Positions 1 to 64,000 of a stretch of 64,000 nt of DNA are shown piece after piece (within the stretch, counting starts at the first letter, position 1; each line of letters opens with the position of its first letter). The position numbers were made by a program, and so were the translations under genes. The stretch comes from Candidatus Fraserbacteria bacterium. Its GTDB lineage: Bacteria; Bipolaricaulota; Bipolaricaulia; RBG-16-55-9; DRXL01. The DNA lies in the NCBI GenBank assembly GCA_947085185.1, contig CAMTVK010000003.1, positions 128,001-192,000 on the forward strand, read 5' to 3'. A model generated the notes under the pieces. That model searched no databases. It was not told where the DNA came from and worked only from the letters and a program-made list of their open reading frames with translations.

Positions 1-1256
1 CCGATCATCTCGATATTCTTGAGAGTCTCGAAGACGTTCCCCGTCAACACGACGTCGCGCAGCAGCTCGCCAAGCTGCCCCTTGACGATCTCATACGCGT
101 ACGTAGCTTCGAAGGTGAACTGCTCGATCATCGTCTGCCCGCCAAAAGACCCACACGCGTAGATCCCGTAGTCTATATCTTTGAGCATGTGCTCGAAGGG
201 CGCTGAGCCAGGCTCAATATACGTGTTGCGCATGCGCACGATGGGCTCAAATTGATAGCTCACCGCGCGGGCGTTGCCGGTGGGCTGGGCGCCCATCTGG
301 GCTGCGGTCTGGCGGCTGTGCAAGAAACTATTTAAGATCCCGTTCTTGATGAGATAGACTTTTTGTCGTGGGGTGCCCTCGTCATCGTACTTGGAGTTGC
401 CACGCAGGCCTTCCAGATAGCCGTCATCCACGACGTTGAGCTCTTTGACGCCAAACGGACGCCCAATTTTGAGAATCTCCTGGAGCTGCGGGTGCTTGAA
501 GAGAAAATCAGCCTCACAGAGATGCCCGAACGCTTCATGGATGAAGACCCCGGCAAGATCGGGGTCCAAGATCACGGTGTAGACCCCTGCGGCGACGGGC
601 TTGGCTTTGAGCAGATTGAGCGCGCGCTGCGCGGCCTTGAGCGCTTGCTCTTCTTGGTTCTCTACGGCTTCAAAGCCCGCAAACCATCCCAAGGATTCCA
701 TGCCCCTTTGGATGTTCTTCTCCCCCTCGCGCGCCGTGGCCGATAAGAGCAGCGTTACGTCTGGACGCTCTTCTACAATAAACGTCCCCTCAGAATTGGC
801 GTAGGTCACTTCTTTGAAGGAGTCCGTATAGCGTGCATGGGTCGAGACGATCTTGGCGCTCGTCTTGAGCATAAGATCGTTATAGCTGCGCAGAAGCTCT
901 TGCTTGTGTCTGAGCGAGACAGATCGGGGATCTTTCTTGAGCGTGACACGCACCTCGTCTTGGATGACCGATGGAGGAGCCAGCGCAGCTCTCTCTGGGA
1001 CCTTGGCGCTGACAGCTTGAGCAATACGATAGGCCTCTTCGAGTCTCTTTTCGAGGTCGTCTAGGGAGTTAAAGACTGCGATCCCCCAGCCGCCACCCAC
1101 CAGACATCGCACGATCCCACCAAGCTCCGACGACGCTTCAAGATTCTCAAGATTCTCTTTGCGATACGTGACTTCCGTGCGCCACTCGCGCTCGATCCGG
1201 ATCTCCGTATAGTCGGCGCGACTGCGCTCCAACGCCCGCAAGATCTGCTCGCGCAT
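1..1256 (-). CDS. tldD: TldD/PmbA-family metalloprotease (TldD type), 3' end runs off the window
   Basis: Manual translation (absent from track): MREQILRALERSRADYTEIRIE...GVYTVILDPDLAGVFIHEAFGHLCEAD with the HExxGH motif; SD-like AAGGGG upstream. Confidence 0.88.
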   Translation of the reverse strand, partial: MREQILRALERSRADYTEIRIEREWRTEVTYRKENLENLEASSELGGIVRCLVGGGWGIAVFNSLDDLEKRLEEAYRIAQAVSAKVPERAALAPPSVIQDEVRVTLKKDPRSVSLRHKQELLRSYNDLMLKTSAKIVSTHARYTDSFKEVTYANSEGTFIVEERPDVTLLLSATAREGEKNIQRGMESLGWFAGFEAVENQEEQALKAAQRALNLLKAKPVAAGVYTVILDPDLAGVFIHEAFGHLCEADFLFKHPQLQEILKIGRPFGVKELNVVDDGYLEGLRGNSKYDDEGTPRQKVYLIKNGILNSFLHSRQTAAQMGAQPTGNARAVSYQFEPIVRMRNTYIEPGSAPFEHMLKDIDYGIYACGSFGGQTMIEQFTFEATYAYEIVKGQLGELLRDVVLTGNVFETLKNIEMI

Positions 1257-1272
1257 CGTGATCACCCCTTCT

Positions 1273-2055
1273 TTAATAGTGCCCCAGCAGCCCACGGTCA
1301 CGGGCCACGCTCTCGAGGCGCTTGAAGATCGCATATCCGATCAAAAAATACAGCGCGGAGATCGCTCCTAAAAACGACACGTCCGCGATGGGCATACTAT
1401 ACAGCGACTCTTTCCCGATCAGGACCCGTCCAATGAGATGCACCCCCCACGTCACAGGGAGGAACTTCACCCACGGCATCGTGTCGAGCACCGTCGGCGC
1501 GATGACCAGCGCCACCCACACGAACTGAAAGATCTGAAAGACCGCTTGCACTTGCTTGAAGACCAGCGCCAACCCGCCCATGGCAAACCCAAACCCGTAG
1601 ACACCCCACACCGTCAGCAGCATCAACGGGATAAGACTCACAAAGTCGAGATGGAGCCATCGGCCAGTTACGGCCATCATCAATACGAACAACCCAAGGG
1701 TGATCGTGAGGTTAATGACTAAGAACGTCAGCACATAGCTACAACTCACCCAGCCAAATCCCAAGGGGGACATATAGAGCTGCTCGAGGGTCCCCTGCTG
1801 GGCTTCGTTGATGAAATCCCACGTCAAATCTGAGAACGCAAAGATAATGAACGTCCACAGCATAAATCCCATGACGATGCCCTCAAGGGTATTGCCGAAG
1901 CTGGGATTACCGCCCCCGATGAATTTTGCTCCGTAAAAGATTACTAAGAAGATCATGATGATGCTGACGATCCCAGCGATGAGATTGAACGGGTAGCGCC
2001 AGATGATGAGAAAATTCTTCTTCATCATCGCTTTGAGCAGATAGAGATATCTCAT
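1273..2055 (-). CDS. ABC-2 type exporter permease
   Basis: About six TM segments and EAQQGTLEQLYMSP motif; start re-called at MRYLYLL with SD AAGGAG. Confidence 0.85.
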   Translation of the reverse strand: MRYLYLLKAMMKKNFLIIWRYPFNLIAGIVSIIMIFLVIFYGAKFIGGGNPSFGNTLEGIVMGFMLWTFIIFAFSDLTWDFINEAQQGTLEQLYMSPLGFGWVSCSYVLTFLVINLTITLGLFVLMMAVTGRWLHLDFVSLIPLMLLTVWGVYGFGFAMGGLALVFKQVQAVFQIFQFVWVALVIAPTVLDTMPWVKFLPVTWGVHLIGRVLIGKESLYSMPIADVSFLGAISALYFLIGYAIFKRLESVARDRGLLGHY

Positions 2056-2104
2056 AGATTGCTCCTTGCTAGACCGCCACGGTAGCGGTATCATTGTACT
2101 TGCT

Positions 2105-2434
2105 ATGAAGCGCACAGCTGTGCTTAGACGGCCAAAGAGATCGTATATCTTTCGTGTGGTCATAGAGCCTGACGAAGACGTATATCACGCGTATTGCCCG
2201 GCATTGCAGGGCTGTCACACCTGGGGCTATACATATGAAGAGGCGCTGCAAAATATTCAAGAGGCTGTGCAGTGTCATGTCGAAGCTCTCCTCCAGGCTG
2301 GAGATCCAATCCCAACTGAGCCTGACGTCGAAGTCAAGCCTGCTCCTACCGTTGTAGTGAACGTATTGAAAGCCATGCTCAAGGACACTAGATGGACAGA
2401 GGATGATCTGAAACGCCTTAAATTGCTCAAATAG
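2105..2434 (+). CDS. hicB: HicB-family antitoxin, apparently fused to a HicA C-terminal remnant
   Basis: YHAYCPALQGCHTWGYTYEEALQNIQEAV...GDPIP is typical HicB; extra tail LKAMLKDTRWTEDDLKRLKLLK; promoter-like TTGCTA-N17-TATCAT at 2066-2094. Confidence 0.8.
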   Translation: MKRTAVLRRPKRSYIFRVVIEPDEDVYHAYCPALQGCHTWGYTYEEALQNIQEAVQCHVEALLQAGDPIPTEPDVEVKPAPTVVVNVLKAMLKDTRWTEDDLKRLKLLK

Positions 2435-2436
2435 AT

Positions 2437-3399
2437 TCATTGCTTCTCACCCTTGACGATCTGAAGGAAGATCTCTTCTAAGTCGGGATACTGCTTGCCC
2501 ACCGACTCTAAGCGACAGCCGTTCTCTCGCAAAATATCAATGATCTCGTAGACTCTCTGACTATCGAGCAGCTCAGCTTCGATGACCGTGCGCGGCCCGT
2601 CCACCGAGATCTTTAACAGATCAAAGCGCGCCCTCAGACGCTGCTGTTGATGACTATTGAGATGGCCTTCGATCTCAAACCGATAGGCGCTCGCGGTGAA
2701 GAGCCTTCTCAGGTTCTCGATCTGGTCGTCTACGACTATTCTGCCGTGATTGATGATGATCACGCGTGCGCAGATATCTTGGACGACGTTCATGTCATGG
2801 CTCGATAAGAGAATAGTTCGCTGGCCTTGTTCGGCCATGCGCTTGAGAATCCAGCGCAGCTCATAGCTTGTCTCGACGTCGAGACCCAGCGTTGGCTCGT
2901 CTAGTAAGAGAATGGGCGTGCGCTTGACGAGCGCACAGGCGACTGCTAATTTCTGCTGCATCCCCCGCGAGAGTGCTCGGGCCTGCTCGTTCACTCTCTC
3001 TTTCAGATTAAAAAGCTCGATCAGCTCGTCGATATACGTCTTGACGGAGCGCAGCGATTGTCCCTGCAAGCCCGCAAAGAATTCTAAGTTATCTCTCACG
3101 GTGAGGCGCCAGTAGATATTGCGATTGCCCTCGAGCACTGCCGTGACTTTTTCGAGGGCCGCCCGGGGATTTCTGATCGCGTCGGCGCCGTCCACCCAGA
3201 TCTCCCCGGAGGTGGGGCGCAGAATAGTGCAGATGGACTTGATGATCGTCGTCTTGCCGGCGCCGTTAGGTCCCAACAGCCCGACGACCTCGTTCTTGCG
3301 CACACTGAACGAGACGTCATCTACAGCGACGGTCTCGCTTCGATGACGACTCCGATAGATCTTTCTTAAGTTTTTGACACGGAGCACTGCTTCGGACAT
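2437..3399 (-). CDS. ABC exporter ATP-binding protein
   Basis: Walker A GPNGAGKT, signature LSRGMQQK, Walker B LLLDEPT, H-loop SSH. Confidence 0.93.
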   Translation of the reverse strand: MSEAVLRVKNLRKIYRSRHRSETVAVDDVSFSVRKNEVVGLLGPNGAGKTTIIKSICTILRPTSGEIWVDGADAIRNPRAALEKVTAVLEGNRNIYWRLTVRDNLEFFAGLQGQSLRSVKTYIDELIELFNLKERVNEQARALSRGMQQKLAVACALVKRTPILLLDEPTLGLDVETSYELRWILKRMAEQGQRTILLSSHDMNVVQDICARVIIINHGRIVVDDQIENLRRLFTASAYRFEIEGHLNSHQQQRLRARFDLLKISVDGPRTVIEAELLDSQRVYEIIDILRENGCRLESVGKQYPDLEEIFLQIVKGEKQ

Positions 3400-3453
3400 G
3401 TGCTCCCCTTTCTCGATCTAAGATTACTGAATCGAGCGCATCGAAGCAACGTC

Positions 3454-3482
3454 TTGACAGCGTATCTGTCAGTAGGCATAAT
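3454..3482 (+). promoter_or_regulatory. sigma70-type promoter of ccdA-lnt
   Basis: TTGACA-N17-CATAAT, 9 nt before the ATG. Confidence 0.7.
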
Positions 3483-3491
3483 CTCAACGAT

Positions 3492-4373
3492 ATGCAGAGC
3501 GATCTAGGTATAGTTGGGTTGGCCTTAGGTGCGGGGATGGTCGCTTTCTTCAATCCCTGTGGGTTTGCCTTGCTCCCGTCGTATGTGGCTCATTATTGGG
3601 GGAGTCGTGCGAGCGTCTCAGCTGCTCCAGAGAGATGGTGGGATCGGCTCTTCCAGGGGATGGCTCTGGGAGGAGCGGTGAGCGCCGGATTCTTCACGGT
3701 CTTTTTGGTGTTGGGGATCGTGCTCTCCCTGGTAGGGACGGTGCTCGGCTCGTACTTCCCTTGGGCAGCTATGCTGGTTGGGCTTGGGCTGATTATTGTA
3801 GGGATTCGCACTTTGCTTGGGCGTGAGGTTGGGCTGGCTCTCCCATCATGGCGGGCTCGCTCTGGCTATCGCGGCGTGCTCTTTTATTATTTTTACGGGA
3901 TTGGCTACGCGATCGCGTCGTGCGGCTGTACGCTGCCGATCTTTATGATCTATGTCGTTGGGCCGGCGCTGACGACAAGCTTCTTCACGGGAATTCTCAA
4001 TTTCTTGGCGTATGCGTCGGGCATGACCCTGATGATGCTCTTGCTCTCCGTGAGCATGGCGTACTCCCAGGGGAGCCTCGAGCGTCGCTTCCCCTTAAGA
4101 CAAGCTCTGCTTGGGGTGAGCATCCCTGTGGGCATTGTATTAGTGCTCTTGTGGACACAGCCACAGATGGCGTCCAGCATAGGGGCGGCTTTTTCTGGAG
4201 CCAATCGCATCTTTGTGAGCGCTTTTGCTGTGGCATTACCGGCATTGCTCTATTTTCAGATAAAACGGTGGGAGCGCGCGACGCGCTGGCTCAACGGATC
4301 TCTGCTGTTTGCTGCCGGGATCTATGTGATTTATTATCAGATATTCGAATACGGGGTGTTCAGCTTCCGATAA
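3492..4373 (+). CDS. ccdA: CcdA/DsbD-family transmembrane thiol-disulfide electron transporter
   Basis: FFNPCGFALLPSY and ASCGCTLP cysteine motifs, multiple TM helices. Confidence 0.8.
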   Translation: MQSDLGIVGLALGAGMVAFFNPCGFALLPSYVAHYWGSRASVSAAPERWWDRLFQGMALGGAVSAGFFTVFLVLGIVLSLVGTVLGSYFPWAAMLVGLGLIIVGIRTLLGREVGLALPSWRARSGYRGVLFYYFYGIGYAIASCGCTLPIFMIYVVGPALTTSFFTGILNFLAYASGMTLMMLLLSVSMAYSQGSLERRFPLRQALLGVSIPVGIVLVLLWTQPQMASSIGAAFSGANRIFVSAFAVALPALLYFQIKRWERATRWLNGSLLFAAGIYVIYYQIFEYGVFSFR

Positions 4374-5887
4374 TGCGCCGGGCGATCTTAGCTGGGCTCA
4401 CAGCGCTCTTGGTGCTGCTGAGCATGCCTGGGTATTTGTGGGGGGAGTTGATCTTTATTGCGCTGATCCCGCTCTTTTTTGCTGTAGAGGGGAGCAGCCC
4501 GCGCCAGGGGTTTTGGCTGGGATATGGGAGCGGGGTTCTGTTTTTCGCTCTGCTCTTGTATTGGCTCTATGCGCTCTCTGAGTGGGTCGGGGTCTTTATG
4601 GTCTTTGGGCATGTGGGGGTGGCGGGGCTCTTGGGGCTATGGTGGGGGCTCTTCGGCGCAGCTTCTGGGGCGCTGCAAAGATCTGGAAAGTATTCGTGGC
4701 TTGCTGTGCCGGCCCTGTGGGTTTTTTTAGAGTATCTGCGTTCGCTGACGCGATTTGGGTTCACCTGGGGTTTTCTCAGCGACGCGCTGCGAGAGCGCCC
4801 TGAGCTCATTCAGATCGCTGCGGTGACGGGGGCGTGGGGGCTCTCGTGGCTCATCGTGCTTGTGAATCTCTTGCTCTATCGCGCTCTGCGGGAGCGGCGT
4901 CTGCTGTACGGTCTATTGGCGATAGGGCTGATCGCGCTCGATTGGGGCTGGGGAGCTTATACTCTTGCCCGTCCTCTTCCTGAGGGCCGGCCATTGCGGG
5001 TAGCGCTCGTGCACTCGAATGTGCCGCAGCGATTCCGCAGCGATCCTGGGCAGCTTCAAGTCCTGCAGACGCTCTATCTTTCCCAATTAGATCAGCTCTC
5101 TCCAGGGGATGTCGATCTTGTGCTCCTGCCGGAATCCGTTGTGCCGGCATATCTGCTCCGTCAGCAAGAGCTTCTTGAGCCGTATCAAGCACAAGCTCGC
5201 CGTCTCGGGGCTGCGCTCATTGTGGGGACGATTGATTATCGCGACAATAAGCTTTTCAATACAGCTGCTCTCATTGAGCCCGATGGAAGGGTCGCGGATC
5301 TGTACGACAAAGTTCAGTTGGTGCCCTTCAGCACCGAGTATTTCCCGTTGATCGAGCTGGTGCGGCGTATGGGTTTAGAGAATCTCATTGGGCCGTTGCC
5401 GCTGGGGGCGCTCAGTCGTGGGGAGGGCTTTTGGCCTCTGGAAAGCTCCGCAGCGAGATTGGCCACCCCCATCTGTTTTGAGTCGATCTTTCCTCAGATC
5501 GGCCGGACGTTCGTACAGAACGGCGCCCAAGCGCTTTTTATCATCACCAACGACGCGTGGTTTAAGGGCTCCAAAGCGCTCGAACAGCACTTCGCCAAAG
5601 CCGTCTTGCGCGCTGTAGAGACGGGTCGCTTCACAGTCCAAACTTCCAATGGGGGCATCTCCGGCGTCATAGACCCACACGGGAGAATCCTCACAGCAAC
5701 GCGCTCGCAAGAAGAGCAGATCCTGCACGAGACCGTGCTCGTGCAGGATCGCTTGACGCTCTACGTGCGGCTTGGAGATTGGGTCGTCTATCTGATGGGG
5801 GTCGTGCTCATCTTATTAGCAGGCATCAGATTCAGTCCCCCGGGGGTAAGACGTGTCACAGTGCCTGTCGTTATACTGACTTTATAG
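4373..5887 (+). CDS. lnt: apolipoprotein N-acyltransferase
   Basis: Nitrilase triad motifs LPES, YDKVQLVPF, PICFES, TNDAWF; start re-called at ATG 4373 overlapping the ccdA stop (TAATG). Confidence 0.9.
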   Translation: MRRAILAGLTALLVLLSMPGYLWGELIFIALIPLFFAVEGSSPRQGFWLGYGSGVLFFALLLYWLYALSEWVGVFMVFGHVGVAGLLGLWWGLFGAASGALQRSGKYSWLAVPALWVFLEYLRSLTRFGFTWGFLSDALRERPELIQIAAVTGAWGLSWLIVLVNLLLYRALRERRLLYGLLAIGLIALDWGWGAYTLARPLPEGRPLRVALVHSNVPQRFRSDPGQLQVLQTLYLSQLDQLSPGDVDLVLLPESVVPAYLLRQQELLEPYQAQARRLGAALIVGTIDYRDNKLFNTAALIEPDGRVADLYDKVQLVPFSTEYFPLIELVRRMGLENLIGPLPLGALSRGEGFWPLESSAARLATPICFESIFPQIGRTFVQNGAQALFIITNDAWFKGSKALEQHFAKAVLRAVETGRFTVQTSNGGISGVIDPHGRILTATRSQEEQILHETVLVQDRLTLYVRLGDWVVYLMGVVLILLAGIRFSPPGVRRVTVPVVILTL

Positions 5888-7041
5888 ATTTGAAATGTTC
5901 CGTCGCGGTCGGAGACGAACGCGATCTCGGTGCCGTTGGGGAGCCAGAACGGGTCGAACTCGTTTGAAGTCGGCAGGTTCGCGGTGCTCGACGACGCGAA
6001 CGTGTTGAGACTCACAATGTTTGTGCCGTCGGCGTTCATCACGAAGATATCTAAGCTGCCCGTCTGGTTGGACGTGAACGCGATCTTCGTGCCGTCGGGC
6101 GACCAGCTGGGCGGCGAGGGGAAGTTCGTGATAGGCGAGACGGCTCCGTCGTCGAAATTTGGACGTTGTGTGAGATTGGTCAGCCCAGTGCCGTCGGCGT
6201 TGATCTTCCAGATATCAAGAGCATTGGGGGCTGTATCGTTGGTCGTCACGAAGATCAGGAGATTGGGATTGGTCGGCGACCAGCGTGGGGCAAAGGCGTT
6301 TTTGGGAGAGACCGTTGTGATGCGCGTCGGGGTGGAGCCGTCGGCATGTATTTTATAGATTTCATAGTTTCCATCGCGGTTTGTGGCGAAGGCGAGCTGG
6401 GTTGCGTTGGGAGACCACGTCGGCTGAATCTCTTGACTAGCAGTCTGGGGGGTGAGATTCGTTTGGAAGGTGCCGTTGGGGAGCATAGAAAAGATATCGA
6501 ACTGGACGGCAGAGGGGAAGGGATCGGGGTCCATGTCGCGGGCGAAGGCTACGAGGTGGCGGCCGTTGGGAGCTGCAGCGGGCCATGCGTCTATTCCCAT
6601 AGTGAGCTGGGTGAGCGCAGTGCCGCTGGCGTTCATACGAAATATTCCAGGGGAAGAGACCCCATCCCAGCGCGTGAAGAAGATGCTCGTCTCTAGCACC
6701 GTGATGAAGAGCGTGAATCGGCTCTTGAGATTGGTGTTATCAGTAACAGTCAAGACGGCAGCATAGACGCCTGGGGCTGAGTAGGTGTAAGTCGCGGTGC
6801 TCCCGGTGGCGTCTACGGTCCCATCGTTATTGAAGTCCCACTCGTACTTGGAGATAGTGCCATCGGGGTCGCTTGAGCTCGAAGCGTTAAAGCTCACGGT
6901 CAGCGGGGCTTCGCCGGTCGTCGGGATGGCAACGAAGAACGCCAGCGGAGGCTGAGCCAGAGTACAACTGCTCAAAACAGCCAAGAGCACACTAAGAAGC
7001 AAGATGTGCTCAGAGCGTCGCATTAAAACTCGCATCATCAT
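5788..7041 (-). CDS. lipoprotein with PKD domain and TolB/PD40 beta-propeller
   Basis: Lipobox-like VLSSC; PKD SSDPDGTISKYEWDF; repeated P-x-W-S-P-D-G motifs; SD AGGAGG. Confidence 0.82.
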   Translation of the reverse strand: MMMRVLMRRSEHILLLSVLLAVLSSCTLAQPPLAFFVAIPTTGEAPLTVSFNASSSSDPDGTISKYEWDFNNDGTVDATGSTATYTYSAPGVYAAVLTVTDNTNLKSRFTLFITVLETSIFFTRWDGVSSPGIFRMNASGTALTQLTMGIDAWPAAAPNGRHLVAFARDMDPDPFPSAVQFDIFSMLPNGTFQTNLTPQTASQEIQPTWSPNATQLAFATNRDGNYEIYKIHADGSTPTRITTVSPKNAFAPRWSPTNPNLLIFVTTNDTAPNALDIWKINADGTGLTNLTQRPNFDDGAVSPITNFPSPPSWSPDGTKIAFTSNQTGSLDIFVMNADGTNIVSLNTFASSSTANLPTSNEFDPFWLPNGTEIAFVSDRDGTFQIYKVSITTGTVTRLTPGGLNLMPANKMSTTPIR

Positions 7042-7201
7042 ATACCTCCTGAGGGGCAGAGTGGCGTATCTGCCCTAGGCGAACGTATGAGTTCGTTCTT
7101 ACAATAAAGCAAGGGCGCTCTCGCTAGGAAGGAATGCCGTCGGGGGCATTGGGGGTGCTTTGTCCGCTTGAGAGATGACAGGTGTCGAGTACAATAAGCT
7201 T

Positions 7202-7229
7202 TGAAACTTTGCTGTGATGAGTCTGTATA
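7202..7229 (+). promoter_or_regulatory. putative ECF (SigW-like) autoregulatory promoter
   Basis: TGAAAC-N16-TGTATA, one mismatch to the SigW-type TGAAAC-N16-CGTA, directly upstream of an ECF sigma gene. Confidence 0.5.
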
Positions 7230-7257
7230 TAATCTCGACGGTAGAACGGGAGGTTGC

Positions 7258-7806
7258 ATGGGTGAGGGGGAGTTGGAATTAATCCAGCGTGCGCTCCACG
7301 GAGATGTGGGCGCCTGGGGTGAAATTGTGAGACGCTACAAAGATGCCGTCTTCGGGATTGCTTTGGGGATCTTGGGCAATCCCGCCGATGCTGAAGATGC
7401 CGCCCATGACGCGTTCATCCGTGCTTATGAGGGGCTCCATACGTTCCAGCTCGACAAGAGATTCTCGACGTGGATCTTCGCGGTGACGGCCAACGTCTGC
7501 AAGAACAAGCTGCGCCGCGAGCGGCTCTTCACCCCGCTCAAATATATCTCTAGACTGACCAAAGGGAACGACCCTGCTCAAGAGCTCGCTCATCAAGAGC
7601 GCACGCGGATCATTCAAGAATCTCTCGATCAGCTCAAGCCGGCCTATCGAATGCCCTTGGTGCTGCGCTATTATGCAGAGTTAGACTACAAAGAGATCGC
7701 GGAGGCCTTGGGGCTGCCTGAGGGGACAGTCAAGACGCGGCTCCATCGTGCCAAGGCCGAATTGAAGCGTATTCTCGAGCAGAAAGGAGTGACAGGCCAT
7801 GCATGA
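7258..7806 (+). CDS. ECF RNA polymerase sigma factor
   Basis: DAEDAAHDAFIRAY, FSTWIF, LDYKEIAEALGLPEGTVKTRLHRAK; start re-called at ATG 7258 after GGAGG. Confidence 0.92.
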   Translation: MGEGELELIQRALHGDVGAWGEIVRRYKDAVFGIALGILGNPADAEDAAHDAFIRAYEGLHTFQLDKRFSTWIFAVTANVCKNKLRRERLFTPLKYISRLTKGNDPAQELAHQERTRIIQESLDQLKPAYRMPLVLRYYAELDYKEIAEALGLPEGTVKTRLHRAKAELKRILEQKGVTGHA

Positions 7807-8332
7807 ACACAAGTTAGAGACCCTGCTCAAAGAGACGCTAACCCACTATGCCCAAGCCCATCGGGATCGGATCGCCGATCTTGAGTACAGAGTCGTAGAA
7901 GAGCTTCCGGAGAGTCGGCCAGCGCCACGAGGGCGTTGGGGTCTTGTGGGAATGAGTGCAGTCGCTGTCGCTGCGGTCTTCGTGCTCGGCCTGTGGGTAG
8001 GACTCAGTCTCTCGGGGGCTCCCTGCCATGATCCTACTGTCTTGTGCTTGGTCTACCCCCAGGCCAAGAGCGTCAGCTTGGCGAGTCAGTTTACGCTGTG
8101 GGAGCCTGTCCCTATGAACGGCCCCGATCGCAGCGGGGTCTGGTGGATCCGGCTCCCCAAAGATATCAAGCCCGGTCGGTACGAGTACGGCTTTATCGTA
8201 GATGGCGTGCGCTGGGTCTATGACCCGCGAGCGACGGAGTTCGTCCATACGTTCGATGACAAGATCAACTCGGTGCTCTATATTCCACCAGCATCTTCGG
8301 CCCTTCTCGAAGAAGGGAGGGAGCAACCATGA
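7799..8332 (+). CDS. putative anti-sigma factor: one TM helix plus CBM48/glycogen-binding-like domain
   Basis: Overlaps the sigma stop; TM segment; SVSLASQFTLWEPVPM...GVWWI...PGRYEYGFIVDGVRWVYDP. Confidence 0.75.
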   Translation: MHEHKLETLLKETLTHYAQAHRDRIADLEYRVVEELPESRPAPRGRWGLVGMSAVAVAAVFVLGLWVGLSLSGAPCHDPTVLCLVYPQAKSVSLASQFTLWEPVPMNGPDRSGVWWIRLPKDIKPGRYEYGFIVDGVRWVYDPRATEFVHTFDDKINSVLYIPPASSALLEEGREQP

Positions 8333-9015
8333 GATACTTCTTCATTGCAGCTCTGATCTTTGGGGTGGTTGGAGGGGTGGCCATCGCTCAGCCGACTCCC
8401 GAAGACGTCTATAAGTGCTTCGCGGAGCTGGGCGTCTCCGATCTCCAGACATTACAGGCCGGGTTCGCCAAGGGATTTTCTGATAAGCGCATCACGCCAG
8501 ATACGGCTCTCAAACTCTGTCAACGGTTGAAACAGAGCACAGCGCCGATCTCACTGCGCGAAGGGGTCTTGCAGATCATTGCGCGGGCCCTCTTGGAAGA
8601 GCTGCCCGTCACGATGCTCGTGGACAAAGCGTTTGAAGGCTTGACCAAGGGCGTTCCCCTTGACGTCATCAACGACGATTTACTCAAGCGAAAGACGACG
8701 CTTTCAGAGGTCAAGACGCTTCTTGCCAGCAAGGGCATTGTCATCAAGCTCACGATTCGGTTTGGGCCGGTGACGGTACAGCTCACTCTCGAAGTGGTGG
8801 ACACGACGATCACCGAGGCTGCGGGCGCGTTGGAAGACTACGTGCGTGGTGGGGGCAAGCTCGACGACGCGAACGCGATCAAGTCTGCCGTGCAGCTGCG
8901 CCTGTCGCGCAATCCCGTGATCCCGCAAGCATTGACAGCGTATATCGAACAAGTCGTCAGCGCAGCCGAATGGGCTCAGATTGCCCAGAATATCGCCAAG
9001 CGTCTGAAGAAGTGA
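8329..9015 (+). CDS. secreted helical hypothetical protein
   Basis: Signal peptide ending AIA-Q; ATGA overlap; SD GGGAG. Confidence 0.7.
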   Translation: MRYFFIAALIFGVVGGVAIAQPTPEDVYKCFAELGVSDLQTLQAGFAKGFSDKRITPDTALKLCQRLKQSTAPISLREGVLQIIARALLEELPVTMLVDKAFEGLTKGVPLDVINDDLLKRKTTLSEVKTLLASKGIVIKLTIRFGPVTVQLTLEVVDTTITEAAGALEDYVRGGGKLDDANAIKSAVQLRLSRNPVIPQALTAYIEQVVSAAEWAQIAQNIAKRLKK

Positions 9016-9042
9016 ACCCAATGAGGCTCAGAAAGGAGCTCT

Positions 9043-9852
9043 ATGCTCAGAGTTTTCATGCTTGCAGTTTGTGTGTTCTCTCTCTCTCGTTGGGAGGAGC
9101 CGGCACCCACGATCATGGCTGATCAACTGCTTTTGGCAGGCAAGTTCTATCGGATCGCACTCCCACGCATCGAAGCAGATGTGAGCAAGATCATCGAGTC
9201 TGCCAAGCTCGCGGGGTTTTCGGTACGCATCGCTCAAGGGGACACCGTCCGATATTTTCTTGGGACGCAATTCTGTTCGGACTGCACCCCGGAGAACGAG
9301 CGAGAGCGTCTCCCGTTTCCTCATCTCTTTGTGGACGGCGAGCTCTTGTGGCTTCGGGCTGGTGGCTCGCTTTCTACGTACAATCTGCGACCGGCCCAAA
9401 GCCAAGGCTACGAGCTCATTGTTGCTCCCAAGGCGACCCTGAGTGCCTCGGCGATCCTCGAGGAGATCGGACGACAGCTCGTACAGCTTTCGATCGTCTC
9501 TGATCCACTGCTTCCCCTGACAGGAGAAGAGCTGACCGTGGTGCCGGGCGTCAAGCCTCCAAAGCCTCCCGAAGGCGTTCGCCTTGATTCCGTGCTCTAC
9601 GCACTGATGCTCATGCCCGACTGGTACGAATTTGCCCCCCAACAGAGATTGGAGCTGTGGGGGCTGCGCGTGCGGGTGATCGTCGAGTTAATTGCTCCCC
9701 ATGCCCAATTAGCCCCAACTCATAATCTCATTATCGAAGCGCGTTCGCCCTCAGGGCTGATGCGCGTGCTCGTCCCGATCCATCAATTAGTCACGTTAGC
9801 GAGCGATCCGGCAGTGAAATTCGTCCGTCCGCCCTCACAGCCAGGACTGTAA
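9043..9852 (+). CDS. hypothetical exported protein with subtilase-propeptide-like C-terminal domain
   Basis: SD AAGGAG; C-terminus RLDSVL...KFVRPP resembles the propeptide of the next gene. Confidence 0.65.
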   Translation: MLRVFMLAVCVFSLSRWEEPAPTIMADQLLLAGKFYRIALPRIEADVSKIIESAKLAGFSVRIAQGDTVRYFLGTQFCSDCTPENERERLPFPHLFVDGELLWLRAGGSLSTYNLRPAQSQGYELIVAPKATLSASAILEEIGRQLVQLSIVSDPLLPLTGEELTVVPGVKPPKPPEGVRLDSVLYALMLMPDWYEFAPQQRLELWGLRVRVIVELIAPHAQLAPTHNLIIEARSPSGLMRVLVPIHQLVTLASDPAVKFVRPPSQPGL

Positions 9853-9868
9853 AGGAGCTGAGAGACTT

Positions 9869-12800
9869 ATGCGCAGACATCAGTATCTCTTCTGGATTCT
9901 CGGCGGTATCGTCGCGATGTTGCTCGGGACGGTAGGGATACCCCAAGAACCCTTTGATCCCAAGAGCCTCGCTCGTTTAGAGCACGACCCCAAGATAGAC
10001 AGTGTGCTCGAGCAGATCTTCAAACTCTCCGAGCAAGGACAAGCTCAAGCAGCTTCTCAAGCTGCCGTGCAGTTCCGCGTCCCAGTCTTGGGCAATATGG
10101 CGACCGTGATCTTCCAAGTTCCCGAAAGCGTCAGTCGGGACCCTGCTGCTCAAGATGTGCTCAAAAGACAGATTGCGCTCATGCGTGGGCAAGTCCTCGC
10201 GACGTCCAAATTTGCGTGGAAGGTCCAGGTGCCCATGAATCTCGGGTTGTTGCGCGCGGCCCTCGCTCAAGTGGGGAGCATCGTTCAGTTCGTGCGGCCC
10301 CCTCTCATCCCCCAGACGCTCGTCGTCAGCGAAGGGGTCGCCCTCACCGGGGCGTCGAATTATCACGCTCAGGGGTTTCGTGGCCAAGGCGTCAAGATCG
10401 CCGTGATTGACTTGGGATTTGCGGGGCTCACAGCTGCCCAGAGCCGAGGAGAGCTCCCCGGTGGCATTCAGACTTTTGATTACACCGGCACGGGAATTGA
10501 GTCCGGGACGAATCACGGCACGGCCGTCGCTGAAATTATCTACGACATGGCTCCGCAAGCCCAATTGCTCCTCATGAAAGTCGGCGACGAAGTTGACTTA
10601 GAAAACGCCAAAGAAGAAGCGATCCGCCAAGGTGCAAAGATCATCAATCACTCGGTCGGTTGGTTCAACACGAACTTCTACGATGGCACCGGGGTGATTA
10701 ACAATATTGTCGCTGACGCTCGCAGCCGTGGGGTCTTATGGGTCAACGCTGCGGGCAATTACGCGCGGCGCCACTGGCAAGGGACGTTCCGCGACACAAA
10801 TAATAACAAGTGGCACGAGTTCTCTGCCGGCAACGAGTCCCTCGGAATCTCCGTGAACGCCGGAGACCAGATCGGCGTCTTTCTTACTTGGAACGACTGG
10901 CCCAGCTCAGCTAACGACTACGATCTCTATCTGTTTAACAGTAACGGCACTCAAGTCGCCGCATCGCAACGCATCCAATCGGGCACGGAACCCCCAATTG
11001 AGAGTTTCTTCTATCAATCATTCGTGCCAGGAACGTATTACATTCGGATCAAGGCCGACGGAAATCCTGCGCCGCGGACGTTCTCGCTCTTTAGCCTCAA
11101 TCATGATCTTGAGACCCCTGTGCCAGCTGGAAGTATCATTGCGCCAGGGGATTCCCCCAATGCTCTGACTGTCGGCGCAGTGAATCGTCACAATTGGATG
11201 ACCGGCCCCATCGCGCCCTATAGCTCTCAAGGGCCGACCAACGCCGGGCTCTCTAAGCCCGATCTCGTCGGGCCCGATCGGGTCTCAACGTCTACGTACT
11301 CAGAGTTTCCGGGCACTTCCGCAGCCGCCCCGCACGTCGCCGGAGCGGCCGCGCTCTTGCTCTCAGAAAATCCCAATCTGACTGCAGGGCAGCTCGAGGC
11401 CCGTCTCAAGGGCGATGCGATCCCCATGGGGTCGCCGTTGCAATTTGGCTCTGGACGGCTCAATCTCACCCAGTCCGGCCCACCCCCAACCGGCCAGCCC
11501 GATCTCACCCTAAGTGGGCTCACCTCCAGCCCGTCCACCCCTCGTGTTGGGGACTTCGTCACAGTGAGCGGGATCGTGCGCAATATCGGGAACGCCAGCG
11601 CCGGGCCGTTCGTCATCGAAATCCGCGACAGCTCCGGCACAGATCGTCGTAATATTACGGGCCTGAACGCCGGAGGCGCGACGAGCTTCTCCTTCACCCG
11701 CCGCGTCAACCAAACGACAGAGATGTTCACCGTCATCGCCGACGCGACCAACCAAGTGAACGAATCCAATGAGACTAATAACTCTGCAGAGCTTCGTGTC
11801 ACCGCGACGCAGCCCACGCTCAAGCCCGATCTGGCTATTGCGAGTACAGATTGGTCGCCGCGCACCCTGACGGTGGGCCAGAACGTCACGCTTTCTATCG
11901 TCGTGCGCAATATCGGGAGTGCCAACGCCGGGCCATTCGTCGTAGAGATCCGCGACAGCGCCGGGACAGACCGCCAGACCCTCTCAGGGCTTGCTGTGGG
12001 AAGCACAGCTTCGCTTAGCTTCACCCGCAGAGTCAATAACACTACCGAGTTCTTCACGATCACCGTAGACGCGACCAATCAGATAGACGAGCTCGACGAG
12101 ACGAATAACACCGCTCAAATTCGCGTTGATGCTCAACCTCAAGCGCCGCGCAAATCTGATCTCACGATCGCCGGGGTAGATTGGTCACCGCGGACTCCCC
12201 GGCTGGGCGAGACCATAAATTTCACGGTCGTCGTGCGCAATCAGGGCGAGAGCGCCGCTGGGCCATTTATCGTCGAGATCCGCGATAGCGCTGGGCAAGA
12301 CCGACGGACGATCTCTGGGCTGGGAGCAACAAACTCCCTCTCGCTCTCGTTCACGCGACGCCAAAACAACGCCACAGAGATTTTTACTATCACTGCTGAC
12401 GTCACCAACCAAGTCGACGAGTCGAACGAGACCAATAACTCAACCCAAGTGCGCATCGACGCGCTCGCCGAGACGCGCCTGCCCGACTTGACTGTAGAAT
12501 CGCTTGACTCCTCTCCGCGCGACCCCGCCGTAGGAAGCACGCTCACCCTGACAGCGATCGTGCGCAATATCGGGAACGCCGATTCTGGGGCGTTCGTGGT
12601 CGAGCTCCAAGACAGCGCCGGAAGCGCCCGACAGACGCTCACCGGGCTGCGTGCTGGAGCTTCTGTACGCGTGGACTTCGCACGGCGCCTGAACAGCTCC
12701 TCAGAGACGTTCACGGCCATAGCGGACGCCCTGCGCCAAGTCGCTGAATCCGACGAGGCCAATAACACACGTCAGATCACCGTTCGGGCCTCAACGCCCA

Positions 12801-14050
12801 GTCAGCTCTCTATCTCCATCAGCACCGACAAGACGAGCTATCGTATCGGGGATAGACTGCAGATCTTCTTGCGCATCGGTGCCCAATCGTATGTCTATGT
12901 CTATGACGTTGATCCAGCGGGGCGGGTCTCTCAAGTCTTCCCCAACTCGTTCTCGCGCCAGAATCTCCTAAACGCCGGGACGTACACCTTGCCCGATGGC
13001 CCCTATACCCTCGCGATTACCGGCCCAGAGGGCACGGAATATCTGCACGCCATAGCAATCACCCAGCCCATAGATCTCGGGCTCAACGGAATGCAGAACA
13101 CAAGTTGGCTCAACCCCAGTGCGTTCCAGGCTGAGCTGGCTCGCCGTATCCAGAGCGTCGCTCCGTCGGCATCATGGACGAGCGCGTTCACGAGCTTCCA
13201 AGTCGGCACGAGCGCGCCCCCGCAGGGTCGCGCCCCAACGGCGTGCTTTACGTTCAGCCCCACAACCCCCATCGTCAATCAGCCTGTCACGTTCGATGCG
13301 TCATGCTCCACCGACCCTGATGGGCGCATCGTGCGCTACGACTGGGACCTCGACGGCGATGGGCGCTTCGACGCGCAGGGCGTGCGCGTCACGGCTGTCT
13401 TCCGTCAAGCCCGCACGTACACCGTGACCCTGCGCGTCACCGACGACAAAGGGCTCTCCGATGCTCAATCGAAAGATATCGCTGTCCAGACAACGAGCAC
13501 ACCTCCCACGCCCACGCCGCGCCTCCCGTACATTCCCCTGGGAGCTGGCGGGCTCTTCGTCATGGGCACGGACAAGCTCTATCTGATCGTCCAAGGGGCC
13601 ACGGGATGGAACAGTGATCGATCTTATCAAATCTCGCTCGCTGTGAACGGCCCTATTGAAGGCGTGAGCGTGCAAACAGAGGGCGCTGCTACAGCCCAGC
13701 CCGTCCCACAGATCACCGGCCAGCAGACCCAGCTCACCCTGGCCGGCTCGGTGCGCAGCAACGGACGGGTGATCTATACTGTCCAGCTGAGCGGCACCAT
13801 CTCGGCTGCGCGTCTTGAGCTTCTGCTCGACGTCAACGGTGACGGCACCCCAGAGCGCACCCAGACCAATACGATCTTCGTCTTCATTCCGGGCATTGGG
13901 CGCGTCCCCGGCTTCTATCTGCCGTTCAGCAACCCGTTCATCATCAAGAACGCTGCGAATCAATCTCTGCTGCCGTTTGGGGAGTTCACGCGGCTGTGCA
14001 TACCGTCGCAAGCGAGCGGCTTCGAGACGTCAAGCTGTTGGCCAGGGTAA
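9869..14050 (+). CDS. S8 subtilase with PPC-like insert, 4 CARDB repeats, DUF4384-like and PKD domains
   Basis: Catalytic motifs VIDLG, NHGT, AAGN, GTSAAAPHVAG; PDL...VRNIG...ESNETNN repeats; STDPDGRIVRYDWD. Confidence 0.9.
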   Translation: MRRHQYLFWILGGIVAMLLGTVGIPQEPFDPKSLARLEHDPKIDSVLEQIFKLSEQGQAQAASQAAVQFRVPVLGNMATVIFQVPESVSRDPAAQDVLKRQIALMRGQVLATSKFAWKVQVPMNLGLLRAALAQVGSIVQFVRPPLIPQTLVVSEGVALTGASNYHAQGFRGQGVKIAVIDLGFAGLTAAQSRGELPGGIQTFDYTGTGIESGTNHGTAVAEIIYDMAPQAQLLLMKVGDEVDLENAKEEAIRQGAKIINHSVGWFNTNFYDGTGVINNIVADARSRGVLWVNAAGNYARRHWQGTFRDTNNNKWHEFSAGNESLGISVNAGDQIGVFLTWNDWPSSANDYDLYLFNSNGTQVAASQRIQSGTEPPIESFFYQSFVPGTYYIRIKADGNPAPRTFSLFSLNHDLETPVPAGSIIAPGDSPNALTVGAVNRHNWMTGPIAPYSSQGPTNAGLSKPDLVGPDRVSTSTYSEFPGTSAAAPHVAGAAALLLSENPNLTAGQLEARLKGDAIPMGSPLQFGSGRLNLTQSGPPPTGQPDLTLSGLTSSPSTPRVGDFVTVSGIVRNIGNASAGPFVIEIRDSSGTDRRNITGLNAGGATSFSFTRRVNQTTEMFTVIADATNQVNESNETNNSAELRVTATQPTLKPDLAIASTDWSPRTLTVGQNVTLSIVVRNIGSANAGPFVVEIRDSAGTDRQTLSGLAVGSTASLSFTRRVNNTTEFFTITVDATNQIDELDETNNTAQIRVDAQPQAPRKSDLTIAGVDWSPRTPRLGETINFTVVVRNQGESAAGPFIVEIRDSAGQDRRTISGLGATNSLSLSFTRRQNNATEIFTITADVTNQVDESNETNNSTQVRIDALAETRLPDLTVESLDSSPRDPAVGSTLTLTAIVRNIGNADSGAFVVELQDSAGSARQTLTGLRAGASVRVDFARRLNSSSETFTAIADALRQVAESDEANNTRQITVRASTPSQLSISISTDKTSYRIGDRLQIFLRIGAQSYVYVYDVDPAGRVSQVFPNSFSRQNLLNAGTYTLPDGPYTLAITGPEGTEYLHAIAITQPIDLGLNGMQNTSWLNPSAFQAELARRIQSVAPSASWTSAFTSFQVGTSAPPQGRAPTACFTFSPTTPIVNQPVTFDASCSTDPDGRIVRYDWDLDGDGRFDAQGVRVTAVFRQARTYTVTLRVTDDKGLSDAQSKDIAVQTTSTPPTPTPRLPYIPLGAGGLFVMGTDKLYLIVQGATGWNSDRSYQISLAVNGPIEGVSVQTEGAATAQPVPQITGQQTQLTLAGSVRSNGRVIYTVQLSGTISAARLELLLDVNGDGTPERTQTNTIFVFIPGIGRVPGFYLPFSNPFIIKNAANQSLLPFGEFTRLCIPSQASGFETSSCWPG
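11494..12790 (+). repeat. four tandem ~105-aa CARDB-coding repeats (approximate ends)
   Basis: Recurring DNA such as TCGTGCGCAATATCGGG and GAGAC(C/T/G)AATAAC in each unit. Confidence 0.8.
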
Positions 14051-14057
14051 GAGCTGC

Positions 14058-14089
14058 AAAAAGAGGGGCGAAGGAGGACTTCGCCCCTC
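14058..14089 (-). terminator. intrinsic terminator between the convergent subtilase and ligA
   Basis: GAGGGGCGAAG-5nt-CTTCGCCCCTC perfect 11-bp stem with A5 on the left (U-tract on minus). Confidence 0.85.
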
Positions 14090-14099
14090 CTCTGTTTCT

Positions 14100-16281
<2,182 letters not shown>

Positions 16282-16390
16282 GCTCAGCATTATGACAGAT
16301 GAGGGGCGGGGAAGTCAAACACTGTACAAACTCTGCCGTGGCACATTATAATGAGCTCGATCTCAAACACGGTGAAGAGAGGAGGTCATT

Positions 16391-17908
16391 GTGGTCAAGT
16401 GGCTCTCTATCGCCATACTGACGGTTTTGGTAGTACTCGTGAGTGAAAGTAAGCAGGAGCAGTCCCTGTGCACCCTGACAGTGCAGCCGGGGCAGTCCAT
16501 CCAAGAAACTATCGACAGGGCTCCTGAGGGCGCAATCATCTGCGTGAGCGCGGATAACTTTCCATATATGGAGCATCTGACGATCACGAAGAGCCTGACA
16601 CTACGTGGTGCCGGCAGGAATAAGACGTTCCTGACTGGTAAAGAAATAAGCGATCAGCCAGTTATCCATATCAAGAGCGATAGAGAAATCGAGGTCGTCC
16701 TTCAAGATTTCACGGAGTCTTGGAAGCCCGGTAGTGAGTTTCTCCCCGGACTTTGGGGTCTATATATTCAAGGGCAAGCCAAGGTTACGCTCCAAAACGT
16801 GGAGATCCGCAGAAATAGCTACGGAATTGTCGTAGGCGATACAACTCAGCTCCACCTCGACCGTGTGTACATTCACACGAACACATGGGCAGGCTTGCTA
16901 GCTATGAACTCCGCTAAAGTGACGATTACACATTCCTTAATCGACTACAACTGGTATGTTGGCGGGATTTTTGTGGCACATTTCGCTCAAGTGACTATCT
17001 TTAATACCACGCTGAGCAACAACTCCTCGGGGCTTGTTGTGAGAAACTTCGCCCACGTGGAAGTCCAAGAGAGCCGTTTCTTGAACAATAGGTGGTGTGG
17101 TTTAGAGGTTGGGACACCAGAGGCTCAAGTGATAGGGGCACCTCAAGAGTTCCAAGGCAACGGGGCTGATCTGTGCGGCTACGCTCACGCCTCGCTGCGG
17201 AAGCTTTTGGCTGCGCAGACTGAGAAGACTGAACTGACTGTGCCCGGTGATTATGCGAATCTTCAAGGAGCTGTAGACGCGATTGCACCTGGAGGCACGA
17301 TTACTATAGCTTCAGGCACCTATGAAGTAGGATTGACGTTGTGGAAGCCCATAACACTCCGCGGGGCTGGGTCGGAGCGAACAATTCTGAAGGCTTTAGC
17401 CAATTGCCAGCTTGTGGGTTCCATCCTCGCTGGGGTTGTTGGAATACAGATTGAGAATTTAGCGATCACTACAGAAGGGCGTGGGACAGCTCTGGTCATC
17501 TTAGGACAAGGGCGTTTCAACACCGTCAAGATCTTCGATAACGGGTTCGACGGCCTTTTTATAGGCGGCCCTGCCATTGTGGAGATGCACAACAGCACGA
17601 TCTCCAGCAACGGCTCCTTCCCGGAATGCTCGATGGATAGGGTCATTTGTAACGGTATAGCGCTGTCCGGCCAAGCCCAATTGAAACTGACCGACTCAGT
17701 TATCAAAGACAATTGGGATTGGGGAATTGCAGCTGATCTTAAGCAGTGTGGTTCCCCTTATGATGCCTTCACTGGGAGCGTGATTTTTGCAGGCACCAAT
17801 ATCATTGAGGGGAACAATCGCTGGGGCAACCAGAAGGGCATAGGCAATCCGGGGAATCACCCTTGGAATAATCCCAGTGTGCCCGACGGGCAGGTCTGCT
17901 TGCCATAA
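16391..17908 (+). CDS. secreted right-handed beta-helix (pectin-lyase-like) protein with two repeated units
   Basis: SIQETIDRAPEGAII and NLQGAVDAIAPGGTI helix caps, N/G-rich coils; GTG start with AGGAGG; more AT-rich than neighbours. Confidence 0.8.
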   Translation: MVKWLSIAILTVLVVLVSESKQEQSLCTLTVQPGQSIQETIDRAPEGAIICVSADNFPYMEHLTITKSLTLRGAGRNKTFLTGKEISDQPVIHIKSDREIEVVLQDFTESWKPGSEFLPGLWGLYIQGQAKVTLQNVEIRRNSYGIVVGDTTQLHLDRVYIHTNTWAGLLAMNSAKVTITHSLIDYNWYVGGIFVAHFAQVTIFNTTLSNNSSGLVVRNFAHVEVQESRFLNNRWCGLEVGTPEAQVIGAPQEFQGNGADLCGYAHASLRKLLAAQTEKTELTVPGDYANLQGAVDAIAPGGTITIASGTYEVGLTLWKPITLRGAGSERTILKALANCQLVGSILAGVVGIQIENLAITTEGRGTALVILGQGRFNTVKIFDNGFDGLFIGGPAIVEMHNSTISSNGSFPECSMDRVICNGIALSGQAQLKLTDSVIKDNWDWGIAADLKQCGSPYDAFTGSVIFAGTNIIEGNNRWGNQKGIGNPGNHPWNNPSVPDGQVCLP

Positions 17909-17913
17909 TAAAA

Positions 17914-17975
17914 AGCCATCAGCGATCAGCAGTCAACAATAGCAAATAAGAGCTGAAAGCTAATCGCTGATTGCT
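17914..17975. repeat. palindromic heptamer repeat hairpin between convergent genes
   Basis: ATCAGCG ATCAGCA GTCAAC ... GCTGAAA GCTAATC GCTGAT. Confidence 0.7.
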
Positions 17976-19357
17976 CACTTCGCGATCTTGGGAAAACTGA
18001 TGGGCCGGCCGTGCTTCATCGCGTAGAGCGTCGCGACAAACGCTTTCTTGATCTTCTCAAGCTCTGCGAGCGTCAGCGGCGCTTGGCTGAGCTGCCCGTC
18101 TTCAATTCTCTCGCGAATCGCCTCTTCAACGAGCGTCTCGATCCGCGACCCGTTCTCGATAGACCGAGACGACGCTTCAATGCCATCAGCCAGCATCACA
18201 ATCGCCGTCTCTTTCGTCTTGGGCAGCTCGGCATCGTAGCGAAAGTCGTCGATCGAACACTCTTTTTGGCCCTCTCGGAGCGCTTTGACATAAAAATACC
18301 GAATGACTGAAGTCCCATGATGCTGCGGGATGAACTGCAAGACGTCCTCTTTCAGGCCATAGCGTCTTCCAAGCTCGATCCCATCGCGAATGTGTGCCGT
18401 GATGATCGTCTTGCTCAAGCTTGGGGCGAGCGCATCATGGGGGTTGACCCCGTTCTGTTGGTTTTCTAAGAAGAACTCTGGACGAACGATCTTGCCGATG
18501 TCGTGATAATAGCCGCCGACTTTGGCTAAGAGCGGGTCTGCGCCGATGGCTTCGGCTGCGGCTTCGCTCAAGTCAGCGACGTTAAAGCTATGATGGTACG
18601 TTCCTGGGGCTTTCTCGCGCAGTAGATCTAAGAGTGGGTGCGAAGGGTTGAGCAGTTCCATCAACCCCAAAGGGCTGGTCTTCTGGGTAATATGCTCAGC
18701 TACCGGCAATAAGCCCATAATTAAGAGAGCCGTCAGGGGGCCGCTCAACGTCACCCCTAGGAGCGAGTCGGGCCGAAAGCCTCCCCAAATCAGCGTGCCG
18801 CTGCCGTAGACGAGCACGTTCATCAACGCGATCTCCAGGCCGCATCGGGCTAAGTCCGACAGTCGGCTCAAGCCTCTCACGCGAAAGATCGCCACGAGCC
18901 CTCCACTTAAGGCGATCAACCCCAAAAGCGGCTGCCCCAAAAGCCCGATCACCAAAGCGACAAAGATATTGGTCGCTAGCCCCATGGGAAGCCCTGCAAA
19001 GAGCGTCACCAGCGCGGTCGCCAAAGGAGCCGGAGCCAGATAGGGCACCCACGGATGAACTATCTGAACTAAGAGCACTGTGAAGAAGATCGAGCCTGCG
19101 GTAAACCCCACAAGCCGGGGTGATACCCGCACTCGATGTGCAGCGATGCCCAAAACCACACACGCGAAGGCCAGAAGCACCCCTTGAGCTGCAATCTGTG
19201 CCCAGGACTCCAAAGAGATTCTCTCAAGCAATGTCAGGCGGAACACCTCCAAGGCCATCAAGGCCGCCCACAACAGCCCAGCAATTCCAACCTCAGGGGA
19301 GCTACAGAATGGCAAGGAGGGCTCGGAAGGGTTAGCTCTTGCCTTCGCTCTTTTCAT
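17975..19357 (-). CDS. membrane HD-domain phosphohydrolase (7TM-HD, PgpH-like)
   Basis: TM region then APGTYHHS, YYHDIGK, QHHGT, MLAD; follows phoH. Confidence 0.85.
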   Translation of the reverse strand: MKRAKARANPSEPSLPFCSSPEVGIAGLLWAALMALEVFRLTLLERISLESWAQIAAQGVLLAFACVVLGIAAHRVRVSPRLVGFTAGSIFFTVLLVQIVHPWVPYLAPAPLATALVTLFAGLPMGLATNIFVALVIGLLGQPLLGLIALSGGLVAIFRVRGLSRLSDLARCGLEIALMNVLVYGSGTLIWGGFRPDSLLGVTLSGPLTALLIMGLLPVAEHITQKTSPLGLMELLNPSHPLLDLLREKAPGTYHHSFNVADLSEAAAEAIGADPLLAKVGGYYHDIGKIVRPEFFLENQQNGVNPHDALAPSLSKTIITAHIRDGIELGRRYGLKEDVLQFIPQHHGTSVIRYFYVKALREGQKECSIDDFRYDAELPKTKETAIVMLADGIEASSRSIENGSRIETLVEEAIRERIEDGQLSQAPLTLAELEKIKKAFVATLYAMKHGRPISFPKIAK

Positions 19358-20276
19358 AAGCTTCGATGATCTTCTTCACCAAGGGGTGGCGGACGACATC
19401 GCGCTTGTCTAAATAGACGAACGCGATGCCCTCGATGTTTTTGAGGATCGTCTGGACATCTTTCAGTCCGGACTTGCCCTTCTGTAAGTCAATTTGGGTG
19501 ATATCTCCCGTGATCACGGCTTTGGATTTGAACCCTAAGCGCGTCAAGAACATCTTCATTTGGGTTGCTGTCGTATTCTGCGCTTCATCAAGGATAACGA
19601 ACGAGTTATTCAGAGTGCGGCCGCGCATGAACGCCAGCGGCGCGATCTCGATCCTGCCGTTTTCCATCAAGCGCTTCACTTCTTCGTAGGGGATCATATC
19701 GAAGATCGCGTCGTAGAGCGGGCGCAGATAGGGGCTGACTTTCGCCTCGATGTCGCCGGGGAGAAAGCCCAGCTCTTCCCCGGCTTCGACGGCAGGGCGG
19801 GTCAGTATCAACCGATGGCATCGTCCGCGCTTGAGATGATCAATAGCGATAGCGACAGCAAGATAGGTCTTTCCTGTGCCGGACGGCCCGATGCCAAAGA
19901 CGATATCGTTCTCACGGATGGCTTGGACATACTTAGCCTGCCCCATGGTCTTCGGGCGGATTTGTTCTCCCCAGTGGGTCGTCTGGATCGGCTCAGAGAG
20001 CACGCCATCAAGATTTTCTGACTCTTTCACGTGTTGAGAGAGGTAGCGCACCTCCTCGGGCGTGGGGACATGGCCGCTCTGGACGACCTCGAGCAACTTT
20101 TGGAAGAGATGCTGCACACGCGCGACTTCGTGCTCGGGGCCTTCGATGCGCACCGTGTCGCCGCGCCGCGTCACGCGCACCCCAAAGGTCTCAGCGATGA
20201 GAGTGATGTTCCGATCGTACTGCCCCAACACTGCTATGGCTTCCTCAGGGTTTTTAAGAAGGATTTCTTCTATCAC
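19332..20276 (-). CDS. phoH: PhoH-family ATPase
   Basis: GPSGTGKT, RPAVEAGEELGFLPG, FMRGRT, DEAQN. Confidence 0.95.
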   Translation of the reverse strand: MIEEILLKNPEEAIAVLGQYDRNITLIAETFGVRVTRRGDTVRIEGPEHEVARVQHLFQKLLEVVQSGHVPTPEEVRYLSQHVKESENLDGVLSEPIQTTHWGEQIRPKTMGQAKYVQAIRENDIVFGIGPSGTGKTYLAVAIAIDHLKRGRCHRLILTRPAVEAGEELGFLPGDIEAKVSPYLRPLYDAIFDMIPYEEVKRLMENGRIEIAPLAFMRGRTLNNSFVILDEAQNTTATQMKMFLTRLGFKSKAVITGDITQIDLQKGKSGLKDVQTILKNIEGIAFVYLDKRDVVRHPLVKKIIEAYEKSEGKS

Positions 20277-20333
20277 GAATCCTCCTCTGGCTTTATCATA
20301 CCGATCTCATAGGCAGTTGTCAATAGGATCTTT

Positions 20334-21809
<1,476 letters not shown>

Positions 21810-21815
21810 TCAATC

Positions 21816-23807
<1,992 letters not shown>

Positions 23808-23946
23808 TGCTGTGGAGTGATTATACCCCAGAGGCAGGCTGAAGACCAAGGGGTGAGGGGGCTGTAATGGGTGCGGCATCTTTTATAATCAATGGGTGCA
23901 CCAAAACGTTCCGGTAACGATCTCTTGGCGCACTAACTAGCTGTAT

Positions 23947-23974
23947 TTGACAATCCCTGTTTTTCCAGTAAGAT
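23947..23974 (+). promoter_or_regulatory. sigma70-type promoter of infA
   Basis: TTGACA-N16-TAAGAT. Confidence 0.65.
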
Positions 23975-24007
23975 GGATGCACCCCAGCCGAAGAAGGAGG
24001 TATCATC

Positions 24008-24226
24008 ATAGCGCGCGAAGATAATCTTGTGCGACGCGACGGCATCGTCGTTGCCGCCCCCAACCATGAACTGTATAAGATTGCTTTAGGCGACGGCCAT
24101 GAGATCACAGCATACTGTTGCGGCCGGATGCGGCGCTATCGCATTCGTATTCTCGTAGGTGACCGAGTCTCCGTAGAGTTTTCGCCCTATGACGTCAGTC
24201 AAGGGCGCATCGTCTATCGCTACTGA
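24008..24226 (+). CDS. infA: translation initiation factor IF-1, probable ATA start
   Basis: GRMRRYRIRILVGDRVSVEFSPYDVSQGRIVYR; AAGGAGGT-N6-ATA gives (M)AREDN and 72 aa. Confidence 0.88.
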   Translation: MAREDNLVRRDGIVVAAPNHELYKIALGDGHEITAYCCGRMRRYRIRILVGDRVSVEFSPYDVSQGRIVYRY

Positions 24227-24248
24227 GCCGTGACTGCGGAGAGAGAGC

Positions 24249-24416
24249 ATGAGAAACGTGAAGCGTGTCTTGGAACGCTATCGCGCTGGGGAGCTGTCAG
24301 TCTACGACGTCGCTCGCGCGCTCAAGATCAGCTTGCTGCACGCTGAACGTCTCATCAGCCAGATGCAGCCTATTGCTCAAAGCTCTGAATCCAAGGCCCA
24401 AGACGACAAGAGATAA
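24249..24416 (+). CDS. small HTH-like protein (55 aa)
   Basis: MRNVKRVLERYRAGELSVYDVARALKISLLHAERLISQ...; purine-rich GGAGAGAG upstream; below track cutoff. Confidence 0.55.
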   Translation: MRNVKRVLERYRAGELSVYDVARALKISLLHAERLISQMQPIAQSSESKAQDDKR

Positions 24417-24448
24417 CATCGTCACCGCCAACGATTATTCTCTAGGCT

Positions 24449-25117
24449 ATGACCGCTCACGAGAGATTCCTCCAGATCGCTCAGCGCTTGGAGAAAAGAT
24501 TCGGAAGGATCCAATGGGAAAGCCACGGCGACCCCCTCGACGTCTTAGTCTTGACAATTCTCTCGCAAAACACCAACGACCAGAATCGCGATCGAGCCTA
24601 TGAGTCGCTCAAGAGAGAGTTCCCCACCTACGAGAGCATCGTGCGCGCGCCCACCGAAAGAGTCGCCGAGGCGATCAAAGTCGGCGGGCTCCATCGTCAG
24701 AAAGCTAAGCGCATCCAAGAGATCTTACGGCGCATCAAGCGCGAGCGCGGTGAGTACGATCTGAGCTATCTCAAAGACTTAAGCACCGAAGAAGCCGTCC
24801 GAGAGCTTCTCAAATTTGACGGTGTAGGGAAGAAGACTGCCGGGGTCGTGCTCACGTTCAGCCTGAATAAGCCCTACTTCCCCGTCGACACCCATATTCA
24901 TAGAATCACCCAGCGCCTCGGACTAGTGAAGAAGCATCAAGATCCGCACGACGTGATGAACGCGCTCGTCCCGGATCACTTAAAATATCAGGTGCACTTG
25001 CACTTGATCTGGCATGGGCGCCAGACGTGCACGGCCCGCAGGCCCCGCTGCGATCAGTGCATGATCGCCGATCTGTGCCCATATCCGAAGAAATTACGCG
25101 CTAGATCTCTTAGTTAG
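24449..25117 (+). CDS. nth: endonuclease III (HhH-GPD glycosylase)
   Basis: LSQNT, GVGKKTA, PVDTH, 4Fe-4S motif C-x6-C-x2-C-x5-C. Confidence 0.9.
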   Translation: MTAHERFLQIAQRLEKRFGRIQWESHGDPLDVLVLTILSQNTNDQNRDRAYESLKREFPTYESIVRAPTERVAEAIKVGGLHRQKAKRIQEILRRIKRERGEYDLSYLKDLSTEEAVRELLKFDGVGKKTAGVVLTFSLNKPYFPVDTHIHRITQRLGLVKKHQDPHDVMNALVPDHLKYQVHLHLIWHGRQTCTARRPRCDQCMIADLCPYPKKLRARSLS

Positions 25118-25462
25118 GGGAACAGCAACAGCTCGTTGCAACCGAGCCTGTACTTCCTCCCAGTCCAGCTCAGATAGATGCCCAACTACCTTCACGCTGG
25201 CTTTGGGTAGCGTCACTAGAAACGTACGGAATGCGGAGGGGTATCGTAGACCGGCTACAACCCAGTCTTTGAGAACGTAATCCGTGGCAGTTATAGCGCT
25301 CTCGATCTGACTGGTCAAAAGCCCAATAATCACATCAGGACGAGCAGTATGATACATGTCCGTTGAAACCACCACAGCGGGGCGTCTCTTGAGACCCTCC
25401 ACTCCTGGAAAACTCACAACGACAACATCCCCAGGATGGATTGCTTTCCTAGCTCTTCTCAT
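25094..25462 (-). CDS. PemK/MazF-family toxin
   Basis: PGDVVVVSFPGVEGLKRRPAVVVS...GLLTS; overlaps the upstream small gene. Confidence 0.85.
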   Translation of the reverse strand: MRRARKAIHPGDVVVVSFPGVEGLKRRPAVVVSTDMYHTARPDVIIGLLTSQIESAITATDYVLKDWVVAGLRYPSAFRTFLVTLPKASVKVVGHLSELDWEEVQARLQRAVAVPLTKRSSA

Positions 25463-25649
25463 TCGCTTCTGCGCCATATCTCAACGAAGCTCTCACAACA
25501 TCCTGTAAATCTTCCTCATTCCACGCTGTATGCTCATCTACGAGGGGAATGACGTCGTTCAGTATGAGAGCAGCTAAACGCAACCGCTCCTTTAAAGAGA
25601 GCTGACGCACGACCTTGGTGTAGATTCTGTCTGCAGTTTGAGCTGTCAT
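25449..25649 (-). CDS. putative cognate antitoxin
   Basis: 66 aa, VRQLSLKERLRLAALIL...W, SD GGAGG, directly upstream of the toxin. Confidence 0.7.
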   Translation of the reverse strand: MTAQTADRIYTKVVRQLSLKERLRLAALILNDVIPLVDEHTAWNEEDLQDVVRASLRYGAEANEKS

Positions 25650-25697
25650 ATCATGGCCTCCCTTGGTATTCTAGCAAGGGAACCCCAGGGTGTCGAA

Positions 25698-26417
25698 TCA
25701 CGAGCCTTTCAATCGGTGCAAGACACCCTCAAAATCTTGGGGCAGCGGCGCTTCAAAGCGCACTCTTTGTGCTGTCGTCGGATGGACGAGCTCGATCGCC
25801 ACAGCGTGCAGGAGCATGCGGGTCACACCCAGCTCTTGACGGAGCTTTTCGTTCAGTTCGGCTCTTCCGTAGAGATCGTCTCCGGCGATGGGGCAGCCCA
25901 CGGCAGCCAAGTGCGCCCGCACTTGATGGGTCCGTCCCGTGCGCGGATAGACCGCAACATACGAGAGCTTTTCGCTGGCCCACTCAAAAAGCTCTAGACG
26001 CTTATAGTCCGTCTGGGCGTAGATGCCCCCGCGCTTGACGGGCACCATCAGCACCAGCCAGCGCTTCCGATCCATCTGCTTCTGCAAGTGCCATCGAATC
26101 GAGCCCTGCGGACGGATCTCGCCGATCACGAGCGCCCGATACTCCTTCTGGATCTCTTTGAACTTGAGTTGGCGATTCAAAGAGCGTGCGGCTTCTTTGG
26201 ACTTGGCAAGCACCGTGACGCCCGAGGTCTCTTTATCTAAACGATGGACGAACGCGGGCGTAAAATCCGAAGTGAAACCCGATCCTCTCAGATATTCTCG
26301 CGCGTGAGCCAGCAGCGTCGGCTCTCCTGAACGATCTCCGTGCATGAGCCAGCCTGCCGGCTTGTCGAGCACTAAGAGCGTATCGTCTTCGTAGAGAACG
26401 CGCTCAGCGAAGGGCAT
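25698..26417 (-). CDS. RluA-family pseudouridine synthase (no S4 domain)
   Basis: DKPAG, HRLDKETSG, TGRTHQVR, GDDLYG, LHA. Confidence 0.92.
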   Translation of the reverse strand: MPFAERVLYEDDTLLVLDKPAGWLMHGDRSGEPTLLAHAREYLRGSGFTSDFTPAFVHRLDKETSGVTVLAKSKEAARSLNRQLKFKEIQKEYRALVIGEIRPQGSIRWHLQKQMDRKRWLVLMVPVKRGGIYAQTDYKRLELFEWASEKLSYVAVYPRTGRTHQVRAHLAAVGCPIAGDDLYGRAELNEKLRQELGVTRMLLHAVAIELVHPTTAQRVRFEAPLPQDFEGVLHRLKGS

Positions 26418-26546
26418 CGACGTCCACATGTTGCTTCGGCTCCATGCACAAGGTATTATGAAACAATCTCTACGCAAGCGCAACAGGAGGCCCCATGCTG
26501 CCTATCTGGGTGCCCTCGAACGCTGCGCACCTGAAAGGAGCAGATC

Positions 26547-27341
26547 ATGAACTACCAGACGATCCTCTACGAAGTCGCAGACGGTGCCGCCACCATTACC
26601 CTCAACCGTCCTGACGTGCTGAACGCCGCGAATCTTCAGATGCTGAGAGAGTTGCACACCGCGATAGAAGCCGTGCGCACCGACGCGAGCGTGCGCGCTG
26701 TCGTGCTCACAGGGGGTGAGCGAGCCTTTTGCGCTGGAGCTGATCTTGCGGGCATGGGCGAGGGCTTTGATGTACAGAATCCCTTGGATGTGCGGCGCTG
26801 GCTCGTCGAGCTCTTCAATCCCTTGATTTTGAAGATCTTCGAGATGGAGAAGCCGTGGATCGCGGCGGTCAACGGCGTCGCTGCCGGAGGGGGATGTCAG
26901 CTTGCGCTGGCGTGCGATCTCGTCGTGATCGCCGAAGACGCGTATTTCTGCGAGATTTTTGCGCAGCGTGGGCTGGTCGTAGACTTAGGAGGGCTGTTCT
27001 TGCTTCCCAGACTTGTCGGGCTGCACAAAGCCAAAGAGCTGGCGTTCTTCGCTGAAAAGATCTATGGCCCACAAGCAGTCGCATTAGGACTGGCCAATAG
27101 GTGCCTCCCCAGGGGGGATCTGCTTCACGTAGCCCGCGACTGGGCCAAAAGATTAGCTGAAGGCCCAACTGTTGCTCTAGGGCTGATGAAGCTCGGTATG
27201 AACCGCGGGCTGCAGATGGCACTCTCTGACGTGATGTACTACGAGGCTGCCGCGCAAGCGCTCGCGATACAAACCCACGACGTGCGGGAGGGCCTGCAGG
27301 CGTTCCTCGAAAAGAGAGCTCCAAAGTTCCAGGGACGGTAG
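26547..27341 (+). CDS. enoyl-CoA hydratase/isomerase
   Basis: TLNRPD, FCAGADL, AVNGVAAGGG, AFLEKRAPKF. Confidence 0.92.
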   Translation: MNYQTILYEVADGAATITLNRPDVLNAANLQMLRELHTAIEAVRTDASVRAVVLTGGERAFCAGADLAGMGEGFDVQNPLDVRRWLVELFNPLILKIFEMEKPWIAAVNGVAAGGGCQLALACDLVVIAEDAYFCEIFAQRGLVVDLGGLFLLPRLVGLHKAKELAFFAEKIYGPQAVALGLANRCLPRGDLLHVARDWAKRLAEGPTVALGLMKLGMNRGLQMALSDVMYYEAAAQALAIQTHDVREGLQAFLEKRAPKFQGR

Positions 27342-27435
27342 AACTGGACGAGTCCGACGATAAAGCGCACTGGCTTGCCAAAACACCCAGCGAGCGTCTC
27401 CAAGCCCTCGAGCTCATCCGGCAAATAGTCTATGG

Positions 27436-27963
27436 CTACCGTGACAATTCGAGCAGCTTATACGCCACAACAGCCGCTGCGGCGGCCACCGTGAGCGAGC
27501 GCGTCACCCCCAGCATCGGCAGCTCGACAATGATATCAGCCAGTTCTAAGACCTCCTGGGAAACCCCGTATGTCTCGTGCCCCACGATGAGCACCGCCGG
27601 CAGCCGAGCGACCAGCTCAGCGTAAGAGACGCTTCGGGGGTGTTGCTCAATAGCGATGATCGTCTTGCCTTGGGCTTTGAGCTCCCGGATTGCTGAGATC
27701 GCATCAGGACGATGCTCCCAAGGGACCCACTGCTCGGTACCCACAGCGGCTTTGTGAATTCTAGGATGAGGGGGCGTGGGCGTCTGCCCACACAGATAGA
27801 TCTTTTCAGCAGCGACAGCATCAGCGACGCGAAAGAGCGCCCCAACGTTAAACGTATCTTGCACGTTATCGACCACGAAGCTGATGGGCTGGCGCGGGAT
27901 AGACGCGATCTCTTGGGGAGTGGGCGTTCCCTTGCGCAGCGCGCGCGGCGGAAGCTTCTTCAT
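27436..27963 (-). CDS. TrmH/SpoU-family RNA methyltransferase
   Basis: NVGALFRVADA, VGHETYGVS, LPMLGVTRSL. Confidence 0.88.
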   Translation of the reverse strand: MKKLPPRALRKGTPTPQEIASIPRQPISFVVDNVQDTFNVGALFRVADAVAAEKIYLCGQTPTPPHPRIHKAAVGTEQWVPWEHRPDAISAIRELKAQGKTIIAIEQHPRSVSYAELVARLPAVLIVGHETYGVSQEVLELADIIVELPMLGVTRSLTVAAAAAVVAYKLLELSR

Positions 27964-29417
27964 CGCGATGTGAGCTTGCTCTGTAACACCCTTGCCGTGA
28001 AGCTTGCCAGATCACGAAAGAGCTTTTCGATCTGTGCTTCTTTCTCTTGGGGAGCAAGCTTCAGATGCGCATCAATGCGAGATGCCATCTCGTGCATCTC
28101 GCTGGGGTCGGCCCACGGTTCCAGATGGTGCAAGAGCAATCTGTGCGCGCCCTTGCGCTCCATCACCTCCAGCCCGTCGAGCATCTGCCGATGGGGCGTC
28201 CCCTCCCAGATAGAGAGAATCATCGCTTCGCGCAGCCAGCGATCCATCCCAAACTCAGCCAACGTCCCGATCCCGCCGTAGACCTCCATAGCCCACTTGG
28301 CCGTCTGCGCTGCGAACTCCGCCGTCCAATACTTCGCCAAGTGCGCGATCAACCGAAAGAGCTGATACTCTTCAGAATACGGCGGCGTCTGACGCCACAC
28401 GCTCTCCAAGAGCGTCACGGCCTCCCACGCGAGCGCAAACGCGCTCTCCAGCTGAGCTATACGATCTGCGCACTGCTTGCGCAAGAGCGCATGTTCAATG
28501 ATCGTCCTGCCAAACGCCGCGCGCTCTTGCGCGAAGCTCAGCGCATCAGCGAGCGCGCGCTGCGCGAGCGCGACGCTCCCAATGCTGTTGGCTACCCGCG
28601 AGAGATTCAAGACCTCCAAGATCAGATAGACGCCCCACTCCGTCTTGCCCAGCAGATACGCTTCGCTCTCTTTGAGTTCGACTTCACCGGTGGGCACGGA
28701 GCGCGTGGCGATCTTGTCTTTCAGTCTTCTGATAGTGTAGTTGAGGCTCCCATCGTGGCGATATTTAGGGAGCAGAAAGAGCGCCAGACCGCGCACGGTC
28801 TTCGGTGCCCCCTCCGGGCGAGCCGCCACGACCGCTAACTCTGCCCCAGCGTTGCTCGCAAAATATTTTTCGCCCGTGAGCACCCAATGATCCCCCGCAG
28901 GCTTGGCGATAGTCTCAACGGCAGCGCCCAAATCTGAGCCGCCCTTCACTTCCGTCATCCATGTTGCGCCTTGCCAGACGGTCTCGTCGCGCTTCAACAG
29001 CTCCGGCAGAAAACGAGCTTTGACGCTCTCAGCTCCATATTTTTCTAACGGCACCGCCGTCGCGAGCGAGACCGTATACGGACAATAGAGCCCCGGATCG
29101 TAGAACGACGTCACATAGCCCAACAGATACGAAGAAATCAGAGATCTTTCGTCAAAGACGCGCCAGACGATCCCGGTCTTGTAGCCGTGATGCAGCAGCT
29201 TCCAATACTCTGGGAGAAAGAGGATCTCGTCAATGCGCTTGCCGAAGCGGTCGAACATCTTCAGCCAGGGGGTGCCAGCTCGATCTATTTGTGCAGAGAT
29301 CGCCTTGCCTTCATGCTCCCAAAACGCCTCGGAAGCTCTCAGAGCCTGCTCACACGCCACAGCACCAAGCATCTGCTTTAAGAACGTCACCGGCGAAGAG
29401 AGTCTTTCCCAGCTCAT
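27960..29417 (-). CDS. acyl-CoA dehydrogenase, AidB-like
   Basis: GATWMTEVKGGSD, GEKYFASN, RRLKDKIATRSVPTGE, IWEGT. Confidence 0.88.
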   Translation of the reverse strand: MSWERLSSPVTFLKQMLGAVACEQALRASEAFWEHEGKAISAQIDRAGTPWLKMFDRFGKRIDEILFLPEYWKLLHHGYKTGIVWRVFDERSLISSYLLGYVTSFYDPGLYCPYTVSLATAVPLEKYGAESVKARFLPELLKRDETVWQGATWMTEVKGGSDLGAAVETIAKPAGDHWVLTGEKYFASNAGAELAVVAARPEGAPKTVRGLALFLLPKYRHDGSLNYTIRRLKDKIATRSVPTGEVELKESEAYLLGKTEWGVYLILEVLNLSRVANSIGSVALAQRALADALSFAQERAAFGRTIIEHALLRKQCADRIAQLESAFALAWEAVTLLESVWRQTPPYSEEYQLFRLIAHLAKYWTAEFAAQTAKWAMEVYGGIGTLAEFGMDRWLREAMILSIWEGTPHRQMLDGLEVMERKGAHRLLLHHLEPWADPSEMHEMASRIDAHLKLAPQEKEAQIEKLFRDLASFTARVLQSKLTSR

Positions 29418-29477
29418 AGTGCCTCCTTATGATTAGATTACGACACCGTCTTCCCAGAATCAACTCGAATCGCTAAG

Positions 29478-29549
29478 ATCACGAAAGACGCGCGGGAAAC
29501 GCTGAAGCTTCCGTGTCATCCGCGCTTTTCCGCGCCTCCCGTGATTCAA
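29478..29549. repeat. palindromic element copy A (degenerate)
   Basis: ATCACGAAAG...CCCGTGATTCAA; same ends as copies at 41103 and 52032. Confidence 0.65.
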
Positions 29550-29594
29550 CCACCTAAGCTCGCTATAATAAGCAAACAGATAAAGGAGGCTTCC

Positions 29595-29921
29595 GTGATC
29601 CCCCTAGAAGACTTTCAGAAGATCGAATTGCGCGTCGCGACGATCTTAGCTGCTGAGCGCGTCCCCGGCACAGATAAGCTGGTGAAGCTCCAAGTCGATC
29701 TCGGCAGCGAGCAGCGCCAGCTTGTCGCAGGGATCGCCAAGCACTATGCCCCAGAAGAGCTCGTGGGCACGCAGATCGTCGTCGTGGCGAATCTGCAGCC
29801 CGCGGTCATCCGCGGCGTCGCATCACAGGGAATGCTGTTGGCCGCCAGCACCGACGATCAGTCGCAGCTGGCGCTGGTCACGCTCCAGCGCCCCATGCCC
29901 AACGGCTGCCGCGTCACGTGA
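29595..29921 (+). CDS. tRNA-binding OB-fold protein (Trbp111/CsaA/MetRS C-terminal-like)
   Basis: DFQKIELRV, DKLVKLQVDLG, ANLQPA, SQGMLLAA; GTG after AAGGAGG. Confidence 0.88.
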   Translation: MIPLEDFQKIELRVATILAAERVPGTDKLVKLQVDLGSEQRQLVAGIAKHYAPEELVGTQIVVVANLQPAVIRGVASQGMLLAASTDDQSQLALVTLQRPMPNGCRVT

Positions 29922-29984
29922 ATTTGACGCAGCACTCCAGAGCACCGTAAGATAGAACGACTCTCCTATGAGGAGGCGACGACC

Positions 29985-30629
29985 GTGAGGATCGGCGCGA
30001 TTGCTCTTGTTCTCTTGATGAACACCATGCTCTTGATGAGCTGCGGAGGGCCAAGGTCCCAACGGCACGCAGAAAGCCCCAAAACCCCGACTCCCCCTTC
30101 TGCCCCCCCCACCGTGCACCCCAGCCCACCGCCGCCGTCTCCGCCCTCTGGAAGCACAAGCATCAACCCCGTGGCCATCGTCGAGACGAGCATGGGCACG
30201 TTCAAGATCGAGCTCTTCCAAGATAAAGCCCCAAAGACCGTGCAGAACTTTATAGAGTTAGTCCAGCGCGGCTTTTACAAAGAAATGATCTTTCACCGGG
30301 TCGTCGCTGGATTTGTAATTCAGACGGGCGATCCCACGGGGACCGGCCGGGGCGGCTCGGAGAAGAGAATCAAGTTAGAGATTCATCCCGATCTCAAGCA
30401 CGACAGCGCGGGGATCGTCGGCATGGCCCGAGCCCAAGACCCCGATAGCGCCACAAGCCAGTTCTATGTCACCCTGGGCCCTGCCCCTCATCTCGACGGC
30501 AAGTACGCGATCTTCGGCAGGGTGATCGAGGGGCTGGATGTCGTCATGGCCATCGGACAGGTCGAAGTCGGCCCCGGTGACCGCCCCGTCGTCCCCGTCG
30601 CACTGAAGAGGATCTCCATGCGACAGTAA
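29985..30629 (+). CDS. cyclophilin-type peptidyl-prolyl isomerase lipoprotein
   Basis: Lipobox LMSC, Pro-rich linker, [24 protein letters not shown]. Confidence 0.93.
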
Positions 30630-30647
30630 TCTCAAAGCGAGGTGCCT

Positions 30648-31790
30648 ATGGACTTCTCCCTCACGCCCGACCAAGAGCTCTTTCGCAAGTCGGCCCGAGA
30701 GTTCGCGCTCAAAGAGTTGGAGCCCATCGCGACGGAATTAGATCGGGAGCATCGCGTTCCTATCGAAATACTGAAGAAGCTCGGTGAGCTGGGCTATCTG
30801 GGCATGACCGTCCCGGAGAAGTACGGGGGCATCGGCGCGGATATGCTGAGCTATGTGCTCGTGATGGAAGAGCTCTCGCGCTCGTGTGCTTCGACCTCGA
30901 CGGCGTTCAGTGTGCAGAATTCCCTCTGTAATGCGCTGTTAGTCGAATTTGGCAGCGAAGCGCAAAAGCACAAATATCTGCCTGATCTGGCCGCGGGCAA
31001 GAGATTTGGGGCGTTCGCGCTCACCGAGCCCGAAGCGGGTTCCGACGCCGCGGGCCTGAGGACGACCGCCGTCGCCACGGGGGATTCTTTTATTCTCAAC
31101 GGCACCAAGCGCTTTATTACGAGCGCCGGATTCGCTGATATATTTTTAGTCTTCGCGCTCACCGACCCGGCCGCGGGCAACCGGGGCGTCAGCTGCTTCA
31201 TCGTCGAGCGCGGCACCTCGGGCTTTACCGTGGGCAAAGAAGAAGAGAAGCTCGGCATCCGCGGCACAAGCACGTGCGAGCTCTTCTTTGAAGATTGCCG
31301 TATCCCCAAAGAGAACTTAGTTGGCGAACTCAATCGTGGCTTCAAGGTCGCCATGGTCACGCTCGATTCGGGGAGGATCGCGATCGCTGCGCAAGCCGTA
31401 GGCATCGCCCAAGCGGCCCTCGATGAAGCCATAAAATATTCGAAAGAGCGCAAAGCTTTTGGAAAGTCTCTCAGCGAGTTCCAGGCGATCCAGTTCAAGC
31501 TCGCCGATATGAAAGCCAAAGTCGAGGCTGCAAGGCTGCTGACGTACAAAGCCGCCTGGAAGAAAGATCACAAGCTCGACTATATTATGGACTCTTCGAT
31601 CGCTAAGCTCTACGCCGCGGAGATCGCCAGCGAGGTCGCCGATCAAGCCCTGCAGATTCACGGCGGCTACGGCTACATCCGAGACTACAAAGTCGAACGA
31701 CTCTACAGAGATGCGCGCATCACGCGCATTTATGAGGGCACCAGCGAAATCCAGAAGCTCATCATTGCCAGAGAGCTCGTCAAAGATTAA
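30648..31790 (+). CDS. acyl-CoA dehydrogenase (short-chain/butyryl-CoA-like)
   Basis: FALTEPEAGSD, QIHGGYGY, IYEGTSEIQ. Confidence 0.93.
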   Translation: MDFSLTPDQELFRKSAREFALKELEPIATELDREHRVPIEILKKLGELGYLGMTVPEKYGGIGADMLSYVLVMEELSRSCASTSTAFSVQNSLCNALLVEFGSEAQKHKYLPDLAAGKRFGAFALTEPEAGSDAAGLRTTAVATGDSFILNGTKRFITSAGFADIFLVFALTDPAAGNRGVSCFIVERGTSGFTVGKEEEKLGIRGTSTCELFFEDCRIPKENLVGELNRGFKVAMVTLDSGRIAIAAQAVGIAQAALDEAIKYSKERKAFGKSLSEFQAIQFKLADMKAKVEAARLLTYKAAWKKDHKLDYIMDSSIAKLYAAEIASEVADQALQIHGGYGYIRDYKVERLYRDARITRIYEGTSEIQKLIIARELVKD

Positions 31791-31830
31791 AAAAAAAAGC
31801 AGCCCGATCTTCCCAGAGAGATCGGGCTGC
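31789..31830 (-). terminator. intrinsic terminator of hsp20
   Basis: GCAGCCCGATCT...AGATCGGGCTGC 12-bp stem with A10 on the left. Confidence 0.88.
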
Positions 31831-31837
31831 GCTTGCG

Positions 31838-32293
31838 TCACTCGACCTTGATCTCGATGGGCTTCTCTTTTTGTTTGAGCGACTCCCGCAGCGGGACCGT
31901 CACCTTCAAGATGCCGTCCTCGAAGCTGGCCTTGATCTTCTTGGGATCGTCGGCCTGCTCGGGGAGCGGGAAGACCCTCTGGAACTTCCCGTAGTGACGG
32001 CCGATGCGGAAGTAGTTCTCGCGCTCGATGCGCTCATCGCGCTTGACCTCGCCGCTGATGACGAGCCGACCGTCCTCGACCTTGATCTCGAGGTCGCCCT
32101 TTTTGACCCCAGGCAGCTCCGTCTCGTAGATGAGCTTCCCGTCTTTCTCGTAGATGTCGGTCCGCCCGAAGGTCTCCAAGGGTGCCCAATCGAAGAGGCT
32201 GCGGTCGAAGTCGGCAAAGAGCTCATCCATCAGGCGGCTCAGCCGCGTCGAGATGGCGAAGGGTTCCCTCCACAGTTCCGGCAGTCTGGCCAT
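31838..32293 (-). CDS. small heat shock protein Hsp20
   Basis: ELPGVKK, GKFQRVFPLP, ASFEDGILKVTVP. Confidence 0.93.
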   Translation of the reverse strand: MARLPELWREPFAISTRLSRLMDELFADFDRSLFDWAPLETFGRTDIYEKDGKLIYETELPGVKKGDLEIKVEDGRLVISGEVKRDERIERENYFRIGRHYGKFQRVFPLPEQADDPKKIKASFEDGILKVTVPLRESLKQKEKPIEIKVE

Positions 32294-32333
32294 GATCCCA
32301 CCTCCTTCTTTGCTGTTCCGGCTTTTCTTAGAA

Positions 32334-32360
32334 TTAGCAGACTCGACTCAAGTCTGCTAA
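32334..32360. promoter_or_regulatory. CIRCE-like HrcA operator (variant)
   Basis: TTAGCAGAC-N9-GTCTGCTAA, same 27-bp geometry as TTAGCACTC-N9-GAGTGCTAA, just downstream of the hsp20 -10. Confidence 0.8.
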
Positions 32361-32364
32361 CCGT

Positions 32365-32393
32365 ATTATAACAGCCGGGGGCCACTTTGTCAA
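32365..32393 (-). promoter_or_regulatory. consensus sigma70 promoter of hsp20
   Basis: TTGACA-N17-TATAAT with extended TG. Confidence 0.85.
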
Positions 32394-32418
32394 GTTTTCA
32401 GAATAGATGCGAAAAATC

Positions 32419-33762
32419 TTACTCCGTGCTCTCTGGCCCCTCCTGCGCCCTCCGTGCTTCCAAGGCCCGCGCTTTCACCTCCCTCCAGTGCTCCAGACGC
32501 TTCAGAATCTCTCGCTCATAGCCCGCATCGCCCGGGTGATAGTAGCTCTTGCCCTGCAGGCTTTGGGGCAGACACTCCATCGGCGCGATCCCTTCGGGCA
32601 GGCTGTGCGCGTACTGATAGCCCCTGCCGTAGCCAACATCTCTCATCAGCTCCGTGACGGGGTTTCTCAAGTGCATCGGGACCGGCTCGTTGCGCGTCTC
32701 TGCGACATCGCGCTGGGCCGCGCCAAACGCTGTGTACACGGAGTTGCTCTTTGGGGCAGTGGCCAAGTAGACGACCGCTTCAGCGAGCGCGAGCTCGCCC
32801 TCCGGCGAGCCCAAAAAATCATAAGCGTCCTTGGCGGCAACCGCGACCGCCAACGCGTTGGGGTCGGCCAGCCCAACGTCTTCAAGCGCCATACGAATAA
32901 GTCTTCTTGCGATATACAGGGGGTCTTCGCCGCCCGCGAGCAGGCGCGCCAGCCAATAGAGAGCCCCATCAGGATCGGAATTTCTCACGCTCTTGTGCAA
33001 CGCGCTGATCGCGTTATAGTGCTCCTCGCCCGACTTATCATAGAGGGGGAGCTTGCGCTGTGCCACATCCTGAACAGTCTTCAAATCAATGAGCTCGTGT
33101 GTGGTCTCGGCGGCAAGCTCTAAGAGATTGAGGGCGCGCCGGGCGTCGCCGTCACAATATTGGGCGATAAATTCTTCGGCGTCGGGGGTGAGTTTCAGAG
33201 GGCGCGCACCCAAACCGCGCTCACGGTTTGCCAGAGCCCTTCTGAGAATGATCTTGATCTGCTCCGGGCTGAGCGGCTGCAACACAAAGACTTGTGAGCG
33301 CGACAGCAAGGGCGCGATGATCTCAAACGACGGGTTTTCCGTAGTCGCCCCAATTAAGATAATTGAGCCCTCTTCAACGTAGGGCAGAAATGCGGCTTGT
33401 TGCGCTTTGTTGAAGCGATGGAGCTCGTCAACAAAGATTAAGTCGCGCGTCCTGTAACTGAGAAATTTTCTCTTCGAGCGCTCCATCGCGCTCTGGATCT
33501 CTTTGATCGACGAGCGCGTCGCGCTGAACGCGACAAATTCTGCGCCGCACGAGCGCGCGATGATCCAGCCCAAAGTAGTCTTCCCTGTGCCTGGTGGGCC
33601 CCATAAGACTAAAGATCGAATCTCGTTCTGCTCGATCATCTTTCTGAGGGGCTTGCCCGGCCCGACAAGTTCTTCCTGGCCCACGAACTCCTCTAAGCTC
33701 TGCGGGCGCATCCGCTCGGCTAAGGGCGGGCGGTGCTTCTTCGCGCTGAAGAGCTGGCTCAT
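32419..33762 (-). CDS. rarA: replication-associated recombination protein A (MgsA)
   Basis: PLAERMRP, WGPPGTGKT, DELHRFNKAQQ, SALHKSVRNSD. Confidence 0.95.
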   Translation of the reverse strand: MSQLFSAKKHRPPLAERMRPQSLEEFVGQEELVGPGKPLRKMIEQNEIRSLVLWGPPGTGKTTLGWIIARSCGAEFVAFSATRSSIKEIQSAMERSKRKFLSYRTRDLIFVDELHRFNKAQQAAFLPYVEEGSIILIGATTENPSFEIIAPLLSRSQVFVLQPLSPEQIKIILRRALANRERGLGARPLKLTPDAEEFIAQYCDGDARRALNLLELAAETTHELIDLKTVQDVAQRKLPLYDKSGEEHYNAISALHKSVRNSDPDGALYWLARLLAGGEDPLYIARRLIRMALEDVGLADPNALAVAVAAKDAYDFLGSPEGELALAEAVVYLATAPKSNSVYTAFGAAQRDVAETRNEPVPMHLRNPVTELMRDVGYGRGYQYAHSLPEGIAPMECLPQSLQGKSYYHPGDAGYEREILKRLEHWREVKARALEARRAQEGPESTE

Positions 33763-33952
33763 CGTACAGCTATTGTATGCTCTCCACAGAGTAAGAGCAA
33801 GGCCGATAGGCTGGGCTTGATTGGCTCTGGTTCCGTCTGCTATACTTCCTTCAGTGGAGGATTTCTACAGAGCCAGCAGAGGGTAATCCAAGCGGCGCGT
33901 GACTTGGCATCGTTACCCTTGTACCGTATGAAGAGCTTGCGCTTCTGAGCGC

Positions 33953-34152
33953 CTATAGCAACTCCTCCAAGGCTTCCGGGTTAAGGACTTCGAGGGCGCG
34001 GCCGTTATGTCTAATCCAGCCTCGTCGCTCTAGGCGATTGAGCACCCGGCACGTGTGCTCCACGCTCAAGTCTGTCGTCGCTCCAAGGGCTTCTCTTGCC
34101 TTAAGGCCTTGGGCACGTAGATCGTCAGCTGCCATTGTTCTTTGTTGGCCAT
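33953..34152 (-). pseudogene. chimeric scar: RHH-like N-terminus joined to a Crp/Fnr HTH C-terminus
   Basis: MANKEQWQLTIYVPKALRQEKPLE (34066-34152) and, in another frame, TDLSVEHTCRVLNRLERRGWI...LEVLNPEALEEL. Confidence 0.55.
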
Positions 34153-34187
34153 TTCATTTCATTCTATTCCCCAAGAGGATCTCCTAA

Positions 34188-34238
34188 CCTTGACAAAGAT
34201 CAACGAAGGAAGTTCACTAACTTTGATCTTTGTCAAGG
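34188..34238. promoter_or_regulatory. pair of FNR/Crp-type boxes
   Basis: TTGAC-AAAG-ATCAA (34190-34203) and TTGAT-CTTT-GTCAA (34223-34236). Confidence 0.65.
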
Positions 34239-34257
34239 ACTGAGCACTCACCTGCCT

Positions 34258-35548
34258 CTTAAGGCGGCTGGCAAAGCTATCGAGGAGTCTGGGGGGATCG
34301 CTCAAGGCATGAGCGGAAGCCCCGTCTTTGTGGATGGCAAGCTTATGGGGGCCATTAGCATGGCCGCCGCCTGGGCCGTCCCCCAGGACGCTTTAGCTCT
34401 AGTGACCCCGATAGAGAGCATGTTGGAGCTCCTGCGGGAGGGGCAAGCGCTGCCTGCGATGACGCGCTCTGAAACGATCCCAGTCCGCTCGCGCTCCGGG
34501 CGGATTCGCGAGCTGCGCTTCGTGAAGGCGCTGCCAACAGACCCTAGCGAGTTGGCACGCCAGCCTCACACTCTATTTGGCCGGGAGCTGGGGAGCTTAA
34601 TCTTCTATCGGCACCGTCACTTATGTGGAAGACAAGAAGATACTTGCCTTCGGCCACCCCTTCTTGTTCAAGGGCCCCTCGCAATACTTCTTAACGGGAG
34701 CCTTCATCTATACCACCTTTCGCACACTGCAGGTCCCCTTCAAGTACGGGGCGCCTGACGCTGTTGTGCTGGGCACGATTCGTGAAGACCGCGCCCAGGG
34801 GATCGCCGGGGTGTTGGGCGCGGAGCCGGAGCAGGTTGTTCTCAAGATTCGCGTGCGGGATCGGGACCGCCGCAGCGAGAAGGCCTTCGGCATAGATCTT
34901 GTCGAGATGGCCGACCTGCTGCCCACGCTCGTGCTTTTGACGGTGACGAACGCCTTAGATCTTGCTCTTAATCGGGTGAGCGGTGGTACTGTGAAGGCCA
35001 ACTACACGGTGCGGCTGGTGAAGGACGGCGTGCCCTTAAGCATTATAAGGCGCGACGTCTTCTTTGAGTTTCAGGACATCGCGCTAGCGCCCGGCTTGCA
35101 GATCGCCCAGATCATCGCAAATTTGGCCTTTAACCCCTTCCAGCGCGTGGATCTAAAAGAGATCATGGTCGATCTAGAGTTCACAGAGGAGCCCAGGGTA
35201 GCGGAGATTGTGGCCTTAGAGACAGATAAGGACGCTTATAAACCTGGTGAGGAGGTTCGCTTCAAAGTAGTGCTGCGGCCCTTCCGCGGCCCGGCCTTCA
35301 CCCAGGAGGGGGCTCTTAAGCTTCCTGAAAAGTTAGAAGCCGACACACTGACGCTACGAGCGATTGGAGGCCGGGAGGAGGAGCAGCGCACTATTGCCAG
35401 CGTCGAGGAGCTGGTCAAAGCGATCTCCGAGAGCAAGTCCAACGGTCATATCACGCTAGGGGCGGCTGGGACGAGCGTTAGCCTGCAACTGACGGATTGG
35501 TTCGTCAAGGGTAGAGCCAGCAAGACCATCAAGATCCAAAGGGGGTGA
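34258..35548 (+). pseudogene. SpoIVB/S55 peptidase-like gene, 5'-truncated and frameshifted
   Basis: GGIAQGMSGSPVFVDGKLMGAIS...VTPIESML, frame change near 34605, then GTVTYVEDKKILAFGHPF; no start or signal peptide. Confidence 0.75.
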
Positions 35549-35697
35549 GAAATGGCAATAGAAGGCGTGACATAGGTGTGCGGACGGAGCGGATGATGGA
35601 AGCTCGATCGGTGCGGAAGGAAGTAAAGTATCGTAATGGAAGTCTATCTGCGAGAGTACTTTGAGAGCTGGAACAGAATCTATAAGGGGGGATAAAG

Positions 35698-36483
35698 ATG
35701 TTCCACAAGCTCTTCAACGGTAGGAGGAAGTTCGTGAGCATTGCGATACTGGTTGTGGTGCTCGGAAGTGTTGGTGCGTGGATTTGGGCACAAGTGGGCT
35801 CTGCTACCGTGCCCTTGAGAGTCACGGCATTAGAGGCTGAGCTGACTTCAATCAAAGTCCCAGTCAATGGCGTATGGAAGGAAACAGGCCTGATCAAGGT
35901 TTCGCTTTCGGGTGCACCTACACAATTGGTCGGACGGATGACCCCGAGTGGACCTTTGGGCGAGCGGTCTACAGCCAAAATCATATGGCCTGTCTCGGTC
36001 TCCGCTCCTCTTCTAAAAGAGTTAGGCATAGCGAAAATAGATGTATTCCTCATAGGGATTGGCAAGCGGCTTCCCTATAGTGATAGCATGATAGGGGCAG
36101 ACTTTACCATTCTCAGGATTCCTAGCCTGCCCCTTATGGTCATCGACAACTATAATTGCGTCTGGAAATGCGACCAAGGTCCAAAATTTGAGGAGTCAGC
36201 CTTTTGGCAAGGAAAGCCTGGTGCAGAGCTGCGCAGCACCTTCAATCTGCGTGAGGCTGCTTTCCAGGGTCGGGATGTGAATGCGCGAGAGCTGAAGAAG
36301 GAGGCACTTGAGGTGGCGAGTCAGTTCTTTGATTTCCCGCTAAAGAACGTAGACTCCTTCCTCGATACCGCTCTGAAGCTACAACGAGAAAACATGCATG
36401 AAATAGTCATTTACATCCCAGAGTACGACTCTTATCAAACTGCTGACTTGAGTGGTACGGTGACCTTACGCGTAGGACCATGA
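35698..36483 (+). CDS. exported hypothetical protein
   Basis: N-terminal signal/TM segment, G-rich SD. Confidence 0.6.
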   Translation: MFHKLFNGRRKFVSIAILVVVLGSVGAWIWAQVGSATVPLRVTALEAELTSIKVPVNGVWKETGLIKVSLSGAPTQLVGRMTPSGPLGERSTAKIIWPVSVSAPLLKELGIAKIDVFLIGIGKRLPYSDSMIGADFTILRIPSLPLMVIDNYNCVWKCDQGPKFEESAFWQGKPGAELRSTFNLREAAFQGRDVNARELKKEALEVASQFFDFPLKNVDSFLDTALKLQRENMHEIVIYIPEYDSYQTADLSGTVTLRVGP

Positions 36484-36508
36484 CTTAGCTAGCCAATAGC
36501 GATTAACG

Positions 36509-36537
36509 AGGGGGCTGCTATACCAAGCAGCTCCCTT
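36509..36537. terminator. hairpin, possible terminator
   Basis: GGGGGCTGCT-ATACCA-AGCAGCTCCC stem after the CDS; no clear U-tract. Confidence 0.4.
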
Positions 36538-36569
36538 GACTGTTTCTATCTGTTGCTATTATAATCCAG

Positions 36570-37550
36570 ATGATCTTGAGGTTAAAGAAGATGCGCTGGA
36601 TAATAATTCTCGGGGCAACGCTCGCAGTGGTCTTAGGGCTTTTCTTGGCCGCAGGCGGTAAGCTCATCGCCTTAGAACACATAGATTTCCCTCGAGATGA
36701 GTTAGAAAAGTTAATCATATCTAACCCTCCTGAAGCGGCGTTGACCTTGAGTGGACCTTTAGAAGTGCAAGTCGGTTCACCTTGGACCCGCTGGGCCATG
36801 AAGCTTCTGCCAGGAACCTTCTTGGTGAATGTGAAGATCAATGGTCGCAAGGCTTCGCTGGCTGTCGACACCGGTGCTGCCCAGACCTTCATCAGTCCAC
36901 GGATTGCTGTAGCCGCCCAAGTCATCCTGACCAGCTCAAGAATTACAGTCCAATATGGATGGAGAGAGGTCCCGGTTTACATGGGACGAGTTCGGGAGTT
37001 AGAGCTGGGGAACCTAAGGGTGCATAACCTTCCTATAGTTGTGGGCGGGACTCAGCCGGTCTTAAAACTGTTAGGACTACCAATTTGGAACTTAGACGGA
37101 GTCTTAGGCATGGAGCCCCTGCAACGATTAGCGCTCACCCTCGATTATGAACGAGAGGTCGTTGTTCTCCGCCGTGAGTCTCCTCCTTCTTTAGGAGCCT
37201 CTTCAGCTCCTCTCCAGATTTTAAGGGAGCAAGGTCCTGGAGATCTTGAGCATCCAAAGCCAATGGTAGATTGCTTCATAGGGGACTCTGGTCCCTTCTC
37301 TTGCTTCATCGACACTGGAACTTCCAGTCCCGTGTTAATCCCTCGTGATCTTTGGAAGGCTATCGGCCTTGAGGGCCAGAAACAAGGTCGCTTAAAGCAC
37401 CTAAGGCTTGGGGAGCTCGAGCTAAAAGAAGTTCCTGTTGTGAGGGGGAATGTCAAATACATCACCATCGGGAGCAATATCTTCCAATCTCAGGGCATCA
37501 GACGCCTGACGCTGGACTTCTTAGCCGGCAAGCTCTACGCCGAGCGCTAA
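36570..37550 (+). CDS. membrane-anchored retropepsin-like aspartyl protease, two lobes
   Basis: LAVDTGA...GVLG and FIDTGT...TIG motifs. Confidence 0.85.
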   Translation: MILRLKKMRWIIILGATLAVVLGLFLAAGGKLIALEHIDFPRDELEKLIISNPPEAALTLSGPLEVQVGSPWTRWAMKLLPGTFLVNVKINGRKASLAVDTGAAQTFISPRIAVAAQVILTSSRITVQYGWREVPVYMGRVRELELGNLRVHNLPIVVGGTQPVLKLLGLPIWNLDGVLGMEPLQRLALTLDYEREVVVLRRESPPSLGASSAPLQILREQGPGDLEHPKPMVDCFIGDSGPFSCFIDTGTSSPVLIPRDLWKAIGLEGQKQGRLKHLRLGELELKEVPVVRGNVKYITIGSNIFQSQGIRRLTLDFLAGKLYAER

Positions 37551-37951
37551 GTTGTCCCTCCGAAGCCTTGACGGAAATCAACCTCAGCCTACGCTGAACA
37601 TTGATCTCCATCAAAGCGTATCCCTCACCAAGCAGCTACCCTAAAGTTCCTATGGGGAAATCGCTGTTAGGGATGTGGGCCAGCCTCATACCAACTCACC
37701 CCTGCCCTCAAACGATAAACCTCCAACCGCAGAAATGCTCGCAAAGCCAAAAGCAAATGCTTGACGATGGCCAAAGCTTTCCGACTGGGCAAGGAAGTGG
37801 ATGTAGTCCAACTCATCGCATCTAGGTGGATTCATCTCCATCGCCTCCTCTTGTTGACAAACTTCCGTCTTTGTGTTATTTCTTTGTGTTATTATGTCGC
37901 GAGAAGGGGGTTCGCAGTCAACTGCGTAACTCCTACAAATATGGAGCCACT

Positions 37952-38623
37952 ATGAATGACAATATCTCGCTTGATGTATCACTCGTCAAGGCAGGCGCAA
38001 TAGCAGGACTGACAGCTTGCCTGACATACCTATTACGGCACATTGTACCCTTGCCGAGTACCATCAAGATGCTTTTCTTCTTCGCTCTTGGCCCCTTAGC
38101 GATCATTGCCTTCATCGGGCTGAATAGACTGATTAAGACACACAGGAATACTGCAGCGCTTCACATTGCGACACTTTTCGGTATCATCGCCGGCGCCTTC
38201 CACACTTTGATGGCTATCGTCCAATATTCAAACGTTAAATTCATACGAGAGTACATCCGTCAGGCAAACGATCCAGCGATTAAGGAAGAGTACGAGCGGA
38301 TCTTGCAAGGTGTTTTCACGGTTCAATTGGGGATCGATGTTTCGTGGGACATTTTCATAACACTGGCAACCGTTCTCTTTGGTGTAACGATGCTGAAACA
38401 TCCAAGATTTGGCAAGGTTCTTGGCGGTCTTGGGATCATCCTCGGACTAGCAACGCTTGTGCTAAACCTCTATACATTTCCAGTTCCACCACATGAAGCT
38501 GGACTCATTGATCTGGGACCTGCGGTTGGGTTTTGGTTCCTCATAGTTGTAATTCAAATGATGCGCTCCATCCGTTGGCTAAAAGAGTTTGCGAAGTCGG
38601 AGACAACCTCAGCCATAGGCTGA
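37952..38623 (+). CDS. multi-pass membrane protein (DUF4386-like)
   Basis: About six TM segments; ATG 37952 after GGAG; lower GC. Confidence 0.65.
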   Translation: MNDNISLDVSLVKAGAIAGLTACLTYLLRHIVPLPSTIKMLFFFALGPLAIIAFIGLNRLIKTHRNTAALHIATLFGIIAGAFHTLMAIVQYSNVKFIREYIRQANDPAIKEEYERILQGVFTVQLGIDVSWDIFITLATVLFGVTMLKHPRFGKVLGGLGIILGLATLVLNLYTFPVPPHEAGLIDLGPAVGFWFLIVVIQMMRSIRWLKEFAKSETTSAIG

Positions 38624-38761
38624 TGAGCCTTTGGCTCAAAAGAAGGATGAAACTCTATATGGCACCTTCGCCTAACAGCAGGCACTACGACGCTCGCTCT
38701 TTTATCTAGGCAGGGGGGATTTTGGCTATGATGTTAGTGCGCAAGTGAGGAGTTGACATCG

Positions 38762-39550
38762 ATGCAAATCAAGACTTTCCCCTGGTTAGAATTCTGGATA
38801 CTCTTTGGAGCTGGGCTTCTTGGAGTTATGGCCGTTTTCCCATACTTACTCACTTTGTATGGCGCGAAGCTGGAGAAAGTCCCTATACCTCTTCCTCTGC
38901 TCTTGTTCCTGCAGTTCGCGCAGGGCGCACTCTTTTTGGCTGTAGCTGTAGGGGGGGCCTCCTACTGGCGCACAAGGTTGGGTTGGGGGCCCCTCTGCTA
39001 AAGGGCTGGCTTGCAGGTGAAGATATAGGTTCTAGGTTGCTAACTATGTTGGCGCCTGCGATCTTACTTGGTATAGGAACAGGAGTAATCCTGTTGCTGT
39101 TAGAGTCTTTTCTCTTTCTGCCTCGTCTGCCAGGGTTGGCGCATGCCCCAACAGCGACGGCTCCCCTATGGCAGAAGTTCTTGGCCTCTTTCTATGGTGG
39201 GATCACTGAGGAACTTCTCATAAGGCTGTTCCTCTTCTCTCTTTTGGCCTGGCTTCTCGGTAAAGTGTGGCATACACAGGCAGGCTTGCCAACCTTAGGG
39301 GCCTTATGGGCAGCTAACGTTATCGTAGCACTCCTCTTTGGATTATTGCATTTGCCGGCCACGGCAGCTCTACTACCACTCACGACTTTGGTCATTACGA
39401 GGGCGCTTTTGCTTAACGGCTTAGCAGGGTTGGCCTTTGGATACCTTGTACTGGCGGCAAGGCCTAGAGGCGGCAATGCTAGCGCACTTCATGACAGATA
39501 TCGTACTTCATATATTGGGAGCGCCCCTTCTGAGGAGGCCTAGGGTTTGA
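38762..39550 (+). pseudogene. CPBP/CAAX-family intramembrane protease with two frameshifts
   Basis: GITEELLIR, FGLLH, and YWRQGLEAAMLAH in a shifted frame; shifts at G7 38951-38957 and near 39447. Confidence 0.78.
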
Positions 39551-39630
39551 AATCCTTGTCTCAGAAAGGCTTCTGGGATGGCGAGGGAACGGAGCGGCGC
39601 TTTTGGCCGGCTTGTGACTACCCAGTTACG

Positions 39631-39717
39631 GCGATCTTTGAGGGATCCTGCCACCACCCGTTCATTGACGAGCCTGTAGATTTCGCGCGACAGGTGAACG
39701 CTTTTCTGAGACGGTAA
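39631..39717 (+). pseudogene. C-terminal remnant of an alpha/beta hydrolase
   Basis: AIFEGSCHHPFIDEPVDFARQVNAFLRR* resembles the catalytic-His tail (GHxPxxExPxxF...FL). Confidence 0.5.
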
Positions 39718-39764
39718 CTTACTTTGGGTATGGCAACGCAAGCAAAGGAAGGAGGAAGTGAGTC

Positions 39765-40757
39765 ATGGGCGAAGGGCTATATCGTCCCTCTGAAATCTCC
39801 CTGCCGGAGAAAGTGCGCGAGGCCCTGACCGGAGTAGTCAAAATCAAACCCAAGATCCGCTTTCGCGTCACCCTCTTTGCCAGCACAGAGGAGGCAGCTG
39901 CCGCTCGGGCTCATCCCCTGGAGAAGGAATTCCTCCCCGAAGGGGGCACCATCTGGCCAGTGATCATCGACCTTGGGACGCTCCATCAGCTCTGTCAGCA
40001 CCCAAGCGCCTCCCTGCAGCCAGGCTTCTATGAGCTGTGCGCGGCCTTAGAGGGGTTAGAGGCCAAATCATTTCCATGCACTCTTCTGACCAAGCCCCTA
40101 GCCGGAAGCGCTACAGGGTTTGCCGCCGGCCACCGCGACGGCGAGCTGCTCATCACCACCTGTTACCATGTGGCCCGAGACGTGATCGAGCGCTTCAAAC
40201 GCACCGATGGGGTATATGCGCCCACCCCCGTGAGGGCCCTAGATCTTATCGTTGAGGTAAGCGGGGACGGCTCACATCACCCGGACTCGTACCGGGAGGT
40301 CCAGCCGGTCTTCTTAGTTATGAACGCCTCCCAAGCCGATTGGCAACAAGGGCAGGATTGGGCAGTGTTCTCCGTGCCCGGCGACGCACCGATCCGAGTG
40401 CTCAAGCGGGCGCCCCGAGTTCCTGAAGTTGGTGAGACGCTCTGGGCCGCAGGCTTCCCCTGCCGCACCCGGCGCCCTCCTGAGCGGCTGAAAGCCCTTA
40501 ACTACCACGATGCTCATGATGAGCTGCGGATCAGCTTCGGCGAGGTGGTCGAGGTCAAGGGCGCGCCCCCTGCGGCAATTCTTGTGGACCTCGACGGAGT
40601 GTCCGGCAACAGCGGCTCGCCTGTCTTCAATGCCCAGGGAGAGGTCGTAGGCATCCTGCACGATACGACGTATCGCGAGGGGGAGATCGATCTGCGGGTC
40701 GGACAATACGGAGGCCTGGCTCAAGTCGTACCGATAGGACTCCTTCCCAAGCTGTGA
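39765..40757 (+). CDS. trypsin-like (S1) serine protease
   Basis: TCYHV, QDWAV, GNSGSPV; SD GGAGG. Confidence 0.82.
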   Translation: MGEGLYRPSEISLPEKVREALTGVVKIKPKIRFRVTLFASTEEAAAARAHPLEKEFLPEGGTIWPVIIDLGTLHQLCQHPSASLQPGFYELCAALEGLEAKSFPCTLLTKPLAGSATGFAAGHRDGELLITTCYHVARDVIERFKRTDGVYAPTPVRALDLIVEVSGDGSHHPDSYREVQPVFLVMNASQADWQQGQDWAVFSVPGDAPIRVLKRAPRVPEVGETLWAAGFPCRTRRPPERLKALNYHDAHDELRISFGEVVEVKGAPPAAILVDLDGVSGNSGSPVFNAQGEVVGILHDTTYREGEIDLRVGQYGGLAQVVPIGLLPKL

Positions 40758-40763
40758 CGGAAT

Positions 40764-41060
40764 CTATTGGGCTCTTGCAAGGTACGCCCGTTGCTCTGGG
40801 GTGAGCTCGTCGAGAGCGATCCCCATCGTCTCCAATTTGAGCCATGCGACGCGGCGGTCTATCTCCTCTGGCACAGGGTACACCCCCGGCTGCAGCTCCG
40901 CATGGTGCTTGGCGATATAGGCGAGCGTGAGCGCCTGGAGCGCAAACGATAAGTCCATAATCTCGACGGGGTGGCCATCCCCAGCAGCCAAGTTCACGAG
41001 CCGTCCCTCAGCTAAGAGATAGAGCCGTCGCCCGTCGGCAAGCGTAAATTCTTCTTTACA
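40764..41060 (-). pseudogene. ahcY: adenosylhomocysteinase C-terminal fragment only
   Basis: [28 protein letters not shown]...LTPEQRAYL; about three quarters of the gene is absent. Confidence 0.85.
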
Positions 41061-41102
41061 CTGAAGATGTAAAGTAGTTGACACTCCGGATGTGCGGGGG
41101 CT

Positions 41103-41197
41103 TTTGAATCACGGAAAGCGCGGAAGGGAACGGAGGACACGGAAGATGGCTTACATTCAGTGCCTTCCGTGCTTCTCCGCGCCCTCAGTGATCCAAA
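41103..41197. repeat. palindromic element copy B
   Basis: TTTGAATCACGGAA...CAGTGATCCAAA with internal CGGAA/TTCCG units. Confidence 0.75.
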
Positions 41198-41363
41198 CCC
41201 TCAGAGAAAAGAGGCCCTATGCCGCGCAAGAAGCACCCCTATCATAAAGAGCAGCCAGCCCTGGAACAGCGACTCGATCGCTTTATGGCAAGGGTGATCG
41301 TATTTTGGGGCCTGCGGATTTCAGCAATTGGCTCACCCAGGCGGTTGATATAAACCGCTGTCC

Positions 41364-42017
41364 TTAACGGGGACCGATCAGCACCCGCAAATCTCTGAGC
41401 GCCGCGCGCGGGTCGCTCTGCCCGAAGATCGCGCTGGCCGCCACTATGATATCTGCACCAGCCCGCGCGATCTCTCTGATATTGTGCGCGTTGATGCCCC
41501 CGTCGGCTTCGATCTCCACGCTCAGATCTTTTGTGCGGATCAGCTCCTTGGCCTGGCGAATCTTGTCAAGCGTCTCAGTGAGAAAACTCTGGCCGGCAAA
41601 CCCTGGCTCCACGCTCATAATCAGCAAAAAATCGATCTGAGCTAAAAATCTCTCGACGGCGCTCAGGGGCGTCTTTGGTTTGATGGCCAACCCGACCCGC
41701 GCCCCCAACGCGCGAATCGTCTCAATAACGGGGACGGGATCGCCGACGGCTTCTATGTGAAACGAGATGAGATCGCTCGCGCGAACTTGGAACTGCGGCG
41801 CGTACTTTTGGGGATCAGCGATCATCAAGTGAATATCGAAGGGCACGGAAATGCTCTGGCGCAGCGCGTTGACGACTACGGGACCAAACGTTAAATTGGG
41901 CACGAAGTGCCCATCCATCACGTCCCAATGGAGATAATCTGACAAATCGGCGATCTGTTGAACTTGATCGAGCAACCTCCCAAAATCTGCCGCCAGCAGC
42001 GAAGGCGCAAGCTTCAT
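41364..42017 (-). CDS. rpe: ribulose-phosphate 3-epimerase
   Basis: APSLLAADF, HWDVMDGHFVPNLTFG, DIHLM, MSVEPGF, DGGI. Confidence 0.96.
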   Translation of the reverse strand: MKLAPSLLAADFGRLLDQVQQIADLSDYLHWDVMDGHFVPNLTFGPVVVNALRQSISVPFDIHLMIADPQKYAPQFQVRASDLISFHIEAVGDPVPVIETIRALGARVGLAIKPKTPLSAVERFLAQIDFLLIMSVEPGFAGQSFLTETLDKIRQAKELIRTKDLSVEIEADGGINAHNIREIARAGADIIVAASAIFGQSDPRAALRDLRVLIGPR

Positions 42018-42704
42018 CTATCGCTGGGAGCTGCGCGCGATCAGCAGCAGCCGAATGAGCTGCAACACCGCCATGGCCGCGGCCGCAACATACGTCAAGG
42101 CCGCCGCGTTCAAGACCTTCTGCACCGCTGCCAGCTCCGACTTGGCGACGATCGTCCCGCTCTCTTGCAGGATCTGCACGGCTCTGCGGCTCGCGTCAAA
42201 CTCCACCGGCAAGGTCACCAACGTGAAGAAGACCGCCCCGGCAAAGAACAAGACCCCCGCCCACATCAACGGATACCAAGCCGTGATCAACCCAATGAAG
42301 AAGAGCGGGATAGCCAGCATACTCCCGAAATTGGCTACCGGCACCATGGCGCTGCGCAGCACCAAGGGCGCATAGCCGTGCGCGTCTTGGAGGGCATGGC
42401 CGGCCTCGTGAGCTGCGACGCCAATAGCTGCGACCGATCGGCTCTCAGGAGCCGAGAGCCTCAACGTCTTGGTGCGCGGGTCATAGTGATCGGTCAGCTG
42501 GCCAGGCACCGCTTCGATTCTGACAGTGGGCAGCCCAGCCCGATCGAGCAGCCGTCGTGCTGCTTGGGCTGCCGTCAGCCCCGACGCGGACTGCTCTTGC
42601 GCGTACTTATGATATGTGGACCAGACACGATACTGCGCGTAGAGCGAGAACGCCAACGCAGGCAGAATCAAGACCAGAAAGTACGGATCGAAGTAAAACA
42701 TCAC
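42018..42704 (-). CDS. membrane neutral zinc metallopeptidase (YugP-like)
   Basis: LTDHYDP, AAHEAGHALQ, TLPVEFDAS, AAALTYVAA. Confidence 0.9.
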   Translation of the reverse strand: MMFYFDPYFLVLILPALAFSLYAQYRVWSTYHKYAQEQSASGLTAAQAARRLLDRAGLPTVRIEAVPGQLTDHYDPRTKTLRLSAPESRSVAAIGVAAHEAGHALQDAHGYAPLVLRSAMVPVANFGSMLAIPLFFIGLITAWYPLMWAGVLFFAGAVFFTLVTLPVEFDASRRAVQILQESGTIVAKSELAAVQKVLNAAALTYVAAAAMAVLQLIRLLLIARSSQR

Positions 42705-42785
42705 GTGATCACCTCATCTGGGATGATTATAGCAGTCCCCCGCGGCTTGCGCAACGAGGGAGTGTCTGTTAAGATATTTTGCGTT

Positions 42786-42856
42786 TGGGGCGTGGTGCAA
42801 CGGTAGCACGCCGGCCTTTGGAGCCGTAAATGGAGGTTCGAATCCTCCCGCCCCAG
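42786..42856 (+). tRNA. tRNA-Gln(TTG)
   Basis: TGGGGCG/CGCCCCA acceptor stem, anticodon loop CT-TTG-GA, GGTTCGAATCC. Confidence 0.93.
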
Positions 42857-42879
42857 CCCAAACTTCGTCTGGACTGTCC

Positions 42880-43018
42880 ATCGTGCCGCCTGTGGCGGCA
42901 CGGCATACGGCCCAGGCGAAGCCTGGTCAAACAGCGAGAACGAGGTGCACAGGTGCTGCTGAGCGCAAGTTCTGTAGCTCAAGCTACAGGACTTCCGCAC
43001 GGCTGTACTCCAACGTGA
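42880..43018 (+). promoter_or_regulatory. structured rnc leader: three hairpins and a uORF
   Basis: CGTGCCGCC/GGCGGCACG, CCAGGC/GCCTGG and ~26-bp stem 42953-43008. Confidence 0.6.
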
Positions 43019-43719
43019 ACGAGCTTGAACGATTGCGGGAGCGCCTGGGGTTGTCCGAGATCGCTCTCGAGGAGCTGGAGCGCCCTTTTTGTCATAGCTC
43101 CTATGTGAACGAGCAGCCCCCGGGGCTGGAGTCCAATGAGCGCTTAGAGTTCCTCGGCGATGCAGTGATTGAGCTTGCCGTCGCGGAGTATCTCTTTCAG
43201 AATTACCCAGATCGCACTGAGGGCGAGCTGACTAAGATCAAATCTGTTGTGGTCAGTGGCTCCGTGCTCGCGGAGAAAGCGCGCGAGCTTGGGTTGGAGA
43301 AGTGTCTATTGCTTGGGCGCGGCGAGGAAGAGTCCGGTGGGCGCTCGAATGCGAAGCTCTTGGGCGATGCCTTCGAAGCCCTGATGGGGTTGGTCTTTGC
43401 CCACTACGGCTACGCGCGCGCTTCCGCGTTGGTGCGGGAGCTCTTGCGCTCAGAGATCGAGCGCGTTGCGGCCGGGCGCCATCGCCAGGACTACAAGACA
43501 CTCCTGCAAGAGTGGGCTCAGGAACAGCATCAGAAGCCCATCTATACTCTCGTGAGCAGCGAAGGGGAGGATCATTGCAAGGAGTTTACTGTTGTGGTGG
43601 AAGTGAACGGGTTCTCAGCGGTGGGGCGGGGGCGCAGCAAGAAGGCTGCCGAGCAAGATGCCGCGCGCCGACTCTATTGTCAGATCGAAGCGACTTCCAA
43701 GAGCGAACCCCGTCCTTGA
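43015..43719 (+). CDS. rnc: ribonuclease III
   Basis: NERLEFLGDAV, DAFEAL, dsRBD DYKTLLQE...SKKAAEQ; GTG start. Confidence 0.95.
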   Translation: MNELERLRERLGLSEIALEELERPFCHSSYVNEQPPGLESNERLEFLGDAVIELAVAEYLFQNYPDRTEGELTKIKSVVVSGSVLAEKARELGLEKCLLLGRGEEESGGRSNAKLLGDAFEALMGLVFAHYGYARASALVRELLRSEIERVAAGRHRQDYKTLLQEWAQEQHQKPIYTLVSSEGEDHCKEFTVVVEVNGFSAVGRGRSKKAAEQDAARRLYCQIEATSKSEPRP

Positions 43720-43756
43720 CTGCCGCCCTTTCTTGCTCTTAAATAGAGTGATACGT

Positions 43757-43830
43757 GCGCCCGTAGCTCAGTTGGATAGAGCAGCGGTTTCCTAAACCGC
43801 AGGTCGTGCGTTCGAATCGCACCGGGCGCA
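43757..43830 (+). tRNA. tRNA-Arg(CCT)
   Basis: GCGCCCG/CGGGCGC acceptor stem, GCGGT-TT-CCT-AA-ACCGC, GTTCGAATC. Confidence 0.95.
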
Positions 43831-43896
43831 CTACAGAAACAGTCACAAGTTCCAAGTGAAGAGTTTTTCACTGGCAACTGAATATGCAGGAGGACG

Positions 43897-45384
43897 ATGA
43901 TGCACACGACCAGCAGAGAGCACGAGCTCGATCTGGGACGCCTGCGCCTGCACGGCTTGGCCGCGCTTGCTGGGCTGTTGGTGCTAGGCGGTCTGCTCTT
44001 CCCCTGGAGCGCGTTCGTGCAGCTCGTAGCGAGACATAAAGCGCTCACGGGCGTCTTTTTTGTTTTAGCGCTGCTGGTTCTTGAGTCCTCGGGATATCTG
44101 CTCATCCGCGCGGTGCGCGCACGATCTGTCACCCAAACGGAAGCGCTCGTCCCGCTCTTCTACAGCGCCGCGGGAGTGCTCCATATACTCTTTGGGGTCT
44201 TCTTTCTCATGCCCATCAATCCCCTCGCGACCGTGTATCTTTTGGGTGCAGCGGCGCTGGCCGTGGGCACGCCCTTCTTATGGCCCCAAAGCCCGAAGAT
44301 CCGTGTCTTTCTTAACGGCAAGGCGTTTCTCTTCAGCACTCTCAGCGCGGTCGCCCTCACGCTCGTAGCAGCGATTGCGCTCTTTTCGTGGGGCTGGGCG
44401 CAGCGCCCTCTCAGCACCAACCCTCCGAGCGCTGAGTTTGTCGTCTCGTCCCAGACGACCAAAGTCGGCGAGCCCATAGACTTTGACGCGAGCGCTTCCC
44501 AAGCTCGCCAGGGCAAGCTCGCCAGCTATGATTGGGATTTCGGCGATGGCATCTGGTACGAAGCCCCAGCACCCCAAGGGGCGAAAGTCACGCATGTCTA
44601 CTACGAGCCCGGTCACTACGAAGTGATGCTCAGAGTCACCGACGACCGCGGCGCAGTGAGCGCCGCATACAGTATCTTTATCACGGTGCAAGGAGACACC
44701 GGGCTTGAGAACGTGATGCAGCTCCCCGGACAACAGATCCTCGGGATGACCTGGGACGGCGCGCGCCTCTGGGTTGTAGACTCCAAGAACAGAACGCTCT
44801 ACTCTGGCCCCTCTGAGTCGTCTTGGGGAGCTCACGAGCTCCCCAAGGAGATCCAATGGCCTGCAGGGATCGAATGGGATGGGCAGAGCTTCTGGATCGC
44901 CGATCTTGGCACAATGACTATTTATAGACTTGCACCGGAGAGCTTTGACATTCTCTCACGCTGGGCGTACCCTGGCACAATCCCCGCGGACTTGGCCTGG
45001 GACGGAAGATATCTCTGGGCCATCGACGAGATAGATTCTGTGCTCCATGCGTTCGACCCGGCCGACGGCCGCACAGTGAAAGAGATCAAGCTCGATGCCG
45101 AAATCTTCCCCCGCCCTGTGGGGGTAGCTTGGGACGGCATCGCGCTGTGGGTCTCGGATATGCACTACGGCATTCGTCGGATTGACCCAGAAAACGGGCG
45201 CGTCTTAGGAACGATGGCCGCGCCGGAGGGCGGCTCGTACCCCATCGCGTTGGCGTGGGACTCCGGCAGCCAGGGCTACGGACGGCTCTTAGTCGCTGAT
45301 CACGACACAAAAAAGCTCTATCAAGTAAGACTGAGAGCGTGGGGCAAGGAGAAGCCCAGCCTCGGTGAGGGCGTTAGCCCATAG
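43897..45384 (+). CDS. membrane protein with PKD domain and beta-propeller (LAWDG repeats)
   Basis: About five TM segments, SYDWDFGDG, repeated G-x-x-WDG-x-x-LW-x-x-D. Confidence 0.75.
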   Translation: MMHTTSREHELDLGRLRLHGLAALAGLLVLGGLLFPWSAFVQLVARHKALTGVFFVLALLVLESSGYLLIRAVRARSVTQTEALVPLFYSAAGVLHILFGVFFLMPINPLATVYLLGAAALAVGTPFLWPQSPKIRVFLNGKAFLFSTLSAVALTLVAAIALFSWGWAQRPLSTNPPSAEFVVSSQTTKVGEPIDFDASASQARQGKLASYDWDFGDGIWYEAPAPQGAKVTHVYYEPGHYEVMLRVTDDRGAVSAAYSIFITVQGDTGLENVMQLPGQQILGMTWDGARLWVVDSKNRTLYSGPSESSWGAHELPKEIQWPAGIEWDGQSFWIADLGTMTIYRLAPESFDILSRWAYPGTIPADLAWDGRYLWAIDEIDSVLHAFDPADGRTVKEIKLDAEIFPRPVGVAWDGIALWVSDMHYGIRRIDPENGRVLGTMAAPEGGSYPIALAWDSGSQGYGRLLVADHDTKKLYQVRLRAWGKEKPSLGEGVSP

Positions 45385-45389
45385 CCCTT

Positions 45390-46496
45390 ATGAACGATCT
45401 CGAAGCGAAACGCTACTGGATCGCGCTCACGCTGATTCCCAATCTCTCTCCGCGAAAATTTCACATTCTGTTAGAGAATTTCTCTAGCCCGCAAGAGATC
45501 TGGGAAGCACCGCTGGCAAAACTCAAAGAGATCCCGGGCTTTGCCGAGTCCGCTGAGACCTTTTGCGCGCACCGTCAAAGAGCTGATCTTGAGAAAGCTC
45601 TGGAACAGATCGCGCGGCTCCAGCTCACTGTCATCACGCTCGAAGACGCACGCTATCCGGAGCCGTTACGCGCCATCGCCGATCCCCCTCCGGTGCTCTA
45701 TCTTCGCGGAAACTATAGTGAGAAAGACACATTGGCGATCGCCCTGGTGGGCACGCGCGACGCGACCCCCTACGGACGTCGCGTCGCGCAGCAGCTGGCG
45801 GGGGAGCTGGGGCGTGTGGGGTTCACTATTGTGAGTGGGCTGGCCGAGGGCATTGATACGGCGGCACACCGAGGCGCGCTCAAGGCCGGTGCCCGCACGA
45901 TCGCCGTGATCGGGAGCGGCTTCGCCCGGCTCTATCCCCAAAGCAATCAGAAGCTCCTAGAAGAGATCGTCTCCAACGGGTGTGCCATGACGGAGTTTGC
46001 CCCAGAAGTCGCCCCGGAGAGATGGACTTTCCCTCAGAGAAATAGAATTATCAGCGGGCTGAGCCGAGGCGTAGTTGTCGTCGAGGCGCCCGCAGAGAGC
46101 GGCGCGCTCATCACAGCGCGCTGGGCGCTCGAGCAGAACCGCGAGGTCTTCGCCGTGCCCGGCTCAATCTTCAGCGAAGCGCAGCGCGGCTGCCATAAGC
46201 TCATCAAAGACGGGGCCAAGCTCGTGGAAAGCGTCACTGATATCTTGGAAGAGTTCAAAGATTTACGGGTGCTCTTCCAAGTGCGCAAGGAGAAGCCAAC
46301 CCCAGCGCCAAAGCTCCAGCTCTCCCCATTGCAAGAGAAGATCCTTTCTGTATTGGAGTTTGAGCCGACGCACTTTGACGAGATCGTGAGCAAGACCGGG
46401 CTCTCCGTGGGAGAGGTCTCCGAAGGTCTGCTGACGCTCACTTTGCAAGGGGCCGTGCAAGAACTGGAGGGCAAGCACTATGTGAAGCTGCCGTGA
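45390..46496 (+). CDS. dprA: DNA-processing protein DprA
   Basis: VGTR, VSGLAEGIDTAAH, FPQRNRIISGLS, SGALITA. Confidence 0.95.
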   Translation: MNDLEAKRYWIALTLIPNLSPRKFHILLENFSSPQEIWEAPLAKLKEIPGFAESAETFCAHRQRADLEKALEQIARLQLTVITLEDARYPEPLRAIADPPPVLYLRGNYSEKDTLAIALVGTRDATPYGRRVAQQLAGELGRVGFTIVSGLAEGIDTAAHRGALKAGARTIAVIGSGFARLYPQSNQKLLEEIVSNGCAMTEFAPEVAPERWTFPQRNRIISGLSRGVVVVEAPAESGALITARWALEQNREVFAVPGSIFSEAQRGCHKLIKDGAKLVESVTDILEEFKDLRVLFQVRKEKPTPAPKLQLSPLQEKILSVLEFEPTHFDEIVSKTGLSVGEVSEGLLTLTLQGAVQELEGKHYVKLP

Positions 46497-46503
46497 GTAT
46501 ATT

Positions 46504-47568
46504 CTAGCGAATCTCGATGCTCCCGTTCGTCGTCGTCGCGGTGATTGTGATCTTCGTTTGAGCAATCTGAAAATTGTTCGTTTCGCCCTCGATGTGGCGG
46601 CGCTCACCTTGCCGAAAGATAAAGTTGGGAATCTGCACGCGCACGCGGCTGGTCACGCTCTGAGCCGAGATCGCATACCCAATCTGAGAGTCATCAGGCA
46701 CATCGAGTTCAATCGAACCGTTGAATGTGCTCAGCTCATAGCGTCCTGTGACGCTCCCTAAGACTAGATCAATCGAGCCGTTGGCTGTCGTGATCGTCGC
46801 TTGGCTGGCTGAGAGCTTTCCGGTGATGGAGCCGTTGGCCGTCTGGAGTTGTGCGTGCTGGGTCGTGAGAGTGTTGAGGGTGATGCGTCCGTTGGTCACG
46901 TTCAGATTGGCTTGAGCTGCGTTGATCTCTTGGACGTTGATGGTGCCGTTGAGGGTGCTGAGTTTGAGTTCGTAGACGCGCCCGCGCGGCAGCAGAAGCT
47001 GTACGTCGGTCTCCAGCGAGCTGAGCGGGCCAAATGAGGCTCTCGGTGCGCGAAATCTGATCTCTGTTGGAGAGAGCTCTGGTGGAAGCGTCACGCTGCG
47101 AATGAGCCGTTGGGCTTCTTCAGAGCTCCACGCGCGAGCCCGCGCCGTGATCGTGATCTGAAATGACTCGTTCTCCCAGGTCTGCACGGTTGCGCTGCCG
47201 TTTTGCAGGTCAAGCGTAACTGAGAGCGTTGCCGCGGACGGCTCGAACGCGCCATCGAACGAGAAAGTCTTTTCGGCGCGCTCTGGGCCGATCACGTTCA
47301 CCCACGTCGCTGCGCCCGATCCGGAGACGAGCAGTCCCAACACCGCTGCACCGACGACCAGCGCCACTACGTGAATGAGCTCATCAAAGAGCGCCGAACG
47401 TGACCAGAGCGCCAGCGCGAAACAGATCAATAAGACAATTCCAGCAGTAAGCACTAAATCCGCGCGCTCGATGGGAGCGAACACGCCCCAGTCTATATAC
47501 TGTAATGCGAGCACGAAGACCCCGATAAAGATCAAAAACTCTCCTAAGCGCACGGTGCCGGATCTCAT
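46504..47568 (-). CDS. membrane protein with DUF4097 beta-strand repeats
   Basis: Three TM segments then T-x-N-G-x-I repeats; start MRSGTV with AGGAGG. Confidence 0.8.
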   Translation of the reverse strand: MRSGTVRLGEFLIFIGVFVLALQYIDWGVFAPIERADLVLTAGIVLLICFALALWSRSALFDELIHVVALVVGAAVLGLLVSGSGAATWVNVIGPERAEKTFSFDGAFEPSAATLSVTLDLQNGSATVQTWENESFQITITARARAWSSEEAQRLIRSVTLPPELSPTEIRFRAPRASFGPLSSLETDVQLLLPRGRVYELKLSTLNGTINVQEINAAQANLNVTNGRITLNTLTTQHAQLQTANGSITGKLSASQATITTANGSIDLVLGSVTGRYELSTFNGSIELDVPDDSQIGYAISAQSVTSRVRVQIPNFIFRQGERRHIEGETNNFQIAQTKITITATTTNGSIEIR

Positions 47569-47792
47569 GGCTGTCCTCCTTGTTGGGAGTCCGTGTCGGA
47601 CCGTGCCGGACGGGTGCGCACCAGGCCCGAAATCAAGAGCGCAATCCCGAAGATAATCAAAACTCCCGGCAGCACGAATCGCCACGACATCTCGAACCAG
47701 CCCATCAGCGAGAGCCGCCATGCCAGCCCCCCTAAGATCAAGACGACCCCCCAGAAGAGATATTTATATGGGCTATGAATTTTTTCAGACAT
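47565..47792 (-). CDS. small LiaF/DUF5668-like membrane protein
   Basis: FWGVVLILGG...W..VLPGVLIIFGI; SD GGAGG. Confidence 0.65.
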   Translation of the reverse strand: MSEKIHSPYKYLFWGVVLILGGLAWRLSLMGWFEMSWRFVLPGVLIIFGIALLISGLVRTRPARSDTDSQQGGQP

Positions 47793-48180
47793 TTGGACCA
47801 CCTCCGCGACGCGCGTAGGCAAAGCCGACTAAAAGCACCCCGACAGCGATGAGCAAGACCGCCCAGGGCAGTTCTGGGAGATACTGTCTCACGAGCGAGT
47901 ACACGCCGATACCAATTAAGAGCAGCCCGCTGAAGATGAGCCAATCTTCTGAGCGTGGAAGTGTCAGGGTGAGCGCGGGCTGGCTTGGGTGAGAGGCTGT
48001 CTGCGATTGTGCGTAGAGCTTGGCGATCAAGAGACTGGCGATGAGCGCGCCGATGGGCCAGAAGACCCAGCTGACAATGACCATCCCGATAGCAAAGCTG
48101 GGATTGACAGCGTAGCGCGCGATGAGATCGCCCAGCTCAGCGAAGAACTGCAAGAGCGATTTAGACGACTCTGCACTCAT
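47785..48180 (-). CDS. membrane protein (DUF5668-like C-terminus)
   Basis: GLLLIGIG...WAVLLIAVG; SD GGGAGG. Confidence 0.6.
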   Translation of the reverse strand: MSAESSKSLLQFFAELGDLIARYAVNPSFAIGMVIVSWVFWPIGALIASLLIAKLYAQSQTASHPSQPALTLTLPRSEDWLIFSGLLLIGIGVYSLVRQYLPELPWAVLLIAVGVLLVGFAYARRGGGPNV

Positions 48181-48195
48181 GAGAGTACCCTCCCT

Positions 48196-49119
48196 TCAGT
48201 ATCGCGGCACAGCGTGCCAGCCCTCCAGCGCTCGCAAGAGATAGAGCACCTCCGGCTTGATCTCACTCAGCGAGATATTTGTAGCACTCCCTCGCCCAAA
48301 AAGCAACTCCAACAGCCCCGGCGCCGCCGGACGATACTCGATCACCGCAGGCTCAGGTACCCCGGCCAGCTCTCCCGCTATTTTGATGGCATCATCCAGA
48401 TCGCCAAGCTGATCTATCAACCCCAATGAGAGCGCCTGCACCCCCGAATAGACTTGTCCGGTCGCAAGCTCACGCACCCTCTCGATGGGGAGCCTGCGCC
48501 CATCCGCTACTGCTTGAATGAACTGCTCATAGAGTTCGTCCACGTATTGTTGAAGGAGCGTGCGCTCCTCATCGCTCAAGGGGCGCAGCCCACGAAAGAT
48601 GTCTTTATACTTGCCAGATTTGAAGATCTCCGGCTTGATCCCCAGATTTTTCAGAAGCTCTTCGACAGAGAAGAACAGCGCGATCACGCCGATGCTGCCC
48701 GTTGTCGTCCCCGCATGGGCCAGGATCTTATCAGCATAAAGCGAGATATAGTAGCCTCCGGAAGCTGCGATGTCGCCCATCGAGACGACGACAGGCTTCT
48801 TCGTCTTCTCTCTGAATTTTTTAATGTGCGAAGCAATCGCTTGAGAGGCCGCGACCGTGCCTCCAGGGCTATCTATGCGCAAGACGAGAGCTTTGACCGA
48901 AGGATCGTGCTCGGCTCTCTTGAGGAAGCCCTCGACTTGGGCGGGGGTGATTCCGCCTCCTCCTAGAAGCCCCGTATCGAGGGATTCGCTGATCGGGCCG
49001 CTCAAGCGCACCAGCGCGACCTTGGGCCGCAAGCCAAACGCGATCTGCTGCGCCGCAACCCAGATCACATAGATGCCGACGAGAATGAGTATGACCCACA
49101 GAATGCGCCGTCCACGCAT
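48196..49119 (-). CDS. sppA: signal peptide peptidase SppA
   Basis: IDSPGG, AASGGYYI, TGSIGV, KSGKYKD. Confidence 0.93.
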   Translation of the reverse strand: MRGRRILWVILILVGIYVIWVAAQQIAFGLRPKVALVRLSGPISESLDTGLLGGGGITPAQVEGFLKRAEHDPSVKALVLRIDSPGGTVAASQAIASHIKKFREKTKKPVVVSMGDIAASGGYYISLYADKILAHAGTTTGSIGVIALFFSVEELLKNLGIKPEIFKSGKYKDIFRGLRPLSDEERTLLQQYVDELYEQFIQAVADGRRLPIERVRELATGQVYSGVQALSLGLIDQLGDLDDAIKIAGELAGVPEPAVIEYRPAAPGLLELLFGRGSATNISLSEIKPEVLYLLRALEGWHAVPRY

Positions 49120-49194
49120 AGGCACCTCCTGCTTTTCTGCATCTCATCTAGAACGCAAACTCGCGCTCAACGCGCACGCTCCAGCCATTTCGTC

Positions 49195-52011
49195 TTAAAA
49201 ATTGCTCCCAAAGTCAAAATAGAGAATCGGGCCAGGCTGCCCCTGCCCTTGGGCCAGCCCAAATCTGAGCTCAATGGGCATCCTATAACCGAGCACAACC
49301 CGCAAGCGCAGCTCGCCCCCATAGCCAAAAAGAGCTTCGTCTGACGGCAGGGGCTTGCCGGAGAGATACGCCCCTTCGGTAAAGAGCAGCCCGTCTATGC
49401 GATCGAAGAAGACTGACCATAGTCCCACGCCCTTGCCAATGTGCAAGATCGGGAAGAGCAGCTCCCAACTCGTATAGGCGATCTGAGAAGCCCTGAAATC
49501 TATGGGGAAGCCGCGCAGGGGCCATGATCCTCCTGGCCCGCCTATGCGAAATGGCCTGAGATCATCGCGCGCGAGCACTGTGAAGCGACTCAACCGATTC
49601 TCAAACCCCAAGGGCAATTGCAAGCTCTCGCGCTGCTCGATCCGAAAGAGCATCTTCCATGAGTTATCGTGCAGGGCAAACTGGACCGAGAGTTTTAAAT
49701 CTCGTCCGACGCGCAAAAGATCGCTCCCGCCCTCGAGTGATTCGCTATAGCGCACCAAGAGCGACGGGACGAGCGTTTCGGCTTGGTGCAGTTGTGCCCC
49801 CAGGGCGAGCGTCTGGGTTCGTCCTATTACGCGCGAGAAGGTCAGCTCTATCTCTGCTCGCGCGACGCTCTCAGATTCGGCGTTATGTTCAAGATGCGCC
49901 AAAAATTTGGGGCTCAGCGCATTGACTGTATCTTCGAGCCAGCCCCACCAGCGTCGCTCGGTCCGCAGGGCAAATGCTCCAGAGTAGTCGAGCGCCAGCA
50001 CCGGCTGCTGCGTCGCAAGATCGAGCCCGGCGTACAGCGTATAGTTCTGATGCCCCAGAGGATCGAACCCCATCGCAAAGAGAGCTGGTTGCAGGGGATT
50101 GGGAACGGGGACCCACAGGCGCGGTGCTAAGAACTCTTTGGCGCGATAGGGCTTTTCTGACAGAGATCCCGTGCGCCAGCCGGGCCATTGTGGGACTGTC
50201 TCGCGAGCGAACTCCACCGGCTTCCAGCTTTGCGGATCGTAGTCCATCAGATGGAGCTCATAGCCCTTGGTGCTGTAACTAATAAAAGCGATCTTGGTCG
50301 CGTCCGGGGAGACCGCTGGGGCAAACGCCCCCGTCAGCACGTTCGTGACTCTCAAGAACTGCCCGTCAGAGAGGCGATACGCGTAGAGATTAAAGACGCC
50401 GTCGCGCTCCGAGCTGAAGAGCACGAAGTTTCCCTCGGGGGACCAGTCGGGATCGAAATCGCCGGCTTTGTCCTGGGTGATGGGCGTCACGTGGGGAGAA
50501 GAGCCGGATGAAAGATCAAGCAGATAGAGATCTTGATAGCCACCCATCCTCCAGAGGGTAAGGGCGATCTTCTGGCCGTCGGGCGAGATCACGAAAGAAT
50601 CTACGAGGGTCCCCGCAGGAAACTCATAAAACGGCACGATTCGCCCGGTGTCAAGCTCATAGATGGAGAGTATGGGGTCTTGTCCGTTGGGGCGCTGCTG
50701 GGCAAAGAGAATTCTTCTGCCATCTGGGAAGAACACGGGATGATAGGCGCGGGCGCGCTCCGTCAGCCGACGCTCTTCTTTCCTCTCTAAGTCCCACAGA
50801 TAGAGATCAGCATAGACATAGTGATTCTCGAAGATCTCGTGTCTGGTGAAGAGCACGGACTTTCCGTCGGGGGAGACGTGAGGAGCTGGCGCAAAGAACG
50901 GCGGTCTGAAGAAGTCGAGCTCGAAGGGCACAGCGAAGAGAGCGTGATCGTCTTTGCCGTCAGGGGTGATGCGTCGGATGGAGGCCTCGCGCACTCGATC
51001 TTTGTGATAGTAATAGATGAATTTCCCATCGGGCGACCAGGTGGGGTCGTTGTTCCAATACTCAAGACGGCTGATCTTTCGAGATGGCGTGATGCCCTCG
51101 CTCTTGATCTGTGCGATTTGGGGTTCAAACTGGGCTCTGAGCCATGCGTGCCAAGCTCTCTCCAGCTCGTGCGCCGAGACGCCAAGGGCTCTCTTAAAAA
51201 TTCTTTCAAAGTCATGGATCGCGCCAAGAGTGACGATGGGCAGCAGCGAGTCGGCGTTGAGCTCATCTATAAGCGCGAGCTTATCGTCGCCGTATTGTTC
51301 GGCGATGAAGCGCACAAACCAGGCGCCCCAGTCGTGCGTGAGCATATATCCCGATGGCCAGTGCGGGGGATCGTAGCCATAGCCGACGCCCATCTGATCG
51401 AGTGAGATAAATTTATTCTCTAGGACTTGGGTGCGGAAGTACATGGCGTCGCGAGCAGAGTTGGAGCGTGAGGCGCCGGAGCGTTTCAGTTCAAAATAGA
51501 TGGGAATCCCTTCAATGAGCGTGCCGGGCTTTGCGCCATTGGTGAGCGTGAGCACCGGGCCGAGCCACGGGCGCAGTCTTTCAGAGAGCCCCGCAGTCTT
51601 TGTGATATCAAAGATGTGCCCGATCTCGTGATATAAGACGTTCTCAAGCCATGAGGGATTTTGGGGATTGAGCCATTCGTTGAACACTCGGGCGTTGGAG
51701 ACGCTGGCGATCACGTCGCCGAAGGGATTGGCCGCCCCAACAGCGAAGTCTGACGGGTCCGCTAAGATAATATTGATCTTCGTGGGCACGCGATATTTGA
51801 GCTCGCGGACCCAGAAGTCATACGCTTCTTCGCTGATGAGCGCAGCTTCTTGAGCAATCGCTTCTAACCCTTGGGGGTAGATCACACGAAAGTGCTCCGT
51901 CTGGAGCACGTACCAATCGAGCGTGGGGTCCAGATCGAGAAACTGTGCGGACGCTGAAAAACCGACCGAGAAAGCCCACAAGAGCGCAAGACCGTGCGCT
52001 ACAAGACGCAT
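49195..52011 (-). CDS. exported protein: HExxH domain, TolB propeller, Omp85/BamA-like barrel tail
   Basis: Signal peptide, QTEHFRV, YHEIGH, PD40 repeats, PLRGF motif, terminal FDFGSNF. Confidence 0.75.
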   Translation of the reverse strand: MRLVAHGLALLWAFSVGFSASAQFLDLDPTLDWYVLQTEHFRVIYPQGLEAIAQEAALISEEAYDFWVRELKYRVPTKINIILADPSDFAVGAANPFGDVIASVSNARVFNEWLNPQNPSWLENVLYHEIGHIFDITKTAGLSERLRPWLGPVLTLTNGAKPGTLIEGIPIYFELKRSGASRSNSARDAMYFRTQVLENKFISLDQMGVGYGYDPPHWPSGYMLTHDWGAWFVRFIAEQYGDDKLALIDELNADSLLPIVTLGAIHDFERIFKRALGVSAHELERAWHAWLRAQFEPQIAQIKSEGITPSRKISRLEYWNNDPTWSPDGKFIYYYHKDRVREASIRRITPDGKDDHALFAVPFELDFFRPPFFAPAPHVSPDGKSVLFTRHEIFENHYVYADLYLWDLERKEERRLTERARAYHPVFFPDGRRILFAQQRPNGQDPILSIYELDTGRIVPFYEFPAGTLVDSFVISPDGQKIALTLWRMGGYQDLYLLDLSSGSSPHVTPITQDKAGDFDPDWSPEGNFVLFSSERDGVFNLYAYRLSDGQFLRVTNVLTGAFAPAVSPDATKIAFISYSTKGYELHLMDYDPQSWKPVEFARETVPQWPGWRTGSLSEKPYRAKEFLAPRLWVPVPNPLQPALFAMGFDPLGHQNYTLYAGLDLATQQPVLALDYSGAFALRTERRWWGWLEDTVNALSPKFLAHLEHNAESESVARAEIELTFSRVIGRTQTLALGAQLHQAETLVPSLLVRYSESLEGGSDLLRVGRDLKLSVQFALHDNSWKMLFRIEQRESLQLPLGFENRLSRFTVLARDDLRPFRIGGPGGSWPLRGFPIDFRASQIAYTSWELLFPILHIGKGVGLWSVFFDRIDGLLFTEGAYLSGKPLPSDEALFGYGGELRLRVVLGYRMPIELRFGLAQGQGQPGPILYFDFGSNF

Positions 52012-52031
52012 CTTTGCTGCCTCCTTGGATA

Positions 52032-52129
52032 TTTGAATCACGGAAGACACGGAAATAAGTCACAGAAGGCACGGAAGTAAAAGCACTTCCGTGGCATCCG
52101 TGATCGTTCCGTGCTTTCCGTGATTCAAA
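52032..52129. repeat. palindromic element copy C (best preserved)
   Basis: Perfect 14-bp terminal IR TTTGAATCACGGAA/TTCCGTGATTCAAA. Confidence 0.85.
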
Positions 52130-52354
52130 CTATCCCCCGAAATCTTCGACCTTGAAGCCCTGGGCTTCTTCGAGGACTTTCTTGACGCGCAGCTGGGCTT
52201 CGCTCAATCTCTTCTGGATCGAATCGGCGAGCTTGACCCCTTCCTCAAAGAGCTCTAGCGACTCTTCAAGAGAGATCTGCTCATTTTCTAGGTGGCGCAC
52301 GATCTCTTCGAGCCGAGCGAGCGCCGCCTCAATCTTGAGGGCTTTCTTCTCCAT
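52130..52354 (-). CDS. xseB: exodeoxyribonuclease VII small subunit
   Basis: EAALARLEEIVRHLE..ISLEESLELFEEG. Confidence 0.93.
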   Translation of the reverse strand: MEKKALKIEAALARLEEIVRHLENEQISLEESLELFEEGVKLADSIQKRLSEAQLRVKKVLEEAQGFKVEDFGG

Positions 52355-53612
52355 GGTCAGGCTCCTTCGCTTCGACACGACTCAGCAGCCTCCCCCGATG
52401 GAGTCGAATCGTGACGCGCTCGCCTACGGTGACTTGAGCAGCAGAGCGCACGATCTGCCCAGATTCGCTCTCCACTACAGAAAAGCCGCGCTGCAACAGG
52501 CGGACGGGGTTCAAGCTCTCCAGATGGCGCACCAGGCCCTGCCATCGCTCGTGGTGACGGCGCATACGCTCGTGCATCGTGCGCAGCAAGAGCTCAGTAG
52601 CGTGATCGAGGCTCTGCTGGTGGTCGCGCAGAAGCTGCACCGGCCGATGCAGCCCGCGGCTGCGCCGCACCACCTCCAGGCGCATAAGATACCCGTCTAC
52701 GCACGATGAGATGAGCTGCTGCACTCGCATCTGAGAACTTTGGGCCAATTCTAAGATCTCGCGTCGGTCGGGGACGGCCATCTGCGCTGCAGCTGTCGGC
52801 GTGGGGGCGCGCACGTCCGCGACCAGATCCGCGATCGTGATATCCACTTCGTGGCCAACAGCAGAGATCGTAGGCACTGAAGATTCGAAGATCGCGCGTG
52901 CTACCGGCTCTTCGTTGAACGCCCACAGGTCTTCTAACGAGCCGCCACCACGGGTGATGATGAGCGTATCGAGCTTCTCCACCGTGAGCGAGTAGCGATT
53001 GGCCACGCGGATCGCTGCGGCGATCTCGAGGGCTGCACCTTCACCTTGCACCTTAGCGGGGAAGAGCACGACTTCGACGACGGGGTATCGCTCTCTGAGA
53101 ATTTTTACAATATCGCGCAGGGCAGCGCCTTCAGGGGAAGTCACGATGCCGATGCGCTCCGGGAAGCGCGGGATGGGCTGCTTGAAGCGCGCGTCGAAGA
53201 GCCCTTCAGCGTGGAGGCGCTCTTTGAGCTTCTCAAATTCTAATTGGAGTTTTCCGATCCCCGCCGGACGCATCTCCAAAACATTGATTTGATAACGTCC
53301 CTTCCGTTCGTAGAGCGTGATCTGCCCAAACGCGATGACTTTCTGGCCGTCAGCGGGGGTAAATGGCAAGAGCGCATTATAATCTGAGAACATCACGGCC
53401 TCGATCTCGGCAGATTCGTCTTTGAGCGTAAAGTACATATGGCCGTTGCGATGGTGGGTAAAATTCGAGATCTCCCCTTCGAGCCAGAGGGGGGGCAGGC
53501 CCGCTTCGAGCAGATCGTGCACGACCCGATTGAGCTGGCCGACCGTCAAGATCGTCGGGGCTGTCTTGTGAGCCTGCGCCGTCTCTGTAAATAAAGATCG
53601 CATCTTGCCCAT
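52329..53612 (-). CDS. xseA: exodeoxyribonuclease VII large subunit
   Basis: GEISN, GHMYFTLKD, RGGGSLEDLWAFN, GHEVD, PTPTAAA. Confidence 0.96.
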   Translation of the reverse strand: MGKMRSLFTETAQAHKTAPTILTVGQLNRVVHDLLEAGLPPLWLEGEISNFTHHRNGHMYFTLKDESAEIEAVMFSDYNALLPFTPADGQKVIAFGQITLYERKGRYQINVLEMRPAGIGKLQLEFEKLKERLHAEGLFDARFKQPIPRFPERIGIVTSPEGAALRDIVKILRERYPVVEVVLFPAKVQGEGAALEIAAAIRVANRYSLTVEKLDTLIITRGGGSLEDLWAFNEEPVARAIFESSVPTISAVGHEVDITIADLVADVRAPTPTAAAQMAVPDRREILELAQSSQMRVQQLISSCVDGYLMRLEVVRRSRGLHRPVQLLRDHQQSLDHATELLLRTMHERMRRHHERWQGLVRHLESLNPVRLLQRGFSVVESESGQIVRSAAQVTVGERVTIRLHRGRLLSRVEAKEPDHGEESPQD

Positions 53613-53654
53613 CGCTTTATATCTTAGCGCGATGGAGCCAAGCAGGGCAAGTCC

Positions 53655-54950
53655 TTAAAACTTCACGCTCATCGAGGGGCTGATATAGAGCAGATATTCT
53701 CGGCGGAGCTGCACTTCGACACTGGCCAGCCAGGCCCATGTCCCCGGCCCGACCATCCCCCAGCTCATCTCTAATTTTTGGTTGTAGAACCCGTTGAGGA
53801 GCCCGCCCAAGAACGCCGTCTGCGAGCGGAATCGGAACGGCTCAAACTCAGCAAGAATCTCGATGATATGCAGCAGCCCTACTGGGTCTTGGACGACCAG
53901 CTCGTCCTTGAATGAGAGCGCTTCCCACTGTACGGAGAAGCTGAAGCGTTTGGCGGGGAATTGAAAGAGCCCATTGGGATCGATGAACTCGATCTCAAAG
54001 AGCCCGTCCCCAACTTGCGCAGTCCAGCCAAAGCTCACAAACGACGGGGTCGCTAAGTCATGCAACACGATCTTCTGCTGCACGACCGCTCCCAACACAG
54101 AGACGCGCAACGAAAGGACGATCTGCGAGAGCTCGATCGTCGTAAAATCAAAAGCGATCTCGGCACCAAGCGTCACCCCAGCGATCGTCAGATTCCTGAT
54201 GATAAGTTTTTCTTCTTGGAACTCAAGGCCGGGCACCACGCGGCCCTCAAAATATCTCTCTAGGAGTTTGCACTCGCCAAAGCACTCCCAGCCCTGGCGG
54301 GCTCCTATATAAGTTTGAGCGACGATCTCAGCTCCGCCGGGGGTGAGACCCCCAGCTTCGAAGATCAGCCCGCTTTGGAAGTCTGGCTGATTGACTGCTC
54401 CAAAGTTCGCGATGAGCATGGTGAGGGAGAACCTCACGCCTAGAACGTCGAGCGCCATCTGACTGATGAGCTTGCGGAACTGCACAGGGTCGTCTACGGT
54501 GGGGGCGAGCAATTTTGCCATATCCAAGGGCGAAGCGAGCTCGTCTATAAACATTCGCAAGGGGACGCCGACCAGCCCTGGGTCGGGTTGGGCAAACTGC
54601 ACCGTCCAGAAGGGGTCATCGTCCACTTCGAGAATATTGGGGGCGAAGATGAGGACATTGCGGAAGGAGATGACCATGCCCGCTTGGATCTCGAACGCCT
54701 GGAATTCTGCGCCTCTGAAGCTGAAGACACTCGTGCTGGTGATGGCCAGCCCGCTGATGAACAGCGTCAGCCGCAAGCTTGTCTCGGCGTCCACGTTGAT
54801 CTGGTCTATCTTGGTCTGGCCGGGGTTGAGCGGCTCGAAGAAGACCGCCACGGCGATCTCCCCTGATACCGGAGCTGCGGTGCCAAGTTCGAAGTTCCAA
54901 GTTACAAGTTGAAAGAAGACAGTAAGACCAATACACACGAATCTCTTCAT
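53655..54950 (-). CDS. exported beta-strand-rich protein, possible outer-membrane barrel
   Basis: Signal peptide, alternating hydrophobic pattern, C-terminal Phe (MSVKF). Confidence 0.55.
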   Translation of the reverse strand: MKRFVCIGLTVFFQLVTWNFELGTAAPVSGEIAVAVFFEPLNPGQTKIDQINVDAETSLRLTLFISGLAITSTSVFSFRGAEFQAFEIQAGMVISFRNVLIFAPNILEVDDDPFWTVQFAQPDPGLVGVPLRMFIDELASPLDMAKLLAPTVDDPVQFRKLISQMALDVLGVRFSLTMLIANFGAVNQPDFQSGLIFEAGGLTPGGAEIVAQTYIGARQGWECFGECKLLERYFEGRVVPGLEFQEEKLIIRNLTIAGVTLGAEIAFDFTTIELSQIVLSLRVSVLGAVVQQKIVLHDLATPSFVSFGWTAQVGDGLFEIEFIDPNGLFQFPAKRFSFSVQWEALSFKDELVVQDPVGLLHIIEILAEFEPFRFRSQTAFLGGLLNGFYNQKLEMSWGMVGPGTWAWLASVEVQLRREYLLYISPSMSVKF

Positions 54951-55459
54951 GGCGCGATGATCACCACCTGGCCGGCACTGGGGGGACCTATGGGGATAGG
55001 ATTCCCAACCCTATCGGTGAAGAGATCGACGGCTGTGATTGTCAGAGCTGTCGACGCTCCTACAGGGCCGACGGCTTGCACGGCCATCTCGATGATGGGA
55101 ATTTCGAGCGCCCCCAGCCCTGCCGCAATGATGGGCCGGATGCTCCCCCCAGGAAAACTCGCAACAAATTGTACCCAGCCCATAGTGTTATTGATCGTGC
55201 TCCCAAAGACGGTGAACCCATTCACTCCCGTCAGCCCTGTCACTTGAATGACCGAAGGATCGAACGTCAGCAGCCCGGTTGGGCCGACTTGAATGGTCTT
55301 GGCGTCCGGGGGATTTACAATGCTGATGCGGACGACGCCTGTGCCGCCGGCGGGCAGGTTCAGCGTGCCTACCGTCACGCGTGTGCGATAGGATCCCTCA
55401 CAGCCTGTTAAGATTCCGAGCATGATGCCAAGACAGAGAACCCACCGAGAGAGCTTCAT
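54947..55459 (-). CDS. cohesin-like domain lipoprotein
   Basis: Lipobox LTGC; LTFDPSVIQV, GWVQF, AVGPVGASTALTIT...D..GNPI. Confidence 0.6.
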   Translation of the reverse strand: MKLSRWVLCLGIMLGILTGCEGSYRTRVTVGTLNLPAGGTGVVRISIVNPPDAKTIQVGPTGLLTFDPSVIQVTGLTGVNGFTVFGSTINNTMGWVQFVASFPGGSIRPIIAAGLGALEIPIIEMAVQAVGPVGASTALTITAVDLFTDRVGNPIPIGPPSAGQVVIIAP

Positions 55460-58400
55460 CGGAGGATCACCAGTTTTTGGAGGCGGCTGCGCATGAGCGA
55501 GCCGTCTGCTCCTCGTACCAAGACGACATAGAGATAGACGCCGTTGGCCAGAGGACGTCCATCGTCAGTGAGGGCGAGCCAGTCCAGCTCTGCTCCCTTG
55601 CGCCACCCGCTGATGAAGAGAGCTTTTCCAGCAAGATTGAAGACTTGGACGTTCATCTCGACGATGCCCGACCCATAAGCGCGAAAGCGCATCAGTTGGC
55701 CTTGCGCGTGATATTCGGTGCGCTCGAGGGTCACGGCAGCAGCAGCTTGCAAGAGCGCTTGAGGCGTTCGCGCGTCGAGCGCAGGGCAGTACCCACGATA
55801 TCCGCGCGCGATCTCGCTGATCACCGTGACATCGCGCACATCGAGACCCCCAAATGGCGGCGCGACGTCGGCCGCAAGGCGTTGCGATTCGGTCAATCGA
55901 ATGCTCCCTAAGATCGCACGGGCGACAAGCTGCGCGTCGGCTTCTTCAACCAGGCCGTTGTTGTCCACATCTCCGCAGAGCAAGAACGAGCTCCCCAAGA
56001 CAGTTACCGTTGCATCGTGGGGTGTTGGCGTGCGCGGATCATCGCTGTACTGGGCAGAGATATTCGCCCCGGAGATCTGGGCTTGATTGGAGATCGTGAG
56101 CGCATCTTGGGGAACGGGGTTAATGATCCGGACGCGGAAGCTCACCCGCGTTTGTCCTCCGAAGGCCCCAACAGCTCCGAGATTAGCGCTCAGGGCGGAG
56201 TCCGTCGAACCTGGTGCTCCCCCGCTTGAGCTCGTCTTGAGCGTTTCCATAATAAGACGTGTCTTGGGGTCAGGCGTATCCGAGAGCACAATATCTGTCG
56301 CATCTCTCGTGCCGGCGTTGATGAGCACGAGGACATATTCGAGTATGTCTCCGGGGGTGATGGTGCCACTGTGGTCGGTGTCGTAGGCGAGAAAGACGTC
56401 CTTGGTAAAGTGCATCAGCGGCGCGGCAGCAATCACTGTCTTTGTTGGATCTTCTTGGGCAGGAGTATCAGGGTCGTCGCTCACTAAGCTTCCGACACCG
56501 GGGATATTGACGAGCGCTTGGGTGGAGATGCTCGCGATGCTTGAGGGCAGAGAGTCTTTTATAGTCACATCAAACGAGACGGAAGCCGTGCCCCCAGCGC
56601 GCGCGATTCTGTCTATGAGAACCCCGACAGAGCTGTCCCCGACAGTGTTGCCCGACTGAACAATGCCCAGAGAAGTCCGCACGCTGCCCACAACAAGCTG
56701 GGTATTGAGATCGGGAGTATCGCTGAGGAAGACGTTGGTCGCGTCGGCGTTACCGATATTGATGAGCAAGATATGATAACTCAGGGTGTCGCCGGGGCTG
56801 GGGAGACCGTCGCCGTTGGCGTCGTTCTTCAAAAAAGCTCTCATTGTCATTAAGACGTAGGGTTGGTCCATGGCGATGGTGCGGGTCGGGTCATCGACGG
56901 CGGGGGTAGTAGGATCATCGCTTACGAAGCTTGGGGTGTTTTCGCTGCTGACGAGGGCGTGATTGGAGATCGACACGACGCCGCCGGGGAGTGGGGCATT
57001 GACGCCGACGCGGAACGTGATCGTCGCGCTCTTGCTATTGGCCATCAGTGTGCCGAGATTGACTTGAACGGATCGGTCGTTCTCGGCATTGCCCTTCGTC
57101 ACGGCCCCTTGGGTGGTCGTGACGCTGCCGATCACGAGCGTCACGTTCGGGTCGAGGCCATCGGAGAGCACGACCGATCCGACATTCTCGCGACCCACGT
57201 TCTGTACGGTGATCGTATATTTGATAATATCTCCGGGGCTGGGCTGGCCGTCCCCGTCAAGATCGTTAAAAATCGAGAAAGTCTTGGACACCCGCAGGAG
57301 CGGCCCAGTGCTGACGATGATCTCCGTGGGATCGAGAGGAGCGAGCGTCGTCGGGTCATCGGTGGGCTCGTCGGGGAGCTCATTACTCGAGATGATCCCC
57401 TGGGCGCGAACGAGGGGCGTCCCTGGGGGCAGTGGGCTTTTGATGCGCACCCGCAACTGAATCGTCTCTGATGCGCTAGGGCTCAAAGTCCCAAGGTCCA
57501 CACGAACTTGGGAGCTTGAGACTGTCGTCCCGCTTGTTGCCGTGACGCTGTCTGGGAGAAGGGCCGTCTTGGGATCGGGAGTAAAGCGGAAGACGACGCC
57601 GGTGGCCGGAGCCGGACCGATGTTGGTGACCGTGACGCGGTACTCGATAGTATCGCCGGGGCTTCCTCCCAGCGGGGGAGTATCTTCAACGAGAGAGGCT
57701 GTAAGTATTGCTCGCAGGTGCGGGCTGTGCGTCGCTGATCCTACGGTGGTCGTCAAGGATGCTGAATTATTGGCTGTATTGGTCTCAGCAGAGTTGGTCA
57801 TCGCTTGGGCGATGGTCTTCAATTCTGTGCCCGTAGGGACGGAGCTTTGTACGGATATTTGGACGCTGAGCGAGCCGCCCTGCCCACTGTGAAGCGAACC
57901 GATCGAGAATGTCAAGGTCTGTCCAGAATTGTTTGTGGGCGGTGGGCTGGCGCTGACAAACTGCGTGCCGTTGGGAAGGGTGAGGGTAATCTGGAGGTCT
58001 TCGGCGACGGACGGTCCGGCGTTGTGATAGTGCACCATGAGATTGAGCGAGCTGCCGGGAAGGACGGTCGTAGGGCCGGAGATGCCCAGCTGCACATCCG
58101 TGGAGCTGTTGGCACACGCCGTGTCCGAAGCAACGATCGAGCTCGAATTGATGGTCCCTTGGGCAGTGTTGCACATGATATCAGCCGAGGTGGCCGTGGC
58201 TTGGAAGCCCACGGTGCCCGCGGGGTTCTGCCCAGAGGGGACGGGATCGAGGATGACCCAGCGGAGCGCAGTGACGCGGGCAGCAGAAGCTGGCTCTGTC
58301 GTCACAAACGTTGCGCCGCCATCTGTAGACCAGAGCTTGAGACACGTATGGCTGCACGTCGAGCTTCCGGCCACATATGTGACTTCAGAAGGCAGAATAT

Positions 58401-59493
58401 CTGTGATCGTGACGCCGTTGCCTGAGGTGGGATCGCCGATGGCTGCTCCGCCCGAGTTGCCGTAGGCGATAGAGTACGTAAGAGTTGTCCCCGGTGTTGC
58501 GGACGTTGGGGTGACGGATTTATCAATGAGCAGCCTGCCGAGGGTGTCGCGGACTTGAATAGTGAGCGTGATCGCGCCGATATCGGCGTTAAATTTGTGT
58601 CCGCTGCCTGAGGCGGCTTGCTGATAGGGCACAAGAGTTGTTGAGCACGCGCGCACCCCTATGAACGTGTACTTGACGTAATCGGGAGGGGTGCGGGTGT
58701 AGTTTGGCGGCGGGTTGTGTGAGCCGATGCCAGAAAAATAGAGCTGATCGCTATAGGGCGTCGCTCGGATGCTGGTGAGCATGACTTCGGTGCGCACGAG
58801 TCTCAAGCACGTCGGATCGAAGCTGGGATTGCTGACGGGCTGAAGCCAAGCGTCTTCGATGGCTTCTGGGCCAGGCCCCACGGCTCCTAAATCGAATCCC
58901 GTGATCGTGACCGTGACGAGCTGCCCAACGCCGATCTGGTTTGAGCTTGGCTCGACGGTGACCGAGCCGTCGGTGGGCAGGATTCTGCTGGAGCTTGCCG
59001 CGGAGGAGTTTTTCGTGTGCAAGGTCGCGCTCTGAGAGGCGCCGCAATTGTTCTCTGATGTTGCCCACACTGAGTACGGGTACGAGATATCGGACGTGTT
59101 GGGATAGAGCACGTGCCAATAGACCGTGCGCGTTGCTCCTGGAGGAAGGTTTCCCAAAGGGCGCGTGGCTTCGCGTGGGGAGCCGAGCATCTGGAGGCTC
59201 TCTGCGCCGACGGATTCGAATGTGCCAGGGGTTGTGCCGTCGCCGATGAAGAGCGTCACGTTCTTGATGGGATTTGATCCGGTGTTTTGTATTCTCACGG
59301 AGAGCGTCGCTACTTTCGGTCCCTCTGAAGAGACTACAGCAAATGGGCTGGACGTGATCGTGAGAGCAAGCGGGCAGCTTAACGCAGCTGAGCGGGACGA
59401 CAAGGTGAAGAGCATTGGGGAAGCAGCAACCATGGCGAGGAGCAATAGCCGGGAACTTCGAGCTTGACACGTGGAACTTGTCACTCTCTTCAT
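55456..59493 (-). CDS. large surface protein: DUF11 Ig-like repeats, dockerin-like module, T9SS/FlgD-like tail
   Basis: PGD-x-(I/L)-x-Y and SDDP-x-TP repeats; CGDVDNNG..DA...AADV..DV; VFNLAG...LANGVYLY...KLVILR. Confidence 0.78.
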   Translation of the reverse strand: MKRVTSSTCQARSSRLLLLAMVAASPMLFTLSSRSAALSCPLALTITSSPFAVVSSEGPKVATLSVRIQNTGSNPIKNVTLFIGDGTTPGTFESVGAESLQMLGSPREATRPLGNLPPGATRTVYWHVLYPNTSDISYPYSVWATSENNCGASQSATLHTKNSSAASSSRILPTDGSVTVEPSSNQIGVGQLVTVTITGFDLGAVGPGPEAIEDAWLQPVSNPSFDPTCLRLVRTEVMLTSIRATPYSDQLYFSGIGSHNPPPNYTRTPPDYVKYTFIGVRACSTTLVPYQQAASGSGHKFNADIGAITLTIQVRDTLGRLLIDKSVTPTSATPGTTLTYSIAYGNSGGAAIGDPTSGNGVTITDILPSEVTYVAGSSTCSHTCLKLWSTDGGATFVTTEPASAARVTALRWVILDPVPSGQNPAGTVGFQATATSADIMCNTAQGTINSSSIVASDTACANSSTDVQLGISGPTTVLPGSSLNLMVHYHNAGPSVAEDLQITLTLPNGTQFVSASPPPTNNSGQTLTFSIGSLHSGQGGSLSVQISVQSSVPTGTELKTIAQAMTNSAETNTANNSASLTTTVGSATHSPHLRAILTASLVEDTPPLGGSPGDTIEYRVTVTNIGPAPATGVVFRFTPDPKTALLPDSVTATSGTTVSSSQVRVDLGTLSPSASETIQLRVRIKSPLPPGTPLVRAQGIISSNELPDEPTDDPTTLAPLDPTEIIVSTGPLLRVSKTFSIFNDLDGDGQPSPGDIIKYTITVQNVGRENVGSVVLSDGLDPNVTLVIGSVTTTQGAVTKGNAENDRSVQVNLGTLMANSKSATITFRVGVNAPLPGGVVSISNHALVSSENTPSFVSDDPTTPAVDDPTRTIAMDQPYVLMTMRAFLKNDANGDGLPSPGDTLSYHILLINIGNADATNVFLSDTPDLNTQLVVGSVRTSLGIVQSGNTVGDSSVGVLIDRIARAGGTASVSFDVTIKDSLPSSIASISTQALVNIPGVGSLVSDDPDTPAQEDPTKTVIAAAPLMHFTKDVFLAYDTDHSGTITPGDILEYVLVLINAGTRDATDIVLSDTPDPKTRLIMETLKTSSSGGAPGSTDSALSANLGAVGAFGGQTRVSFRVRIINPVPQDALTISNQAQISGANISAQYSDDPRTPTPHDATVTVLGSSFLLCGDVDNNGLVEEADAQLVARAILGSIRLTESQRLAADVAPPFGGLDVRDVTVISEIARGYRGYCPALDARTPQALLQAAAAVTLERTEYHAQGQLMRFRAYGSGIVEMNVQVFNLAGKALFISGWRKGAELDWLALTDDGRPLANGVYLYVVLVRGADGSLMRSRLQKLVILR

Positions 59494-59677
59494 AGCACCT
59501 CACTGAGCGTTGGGGCGTAGTCGCTCTGAATTGTAAAGGGTGTGGGGCGAGGAGAGGGTGTCTGAGGTCTACATGTGGGCGTGACTTCTTCCGCAGGGCG
59601 GTGGACGCCTGGGGCATCCTGGCACAGACAGACGGCACTTGTTAGAATAGCCTCCATCTGAGAGGAAGGAGCGAAGT

Positions 59678-59887
59678 ATGGGTGAGTTGATCTTTGCGAT
59701 TGTGATATTACTCAGTGGGATGATTGGGTTTATCGGGTTGGGGTATATGGTCTTTTCGCCGCCCACAGCGCCGAAGGTCTTTCTGGTTGCGGGGATCATA
59801 GGAATGATCGGGTTCTTTGGGTACGCGGTGCAGCGCGTGCGCGCGGAAAAGCGTGCCCAGAACACCAACACTGGTGAGCGAAAATAA
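59678..59887 (+). CDS. small two-TM membrane protein
   Basis: SD AAGGAG, two hydrophobic helices, basic tail. Confidence 0.65.
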   Translation: MGELIFAIVILLSGMIGFIGLGYMVFSPPTAPKVFLVAGIIGMIGFFGYAVQRVRAEKRAQNTNTGERK

Positions 59888-61411
59888 TTATTGTCCTCGA
59901 AGCAGATATTTTTGAATCTTCCCTGATGCTGTCTTGGGCAGCGTTGTGACAAACTCGATCTCCCGTGGGTGCTTGTAGGCAGCAAGCTCCCTTAAGCAGT
60001 GCTGCCGAATCTCTTCGGCCAATGACGCTGATGGCGTATAGCCAGGCTTGAGCACGATATACGCTTTCACCGTCTCCCCCTTACGCTCATCGGGAATCCC
60101 CACGACCGCACACTCCGCCACTGCCGGGTGCTCATAGAGCACATGCTCGACTTCTTTAGGAAAGACTTTCACGCCCCCCACGTTGATCATGTCCTTCACG
60201 CGGTCGACGATATAATAATAGCCCTCTTCGTCTACGTACGCCAAGTCCCCCGTATGAAAGAAGCCCTCATCGTCAAGAGCTTGGCGGGTCGCTTCGGGAT
60301 TATTGTGATAGCCCTTCATAACCATAGGGCCACGAACGCACAGTTCCCCTACTTGTCCGACAGGAAGACGCCTATTGTGCTCGTCCACGATCTTGCACTC
60401 GGCTCCTTCGATGGGCCAGCCGATCGAGCCGACTTTCGGGTATGGCGCGGCCAAATTGGTATGCGTGACCGGCGACGTCTCTGTCAAGCCATACCCTTCG
60501 TAGACGGTCACGCCGAGCTCCTTCTGCATCGCTTCGATCACGGGGACGGGCATCTTCGCGCCCCCGGAGCTGCAAAGCTTCAGCGAGCTCAAGTCATACT
60601 GCGTCACTTTCGCATGGTTTAAGAGATCAATATAGAGCGTGGGGACGCAGACCATGCTCGTGATCTTATGCTCTTGGATGAGCTGCATCGCGTGCTCGGC
60701 ATCCCATCGGAGCATCGGGTATATGGTGACCCCTAGTGAGAGCGGAGTGAGCATCAGCACGGTCATCCCAGTGATATGAAACATTGGGACGGGGACTAAG
60801 AGTCGCTCTCCGGCGCCCTTGGCCTGCATGAGCTTCATCACAGCTTGAATATTGCTGCTCAGATTCTTATGAGTGAGCAAGACGCCCTTGGGTTTTCCGG
60901 TTGTCCCTGACGTGTAGGGCATGAGGGCTAAATCGTCGTCGTCGCGCTCGACGAAGTGAGGCGGATGTGTGAGCAGCTCATCGAAGTTTGGGTGAGCTGA
61001 GCCAGCTCCGACGACGAAGACTTTGAGATCAGGGAGTTCCGCTGCAGCTTTTTCGACCTCTTCGAGCATGAAGCTCGGCGCGATGATGAGCTTTGCTCCA
61101 GAATCTGTAATCTGATGGATGATCTCGCGTTTTTTCAGGGTGGGGTTCATGGGGGTGGGGACGCAGCCGGCTTTGAAGCCGCCCCAGATCGCGATCACAA
61201 ATTGGGGCAGATTGGGCAGATAGACCGCGAAGCGATCTCCAGGCTCAAGCCCTAGGGCTTTCAGCCCCCCTGCAAATCGGCTCGTCCACTCAGAAAGCTC
61301 TCGGTACGAGATCACCCGTGGAGGGGCAACGTTGGGGATGCCGGGGAAGTACACAGCTGTCCTCTCTGGGGACCGTTGGGCAGCTCGTTCGAACAGATGG
61401 GCGACGTTCAT
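59888..61411 (-). CDS. long-chain fatty acid--CoA ligase
   Basis: YTSGTTGKPKG, GYGLTE, TGD, PKTASGK; start MNVAHL after AAGGAGG. Confidence 0.92.
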   Translation of the reverse strand: MNVAHLFERAAQRSPERTAVYFPGIPNVAPPRVISYRELSEWTSRFAGGLKALGLEPGDRFAVYLPNLPQFVIAIWGGFKAGCVPTPMNPTLKKREIIHQITDSGAKLIIAPSFMLEEVEKAAAELPDLKVFVVGAGSAHPNFDELLTHPPHFVERDDDDLALMPYTSGTTGKPKGVLLTHKNLSSNIQAVMKLMQAKGAGERLLVPVPMFHITGMTVLMLTPLSLGVTIYPMLRWDAEHAMQLIQEHKITSMVCVPTLYIDLLNHAKVTQYDLSSLKLCSSGGAKMPVPVIEAMQKELGVTVYEGYGLTETSPVTHTNLAAPYPKVGSIGWPIEGAECKIVDEHNRRLPVGQVGELCVRGPMVMKGYHNNPEATRQALDDEGFFHTGDLAYVDEEGYYYIVDRVKDMINVGGVKVFPKEVEHVLYEHPAVAECAVVGIPDERKGETVKAYIVLKPGYTPSASLAEEIRQHCLRELAAYKHPREIEFVTTLPKTASGKIQKYLLRGQ

Positions 61412-61425
61412 AGCGAGACCTCCTT

Positions 61426-61707
61426 TCATAGAATCTCCATGTGATAATCTTCGATCGTGATATCTTTGCGGTGTCCTATAGCTTCGACGAGCTTGTCCAG
61501 GAGCGCGTTATTGACCCGCCCGTCATTGCAGACGATCGCTGCCCCAAGCACGGCTGACTTCCAGTCGTCCAAGCGATCAATCTCCGCGATGGAGACGTTA
61601 AATGTGCGGCGCATCTGGGCGATGAGACTCTGGAGGATGTGGCGCTTCTCTTTGAGGGAGGACGGCTCATGCAGGCGCAGCGTCAGGCGCACCACCCCGA
61701 TCTTCAT
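61426..61707 (-). CDS. DUF503 (YlxP) protein
   Basis: SLKEKR, FNVSIAE; usual position after infB. Confidence 0.88.
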   Translation of the reverse strand: MKIGVVRLTLRLHEPSSLKEKRHILQSLIAQMRRTFNVSIAEIDRLDDWKSAVLGAAIVCNDGRVNNALLDKLVEAIGHRKDITIEDYHMEIL

Positions 61708-61771
61708 ACGACCACCCCAAACGAACCTCACCCCCTGCAGAAGAGGAGCCGGGGGAGAGGTCTCGCAAATC

Positions 61772-63613
61772 TCAGAACTCTTTGACGACCTCGCGCGTGT
61801 AGAACTCAAGCATATCGCCGACTTGAACCTTCTCGAACCCTGCGATCTTGATGCCGCACTCCTTCCCCTGCTCGACCTTCTTGACGTCTTCGGTGAAGTG
61901 CTTGAGGCTGGCTAACGCCCCATCGAAGATCACGGCGTTCTCGCGCTTGACGCGCACCCGCGCCTCCCGCAGGACTCGTCCGTCGCGCACATAACAGCCG
62001 GCAATCGTGCCGACGTTGGGAATCTTGAAGACGTGACGCACTTCAGCTTCACCGATCTTCGTCTCGCGGATCTGTGGGGCGACCAGCCCTTGCAGGGCTT
62101 TCTTCACGTCGTCGGTCAATTGATAGATAATATCATAGACGCGAATGGGCACACCCTCCTGATCGGCGAGCTTGGCGGCCTTGTCGTCCACGGCTATGCG
62201 AAATCCAATGATCGCAGCGTCTTTGGCCGTTGAAGCGAGCAAGACGTCGCTCTCATTGATGTTGCCGATGCCCTCGTGCAAAAATTCTAGCTGCACTTGC
62301 TCGACTCTTATGGTTTTCAGTTCGTTGCGCACTGCCTCCAGACAGCCGACGCTGTCGGCTTTCAGAACGATCCTCAAGACGCGTCGTTTCGAGTGAGCCA
62401 GCTCTTGCTGTCTGAGAATATCTTCGATAGTGCGGCGCGATCTTTCCAGGCGCTTGCGACGCATCTCTTCAAGACGAGCTTCGGCGATCCGCTTGGCTTC
62501 CATCAGGTCTTGCAGGACCTCGAAGCGTTCTCCCGCTCCAGGGACGTCCGAAAGCCCCAGGACTTGCACAGCAGAGCCAGGGCCAGCTTCGCTCACCCGC
62601 CGTCCTCGGTCGTCCAACAGCGCGCGGATGCGCCCATAGGCCGTGGAACAGAGCATCACATCGCGTTCGCGCAGCGTCCCCTCTTTGACGATCACGGTTG
62701 CCAGAGGGCCACGGGTCGCATCGAGCGAGCTCTCAATCACGACCCCCTGAGGCGGGGCCTGAGGATCGGCTTTCAGCTCCTGGAGTTCTGCGACTAATAC
62801 AATCATCTCTAACAGATCGTCCACCCCCTGACCGGTGATCGCCGAGATGGGCACGGTGATAATATCGCCGCCCCAGTCTTCGGGGGTCAGCCCTTCGCGA
62901 GCGAGCTGTTCTTTCACGCGCTGCACGCTCGCCGTGGGTTTATCTATTTTATTAATAGCGACGATGATGGGCACGTTGGCGGCGCGGGCATGGCTGATCG
63001 CTTCGCGGGTTTGCTCCATGACGCCGTCATCTGCAGCAACGACCAGCACGACGATATCCGTCACTTGGGCACCGCGGGCGCGCATGTTGGCGAACGCCTT
63101 GTGCCCGGGTGTATCAATGAACGTGATCTTTTTGTTCTTATATTCTGCTTGATAAGCTCCGATAGATTGGGTAATTCCGCCGGCTTCTCCAGCGGCCACG
63201 CGCGTCTTGCGGATGTAGTCGAGCAGCGTGGTCTTGCCGTGGTCCACGTGCCCTAAGATCGTGACGACTGGGGGGCGGGCGACTTTGGTCTCTGGGCGTG
63301 GGGCTGGGGCGACAGCGGTGGATGCGGGCGTTGGCATGGGGCGCGGGACTTCGATCTTATGAGGAGCGGGTTCGACTTTTGGTGCGGAGATTGTCTGGGG
63401 GATTGGTGTTGGGGGTTCTGTGCGTCTTGGCTGAGAGACTGTGGGGTGGGGCGTAGGGGGAGCGGGGGCAAACAGCTCCCGCGCAATCTTATACTCTTCT
63501 TCGGTGAGGCTCTCGAAGCTGTGCTTGCGCTTTTTGATGCCTCGCTGCTCTAAGCGCTCGACCAGTTCCCCAATGGTCGTATTGAGTTCTTTGGCGACTT
63601 TATACAGCTGCAT
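61772..63613 (-). CDS. infB: translation initiation factor IF-2
   Basis: [22 protein letters not shown]; start [10 protein letters not shown] after AAGGAG. Confidence 0.96.
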
Positions 63614-63679
63614 TCTCAGAAGACTCCTTTGCACCCGCACGCTCAACGTAGAAGTGCTTTTAGAATCTGGCAAATTTAC

Positions 63680-63708
63680 ACTATACCGCGTGCGAGCGGA
63701 TTTGTCAA
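63680..63708 (-). promoter_or_regulatory. sigma70 promoter of infB
   Basis: TTGACA-N17-TATAGT. Confidence 0.75.
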
Positions 63709-63820
63709 ACTGCCCCCTTGCAGATGGCTGTGACAACGGCTATAATTTAAGCTGTCGTAGATCATCTTTCACTATGAGCTACGTCACAAGATCGCGCAAG
63801 CTGGGGGAGCCCAAACGAAT

Positions 63821-64000
63821 ATGCACGCATTCGTGACTTCTACGATATTGGTTTTGATTGTCCTTGGAGCGCTGGCTCTCACGGCTAGTGGTATCTGGTG
63901 GCTCACCCCGCTCGCCTCGAACTGGGGTGAGATCGATTTTGCCCTCATTCTGACGCTTGGTGTCATCGGCACGGCGTTCGTGGTGCTCAATCTCTTTCTG
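63821..64000 (+). CDS. membrane protein, runs off the window
   Basis: MHAFVTSTILVLIVLGALAL...; open to the window end; SD GGGGAG. Confidence 0.6.
   Translation, partial: MHAFVTSTILVLIVLGALALTASGIWWLTPLASNWGEIDFALILTLGVIGTAFVVLNLFL

Follow-up and report, generated by a model that had tools for sequence, protein, structure and literature searches.

In the window, by which we mean the whole stretch of 64,000 nucleotides of an uncultured Bipolaricaulota bacterium that was analysed, a gene for translation initiation factor IF1 (infA2) begins at an ATA codon. To judge from the sequence this start is real, conserved and non-canonical, and of the kind known from infC; a regulation that works through it is something we infer. 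It is very likely that the AUA of infA2, and the AUU of the operon copy infA1 elsewhere in the genome, both behind a strong Shine-Dalgarno (SD) sequence, are the actual start codons. The features of the window that are discussed below are the following:

23870 to 23932, no strand assigned: dispersed repeat upstream of the infA2 promoter, which the other copies in the genus do not have.
23947 to 23974, + strand: predicted sigma-70-type promoter, TTGACA-16-TAAGAT, from a scan and from conservation in the genus.
23994 to 24001, + strand: SD sequence AAGGAGGT, 6 nt before the ATA and matched to the 16S 3' end.
24008 to 24010, + strand: ATA start codon at the Met1 position, from the alignment with IF1 chains of the PDB and concordant contigs.
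24008 to 24226, + strand: infA2, standalone IF1 paralogue, 72 codons from the ATA, identified by TIGR00008, genus conservation and dN/dS.
24029 to 24031, + strand: internal GTG (Val8), the start for a plain ORF caller; found in one of eight copies and not the start.
24249 to 25117, + strand: a 55-aa ORF and an endonuclease III-like gene downstream of infA2, variable neighbours.

The earlier note on this DNA had placed an SD 6 nt before an in-frame ATA at 24008 and had read a product of 72 codons from it, and both the sequence and the IF1 alignment bear this out. The SD is complementary to the 16S 3' end of the same genome, and the gene ends with TGA at 24224-24226. The nearest in-frame stop on the 5' side is the TAA at 23969-23971, 13 codons from the ATA, and in the window sequence no ATG, GTG or TTG lies between the two. 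The spacer reads ATCATC and holds two extra in-frame ATC codons (24002 and 24005), which are unconserved among the genus copies. Residue 2 of the product pairs without a gap with residue 2 of the solved IF1 chains, so the ATA takes the position of Met1. The earlier note had also proposed to look for the ATA in reads and in relatives, and it is found in contigs of two runs and in relatives. The contigs come from X1 and X2 (depths 583 and 274), which belong to one study and of which X1 may be the source of the assembly. They read through the codon without a differing letter, and together with the genus copies they rule out an assembly error. A sample of 14 genomes of the genus gave 8 copies of infA2, and all 8 have the ATA as well as GGAGG at -12 to -8, with variable bases next to it.

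The mean dN between these copies is 0.058 and the mean dS 0.85, which gives a dN/dS of about 0.06 (28 pairs). This estimate puts strong purifying selection on the coding sequence, and a pseudogene is ruled out by the same ratio and by the intact gene in 8/8 copies. The invariance of the ATA does not in itself support selection for AUA, since four of the five other invariant Ile columns are likewise uniform or nearly so. One Ile codon, Ile25 (24080-24082), is ATA in 7/8 copies; ATA makes up 7% of the Ile codons of the genome.

The product scores 80.5 bits against TIGR00008 (cut-off 61.15) and 63.6 bits against PF01176 (cut-off 30.2), and its residues 2-71 align full-length, gapless or with one gap, with 9fco_I and 5lmn_W. 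Arg40, 42, 43, 47, 67 and 71 stand opposite Lys or Arg in 9fco_I, and G39, R42, G66, R67 and R71 are invariant in an alignment of five IF1 sequences. Among the basic residues of IF1 that bind the 30S subunit, Arg64 and Arg69 are named in PMC4611024. The earlier note had called the motif AYCCGR divergent. This does not make it a broken factor, for the Tyr is found in 5lmn_W as well and the basic residues are kept.

The suggestion that infA2 is a paralogue outside the ribosomal operon turned out to be right, as the genome has two IF1 genes. infA2 stands alone, divergently oriented from uvrB, infA1 lies in an adk-map-infA-rpmJ-rpsM operon, and the two products are 40% identical. Proteins of relatives are labelled Candidatus Bipolaricaulota at NCBI. 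A rough IF1 tree (76 rows, 68 columns, bootstrap unsettled) sets a standalone clade of 26 rows (100/97) apart from the operon copies. In five genomes of the order (L273-L277) rpmJ comes 0-99 nt after map, in an operon without infA, and the sole IF1 found in them belongs to the standalone type and starts canonically (5/5 checked); this argues that the standalone clade encodes a working IF1. A phage origin of infA2 is unsupported, the best phage matches having at most 44% identity.

The operon copy infA1 (G000:C16:15812-16024, + strand; locus L053:10813-11025) starts at ATT behind GAGGTGA. Across the order, 23 of the 26 operon infA loci have ATT (13) or ATC (10) at the conserved place behind the SD; they belong to the families f1 and f3 and span three and four genera, respectively. 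The three loci of family f4 have GTC there instead, and in two of them a GTG stands inside the SD or next to it. In 15/26 loci no canonical codon is found from the in-frame stop to the conserved core. ATT and ATC replace each other within the order, ATG never appears at this place, and in several genomes the operon copy is the only IF1 found. The NCBI protein P0013 is the product of one of these loci (L014) with Met at the ATC codon, and the annotation pipeline seems to have called this start already. In other orders infA was judged canonical by eye (GTG, TTG or ATG at a plausible start) in 45/45 loci, a genus-spread subset of which 40 were short and taken without operon context. These comparisons point to at least two separate gains of AUH starts (AUA, AUC or AUU) in infA within the order, ATA in the standalone gene and ATT/ATC in the operon.

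Two more genes share the layout. infC (G000:C19:59459-60061, - strand) has an ATH codon behind an SD in all 30 loci read (L059-L088) from 40 matches, ATC in 29 and ATA in one, and in two of the 30 an ATG lies directly against the SD. rpsT, coding for bS20 (G000:C5:109950-110207, - strand), has ATT in 27 and ATC in 3 of the 30 order loci read (L290-L319), with an ATG or TTG abutting the SD two codons upstream in three of them. One locus (L346, in G249) was excluded from all counts.

A screen of the genome with a home-made gene model (1,703 predicted genes) found an SD-led canonical start for 582 genes, ATH beside a canonical codon for 28, ATH only for 24, and no SD by a strict rule for 1,069. 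Among the 24, an SD match of at least 7 was found for infA2, infA1, infC and rpsT only; the other 20 are raw, unvalidated calls with weaker matches. A model-free count of frames behind a strong SD gave 186 canonical, 10 ATH and 202 other, and six of the ten ATH frames were discounted by eye, either as shadow frames or because a canonical start lay in another frame. Orthologue pairs with two relatives (400 kb each) were canonical in 87 and 67 cases and flagged as non-canonical in 35 and 25; after inspection by eye only the same four genes were left. A candidate on contig C7 was rejected, as a TTG lies three codons past its ATC and its GGAGG apparently falls within the end of the gene upstream of it. 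The initiator tRNA looks ordinary, and so do the fidelity motifs of the 16S rRNA with A790 and G1338/A1339. A genome-wide lax initiation is thus unsupported by the gene screen, the model-free count, the orthologue pairs and the tRNA and 16S sequences, and as far as predicted genes can tell only a few genes of translation in this genome have ATH starts.

We consider it an even bet that infA2, infA1, infC and rpsT are gated by the IF3/IF1 checkpoint, which would tie the supply of IF1 to the stringency of initiation. As in E. coli, fMet-tRNA would pair with AUH with a mismatch in the third position, and IF3, aided by IF1, would reject the AUH 30S complexes and slow the step in which the 50S subunit docks. 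At a high ratio of factors to ribosomes the four AUH genes would be translated less, and at a low ratio more. The loop may run chiefly via IF3, holding IF1 in step, instead of being a strict autoregulation by IF1, and the AUA loop of infA2 would probably be weaker than the AUU/AUC loop of the operon copy. A feedback on infA through start-codon fidelity had been suggested in the earlier note; by analogy with E. coli it is plausible, and it gains from the fact that both infA copies, infC and rpsT all have ATH starts.

In E. coli AUU, AUC and AUA form the class of codons that IF3 discriminates, and IF1 works together with it in 30S locking and 50S docking (PMC4611024; bioRxiv 10.64898/2026.06.26.734871). 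The two factors jointly oppose non-canonical complexes (PMC4611024), and infC autoregulates its translation through an AUU/AUC start (PMC5499595). Initiation in IF3 mutants is increased 1.5-2-fold at AUA and about 5-fold at AUU (PMC9723500). In E. coli extracts from rich medium an engineered AUA-infA mRNA gave 0.95 of the output of AUG; a 10-fold excess of IF3 cut the AUA mRNA by 0-25% and the AUU mRNA by about 50-60% or more, and the AUU and AUA infA mRNAs were the ones most inhibited by ppGpp (PMC5499595). A repression of AUA mRNA by IF1 only was not found in the parts of the checkpoint literature that were covered. It should be noted that rpsT has the same ATH/SD layout, with no proofreading role evident here, and that the canonical starts of the sole standalone IF1 genes and the 6 of 14 genus genomes in which no infA2 was found mean that the loop is not essential.

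In E. coli the response of AUA to IF3 is weak and that to ppGpp strong, so two other models remain serious rivals. The first, which we hold possible and rather doubtful, postulates that a real near-cognate start sets a low and constant output of IF1 without a meaningful feedback, initiation factors being required at about 0.15 per ribosome. It agrees with the position of the operon infA among ribosomal-protein genes, with an E. coli ratio of initiation factor to ribosome of 0.12-0.15 (PMC6511841), with the frequent use of weaker canonical infA codons in other orders (GTG in f8 and f11, TTG in f9) and with the reduced output of ATA and ATT in Listeria reporters (PMC13068326). A weak SD would suffice for such a purpose, yet ATH meets the strongest SD class in all four genes, and AUH is the class which IF3 control is established to act upon in infC (PMC5499595).

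The second, which we find unlikely, postulates that the non-AUG starts selectively sensitise these genes to the inhibition of IF2 by ppGpp, so that they are the first to be shut off in starvation. The strong ppGpp response of the AUU and AUA mRNAs in extracts speaks for it, and rpsT is easier to place in a growth-rate regulon than in a proofreading loop. If the starts served starvation, one would look for them in more genes, but the other ribosomal-protein and factor genes beside infA1 have canonical starts, and the start of infB is canonical too (by eye). Such a coupling to nutrients and a gating by the checkpoint are compatible and not mutually exclusive.

A third model sees no regulatory meaning in the start of infA2: a mildly harmful change of ATG to ATA would have become fixed in a paralogue that is dispensable. 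Where infA2 has ATA, the copy of the sister genus (L040) has ATG, and 18/18 members of the standalone clade outside the genus have a canonical start, so the change was gained once, on the genus stem. This single substitution explains all 8 copies, and together with the six genus genomes in which infA2 was not found it is in favour of drift. The model is nevertheless very improbable, because infA2 is under strong purifying selection with its promoter and SD kept, no ATA has reverted over the mean dS given above, and the operon copy, the sole IF1 found in several genomes, has the trait in the three f1 and four f3 genera mentioned above. Synteny gave no ground for calling infA2 lost in G001, G005 and G013, as the nth neighbourhood is without infA2 also in three genomes whose infA2 lies at a greater distance.

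That infA2 in truth starts at a canonical codon, the GTG at 24029 or an upstream TTG or GTG, is hardly credible, even though gene callers have extended public entries (P0002-P0005) to 84-91 aa through upstream canonical codons, 4/8 copies have such an in-frame TTG or GTG, and the Pfam score is not lowered by dropping the first 7 residues (63.6 vs 64.1 bits): the GTG, which as the earlier note had pointed out has no SD, occurs in this genome only, the upstream codons sit at different places from genome to genome, lack an SD and in 3 of the 4 do not lie beyond the predicted transcription start, the N-terminal extensions are unconserved and run into stops in other copies, and two copies (L034 and L037) have no canonical codon from the upstream in-frame stop to codon 24. 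The HMM alone cannot fix the start of infA2; conservation does.

The predicted -10 box of infA2 contains the in-frame stop and the predicted leader is about 27 nt. The scan found one promoter site against 0.8 in shuffles, not significant alone; TTGACA followed 16-17 nt later by a -10-like box is present in 8/8 copies and implies a short leader. The leader gave no Rfam match, and the MFE structures of the start region showed no common fold. Downstream, the 55-aa ORF (24249-24416) adjoins infA2 in 6/8 genus copies and matches no Pfam or NCBIfam family; neither it nor the endonuclease III-like gene is part of the start-codon mechanism. The repeat at 23870-23932 has a 20-base core which occurs 20 times in this genome (with at most 2 mismatches), mostly 8-15 nt ahead of a TTGAC promoter box; 800 kb of sequence from two relatives contain it once. 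It has the look of a small, young mobile element favouring sites upstream of promoters, or of a regulator site, and is unrelated to the start codon of infA2.

A scan of GTDB with one exact pattern, covering one N-terminal type, gave 43 matches. IF1 accounted for 19 of them, 17 from Gemmatimonadota and 2 from Actinomycetes, and 18 of the 19 have no upstream canonical codon. In this set (loci L089-L131) the 17 Gemmatimonadota genomes have a near-identical IF1 with ATC or ATT at Met1 and the two Actinomycetes genes have ATA; two relatives of the latter (L217 and L230) appear to begin at ATC. In five genomes of this set that were searched whole, the ATH-start IF1 is the sole IF1 found. The trait does not extend across either group, as samples were mostly canonical: 29/29 other infA loci in an evenly drawn sample of Gemmatimonadota, 27/29 in a family sample (with one ATC, in the centre genome, and one without a call) and 23/25 readable loci among relatives of the Actinomycetes match (ATC in 2). 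Samples from Planctomycetota (29/29) and Bacillota (30/30) were canonical, as were 22/30 from Chloroflexota, where the remaining 8 gave no start call; several Chloroflexota IF1 genes (L398-L415) have long basic N-terminal extensions. Tentatively, and with less than even confidence, we extend the checkpoint model to the order as a whole, which might run a small start-stringency regulon of both infA copies, infC and rpsT, with IF1 helping to repress its own synthesis, a control that would have evolved repeatedly (twice in the order, in a Gemmatimonadota clade and in some Actinomycetes).

Among the initiation factors a feedback through the start codon is known only for IF3, and the roughly equimolar upkeep of IF1, IF2 and IF3 has been termed "not obvious" (PMC6511841). 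A natural AUH infA would be a direct and testable link from initiation stringency to the supply of IF1, and infA1 and infA2, with different codons in one genome, offer a built-in comparison. A practical effect is that gene callers lengthen or shorten IF1 proteins with AUH starts. A natural AUH start of a bacterial infA was not found in the literature, covered by titles and abstract openings and thinly for subscription papers and supplements of start surveys; each of the 60,680 Listeria genomes scored has ATG in infA (PMC13068326, Table S1).

With its 72 aa and scores above the cut-offs of both families, the infA2 product is like the canonical IF1 proteins (TIGR00008 and PF01176; 9fco_I, 5lmn_W and 1ah9_A); what sets the gene apart from canonical infA is its start codon. 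The closest parallel is infC. Both are genes of initiation factors in which an AUH codon follows a strong SD and is kept throughout a clade, and as in infC-type control the codon stands at the initiator position without a canonical alternative and in a few genes only. They differ in that IF1 supports IF3 and is not the main discriminator, in that AUH is found in two infA paralogues by separate gains and is patchy across bacteria, and in that infA2 uses AUA, the codon less sensitive to IF3 in E. coli assays, its regulation being proposed from the likeness to infC. A more distant parallel is found in eukaryotes, where eIF1, eIF5 and 5MP/BZW are controlled via start contexts that are poor or non-AUG; in function eIF1 corresponds to IF3, and IF1 is the homologue of eIF1A. 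There, too, the mRNA of a fidelity factor is a poor substrate for the very checkpoint which the factor serves, whereas the eukaryotic control, unlike that proposed for IF1, uses a scanning mechanism.

Follow-up and report, generated by a model that had tools for sequence, protein, structure and literature searches.

The window analysed here, a stretch of 64,000 nucleotides from a genome of the Bipolaricaulota, carries three minus-strand genes which on balance seem likely to encode a three-part surface anchor, in which a lipid-tailed cohesin mounted on an outer-membrane barrel would dock an exported cargo protein bearing a dockerin. This reading is based on computed domains, modelled folds, gene order and cargo swapping as well as on a predicted barrel-cohesin complex. 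The following features were assigned to the locus:

55456..59493, minus strand: gene 1, cargo protein of 1345 aa with a predicted signal peptide, an unnamed head, a DUF11 stalk, a dockerin and a type IX-like tail
58540..59379, minus strand: head of gene 1, residues 39-318, no Pfam family over the whole region, candidate binding tip
55990..58539, minus strand: stalk of gene 1, six DUF11 Ig-like stretches, DxDxDG-type motif in three of them
55789..55980, minus strand: type I-like dockerin of gene 1, residues 1172-1235, canonical first and degenerate second calcium loop, flanking cysteines 1173 and 1236
55459..55707, minus strand: type IX/FlgD-like C-terminal domain of gene 1, residues 1263-1345, 14 such domains genome-wide including this one
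54947..55459, minus strand: gene 2, cohesin lipoprotein of 170 aa, lipobox LTGC with Cys20 at 55400-55402
55103..55150, minus strand: extra cohesin loop of gene 2, mature residues 85-100, predicted barrel contact, restricted to lipoproteins paired with the barrel clade of gene 3
53655..54950, minus strand: gene 3, 431 aa, predicted 22-stranded plugless outer-membrane barrel with C-terminal Phe, from the structure model
54510..54614, minus strand: long barrel loop 3 of gene 3, residues 113-147, main predicted cohesin contact

As the original prediction had stated, the genes are linked by ATGA stop/start overlaps, both at the gene 1/gene 2 and at the gene 2/gene 3 junction. Since the genome encodes just 5 dockerin proteins and 6 cohesin proteins and the same gene order is seen in different families, a chance association of the three genes is excluded. 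Scans of the locus for promoters (4 vs 2.6) and terminators (10 vs 6.3) gave values near chance. The gene xseA and other neighbours were rejected as members of the operon, being located downstream of it in most loci of family f1 only. No description of an operon of this kind was found in the literature; Peer et al. 2009 (PMC3035643) may list such genes.

Based on sequence searches against Pfam and the PDB, neither gene 2 nor its alignment gave a useful match, and weak matches to DnaK (E>0.1) were rejected. The profile PF00963, which had been suggested for identifying the cohesin, did not match gene 2 or 11 of its relatives, while two cohesin paralogs in the genome pass it with 34 and 41 bits. 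That the lipoprotein essentially consists of one cohesin-like domain is borne out by its structure model (pLDDT 91), in which the cohesin fold starts approximately 5 residues past the lipobox cysteine. The top Foldseek match of the model was the non-cellulosomal Archaeoglobus cohesin 2XDH (E 4e-8). VIA-align gave Z 16.6 with an rmsd of 2.1 Å over 132 residues, the top 20 matches all being cohesins and the next family following at Z 8.9.

Gene 1 indeed encodes a DUF11-repeat protein (PF01345, E 7e-43; TIGR01451, E 1e-43; 6 stretches). Its 19 Pfam matches at E<=1 include no glycoside hydrolase family, as claimed before, and no other enzyme or known sugar-binding family. The head region shares 38-48% identity with parts of unrelated large proteins, two of them named as Chloroflexota. 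From the non-catalytic Ig-like domains we infer that gene 1 may be an adhesin. The proposed non-cellulosomal nature of the system is upheld at the genome level: a cellulosome was rejected, as each of the 6 cohesin proteins contains a single cohesin, without any multi-cohesin scaffoldin, and none of the 5 dockerin proteins carries a glycoside hydrolase or other hydrolase family.

The dockerin of gene 1 scored 18.7 bits against PF00404 (cut-off 22.9 bits) within the whole protein and passed with 25.6 bits when the domain was scanned alone. The profile of its orthologs matched solved dockerins with E 4e-15 to 1e-12. Of the duplicated module of calcium loop and helix that had been proposed, the first loop is canonical, whereas the second retains just some of its acidic positions.

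In other genomes of the phylum the predicted co-occurrence of the genes proved to be widespread. Of 56 readable loci, 45 have a dockerin gene directly upstream of the cohesin lipoprotein (no adjacent dockerin gene in 11/56), and of 59 loci, 39 have a barrel gene downstream of it (no adjacent barrel in 20/59); dockerin gene, lipoprotein and barrel occur together in 30 of 54 loci. The cargo types encoded upstream comprise DUF11, LTD, PKD, beta-helix and InlB B-repeat proteins, among others. Lipoprotein and dockerin form the conserved unit, which often includes the barrel; DUF11 stalks represent one cargo type among several.

These data also bear on the choice of binding partner. The dockerin could bind another cohesin, five more being encoded in the genome, or serve as a calcium-stabilised spacer, with a PorV-like barrel retaining the cargo by its tail, and the degenerate second calcium loop, the co-occurrence of cohesin and dockerin within tail-bearing proteins of the genome and the PorV-like genes adjoining other tail-bearing genes would be consistent with this. 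However, it appears highly improbable considering that the dockerin is the sole constant part of the upstream gene, that 8 fusions with the lipoprotein exist (7 in other genomes and one in the source genome), that its sequence identity in 6 congeners amounts to 79-89%, which places it among the best-kept stretches of gene 1, and that no PorV-like gene is located next to the operon.

For gene 3 nothing useful was obtained from sequence searches against Pfam and the PDB. It belongs to a barrel family which, going by the Atlas labels alone, is restricted to Bipolaricaulota; a cluster look-up of 10 distant barrels supplied no names of taxa. The third protein, described earlier as beta-rich and ending in Phe, models as a barrel (pLDDT 95) with 22 strands counted from the secondary structure of the model. 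Its best structural matches are 22-stranded barrels (Z 17.2, rmsd 3.5 Å, 325 residues), namely TonB-dependent barrels including the SusC and BtuB complexes. Identity as a TonB-dependent transporter was nevertheless rejected because the plug domain is absent, the first strand being located at mature residue 4 and the matches beginning after the plug of the solved chains. Taken together with a lipoprotein predicted as a cap over the outer face, these matches might point to an uptake unit similar to SusC-SusD or BtuB-BtuG, consisting of a pore, a lipoprotein lid and a docked capture protein that brings the substrate. Such a function seems quite unlikely given the missing plug, a gene 1 product without enzyme or known sugar-binding family, the exchange of the cargo among unrelated non-catalytic proteins and the absence of any transport or catabolic gene as constant neighbour.

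The co-fold of barrel and lipoprotein passed with a score of 0.61, with one run of three scoring 0.09, compared to 0.01 for the best of 3 controls; the runs share at least 74% of contacts and the pLDDT of the partners is at least 80. The pass mark is reached by 116/157 solved complexes and by 2/215 mismatched pairs, counts that are rough for our own alignments. The predicted complex seats the cohesin on the outer-loop face of the barrel via the loops at one cohesin end, all named barrel contacts being located in long loops and neighbouring strand ends. According to standard barrel topology the long-loop side is the outer face. The contact loop is present in 18/18 lipoproteins paired with the barrel clade of gene 3 and in 0/51 others, and since it is confined to one clade, the insert represents one event. 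A Tyr-Tyr tail at the C-terminus was found in 14/15 barrel-linked and 0/5 unlinked lipoproteins of family f8; in family f9 it also occurs in 3/6 unlinked ones. The two lipoprotein-linked barrel clades are not sisters in a fast tree.

Of the roles previously considered for gene 3, that of a barrel in the outer membrane, with the lipoprotein as its predicted partner, stands, whereas that of an exporter seems unlikely. A dedicated exporter would pass the cargo or the lipoprotein through the plugless lumen of the 22-stranded barrel, with the cohesin catching the emerging dockerin. Pilus ushers top the Foldseek list of gene 3, and a type IX-like tail is present in 18/45 upstream dockerin cargos, so that the type IX-like route cannot account for the other 27, for which another route is needed. 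However, the usher likeness was rejected as generic because of an rmsd of 13-21 Å, and tail-less cargos also exist without an adjacent barrel (loci L064, L072, L121 and L132). Moreover, the mouth of the barrel is occupied in the co-fold by its loop 3 and the loop of the cohesin, and three close paralogs of gene 3 (on C3) are located directly behind a gene encoding an SLH-coiled-coil protein, as structural envelope barrels are, a neighbour that gene 3 itself does not have.

A toga-like sheath has been described for Bipolaricaulota (bioRxiv 10.1101/2025.11.21.689855), within which a periplasm-facing lipoprotein might tether the stalk as a spacer inside the envelope. The fusions contain two hydrophobic segments ahead of the lipobox, so that their cargo would stay in the inner membrane unless cleaved; this two-helix linker, the 20 lipoproteins without adjacent barrel and a genome in which LolA-like matches but no canonical LolA were found would agree with such an arrangement. 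It is nonetheless very unlikely, since the named barrel contacts all lie on the outer, long-loop side and the cargo tail is related to outer-membrane export signals.

The T9SS/FlgD-like tail claimed for gene 1 is supported by profile comparison, which matched 5M11, the tail of PorZ, with E 3e-5 and chain D of 8GLJ, a secreted tail, with E 0.004. In the genome 3 paralogous tails exceed the cut-off of TIGR04183, but gene 1 itself does not match TIGR04183, its likeness being profile-based only. The tail family is present in 178/184 genomes and a SprA-like gene in 175/184. The likeness to SprA is weak: the candidate of the genome (1374 aa) has no TIGR04189, PF14349 or PDB SprA match, and 16/17 of its orthologs match TIGR04189 only below the cut-off (best E 6e-9). 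The genome searches for SprA, GldM (PF12080) and PorU/C25 peptidase, all without a match, are uninformative because no control matched either. Five PorV-like genes were detected (E 9e-16 to 4e-6, all under the 90-bit cut-off). LpxC was not found in the genome, whereas 4 controls were detected in the same search.

For the preferred reading, a barrel-mounted cohesin as surface anchor, we infer how the cargo is exported, how its dockerin binds the cohesin and how it is exposed at the surface as follows. Cargo and barrel would exit the cytoplasm via Sec, and the barrel would be folded by the BamA of the genome. The cargo might cross the outer membrane by a reduced type IX-like route, consisting of the SprA-like pore and PorV-like barrels, that reads the tail. 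The plugless barrel would hold the lipid-tailed cohesin on the outer face, where it would be bound in a calcium-dependent manner by the dockerin, located close to the end of the cargo, so that the cargo would be displayed at the surface. This non-covalent anchor would fill the job of PorU and anionic LPS in Bacteroidota, and the stalk may keep the head off the cell surface for adhesion or capture.

Cohesin-dockerin pairs outside cellulosomes are known, their roles mostly not. The Archaeoglobus fulgidus cohesin 2XDH and other non-cellulosomal pairs share with this system the fold (Z 16.1), the single cohesin and the lack of cellulases, but differ from it in that a diderm lipoprotein, a dedicated barrel partner and a cargo with type IX-like tail are involved here, at 17-18% identity only. 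Cellulosome anchoring cohesins match the fold of gene 2 as well (OlpA 3UL4, OlpC 4DH2 and ScaE 2ZF9; Z 11-16) and likewise provide one anchored cohesin for a dockerin-tagged protein, as proposed here. OlpA, OlpC and ScaE serve enzymes and are anchored by SLH domains or sortase, whereas gene 2 has a lipid and a predicted barrel. PMC9012536 describes SLH domains or sortase as the attachment of anchoring cohesins in monoderms, and also non-cellulosomal cohesin/dockerin proteins in ANME. The cellulosome-like system of Ca. Stygibacter (Cloacimonadota) shares the cohesin, the dockerin, a C-terminal surface-attachment domain and an uncultured lineage, but relies on a multi-cohesin scaffold of 3,755 aa and dockerin enzymes, with no lipoprotein-barrel anchor mentioned in the available portion of the report (PMC8542988).

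In Bacteroidota, type IX cargo is anchored by PorV/PorQ/PorP barrels, the PorU sortase and A-LPS, according to PMC10202324. The likeness to that system consists of the tail profile match to PorZ, the PorV-like genes scoring under the cut-off and the weak SprA-like gene. In contrast, the genome analysed here lacks a detectable LpxC, PorU and GldM were unmatched with their controls also silent, gene 3 is no PorV-like barrel, and attachment would rely on cohesin and dockerin. SusC-SusD, BtuB-BtuG and TbpA-TbpB share the 22-stranded barrel, the lipoprotein predicted outside and the adjacent genes; gene 3, however, is plugless, comprises ~410 residues compared to 550-870 in the matched chains at 5-10% identity, and its lipoprotein is a cohesin. 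With the Omp-alpha/Omp-beta toga of Thermotoga (PMC10160955), the three gene 3 paralogs share the layout behind an SLH-coiled-coil gene; gene 3 falls into a separate, lipoprotein-linked clade.

A wider reading seems possible, though rather doubtful, namely an LPS-independent display platform in which the barrel-mounted cohesin would be a universal socket for dockerin cargo, which a type IX-like exporter of three parts and no motor, existing outside Bacteroidota, would supply. Cargo with a dockerin as well as a cohesin would chain into fibres, and the lock between socket and barrel would have been solved twice, by the loop insert in one clade and by the Tyr-Tyr tail in another. PMC10202324 states type IX tails to be restricted to Bacteroidota, a statement which is affected by the similar tails in 178 of the 184 genomes. 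All parts of the system are small and expressible, and a natural outer-membrane cohesin anchor is also of interest for surface-display engineering.

Bipolaricaulota have rarely been cultured, one cultured member having been reported in a preprint, and no genes for adhesins were reported in a previous study on the genome of one member (PMC6092417). The locus would offer a concrete role for a non-cellulosomal cohesin-dockerin pair and a new type of anchor, a lipoprotein on its own barrel. It suggests a way in which large proteins may be kept on the surface of a deep-branching diderm whose lipid A synthesis is not detectable.

The three open reading frames lie on the minus strand of the genome G000 (1.72 Mb, 96.8% complete), in which the window corresponds to G000:C3:128001-192000 (contig C3):

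55456-59493, minus strand, gene 1, ORF of 1345 aa (cargo protein)
54947-55459, minus strand, gene 2, ORF of 170 aa (cohesin lipoprotein)
53655-54950, minus strand, gene 3, ORF of 431 aa (barrel)

As stated in the original prediction, both junctions are ATGA overlaps. Close homologs carry the source labels Bipolaricaulota, Acetothermia or Acetithermum. The window also encodes a 951-aa exported protein (49195-52050, minus strand) that combines a TolB-like propeller with a seemingly barrel-like C-terminal region ending in Phe; a similar protein is encoded at G000:C6:3754-6507.

The gene 1 product starts with a signal peptide predicted from its sequence and a head (residues 39-318) without Pfam family, which shares 38-48% identity with parts of unrelated large proteins, two of them named as Chloroflexota. 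A profile scan detected six DUF11 stretches, in agreement with the proposed DUF11-repeat protein. The dockerin (residues 1172-1235, cysteines on both sides) reached 25.6 bits against the Pfam cut-off of 22.9 when scanned alone, and stayed below it within the whole protein; a profile of the cognate dockerins (24 rows) matched solved type I dockerins (E 4e-15 to 1e-12). Of the duplicated calcium-loop module expected here, the dockerin with a canonical loop 1 was recovered, but loop 2 is degenerate. Scans of gene 1 and of the other four dockerin proteins of the genome gave no hydrolase family, and the original prediction had likewise recognised no glycoside hydrolase domain. A cellulosome was rejected. 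The gene 2 lipoprotein may be likened in function to the anchoring cohesin of cellulosome producers.

The last 83 residues of gene 1 form a tail whose family has 14 members in this genome and is present in 178 of 184 genomes. The suggested type IX/FlgD-like character is seen at the profile level of the family, where three paralogs exceed the TIGR04183 cut-off and the family profile matches the PorZ tail (E 3e-5), but gene 1 itself has no TIGR04183 match; its product may belong to a type IX system. Two proteins carry a type IX-like tail domain at the N-terminus (sequence stretches L006:6614-7795 and L007:6044-7405), and a 90-aa ORF is a free-standing tail domain (L008:6653-6925).

None of the sequence searches of gene 2 identifies the protein. 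Its lipobox (LTGC) contains a cysteine that is invariant in 35/35 aligned relatives, which were cut at that cysteine, the Atlas places a cohesin cluster at 0.94, and two paralogs in the genome pass the PF00963 cut-off. The structural model (pLDDT 91) best matches 2XDH in Foldseek (E 4e-8) and has the cohesin fold according to VIA-align (132 residues aligned at Z 16.6 and an rmsd of 2.1 A; the top 20 are cohesins, the next family reaches 8.9), which supports the predicted cohesin-like domain.

Among the roles envisaged for gene 3 (barrel, exporter or scaffold) the model favours the barrel, with 22 strands counted and a pLDDT of 95 (alignment of 101 rows). In structural comparison it comes closest to TonB-type barrels (7% identity; Z 17.2 with an rmsd of 3.5 A for 325 aligned residues). 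Since the strands begin at mature residue 4 the protein has no plug, and a TonB-dependent transporter was rejected. We consider it unlikely that the barrel acts as an exporter. BamA is encoded in the genome. The gene 3 family comprises 227 representatives (E<=0.001). In a fast tree of 132 rows, from which 7 near-duplicate congeners were excluded, lipoprotein-linked barrels form two groups that are not sisters, in the families f1/f4/f7 (support 86) and f8/f9 (100). An additional paralog clade occurs in relatives (L058:9932-11245, L059:3344-4735, L060:1112-2500) and was not found in G000. An SLH-coiled-coil gene directly followed by three tandem gene 3 paralogs, candidate main sheath proteins (L004:7243-12699; G000:C3:63242-68698), has the gene order known for Thermotoga Omp-alpha/Omp-beta from PMC10160955.

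The co-fold of barrel and lipoprotein passed with a score of 0.61 (runs 0.64, 0.09 and 0.61), against 0.01 for the best of three controls; the runs agree in at least 74% of contacts, and the partner pLDDT is at least 80. The pass mark is reached by 116/157 solved complexes and 2/215 mismatches, counts that are rough for own alignments. This supports, rather than shows, binding. With contact sides assigned from the model strand list and both barrel termini set periplasmic as is standard, the predicted contacts of the barrel lie in loop 3 and at the outward-facing ends of strands 13-22, and those of the cohesin in loops 29-33, 60-62 and 85-100 plus residues 4-8. The dockerin-binding sheet of the cohesin is presumably that of type I complexes; its putative strands are absent from the named barrel contacts in the model, residues not named being uncertain. 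Solved structures often show a lid-on-barrel geometry, and the predicted mounting may be likened to a SusD-type lid; no solved cohesin-barrel complex was among the structure matches. A lidded uptake pore formed by both proteins is about as unlikely as export, and still less probable is a periplasmic spacer built by the operon products.

Loop 85-100 holds a 9-12 residue insert in 18/18 lipoproteins whose partner belongs to this barrel clade and in 0/51 others, which counts as one event because the bearers are one clade; one genome (G023) encodes a lipoprotein with and one without it. A C-terminal Tyr-Tyr tail occurs in 14/15 barrel-linked and 0/5 unlinked lipoproteins of f8, and in 6/7 and 3/6, respectively, of f9.

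The operon is real and conserved. The cohesin-lipoprotein profile matched in 74/184 genomes, cohesins within larger proteins included. Gene order was read by script in 75 stretches, among the matches listed (53 further matches lie outside) and barrel-picked loci. These contained 7 fusions and 61 lipoproteins encoded on their own; two candidates lacking a lipobox were excluded and a length filter removed at least one locus (L144). As expected from the original prediction the genes co-occur across families: among the loci whose sequence extends far enough, 45/56 have a dockerin gene immediately upstream of the lipoprotein, 39/59 a barrel immediately downstream and 30/54 both, counts that ignore kinship among loci. 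Without the 17 loci initially chosen via the barrel, the first two become 29/40 and 22/42. That the gene 1 dockerin is bound elsewhere appears the least probable reading. The triple is present in f1, f4, f7, f8 and f9; an adjacent barrel was found in 0/4 loci of f3 and 0/2 of f5, an adjacent dockerin gene in 0/4 of f5. Cargo types interchange (DUF11, LTD, PKD, beta-helix, InlB B-repeat), and only 18/45 cargos carry the tail.

The fusions, together with one more in G000, consist in this order of a dockerin, a hydrophobic segment, a basic cluster, another hydrophobic segment, a lipobox and a cohesin, and none of the seven counted adjoins a barrel. The G000 ORF (L003:6690-8858; G000:C1:74689-76857) has two lamin-tail domains before the dockerin and an internal lipobox, and might be a polyprotein splittable by signal peptidase II; similar fusions occur in f1, f2 and f3. 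Cargos with a dockerin-cohesin-tail ending (L055:2331-8594, L057:5036-13059, L061:6152-8608, L070:10787-13615) could assemble into chains that start at the lipoprotein anchor. Gene 1 in two frames in genome G009 (L048:4944-8154) and an interrupted barrel in genome G006 (L054:6278-7178) represent assembly error or decay.

Non-cellulosomal cohesin-dockerin pairs are established (PMC9012536, PMC12484212), with PMC9705933 listed on the topic. No description of the dockerin-cohesin lipoprotein-barrel cassette was found in the full-text literature searched; subscription papers, Peer et al. 2009 and supplements lie outside this scope and may list the genes. Direct searches pairing the phylum name with cohesin or dockerin gave only PMC8542988 and PMC6624737, neither of which, in the parts available, concerns the cassette.

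Regarding export, five PorV-like genes in G000 match below cut-off, four of them adjoining tail-bearing genes. Homologs of a 1374-aa protein, whose gene follows one of these PorV-like genes, are present in 175/184 genomes of the phylum; the protein has no SprA match itself, but 16/17 orthologs match TIGR04189 below cut-off (best E 6e-9). At L010:6277-13486 (G000:C19:68276-75485) three genes lie in a row, for an S8 protease that carries the type IX-like tail, for a PorV-like barrel and for this weakly SprA-like protein. A cluster for exported cohesin, dockerin, PKD, FG-GAP and RTX-repeat proteins (L001:8232-16222 and L002:3748-12893; G000:C7:108231-128892) has PorV-like genes alternating with tail-bearing genes.

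LpxC was not found in G000 (four control searches positive), nor were PorU and GldM, in searches without a positive control, or canonical LolA, where two LolA-like matches are present. A Thermotoga-like outer sheath in Bipolaricaulota is described in PMC6092417 and bioRxiv 10.1101/2025.11.21.689855, one of which reports no LPS genes. Cargo of Bacteroidota is anchored to anionic LPS by PorU or held on PorV-like barrels, according to PMC10202324. For the operon we favour, as the probable arrangement, that the gene 3 barrel would seat the lipoprotein on the outer surface, the exported cargo would dock via its dockerin and the DUF11 stalk would present the head. We infer that the cohesin socket may serve as an alternative anchor where LPS is absent.
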